Assembly: GCA_964016885.1 (NCBI GenBank) | Contig: OZ024751.1 | Coordinates: forward strand, 26,598,001-26,662,000 | From: Eledone cirrhosa | Lineage: Eukaryota | Direction of reading: 5' to 3' | Length of the DNA stretch: 64,000 nt | In this document: in pieces, positions 1 to 64,000 of the stretch | Layout: each line of letters begins with the position of its first letter | Numbering within the stretch: position 1 is the first letter of the stretch | Notes under the pieces: model-generated | Told to the model about the DNA's origin: nothing | Database searches by the model: none | Seen by the model: only the letters and a program-made list of their open reading frames with translations | Position numbers and translations under genes: made by a program

Positions 1-39619: not shown

Positions 39620-40270
39620 CACATATATATTTATATATATTCGAAGATGTTTTCTGTATATTCATACTGAATGACCACTCAATACATATTACATTTACCA
39701 GATTGAAGACATTTTCCAAACAAAATATATGTCAGTGACTTCAAAACTGTGTCCTTGTTCACAACTTTGAGAAAAAAATCTCTCTTGACAATCAAATATC
39801 ACTCCCATGTCATTGACTGACTCCAGTCTATGATAGAAGACACTTTCCTAAGGTGCCGTGTTGAGAGATCGAATATTGAACATTTTAGTATTGAACACTG
39901 AGTTTGAATACAAAGACATGCCGGGGATTTTACATACAGTCGTGTAAAAAATATAGATATGGTTCTTTATTTGCCGCAAGGACGCACAAGAAATGGGACA
40001 TTACAAGACGTGACAGCGGGGTTTTTACATAAAGCCGTGTAAAGAAGTAGATAGATAGTTAGATGTTTGAATTTTAATATGTAGATCCTTCGAGCTGAGG
40101 ACCTTATGGTTCTCAACTTTGACCTATAGCAATATGTAGCCATATATACACATCCTTAAACTCTCAAAGTCCTATAATAGTAATCTCTGTAACTTTAAAC
40201 TTAACTCTACAACTTCTGACATTCAAATGAACAAGGCGACGATTGTACATTCAATACAATAGATCAATGA

Positions 40271-40366
<96 letters not shown>

Positions 40367-40741
40367 GTCTACCTCTCTCTCTATCTATTATCTATCTATC
40401 TATCTATCTGTCTCTCTCTCTCTCTCTATCTATTTTTCTATCTATCAGCCTGTAGGTGGAAAAGAGGAAGGAACGAGGGAGCACCCTCTCTCTGTGCTCC
40501 TGAGGAGAAGGGGTTGCACACTTTTTTCGGGGGTGTGTGCGACCCCACAAACGCCCCCTCCCTATTGAGGACTTTATTGTTAATTTTATATTTGTTATTT
40601 GTTTTCTTTACTCGCCTTTTTGTGTAAACTCCCCCCATTGTACTTGTCCCACTTTTTGATGCCCTGGTGGCAAATAAAAAGAAACATATCTATTTTTCTA
40701 TCTATCTATTTATATAGCCTCTGTGTATTATGACATCGTTG

Positions 40742-40803
<62 letters not shown>

Positions 40804-41125
40804 TCAGCTGAAGGTGGAGCCCCAACATGGCCGCAGACTAATCACTGAAACCAGTAAAAGAATAAATGAATCCACACACACATATTTATATATTGTGAAG
40901 AGGGTTATGGGGAAATGAGAAGAAGGGTTGATATCCATTACAGCTAAACACTCCCCCCCCCCATCCCCCACCATCACCCCGTCACCCCTCTCTCCCATTA
41001 ACACACACTTAACCCCACCAAAAGCAACCCTTCAATTTACCTCCCTAATCTCTCTCAACCGTTATCACGTAGTCTCACTTTGACCCCTATCGCCTCCAAC
41101 GTCTCCCTACTTTACTTCCAAAACT

Positions 41126-41166
<41 letters not shown>

Positions 41167-41181
41167 CACACACACATACAT

Positions 41182-41214
<33 letters not shown>

Positions 41215-42465
41215 CATAAACACACATACATATATATATATATATACATACACACACACATATCTACATACATACACACCCACACACACATATATATACA
41301 CACACATATATATATGTACATACACACACACACATACACATATATATATATATATATACATACACACACATATATATATATATATACATACACACACACA
41401 CACACATATATATATATACATACACACATATATATGTACATACACACACACACACATATATATATATATACACACACACATACATACACACACACACACA
41501 CATACACACCCACACACACATATATATACACACACATATATATATGTACATACACACACACACATACACATATATATATATATATATACATACACACACA
41601 TATATATATATATACATACACACACACACACACATATATATATATACATACACACATATATATGTACATACACACACACACACATATATATATACATACA
41701 CACATATATATGTACATACACACACACATATATATATATACATATATATACATATACATATATATATATATACATGCATATATATACTCATATAATATAA
41801 TATATAAGTATAGATATATATGTCAATCTCTTTATAATATACTTTCGTCCCCCTCCACCTCCACTGCCCCCCCACACACCTTCTACCCACCATCTACCCC
41901 CAATAATTAGACAACTAACCAGTGCCAGCTATTATCTACCCACTACCTCCATAACACAGCTGATGGGTAGCCTCCATTAGTGTATCATCTATCAAATACC
42001 ACCAGGTACCTCCCTACCCTCTATCTACTATCACATACTATCTGTCTTTTACCTCCCCCCTACTTACAGCTCCCGGGTTCCTATGAACTCCCCCTCCACC
42101 CGAGTAACAACTACCGCAGGGTACCTAACTTCTTTCCCTCCCTATCCATTTCCACAGGGTATTTCTCCACAAGTGTCACGTGTCTTCACCCCGGGTATAT
42201 TGCCTTATTCCGGGTATCACCTCTCTACTATTCTCAGCTACATACCCACCGTCTACCCATAAGAATCAGGCAGCAGACATTTAACAGGCTCCAGACATTT
42301 AACCCTTACCCTCACCTGGATAAACTCTACTCTCAGGTAGTCAGGTAACACTCTCCACCCCGGATATCACACTTCTACCCGCACTCATCTACAATATGCC
42401 CCCTTAGATAGATAACTACTAACCACCTTACCACACCCGGGTATCACCCATCAACTGATGAATGA

Positions 42466-42745
42466 AGGCACTCCGTCGGTTACAACGATGAATGTTCCAG
42501 TTGATCCGATCAACGGAGCAGCCTGCTCGTGAAATTAACGTGCAAGTGGCTGAGCATTCCATAAACACGTGTACCCTTAACGTAGTTCTCAGGGAGATCC
42601 GGCGTGAAACAGAATGTGACAAGGCTGGCTCTTCGAATTACAGACACAACTGAGTGGACTTGGAGCAACGTGAAATAAAGTGTCTTGCTGAAGGACACAG
42701 GGCGCCGCCGGTAATCGAACTCTCGACCTTATGATCGAAGCCACA
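42466..42745 (-). mobile_element. tRNA-derived SINE, family B
   Basis: B-box GAGTTCGATTACC on the minus strand. Homologous to 27810-28108, with partial heads at 35030-35120 and ~45390-45505. Confidence 0.8.
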
Positions 42746-44090
42746 CACCTTCTCCACCCGACTATCAACTTCTATCCACACCATCCTTAGGTGGACAACT
42801 ACTAACCAACTCACCACCCCGGGTGTCATCCACCAACTACCACCAGGCAGCTACCACTCCTCCACTCCTACACTCCTCCACTCCACTCCAGCTATTCATT
42901 ATTGTCATGTAGTACCGGCCATTACCAAGCACCCATCATCCGGGTATCTTTGGCCTCATACGGATGGCGAGCAACTCACTCTTTGTAATGGCTTCTTACC
43001 TTTTAGTATTCAGCACAGACAGCAGGGTAGAGACGGTTACTGGCAACGCCACCACCACCACATCCACCACCACCATCACCACATCCACCACCACCATCAC
43101 CACATCCACCACATCCACCACATCCATCACCACCACCACATCAACCACCACCATCACCACATCCACCACATCATCCCTACCATCACCACCACCACCACCA
43201 CAAGCACACCACCACCACCACCACCACCGCCACCACCACCACATCACCACCACCACCACCACATCGCCACCACCGCCACCACCACCAGCATCACCACCAC
43301 CACCACCACCACCACCACCACCACGACTACATCACCACCACCGCCACCACCACATCACCACCACCACGACTACCACATCACCTCACCACTATCACTACCT
43401 CACCACCACCACGACTACCACATAACTACCACCACCACCACCACCACCACCACCACCACATCACCACCACCACCACCAACCACCTCACCACCACCACCAC
43501 CACCACCACCACCACCACATCACCACCACCACCACCACCACTACCATTCTAGTTTCGTTGGCCAAAATTTGACCCTGTTTCATCAAACAGTCTCAGTTGA
43601 CCAACTTGACTGGTTGATGGAGTTTCTTACCTGAGACACACAGACACAAACATACCACATACGCACACATACCGCATACACACACATATATAACACACAC
43701 TAACACACATAGATACACATATGTATGTATCCAAATATATGTATATGTGTTTGTATAAGCACAAACGCACACACAAACACATATATACACACACTTATAC
43801 AAATTCATCCACATTTATGTATGTATGTACATATATATATATATGTGTGTGTTTGTGCTTATATATATATATGTGTGTATATATATATATATATGTATAT
43901 ACACGCTACTCGCACCCACACACACATATTTAGGGAGAGAGGAACCGTAATGAATAGGGAGCTATAGTTTAAACAGTCGCACATATAACGATATATAGAC
44001 CGCACCAACGTTAAACAGATATACCTGTATATATATATATGTGTGTGTGTGTGTGTATATATATGTATGTATGTATGTATTTCCTGCTCC

Positions 44091-44322
44091 ACAGGATAGG
44101 TGACAAGATGGCTTCCACCGGTCGTCTGCTAAATTGTTTGTTACAATATCATTATAAATACATACATACATATATATATATACATATATATATAGATATA
44201 TATACAAATACATATGCAAACACACACACACACACACATCTATATCTATCTATATATATAAAGATATTGTTACAAACTATTTAGCAGACGACCGATCGAA
44301 GCCATCTTGTCACCTATCCTGT
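44091..44322. repeat. 60-bp inverted repeat enclosing a microsatellite
   Basis: acaggataggtgacaagatggcttc..gttacaatatc (44091-44150) versus gatattgttac..gaagccatcttgtcacctatcctgt (44263-44322). Confidence 0.9.
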
Positions 44323-44464
44323 CTAGCAAGATGTCTTCAAAAGCAGCTAATTACCTCCACAGTGACCTTTCTCCTTGCTTGGGTCTCCCCACTAAACAAA
44401 CCCTGACTAAATCAAGTTGTTACAAGAACGTCCACAACCCCGTCCCCACTACTACTACTACTAT

Positions 44465-44518
<54 letters not shown>

Positions 44519-45727
44519 AACAACCATTATCACAATGTCTTCCACTTATCATCTGCTTCCTCAGTCCCTCTCAAACATGACTACGTTTCTAAGCATGTTT
44601 GTTTGCTTGTGTTTTTGTTTTAAACGGGAAATCATTAAAATGTCTCCCTATTATTCGGGACTTTACAAAAAAAAAACAACATATTGTAAGGGATACAAAA
44701 TATAATAAAGCAATTGCGGCTTTGTCTTCTAATACCAAACCGCCATTTGTGTATCTAGCTTGCTTTCTATAATATGTCGCTGTATGTTTGTATGTCTACA
44801 TGGTGTTATATACCCTTATGTACTCACAAACACATATGTACGTGCAAACACACAAGTGTATGTCAGTATATCTCTGTTTGAACCTATCTATCTATCTATC
44901 TATCTTTCTATCTATCTATATCTGCATATCTATCTATATCTATATTACACACACACACACACAAATACATACGCACATACATATGTATATATATATATAA
45001 TTCGCATGCAGGTCAGACAAGGTATACAGAAAACTTGGATAAGTGGGACACTGTCAGCTGTCTGCTGGGTGTCTTTGTAGTTTCGGATGTTTAACAGACA
45101 GTGCTATTCTCCCCAGGGTACCAATAGTCTCAAAGGAAAGAGAGCTAATCGGGATAAAAACAACGGATACTGAACAAGACAGCAATAAATAGGGAAACAA
45201 GATGAAACATGTATATGCCAGTAGAGGGCAGGTAAACTGCAAACAGAACAAACAAATGTAGAAGAAATAGAAACATCATATTGAATTCGCTCGAGCAATG
45301 TCCTTGAAACGAAACAAAGTGAACTGCTTCGACAGTCAATGACAGGGTTATCCCCGAATTCCTACTGGTACCCATTTTCGGCAGAGTATATTGGAGCAAA
45401 GTGAAATACGATGTTATACTCAGGAACAGACGACGCAACCTGGCGTACGGATCGAATCCACGACACTACGATCGCCAATCCCATAACGACAAGGCCATAC
45501 ACCTTCACAGATTTTGAACTGAGAACGTAGAGAGATGGAATGGATACTGCAACACATCCTATCTGACTTACGTCGACGCCGCAAATTACAACTTATAAGG
45601 CTTAAACACAACTATCAAGTCTCAGAAGGTTATTTTTACATCTAGAGCATATATAAAAGGTTGTGTGTCTGTGTGAGAGGGCGTGCGTATGTATGTGTAT
45701 GTATATATTTACTTATATATGTATGTT

Positions 45728-45787
<60 letters not shown>

Positions 45788-45792
45788 TGTAT

Positions 45793-46400
45793 GTCAGGTC
45801 ACCACTTGGTGCTACTGGTAACATGTATCCCAGTACAACCTGTCTCATGGTCGGGTCGTTGGCGACTAAACTGGCAACCCCACTAAGGTTTCTTGGTGAG
45901 GAGGGTGACTTTGGACATCCTGCAGGACTAAAAACAAAACCTGTCAAAGGGCAAAGGAGCTCTTAAGAGTCAATGGCCATCCAAAATCACCGGGAGAGAT
46001 GACCCCTTAGCCTTTGTCAAGGCAGAATTCTAGGAGAAGGAAAACTCTGATATAACACCTGCAACCCTGATGGTATCCAATGATGTTGACTTGTTCTTCT
46101 TTTTGGTAAATATCATCTTGGTTAAGAGAGTGGGACTGGCTTTGTGCAGTGCCTTTGCTCACTATAAAAGCTTCACGGCACAGGCATTGCTTTGTATCTG
46201 GAGATCTCTCTGCACTTGTCATTACATGGTACCATGGGCCCAGCACTATGTGTCAATAATTGTCACAAGTGTAGTGTTTGTACCAGAGTTTTCAAGTTGC
46301 TGGCTGGACTAAAAAGTCACACTCGTTCAGCGTATCGGTAGGTGTTCTCCTACATGGTTATAGAGTAGTGGCCGTACTCGAAAACGAGTTGGCAGCCACC
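45793..46400 (+). mobile_element. Full-length ~600-bp RTE-related non-autonomous retroelement with (ATGT)n tail
   Basis: Three near-identical copies in the window. Contains ctaggagaaggaaaactctga, which resembles RTE 5' UTRs (from recall). 3' hairpin GTGGC..ACTCG-AAAA-CGAGT..GCCAC, then (ATGT)n. No Pol III boxes or credible ORF. Confidence 0.85.
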
Positions 46401-46438
46401 ATGTATGTATGTATGTATGTATGTATGTATGTATGTAT

Positions 46439-46470
<32 letters not shown>

Positions 46471-46716
46471 TTATAAAAATATATAATAATAAGTTGACGG
46501 GACTAACATAACGTTTCCCTGCCAGTACCGGTTGCATCTCAGCGGACTCAATAGGTAAGGTTATGTAAAAATCTCAGAGTAGACTCAAAGTTAATTGCTT
46601 CAATACAACACACGTAAATGGGTACCATAAATTTATACTCGTATATATATATATGTGTGTATGTGTGCGCGTGTGTGTGTTCGTATATACACGCACGCAC
46701 ATACGCACACAAACGT

Positions 46717-46782
<66 letters not shown>

Positions 46783-46861
46783 ACATTATATTATGGATAA
46801 ATAGCGAGTTCTGTTACTCTGGACTAATCTTTTCTCTCAGCCGTCAAGCCGTCAACCGCAT

Positions 46862-46937
<76 letters not shown>

Positions 46938-46952
46938 GTATATATATATATG

Positions 46953-47014
<62 letters not shown>

Positions 47015-47030
47015 TATATATATATATCGC

Positions 47031-47148
47031 GTCCGCTGATGAAGTTCTTACAATTCTTTGTTTGCACTGTGCAGCCACAGTATTCGGCAAGTTTCAAATG
47101 GCACTTACTGAAGCTTACTGGATTTAACAGAAACACCGGGGGCCGGAC
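47031..47148 (+). ncRNA. Degenerate hammerhead with a long stem-II insert
   Basis: GTCCG-CTGATGA-AGTT...AACA-GAAAC-ACCGGG-GGC-CGGAC. Perfect 5-bp stem I. Two G-to-T changes would restore the palindromic GAAAC-ACCGGT-GTC. Confidence 0.5.
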
Positions 47149-47310
47149 AAGGGCATGTAACCGCCACATGACGAATATACACTTTGTTAGCTCACTGGGA
47201 CATGTGTGTGTCATATACGTTCAAACCTTTCCTTATTGAGTGAGTAATTATGAACAATCGGGATCGGGATTATAAGCTAACATATTTCCTATAACCTCAT
47301 CAATATATAT

Positions 47311-47490
47311 ATGGATTGGCAGTATCGGTAGAGGGTCGGACGCCATGCTTTCCAGCATAGTTACGTCCCTTTACGATCTGAGTTCAAATCCCGCCGAGGT
47401 TGACTTTGCCTTTCATCCTTACGGGGTCGATAAAATAAAGTACCAGTAATGAACTGGGTAATTGCTGGCCTTGTGCCTAAAGTAGACACA
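47311..47490 (+). mobile_element. tRNA-derived SINE, family A (most complete copy)
   Basis: A-box TGGCAGTATCGG, B-box GTTCAAATCC, body gactttgcctttcatccttacggggtcgataaaataaagtaccag. Fragments also at ~559-600, 8435-8497 and 60922-61020. Confidence 0.85.
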
Positions 47491-47709
47491 AATATATATA
47501 TATATATATATGATATGAGTATCTATTATAAATGTAACATATTTTGATGCACGAAAGTTGTAAGTTTTATTATTCTGCTTCTAAATCTGCTTTTGATCAC
47601 ATCTTGAGTTGCTTTTAGATATACTAACTCTTGGTATGCTGTTTATATATATATGACTTTAATCTATGAACTCACTTGTTTTTATCTTGATGCTTATGGA
47701 AATTTTTGT

Positions 47710-47798
47710 ATTCCTGAAGATATATAAACCAGCAGACTAATGCGCAGTATATATATTGAGGTATGGCTGGCGGTTATGCTTTGAAACGTTTGTAGAGT
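47710..47798 (+). ncRNA. Degenerate hammerhead with extended stem II
   Basis: ATTC-CTGAAGA-..ATAAACCAGCAG...CTGGCGGTTAT..-GAAAC-GTTT-GTA-GAGT. Confidence 0.5.
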
Positions 47799-47909
47799 TA
47801 AATTATGTTATAAGTCTTAATTTATTATACTCTCAAGCGTGAAACTAATACTAATATCATTTGTACTGCTTCTCTGTCTTTTGTTCTCTGTTCATTTATT
47901 AAACTATAT

Positions 47910-47940
<31 letters not shown>

Positions 47941-47957
47941 CATACATACATACATAC

Positions 47958-48016
<59 letters not shown>

Positions 48017-48031
48017 ATATATATATATATA

Positions 48032-48088
<57 letters not shown>

Positions 48089-48137
48089 CTCTTAATTTAC
48101 ACACACACACACACACACACACGCGCGCGCACACACA

Positions 48138-48264
<127 letters not shown>

Positions 48265-48305
48265 GTGTATATATACATTTATAATGTATATATATTCGAC
48301 CGTGA

Positions 48306-48356
48306 GTTCCTATGGTTTCTGCACGTCACTTCCCACAGACGAGCGTCTTCAGGAAT
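48306..48356 (-). ncRNA. Degenerate hammerhead motif
   Basis: TTC-CTGAAGA-CGCTCGTC(TGTGGGAAGT)GACGTGCA-GAAAC-CATAG-GAA. Both boxes are intact, stem II is near-perfect, the cleavage triplet is unclear. Confidence 0.45.
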
Positions 48357-48611
48357 AAATATATGCACCCTCTCGTGCGCAAACACACACTCAGAAGCAA
48401 GCATATATAAATACGAAACACAATTTATACAAAATTGTGTGCATGCGTGTGTTTATGTGAATGTGTGAGTGTGTGGCTGAGTGTGCACACATACTTGTCT
48501 GTATATGTATGTTTGTATAGGAATAACGTGTTTGTGCATAAGGTGGTGAATAGCATTATGGGTTTCTATTGTTCTCATATACGTAGTAGGTAAATCTGCA
48601 TATATATATAT

Positions 48612-48673
<62 letters not shown>

Positions 48674-48784
48674 ATGTATGTATGTATGTATGTATGTATG
48701 TATGTATGTATGTGTACGGATGAGTAGGTGATACTATTCTTAAGGTCATCTATGTCTGTATATATAAGTGTGTATGTCTACATT

Positions 48785-48866
<82 letters not shown>

Positions 48867-48912
48867 TATATCGGATGGAAACAGTCTGCCATAAAGGTGT
48901 TTTCTACAAGCG

Positions 48913-48926
48913 GCGCCATCTAGCGG
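48913..48926 (-). promoter_or_regulatory. CTCF-like motif
   Basis: Minus strand CCGCTAGATGGCGC, a near-consensus CTCF core, in a short unique island. Confidence 0.5.
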
Positions 48927-50305
48927 TATAATTAAGTCACAGTCATACCTGGATATATAATAATAAAGAAAGAGGAATCTTTAACAAGAACGCATGCGCA
49001 CTTACATATACTCCTTCAAATTTGTCTTCACGTATCATCCAAGCTCATCATTCCCTCCCATCATTACCATCACTACCACCGCTACCTCTAACACCATCAT
49101 CACCAGCGCACCATCAGCATCTACATCTCCAGGCCCCAGATAACCATCACCACCACACACACAACCTCCACTACCACCAAAACCACCACTACCACCAACA
49201 TCACCCTCTCCACTACGATCACCACCGTAACCTCCCCCCCCCCCGCAATTACCACCAACACCGTCACCTCCACACCACCAACGCCACCCCCTCCACCACC
49301 ATCACTCCATCCACAACCATCACCACCACCACCACCACCACCACCACAACCACCACCATCACCACCAACATCACCCCCTCCACTACCATCACTCCACCAC
49401 CACCACCACCACCACCATCACCCCCTACACCACCATCACCACCACCACCACAACCACCATCACCCCCTACACCACCATCACCACCACCACCACAACCACC
49501 ATCACCACCACCACCACCAACATCACCCCTCCACTACCAAAACTCCACCACTAGCACCACAACCCCCCCCCCCCCCCCCCCCCCACCACCACCACCACCA
49601 CCACACCACCACCACCACCACCACCACCACCACCACCACCACCACCACCACCATCACCACCACCACCACCACCACCAACACCACCACCACCACCACCAAC
49701 ATCACCCCTCCGCTACCAAAAACTACCCCCCCCCCCCCCACCACCAACATCACCCTCCACTACCCCCCCCCCCCCCCCATCACCCCACCACCACCACCAC
49801 CAACACCACAACCACCACCAACATCACCCCTCCACTACCATCACTCCACCACCACCACCACCACAACCCCCCCCATCACCACCACCACCACCACCACCAC
49901 CACCACCACCACCACCACCACCACCAACAACATCACCCCCCACTACCCCCCCCCCCATCACCCCACCACCACCACCACCAACACCACCACTTGTCTCTAT
50001 GGCCATATTAATTATATATATTATTGTTACAGTGGCGTGTGTGAGTGGATAGAGGGGGTTATATTTGATTGAGTATATATATATGTATATATGTATGTAT
50101 ATATATATGTAAGTATGTATATATATATGTATATATATATGTATATATATATGTATATATGTATATATATATTTAACTATATATATATATGTATATATAT
50201 ATATATGTATATATGTATGTATATATATATGTAAGTATGTATATATACATCTATATATGTATATATATATATATAAGTATGTATATATATATGTATATAT
50301 ATATG

Positions 50306-50354
<49 letters not shown>

Positions 50355-51443
50355 GTATGCATATATATATTTATATATATATGAATGTATATATGTATGC
50401 ATATATGTATGGATGTATATATATATATGTAAATATACATGTATGTATGTATGTATGTATGTATGTATGTATGTATGTATGTATGTATGTATGTATGTAT
50501 GTATGTATGTATGTATGTATGGATGTATGTATGTATGTATATATGAATATATGTATGTATGTAGTACGTATGTATGTGTATATATGTATGTCTATGTATA
50601 TATGTAAGTGTATATGTATGTACGTACTTATGTATGTATGCATATATGTATACATGTGGATACGTATTTGTATGTGTGTATGTGTATATGTGTATGTATG
50701 TGTTTGTGTACGTGCACGTATGTATGTGTGTGCATATGCATGTATATATATATATGAATGTGAGTATGTAGGCATGTCTCATCATGTATCTGTATGTATA
50801 TGTCTATGTGTATATGTTTGTGTATAAGTGAGAGTGTTGATCGGTCCGTATTTCTACACTCAAAAAACACAGAAAACCGCTCAAAAATATATTATTTTGG
50901 GAAAGAGAAAGCAAATTAAGATAAAACATATAAATAAACAAAATATGGCAGAATGAAAGAAGAAAAAAACCCCACAAAAATCACAAAAACTAAACAAAGA
51001 CAAAATGGCGACGAAGCAAAGTGTTGAATATTTGCTGTGTGATGGCGGCAAGTGACGACAAAAGAAACTCTTGATATCTACGAAACATTATCATATCTGG
51101 ATTTCACTTTGAAAGTAGATACGGTAACGGTATTTATTCGTTCTTGCCTTGAATAAGTATTTCTGGTTAAATATAAAACGATAAACCATAAGAAAAATGA
51201 CGGCATATATCTAAAAATATCAAAAAATAAGATAGAAATCAAACGAGAAATAATAATAATAATAATTTCTGATAATAAGATCATAAATGAAAGATAATGT
51301 AATGATGTAGAATTGTCTAAATGGATTTCAATTTTCCAGCAGCAATTTCCTACTTTTCAAGTGATAATTTTGTTTAGACTGTCTTTTTTGTTGCCGTTAT
51401 TGTTGTTGTCGATGGTGTTATTAATCTGTTAGATCGTGTCACA

Positions 51444-51593
<150 letters not shown>

Positions 51594-51607
51594 AATTCAG
51601 AAACGAA

Positions 51608-51645
<38 letters not shown>

Positions 51646-51758
51646 GATTCCACTTCCTCAGTGAAATAACAACCCAACCAGGAACTGGGTATATCAGAGT
51701 ATTGACAAAGTTAAACACCTCAACAACATGTGTACTCGTCTCTACCACACTAATTCGG

Positions 51759-51813
51759 ACTTCCTGAAGAGGTCACAGCCAAAGATGGCTGTCACCGAAA
51801 TATATATAGCAGT
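51759..51813 (+). ncRNA. Minimal type-I hammerhead ribozyme
   Basis: ACTTC-CTGAAGA-GGTCACAGCC(AAAGAT)GGCTGTCACC-GAAA-TATATA-TA-GCAGT. 9/10-bp stem II, palindromic stem III. The cassette ~51645-51860 lies between (TA)n tracts. Confidence 0.75.
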
Positions 51814-51854
51814 AATAAACGAAGCCAAATTTTAAACATTTGACTTATTTATTT

Positions 51855-51930
<76 letters not shown>

Positions 51931-51932
<2 letters not shown>

Positions 51933-52535
51933 TGGCTGCCAACTCGTTTTCGAGTACGGCCACTACTTTATATCCATGTAGGAGAACCCCTACCGATGCG
52001 CTGAACGAGTGTGACTTTTTAGTCCAGCCAGCGACTTGAAAACTCTGGTACAAACACTACACTTGTGACAATTATTGACACATAGTGCTGGGCCCATGGT
52101 ACCATGTGACGACAAGTGCAGAGAGATCTCCAGATATAAAGCAATGCCTGTGCCGTGAAGCTTTTATAGTGAGCAAAGGCACTGCACAAAGCCAGTCCCA
52201 CTCTCTTAACCAAGATGATATTTACCAAAAAGAACAAGTCAACATCATTGGATACCATCAGGGTTGCAGGTGTTATATCAGAGTTTTCCTTCTCCTAGAA
52301 TTCTGCCTTGACAAAGGCTAAGGGGTCATCTCTCCCAGTGATTTTGGATGGCCATTGACTCTTAAGAGCTCCTTTGCCCTTTGACAGGTTTTGTTTTTAG
52401 TCCTGCAGGATGTCCAAAGTCACCCTCCTCACCAAGAAACCTTGGTGGGGTTGCCAGTTTAGTCGCCAACGACCCGACCATGAGACAGGTTGTACTGGGA
52501 TACATGTTACCAGTAGCACCAACTGGTGACCTGAC
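51931..52535 (-). mobile_element. Second full-length copy of the RTE-related ~600-bp element
   Basis: Reverse complement of 45793-46400 with the same termini. Inserted in (TA)n. Confidence 0.9.
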
Positions 52536-52584
<49 letters not shown>

Positions 52585-52590
<6 letters not shown>

Positions 52591-52996
52591 TAAAGAAAAC
52601 GAAAAATCAGTGATGCATCTGGACTCAATTTATTGCGTGTTACAATTGTTTCGCCGGCAGGTAGCTCGAGACATGGTCCCTGTATGGATCTGGCTGATTC
52701 TACGGCTGCAGGTTCCTTCAGACACGGGTAGTTCGTTCGGAGCAAATTTTATCACCCATAAAGTTTGCTCCGAACGAACTACCCGTGTCTGAAGGAACCT
52801 GCAGCCGTAGAATCAGCCAGATCCATACAGGGACCATGTCTCGAGCTACCTGCCGGCGAAACAATTGTAACACGCAATAAATTGAGTCCAGATGCATCAC
52901 TGATTTTTCGTTTTCTTTATACTATCTACACTCTACTCTGCTGAATATCGAGTGCTAATTTTGGCATACCGCCTATGGAAGCACCATAGCTACCAT
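52585..52996. mobile_element. Head-to-head hairpin insertion of an HHR-bearing element with a one-sided tail
   Basis: Inverted arms 52585-52752 / 52758-52925 (loop CACCC, one T.G mismatch). The right arm continues ~70 bp to 52996, and that tail is shared with 6797-6870. Confidence 0.85.
52784..52874 (+). ncRNA. Variant hammerhead with extended stem II (mirror copy 52636-52726, minus)
   Basis: CGTGT-CTGAAGGA-ACCTGCAGCCGTAG...CTACCTGCCGGC-GAAAC-AATT-GTA-ACACG. Perfect stem I, palindromic loop 3, GUA triplet. The first box is non-canonical (CUGAAGG). Confidence 0.65.
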
Positions 52997-53188
52997 TATA
53001 CACAAGTATATATATGGTAGTGGTAGTGGTAGTTCCAATCATGGCTGCTACCGATAACAACACCAACAACATCAACAACATTAAGAAAATCAACAATAAC
53101 ATTTTCAACAGCACCACCACCACCACCACCAACAACAACAATAACAATACCATCCACAACAACATCCACAACAACAGTAACAGCAGCT

Positions 53189-53225
<37 letters not shown>

Positions 53226-53229
53226 CGAC

Positions 53230-53261
<32 letters not shown>

Positions 53262-53343
53262 CAGTAACAACAACAACAACAACAACAACAACAAAATCAT
53301 CCACAACAACGTCTACAACAGCAACAACAACATCAGCAGCAAT

Positions 53344-53383
<40 letters not shown>

Positions 53384-54191
53384 CCAACAACATTAACAAG
53401 AACGTCAACAATAACAACATCTGCAACATGTCCCATTGAAACCAACCGAAACGGCCGTGTACTCCGTGTGGCAAAACTTAGACAAATCTAGCAGTGACTT
53501 CCATCAACCAAACAACCACACCCTTTCATACGTGATTTTATAAACATGTTACATGAGTCAACGAGGGAGCATGTACGTGGTCACCTCACCTGCTAGATAT
53601 AACAGCCAAATCTCTGTTATATCACACACTTATGTCTTTGAAAAAGATAAGATGACGTTACATAATGTATTCTTAGATAGACAATGTCTGGAAAAAGTTT
53701 CTTTTTCAAATGGTTGGTTACAGCTGGAATGCCTTTGATCATAGGCCTACTGGATAAGAAGTGACCTGGGGTTAAATAATAACATCAGTAACAACAACAA
53801 CAGTATTTAGTATGAATACTATAAAATCAATATTACGTCCTAATGGTGTTGGACTTTCGATCGTAATGTCGTAGGTTCAATTTCTGGGCCAGGTGAGCTG
53901 GCGTGTTTCTGTCTGTTATACATTTTATTTCACGTTGGTTCAGTTAATTCTACTAAAAATTAGTAACAGCAGCAGCTGTGAGCTTAACTATGCTATGGAC
54001 TGGCGCCCTGTTCAGGGGGATGTCTTTTACTACCAGTCGCTTAAACGTTAATGAAACCAATGTAAGATCCGGTTAGATGAGTCTCCGGGTTTGAGGCAGA
54101 CTTTAATTCTTTTCAAAACTATTCATACGGCAGTTATTGTTGTTGTTGTTGCATGTGTTGCTGTTGTGGTTGTTGTTGTTGCTGTTGTTAC

Positions 54192-54228
<37 letters not shown>

Positions 54229-54620
54229 GCTGTTGCAGTTGTTGCTGTTGTTGCTGTTGCAACAGCAACAACAAGGGTTTTGTTGGAATTCTGTTCTTTT
54301 GCAGTTGAAGGGAAGCAAGAGTTCTGAGAAGCACTCTGTTTTATTATCAAAGATAATCCGACATTTTATGAGGTACTCTATCTTTTTATTTTTCGATCAG
54401 AGTTGAGGAGTTATGTGAGATACTCTGCTTTAGGGTGAGGTTAACAGGGGTTGTTGGAGCGGTGTTTGGTTTTATGAAGAGGGACCTGGGTTCTTTTTCG
54501 AGGATAATCAGGAGATTTATGTGGCCTTCTCCTGTTTTGTGCCGAGGACAATAAGAGGGTTTGTCGAGGAACTCCCTTTTTATATCGAGGGCAACCAGGG
54601 TGGCGGGGTGGTTGTGGTTA

Positions 54621-54681
<61 letters not shown>

Positions 54682-54682
54682 G

Positions 54683-54860
54683 TTCTTTGAGTCTCAGTCA
54701 TTGATGTTAGTTAACTGGAAAGTTTGTTGAAATGAATATCAAGCCACTATCTGCAGCCTCAGATATTCAGGACGTATCGGAGGGTTCTTGCTGTTCCCAG
54801 CAAGCATGCTTTTTGAAGCGTTCCAAAAAGCGGGGTGGGGCCAATTTTCTTTAACTATCC
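54683..54860 (-). mobile_element. R4/Dong-clade LINE 3' end inserted in (TAA)n
   Basis: Minus translation LKKIGPTPLFGTLQKACLLGTARTLRYVLNI* (stop 54759-54761) matches the LQKxxLLGTARILRxVL C-terminus of R4/Dong-type elements. (TTA)n on both sides. Confidence 0.75.
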
Positions 54861-54861
54861 C

Positions 54862-54910
<49 letters not shown>

Positions 54911-55151
54911 GAGTATGTGTCTTTAAATTAAAGGTGGAAAACTGGTGGTCAGGGTCACTGTGGCCTTTTACTGGGCTTTCTCCACAAATGTCCTTCGGAA
55001 GTCTCCCCCCTATTGGGGAATTTTTCATTGTTATTTTTATTACATCCTCTGTTTTTTTTTACACGCAGAAATGCCCATTTGTACCGTCCTGTATTGTCCT
55101 GTACTGTCTTTAATGTCTACTTTATGTAAACCCTTGTGGTTAATAAAGAAA

Positions 55152-55211
<60 letters not shown>

Positions 55212-55315
55212 TTGTAAACTTCTTATTCACAGATTTTTACATTTCCAGTCAAAGTTTGGTATATTTTTTGTATCACCTTCTTCTGGTGCCCTACTGGCAA
55301 ATAAAGAAAGTCATA

Positions 55316-55372
<57 letters not shown>

Positions 55373-55571
55373 GTAAGAAATCGTTCATTTCCATCATCAT
55401 CACCTTCAACATTATTATGATTATTATTATTTTTTCTATTATTATTATTATTATTTTTATCATTTGTTTTCCTTTTATTATCTGAAGCTTGTCTGGAGCT
55501 TGTCTGGACATCTGGTAATAATTCTTACTTGTTTAAGACATGATTTATACAAAGTGAGAGGAAAACATAAC

Positions 55572-55638
<67 letters not shown>

Positions 55639-55678
55639 TATAAACACGCACATTAATATATATATATGTTTATATATT

Positions 55679-55717
<39 letters not shown>

Positions 55718-55806
55718 GTGTGTATCTGGGTGTTCATGTGTGAGTTTATATATTTATGCATTTATACATATATATGCATATATAAATACATATACGCAGG
55801 TATAAA

Positions 55807-55915
<109 letters not shown>

Positions 55916-56575
55916 AATATATATATATATATATATAAATATAAATTGGCAGCATGGCCCTCCCAAAGTATAACAATATGTATATATGTACATACATATA
56001 CACATACATACATACATATATACATATATACATGTATGTATATATATATGTATATATGTATACACCCACACGCGTGCTTCCACCCATACACACACCCAGT
56101 CACGTAACTCACTTATAACTAATGGAAATTACAGACCAATGACGCAGCCGTTCTCCAAAATCAAAGTTCTAAGAGATTTATCTGAAGGGAATTCTATATA
56201 AACCATTATTGATTTCAAGGTATTATTCTAAACGTTTGATTCTGAAGCAAGGTTTGTATGTTCAGCTTTCGTTCCTGTTTAAACTGAGTAGAAACACGAG
56301 CGAGGCAAGCAGAAGTTGATCAACAAAACAGATTCTATAGTCATAGAGTAAACACATCTGGTTTTCCACATGTGTTTACTTTTGAGTACATATTTAGGGT
56401 CCACAAGTTTGAACCCCTTTTTGTTGGCTGTTTTTATCGTCTCTGACCAAGGCCCCAGTCTAAATACATTGCAGTGTATTGCGTGCCACCGTACAAACAG
56501 CGTTTAAGTTTTGGTGTCTGATTTTATTTACTGCTTAGACAGAAGGAGACAGAGAGAGAGAGAGAGAGAGAGAGT

Positions 56576-56617
<42 letters not shown>

Positions 56618-57129
56618 TAGATAGATAGATAGAGAGAGAGAAGAGTTGCACCCATGATCTTTATATTGTAGTAGGATGAGAGTAAGTTACCAACGAAGTG
56701 GACATCTGACTTGAAAACTTTCAAAAGAGTTCAGACCGTTAACGGAGCCCAAATACCAGTTGGTGTGTTTAATCCGGATGCCGGATTACATCTACGAATC
56801 AGAACGCCAAAGAGCCAGAACAAATACTGCCACAAAACCTTCTGTTCGACGCTCTGTCAATTCTACCAATCCACCGCCATGGTACTTCATTTTATTGACG
56901 ACACTTATCGAAGTTTAAAGACAAAGGTGATCTCGGCCATATTTGAACTCCAATAAAGTATCACTAGACATGTTGATATTCTCAAGGTTTGAACTGAGAG
57001 TATGCTGAGCTTCAATAACCTATCACCATATATGTTGATCTCGGCAAGATTTGAAGTCAGTGTCTACTGAGCTCCAATAAAAATGGACTATTCATTGATT
57101 TTTACCAGGGTTCAAGCCCCCCCCCCCCC

Positions 57130-58375
57130 CTTAGCTGATTTTCCTGAAACTCACACCTCATCCTCTGAAACTAATGACAGATCAGTCTTCAACCTGGACT
57201 CATCTAGGCAGACTGTTCTTGATAGAGCAGAAGGCAGATCAAAACCTCTCCTAAAGTGTAAACATCCCGCTCACTTTAGCACATTCAATGTCAATACCCT
57301 TGGTCCTCTTGGAAGACTTGATGAGCTAGTAACAATTGCTAAATCTAATGGTATTGACATCATCAGTCTTCAAGAGCATAGACATTTCCATCCAGATCTA
57401 GACCTAAAGTTTACAAAATCTGACAATTTCCAGCTTGTCATCGCCTATGCATACAACAATTCCAATAACGCCACCATTGGTGGAGTTGGTATGTTTCTCT
57501 CATCAAGGGCACGTGAGAACCTCATCAACATCGAAAAGATAGATGATAGAATAACGGTTGCCGAGTTCACTTCAAATCCCAAACTCACATTTATCTTGCT
57601 ATAGCCCAACAAATAGCAGTGATGAAGAAACTGCCGCCTGTTTCTATCAGTCTAAAAAAGGTGACCTCTCATCCTCCCAAAACTAACGGGGAATATTATT
57701 TATACCCATTGCTGCCAAGATCTACAACAAGCTAATCCTCAACCGTAGAGTTCCGTATGTTGATCCAATCCTTTGCATCAACCAAAACAGTTTTAGGTGT
57801 GGTAGATCTAGACTAGCACATATGTTGGCCTTGAGAAGAGTAGTGGAAGAAACTCCAACAGACAAATTGTTCTGGTTTTTGTTGACTTTAGAAAAGTTTT
57901 TGACAGCATAAACCGAGACATTCTGTTTGAAATTCTACCCAGCATGACTTGTGGAAGCAATTAAGGCTCTGTATCTCAACACAAATGCCAGTATTATCAC
58001 CCCTGATGGCCCCACAGAGTTCTTTGACATCTCAGCAGGAGTGCTGCAGGGTGACACTGTTGCCCATTTCTCTTTATCCTCGCACTAGACTACACCCTGA
58101 GAATTTCAATCGACAAAATCAATAACAAAGGCATAACCATCAAACCCCGCATGAGCTCTAGGCACCCCTCTAAACATCTCACTTGACTTTGTCGATGACA
58201 TTGCACTTCTTGCAGATTGCCTAGAAAATGCGCAACAACTTTTGACATCTCTCCAGGAAGCAGCCACCCTTGTTGGCCTTCATCTCAACGGGGGTTAAAC
58301 AGAGTACATAACAAACTGTACAGGCAACAACATCAAAGCAATCAACGACAGTGATATCAAGCAAGTCTCGGGTCC
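57130..58375 (+). pseudogene. Decayed, internally deleted RTE-clade LINE (APE + RT)
   Basis: APE: STFNVNTL, DIISLQEHR, ATIGGVG, YSPT. Then, after a large deletion, RT motifs KKGDLS, AAKIYNKLILNR, FVDFRKVFDSI, GVLQGDT, DFVDDIALL, GLHLN. Several frameshifts and stops. Confidence 0.92.
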
Positions 58376-58682
58376 TTGAAGTACCGTCAAGTTCCACATG
58401 ACCACGCAGGAAACTATGAATGGTTGCCTAACCCATTAGAAATAGCAGAGAAATCTCTCTCACTTCTCAGGACGCATTGAAAGTGTAAGAAAAACATCAG
58501 CCAGTACACTTATATAATAAAGGATATTTTAGACGATATTAAGGCTAAGTCCCTACACATTCTATATTTGTGTAATTTGTCTAAAGACATAACTAGTCTC
58601 TACCAATGTGTTCGGGACTGGACGGTATCGACCATCATTCTGTTGTTTTTTTCCATTGTCTTTGTCCAGTGCGTTCCCTATT

Positions 58683-58779
<97 letters not shown>

Positions 58780-58780
58780 A

Positions 58781-59150
58781 TACGATATATTAACAAATGG
58801 AAACTATATTTATAAAACCATAATTATTTCATTATACATATTTCAAGGACACCAAGTTAGATTATGGTGTGCTTTCATCAGGTAAAATATAATATAGAGC
58901 AGTTTTATAAATAAATATTGACATACCCTTAAAGAATGCGACCATTTCTGTTGGAAGCTCCCGGTTAGTGGGGTTATAAATTTATTTATACTATTATGTA
59001 AATTAGTTTCGGATATTTTAAAATCAGAGTAGATTAAATAAGCCGTTGGGTTATTTGTTAATATATCGTATTTTTACTCCAATAACTTGTTGAGTGCTTT
59101 ATATCAGTTATAAAAATATTTGTTTGTTGTATCTCAACAATTTAAATAGA
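58781..59150. mobile_element. Head-to-head insertion of the 36850-37100 HHR family
   Basis: The left part is the minus-strand cassette ending at tacgatatattaacaaat (58781-58798). That segment recurs inverted at 59053-59070 and continues ~80 bp as the family tail. (TA)n on both sides. Confidence 0.75.
58827..58887 (-). ncRNA. Minimal hammerhead ribozyme, paralog of 36973-37034
   Basis: TTTTAC-CTGATGA-AAGCACACCA(TAATCTAACT)TGGTGTCCTT-GAAA-TATGTA-TA-ATGAAA. Confidence 0.7.
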
Positions 59151-59155
59151 AGTTC

Positions 59156-59219
<64 letters not shown>

Positions 59220-59295
59220 GTGTGTGTGTGTGTGTGTGTCTATGTATGTATGTCTGTATGTATAAATATGTGTGTACCTATATATATATATATGA

Positions 59296-59444
59296 TAGAC
59301 GGTAGCCACGGAGTAGGCAGACCCAGAAAAACCTGGAACGAGCTGATAAATTCCGACCTCACACACTTACACCTCTCCAAGACAATGTCACTGGACCGAG
59401 ACCTTTGGCGGTACGCAGTAATAGAGAAGACCCGCCTTACCTAA
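59296..59444 (+). pseudogene. RTE-clade LINE extreme C-terminus
   Basis: DGSHGVGRPRKTWNELINSDL...SLDRDLWRYAV matches the GRPxxTW...DRxxWR terminal motif. Confidence 0.8.
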
Positions 59445-59669
59445 ATACAAAGTAAAACCTACTACAGTCAGTAGGCATCTCTGACAAAATACTCCCCCCG
59501 TCTCACCCCCACCCCACCCACACCGCCCCTTTCAATGTAAAGTTATGTTGGTGCCACAACATCCAGGCCGAAACAAATGAGGTCGTGTAGATGGCACGAC
59601 AAAAAACACACAGTCCACGCTGTAATGTGGCCGTGTAGGCAACACGGTAAAAACCTCCCAGCCCCACAC

Positions 59670-59811
59670 TGTAAATGTGGTTGGTGTTAGGAAGGGCATC
59701 CAGCAGTAGAAAACCCGCCAGACAGTCCTATGCGAGCAAGACAACCACTCTTGCCTCAAGTGGGAAAACTCCCGTCCAAACCCATGCAAGCGTGGAACAT
59801 GGACGTTAAAC

Positions 59812-59850
<39 letters not shown>
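59670..59850 (+). mobile_element. SINE/LINE-related 3' tail ending in (GAT)n
   Basis: gttaggaagggcatccagc..acccatgcaagcgtggaacatggacgttaaac(gat)n. A related 3' tip is at 36045-36097. Confidence 0.65.
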
Positions 59851-59983
59851 ATCCTACAAAAAACATATTATACACATGTGTGAATGTAAACGATACGGGT
59901 ACATATGTATATCATACTGCTATTAAATCTCACCTCCATATATATATATATACATGTGTATATAAATGAAGTATTTCCGTAGG

Positions 59984-60015
<32 letters not shown>

Positions 60016-60099
60016 ACACACACACACATATATATATATACATACATATATATAACACACACACACACATATATATATATATATTATATATATATATAC

Positions 60100-60170
<71 letters not shown>

Positions 60171-60348
60171 TATTCGCATGAACATATATACATACATACG
60201 TATATGTAAATGTAGGTATATATACACCACCACACGCGAGTACACATATATATCATAGCGCTATATTAAACGGGCCAGTTATCTTCCATTCAACGTTCTT
60301 CACCTTTCATCTGTCGAAATCTACATCTATCTGTCTCTATATATATAT

Positions 60349-60780
60349 ACTAGCAGAGGTACCCGGCGTTGCTCGGGTATTAAATACCAGTTATGTATAC
60401 CATTTATGTCAATACTTCAGTGTTGCTTGGAAAACTATACTTTTACAAAATCATCGGCTTTTTCCAAAAGGGGGTTCCTGCCCCCATGATCCCCTACTCA
60501 ATATGTGCAAATTCTGAAAGTTTACATTCATCTGTAGAACAAACGTAGCCCATGTGTCAAGTTTTGTGAAAATCGGTTGCGAACTCCAGAAGTTATGACA
60601 TTTTGTTGCATTGCACTGCAGTGCTTCAGTCGACTCCAAGGAAGTGGTTAAAGGGGGTTATCTGCCGGGAGGCCCTATAATCAATATCTGGAAAAATCAA
60701 AGTGCCCATGACCATCCGGAGTACATAAGTAACCTATGTCTTAAGTTTGGTGAAAATACTGTAGAAATGCATAAGGTTTA
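60349..60780 (+). mobile_element. Non-autonomous Helitron/Helentron-like element (5' part)
   Basis: Begins ACTAGCAGAGGT-ACCCGGC(GTT)GCTCGGGT (subterminal hairpin) after (TA)n. Contains repeated aagttt(t/g)gtgaaaat cores. A possible matching 3'-type end (..agacagacaggcagacaacctcagttttatatata) is at 62310-62420. Confidence 0.5.
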
Positions 60781-61549
60781 CACACACCCACGTGTGTGTG
60801 TGTATTTATGTGTGTGTATGTATTTGTGTGTGCGTATGTATATGTATGTGTATGTCCGTCGGCGCATATGTATGTACTGGCCTAAATCTTCACTATTTAC
60901 TTTTACTATTTTAAGGCAAAGTTAAAATCCCGTCGAGGTTAACTTTGCCTTTCATCCTTACGGGGTCGATAAAATAAAGTACCAGTAATGTACTGGGTAA
61001 GTGCCAAAAGTAGAAACAACAATTTTAATAACCTCTGTCATTTTCGTTTACAATTTTATTTACATCATTCTTAAACTCCGGGGCTGGAAATCATTCGGTT
61101 ATTTTAAATTTTTAAATAGAATATTAGTCTAACGACTCCATTTACACCATAAACTTGGTCTCGTCTTTGCATGAAATTGTTCTCCTCGATCCACATAACG
61201 ACGTATTATCCTCGCTTTTTTTCCGTTCATTACCACGGAACGTCTTCACGAACCAAAATATGGTCTTCCTGTTTTCCTTCGGTTGCAACGTTTCTCGAAA
61301 TATTTAATTCTGCGTCCACAGATAGAATTTATTAGTTTAAGATCCCGTTAATGATGAAAGCAGCGATTCTTTGGTTAAACTTTCTTTCTTTCTCAAACCC
61401 TCTCTCTCTCTTTCTCTCTCTCTCACTCACTCATACCCCCTTTCTCTCTCTTCCTCCTACAGAATGGAGAACAATAAAGAACGCGCAGATCTCTCTCTCT
61501 CTTTATATATATATGTGTGTTTATGTGCGTGTGAACCAGCGTTCGTCAC

Positions 61550-61621
<72 letters not shown>

Positions 61622-62409
61622 ATCTGATTATCTTGTACCTCTCTCTGTATAACGACCTATCTCACTCACTCTCTCTCTCTACATCTCACTTTCTCTCTTT
61701 AGATGTATATGTATATGTGTGTGTGTGACATATATATATATAGAGAGAGAGAGTGTTGCAACATCTATGTAGTTTCATAGATTCTTGAGGGTATAAACAG
61801 AGCATATAAATAAATTTACAGTAGAATAACATAACAAATATATTTTAAATGTATACATAAACTACAATATTAAAGAAAATGCAAAGGAACGGGTGAACAA
61901 CGGAGCCAACACCAGAACAAAGGTCAGCAACGTCGCGAGTACTGGGCAACCTCTCTAATTTTGAGGCAAGCCAGCACACTCACAGCGTTGCCTCGGGTGA
62001 CGGCGAGGCTGATGCGCTGAAATATTGTTTTAAAAGACTTTTTAATGGAAATGAAGCAAAATGGAAGCTTAATGTTGAAACTTCGAACTCATGAATTTTG
62101 CAGGTTAAAATTTTGCTGGCCCGAAAACTGTTCGCGTATTTTTGTACGCGTAGTTTGTTCGATAAACAAATGACGCCATAAAAGGGAGATAACTCGTCTC
62201 TCATCTCTATTTATACATTTGAACTGAAAAATCAATACATTACAAATTAGAATTTTGCACTTGGCGTGGGTCGATTTGAAAACATTTTTGACCGATGTCT
62301 CCGCCGGACCTTCATCTCTAAGTGTAGCAATTTCACCGAAATTTGAACGTACGGTTTAAGAGGAGATGTGTGCCGACCGTTTTAGTAGACAGACAGGCAG
62401 ACAACCTCA

Positions 62410-62487
<78 letters not shown>

Positions 62488-62637
62488 TATGTATATATAT
62501 ATACATATATCTGTCTAAATATCTATATATATATATATATATATATATATCTCCGTCTAAATATATATATATATATATATCTGTCTGTCTGTCTCTGTCT
62601 CTCTCTCTCTAACTATCTGCCTATCTATTTATCTGTC

Positions 62638-62742
<105 letters not shown>

Positions 62743-62759
62743 GCCCGTCTAAATATCTG

Positions 62760-62828
<69 letters not shown>

Positions 62829-63264
62829 GTTTATCTGTCTATATGGCTCTCTACCTAAATGTCTATATATCCGTCTGTCTCTCTATCTGTCGAACTGTCT
62901 CTCTATCTATCTGTCTATCTGTATTATGTAATCAACCTAACTATGTCACTCTCATTGTCAATCACTCTAATACAACTTCTTTTTATTTAATTCTAATAAC
63001 GCCGCCATCTTAAACGTTATTTTATGACGGCCGCCATTTTCAATGTACGGTTAGCTGTGGAGCCACTAACTCTACTTGTACTGTGAGAAGGAATTAGCTT
63101 CAAAGGGTTATCAGACATTTCGGCGTGCACACTTTCGTACATTTACGCCACGGGGTCCCCTGAATCTGTACGAGTCGTCTTAGATTTTGTAATTAGTAAT
63201 GCTATTTCTAAAGACGCCCTTTGCAAAATCATTATTTATTGTAATTTCTTTGCAAAGAATATGA

Positions 63265-63297
<33 letters not shown>

Positions 63298-63443
63298 TGT
63301 ATGTATGTATGTATGTATGTATGTATGTATGTATGTATGTATGTATGTATGTATGTATGCATGTGTATGTATGTATGTATGTACGTGTGTGAGTATGCAT
63401 GTATGTATTTATGTATGTATGTATGCTTGTATGTATGTAGGTC

Positions 63444-63501
<58 letters not shown>

Positions 63502-63699
63502 TACACATGCATTTGCATATATATATATATATATATATATCTGTGTGTGTATGCAAGTCTGTCTTGTTTATCTTGAAGGGGTTCCAGTGCTCCTCGCTGT
63601 GGAATCCAGGATGTTTTCCATTGAAATAACTTCAGAATTAGTTTTACAGACTTTCCTGCTATTCTTCTTCCATCTAGTTTATCGCTGTCGATATCCCCC

Positions 63700-64000
63700 C
63701 CTTTTTTTCTCACCCCTCTCCCTTTTTCTCACCCCTCTCCCTTTCTCTCACCCCTCTCCCTTTCTCTCACCCCTCCCTTTTCTCACCCCTCTCCCTTTCT
63801 CTCACCCCTCCCCTTTTCTCACCCCTCCCCCTTTCTCTCACCCCTCTCCCTTTTTCTCACCCCTCTCCCTTTCTCTCATCCCTCTCCCTTTCTCTCACCC
63901 CTTCTCACTTTCTATCACCCTCTCCCTTTTTTCTCACCCTCTCCCTTTCTCTCACCCCCTCTCACTTTCTATCACCCTCTCCCTTTCTCTCACCCTCTCT
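63700..64000. repeat. ~20-bp CT-rich minisatellite running off the window
   Basis: Tandem ctcacccctctcccttt(c/t)t units. Confidence 0.9.

Follow-up and report, generated by a model that had tools for sequence, protein, structure and literature searches.

What sort of event could set two nearly identical arms head-to-head in a (TA)n tract and leave a tail on only one of them? The question is raised by a hairpin at positions 52585-53006 of the window, the stretch of 64,000 nucleotides of Eledone cirrhosa DNA that was analysed (GCA_964016885.1, contig OZ024751.1, positions 26,598,001 to 26,662,000). We consider it probable that the hairpin stems from one insertion of a Hydra-type Penelope-like element (PLE), truncated to an extreme degree on the 5' side and comprised of two head-to-head pLTRs, which would have arisen from a cut in both strands of the (TA)n tract, with each end priming reverse transcription on element RNA.

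The arms of the hairpin (52585-52752 and 52758-52925) are 168 bp long, differ by a single mismatch at 52747 and are separated by CACCC, which confirms the near-perfect arms of about 168 bp and the 5-nt loop that the first-pass annotation had described; the CAC on the inverted-copy side of this "loop" is still element sequence. Pair analysis (L001: inverted q0..173, gap 2) places the inverted, untailed pLTR copy, which ends at a short site S, at 52585-52755 on the minus strand. It is followed by a 2-nt filler (52756-52757) that forms the head-to-head junction and by the shared part of the direct pLTR copy, the long arm, at 52758-52925 on the plus strand. The junction lies at the 5'-end hotspot of the family, a candidate transcription start, and the window hairpin is the shortest regular product, in that the hotspot terminates both arms. 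A tail runs on from site S to a second end site, T (52926-53006, plus strand), and corresponds to a portion of the parental 5' UTR, upstream of an ORF that has its ATG about 45 nt beyond T. The tail was rightly described as present on one arm only, but it measures 81 nt instead of about 70 bp and ends 10 bases further on than first thought. Sites S and T of the family are 82 nt apart, and a small hairpin motif, YRCTC-N11-GAGYG, lies just beyond S (52934-52954, plus strand). The (TA)n target tract forms a long run to the left of the short arm (52539-52587) and a short run after the tail (53007-53015), where it overlaps the element's own TATATA at T. The window copy is non-coding. A repeat of about 600 bp that is present in very high copy number (97-98% identical; 51931-52533, 45795-46400 and 20311-20719) ends at the left TA tract.

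To what class does the element belong? Judged from its sequence, the family of this hairpin, family A, is a Hydra-type EN+ PLE with a parent encoding RT and GIY-YIG, and the window hairpin is the stump of a known retrotransposon class, ordinary as an element. A search of the genome of origin with the long arm returned 2792 first-look candidates, the 40 that were scored being 97-100% identical, and the window copy is 98-99% identical to its relatives. Among 30 fetched loci, the tail ends at one site and the 5' side is variable, with a TA run adjacent at nearly all of them. The longest copies continue upstream into a microsatellite-rich UTR of about 2.3 kb (the 3' UTR) and then into the coding region. 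Of 20 further loci selected by that coding region, four have direct pLTRs flanking the ORF (L038, L047, L053 and L054) and six an inverted copy at the 5' side (L039, L040, L044, L045, L046 and L049); the pLTR-to-pLTR distance is about 5.2-5.6 kb (L038, L047 and L053). No intact ORF was found in the long copies, and since all frames are broken, the "one ORF" that holds RT and GIY-YIG had to be put together from overlapping fragments of different copies.

The RT piece has a YRDD motif, and an AlphaFold model of it, based on a 77-row alignment (pLDDT 95), finds its matches (E 2.6e-6 to 1e-5) among RT structures that include retron RT and TERT; a single-sequence fold was unusable (pLDDT 44). In the ESM Atlas, the RT piece falls with animal clusters, some of which carry RVT_1 on 12-13% of their members. 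Pfam found no RT family, RVT_1 included, in the family A pieces, PDB sequence searches gave nothing significant, and 0 of 1311 candidates passed in a homologue search with the RT piece. The C-terminal piece scored at best 21.2 bits (E 3.7e-4) against GIY-YIG in Pfam, where the cut-off is 22.6, and PF01541 was recognized in four copies (E 3.7e-4 to 0.02), every one under the curated cut-off. Among the 20 long copies, many of them truncated or broken, SDKT occurs in 5, CxCX5C in 15, CxxC in 13 and CxH in 17, and the second cysteine inside the GIY-YIG core that belongs to the CCHH pair occurs in none. We dropped a Neptune-like identity on the Hydra-clade motif set (DKT, CxCX5C, CxxC, CxH and no CCHH). 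Loci L202-L216 belong to another Hydra-type family, in which the 3' UTR is short and the hammerhead is a separate one; it has 2903 first-look candidates in the genome.

Each arm of the window hairpin carries an outward-pointing type I hammerhead-like motif, located by pattern scan at 52785-52873 (plus strand) and, as its mirror in the inverted arm, at 52637-52725 (minus strand). The motif comprises, in order, stem I, CUGAAGGA, a long stem II region, GAAA, a palindromic CAAUUG stem III and GUA. The outward hammerhead ribozyme annotated earlier in each arm holds up as a motif and in its orientation, but the core is atypical and an Rfam scan of the whole window gave no match at the gathering score, hammerhead included. 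The core reads CTGAAGGA or CTGAAAGA in 54 of 71 family A motif contexts, with the canonical CTGANGA rare; stem II, at about 60 nt, is weak, and the motif folds freely no better than shuffled sequences (z = +0.93). Minimal PLE hammerheads with a palindromic stem III are described in PMC4209133 as having low activity. An older, related family A pLTR copy with a tail (6789-7078, minus strand; about 82%) has an expanded palindromic stem III region, which forms 8.5 copies of a 12-bp tandem unit at 6912-7014. Further hammerhead- or pLTR-like fragments of the window are a dispersed 370-bp repeat (34486-34847 and 61019-61385), a relative of family C (36845-37076) and a copy of family B (32465-32611).

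The same architecture recurs in three other families in the window, and all four hairpin families are single-tailed, with the tail on either arm. That these families are unrelated in sequence, as had been proposed, is borne out by blastn of the four references against each other, which detected no DNA similarity. The family B hairpin (39049-39619) was reported as tail-less at 39350-39619, which proved incorrect: a tail of about 108 nt lies at 39049-39156, separated from its arm by an insertion of 183 bp (39157-39339) that shows a target duplication of 11 bp. A SINE-like repeat of about 180 bp with an 11-bp target duplication is present at 39157-39339, 47312-47491, 14198-14338 and 60920-61039, as well as at L094 and L110, and in at least 3 of 30 loci it has inserted at one and the same TAT-rich position within the pLTR of family B. 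No parent ORF of family B was found in 60 loci, and the endonuclease frame of L098/L188 was rejected as its parent on finding the B pLTR at just 1 of 15 frame loci, the source locus.

Family C (58779-59159) joins an untailed arm at 58779-59054 (minus strand) to a tailed arm at approximately 59037-59159 (plus strand). Annotated before at 58781-59150 as the same design with a tail, it does have a tail (about 88 nt), but on the short arm and not the long one. Its parent is Hydra-type, L190 having the order inverted pLTR, pLTR, ORF, pLTR. Family D (5958-6535) has head-to-head pLTRs and a tail of about 56 nt on the left arm. The family D parent L178 (G000:C21:33423500-33430500) holds an open frame of 1280 codons (1612-5451, minus strand) between direct pLTRs, and family D copies are 99-100% identical, so L178 may be recently active. 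RT and endonuclease motifs were read by eye in family D, where, unlike in Hydra, a cysteine pair lies inside the GIY-YIG core; Pfam found no family in the family C or D frames. An open frame at 57071-57604 of the window resembles, by eye, the endonuclease end of a LINE. The parents found, those of families A, C and D, encode RT, and that of family A also GIY-YIG, which disposes of the alternative, named in the first-pass annotation as a possible refutation, that the arms are TIRs of DNA transposons.

How are the two end sites paired across insertions? We examined the best-scoring matches of genome searches in the four families, 150 loci that were reduced to 128 by removal of duplicates (two family D loci and one family C locus so removed are possibly near-identical separate loci); the queries forced a tailed end in family D, in the first family A set and in five family C loci. 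An inverted partner lies upstream at 69 of the 128 loci, and 59 are without a same-family inverted partner within 1.5 kb. Automatic classification of the 69 pairs gave 53 mixed pairs of one S and one T end, 1 T+T, 3 S+S and 12 unclear. On manual checking, 62 pairs were mixed, 1 was T+T, none was S+S and 6 were unclear, i.e., 62 of 63 classifiable pairs were mixed: the tails of the three S+S pairs had been displaced by nested insertion, and six unclear pairs resolved as mixed. Both arms of L002 are tailed. In the tail-neutral subsets, mixed pairs account for 10 of 11 in family A (p 0.006) and 7 of 7 in family C (p 0.008), tested against 50:50. Partners are also strongly oriented in the sampled loci, with 55 of 128 head-to-head within 70 bp against 3 of 128 tail-to-tail within 300 bp. 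This bias, along with the 2792 family A candidates and the near-identity of those scored, favors a common integration mechanism over chance inversions, as was first suggested.

The 5' ends are clustered. In tail-neutral family A loci, just 8 of the 235 positions that could be observed account for 15 of the 23 uncensored 5' ends, two loci being counted once per arm, and family D has a similar hotspot, which lies just downstream of sequences that we take to resemble NRF1, ETS and YY1 sites. The hotspot may be the transcription start, as judged from these end positions. Full-length copies start upstream of it with extra UTR, which rules out that the hotspot is simply their 5' pLTR start; a full-length start off the hotspot fits, short of proof, a promoter inside a partial tandem. 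At L010, L026 and L007, the first 35 nt or so of the pLTR are tandemly repeated or internally deleted at the junction, which points to repeated jumps at the RNA 5' end. At the 3' sites, element sequence overlaps the TA run by 3-6 nt at all six end sites of families A, C and D, against a background in which runs of at least 3 occur at 6-15% of positions. Moreover, the motif YRCTC-N10-12-GAGYG lies a few bases past S and again past T in families A and C, and is absent from 8.5 kb of family A and C body sequence and from families B and D. Among full-length family A copies, it is present at both sites in 2 of 4 and at S in 4 of 4. No shuffle in 5000 had two matches, a control that is generous because the pattern was written from the same sequences.

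The proposed mechanism would begin with the element protein cutting both strands of a (TA)n tract. Of the two cut strands, one would use S on the element RNA as its priming site and the other would use T, which would leave a single, one-sided tail. The twin hairpins, together with short stretches of pairing between TA bases, may position the priming. Both cDNAs would be extended until the template ends at the RNA 5' terminus, for which the hotspot, as putative transcription start, would stand, and the two would then be joined head-to-head with a few filler bases. Two-site, two-strand chemistry has been shown for another PLE; we infer its coupling here, the roles of the TA overlap and twin hairpins, and the reading of the hotspot as the start site. 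Observations that point against this reading include the two tailed arms of L002, the skipping of the hotspot by full-length copies, the 59 loci that have no same-family inverted partner within 1.5 kb and the search for an intact family A ORF, which found none.

The main rival is fold-back copying, in which the first cDNA or an antisense template primes itself to give the second arm, and the endonuclease trims the arms at S and T during integration. PMC3846280, which noted head-to-head inverted pLTRs, proposed self-priming on an antisense template, and PMC8557442 attributes the tail to EN-mediated resolution. Non-majority bases are shared 2-8 times more often within a pair than between loci, an excess that accords with the preferred reading but that fold-back or later gene conversion would also fit, and several copies have a weak TTATCAC/GTGATAA palindrome at the junction. 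We nevertheless regard fold-back as unlikely. At L004, a family C tailed arm is joined to a family A arm via a short switch piece, and L005 has a foreign hammerhead-bearing arm in a head-to-head pair; neither can be a copy of the partner arm, and the L004 joint needs separate RNA-templated priming. These cross-family head-to-head junctions (L004:1330-1505 and L005:1290-1505, oriented) have a short inverted family A bridge, which points to template switching between RNAs. In 14 pairs (five of them query-selected), the untailed arm extends over 20 nt beyond the 5' limit of the tailed one, which means that plain copying of either arm from the other would require extra trimming. Finally, two RT starts were mapped directly in vitro at the tail bounds (PMC11167929).

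Alternatively, the hairpin might itself be a mobile non-autonomous unit that is transposed intact, in the manner of a MITE-like cassette or a palindromic retrozyme. Such a unit would suit the many copies of nearly equal length and centre, but it is largely refuted, and we hold it to be very improbable. Junction fillers and arm lengths vary between copies, with junction gaps of -5 to 20 nt and inverted arms starting at q0, 68, 87, 106 and 145, and the window's own junction is absent from the other sampled copies. There is no transposase, TIR or non-TA target duplication (a TSD would be unreadable inside (TA)n), and no retrozyme-type tandem array. Non-LTR retrozymes (bioRxiv 10.64898/2026.07.22.740005) are likewise short, non-coding, PLE-derived sequences with a type I hammerhead, but they form head-to-tail tandem arrays, whereas the window has only a head-to-head pair with a variable junction.

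Two independent insertions in one TA tract might be considered, given that every family inserts in (TA)n, that the families cluster in shared tracts and that the three tail-to-tail loci lie across a TA run; an assembly fold-back artefact would be in keeping with the finding that no short-read contig spans the whole hairpin (one sample, uninformative either way). Both are extremely unlikely in view of the strict S+T pairing, the head-to-head bias and the lack of TA between the arms, and older pairs show 3-8% divergence between their arms, with nested insertions confined to one of the two, which is not expected from an artefact. We find it equally hard to credit that the host keeps the hairpin as a dsRNA element for ADAR editing or small-RNA production: a read-through RNA is predicted to form a 168-bp stem of -330 kcal/mol, which would bury the sense hammerhead too, but the window copy is young, so its arm identity needs no selection, and stop-to-stop frames of at least 150 aa in 44-64 kb are simple repeats, save one LINE-like piece.

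The preferred reading, priming of both strands on element RNA, has to be set against what is known of PLEs. Published accounts of this class already include (TA)n targets, a hammerhead motif, tails on one side and inverted copies that are truncated at the 5' end, such that the architecture is already known. PMC8557442 describes the Hydra clade of C-terminal EN+ PLEs, with Hydra-1_Obim (octopus), Penelope-13_HM and (TA)n targets in its File S1, reports the inverted 5'-truncated copy at the 5' end of PLEs along with a tail that is often one-sided, and calls the origin of both features open. PMC11167929 answers that question only partly, in vitro: an anole PLE protein, predicted to be a dimer, cut and extended both strands, and RT began from two internal sites, between which the tail lies. 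Priming in that system is reported at a site that lacks homology to the cleaved DNA, in contrast to the overlap with TA in families A, C and D.

Family A resembles the Hydra clade, as described in PMC8557442, in having RT followed by GIY-YIG, the DKT, CxCX5C, CxxC and CxH motifs without CCHH, a pLTR hammerhead with palindromic stem III (here hammerhead-like), (TA)n targets and a 5'-truncated inverted 5' copy. It departs from the clade in its length of about 5.3 kb with a microsatellite-rich 3' UTR of about 2.3 kb, where published members are mostly under 3 kb (a general trend, not a rule), in reading RWR where the Hydra clade has RWK, and in the long stem II and atypical core of its hammerhead-like motif, the sequence of which is not that listed there for Hydra-1_oBim; the tail of 81 nt exceeds the 30-40 bp given for published PLEs. 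Penelope and Poseidon insertions (PMC3846280; Poseidon_Ac, PMC11167929) likewise have head-to-head pLTRs, a tail on one arm, two 3' end sites and AT-rich targets. Poseidon_Ac, however, is described as priming inside the ORF at an AC-rich stem-loop non-homologous to the target, whereas here the end sites overlap the TA target by 3-6 nt with the twin hairpin motif next to them, and the family A tail lies in the 5' UTR. Among the open-literature listings on Penelope twin priming and on cephalopod editing and inverted repeats, subscription papers being outside this scope, there is no statement of the S+T pairing rule. The comparison suggests that this pairing, the 5' clustering, the TA microhomology and the small hairpin shared by two Hydra families are less familiar in the literature.

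It is possible that what we describe for these families is general, and that PLEs integrate by coupled twin priming, in which a protein dimer would hold one RNA at two fixed sites, marked in Hydra elements by the twin hairpins and TA microhomology, and each subunit would prime one cut strand from a different site, with short run-off products resembling a strong-stop DNA; we advance this idea tentatively. In L1 twin priming, both target strands also prime and the inverted 5' part is joined with little filler, but the position of the second start varies and there is no overlap between the two parts; here, in contrast, both starts are fixed and the parts overlap, which yields a palindrome. If true, coupled twin priming would explain in one step why the repeat is head-to-head, why only one side is tailed and why the hairpins have a fixed length. 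The value of the finding is mechanistic, in that the S+T pairing, the fixed 5' end and the marked start sites make sharp predictions, and family D provides a young, open-frame element with which to test them. For the genome as a whole, such insertions are a source of numerous long and perfect inverted repeats that, if transcribed, could provide material for RNA editing.
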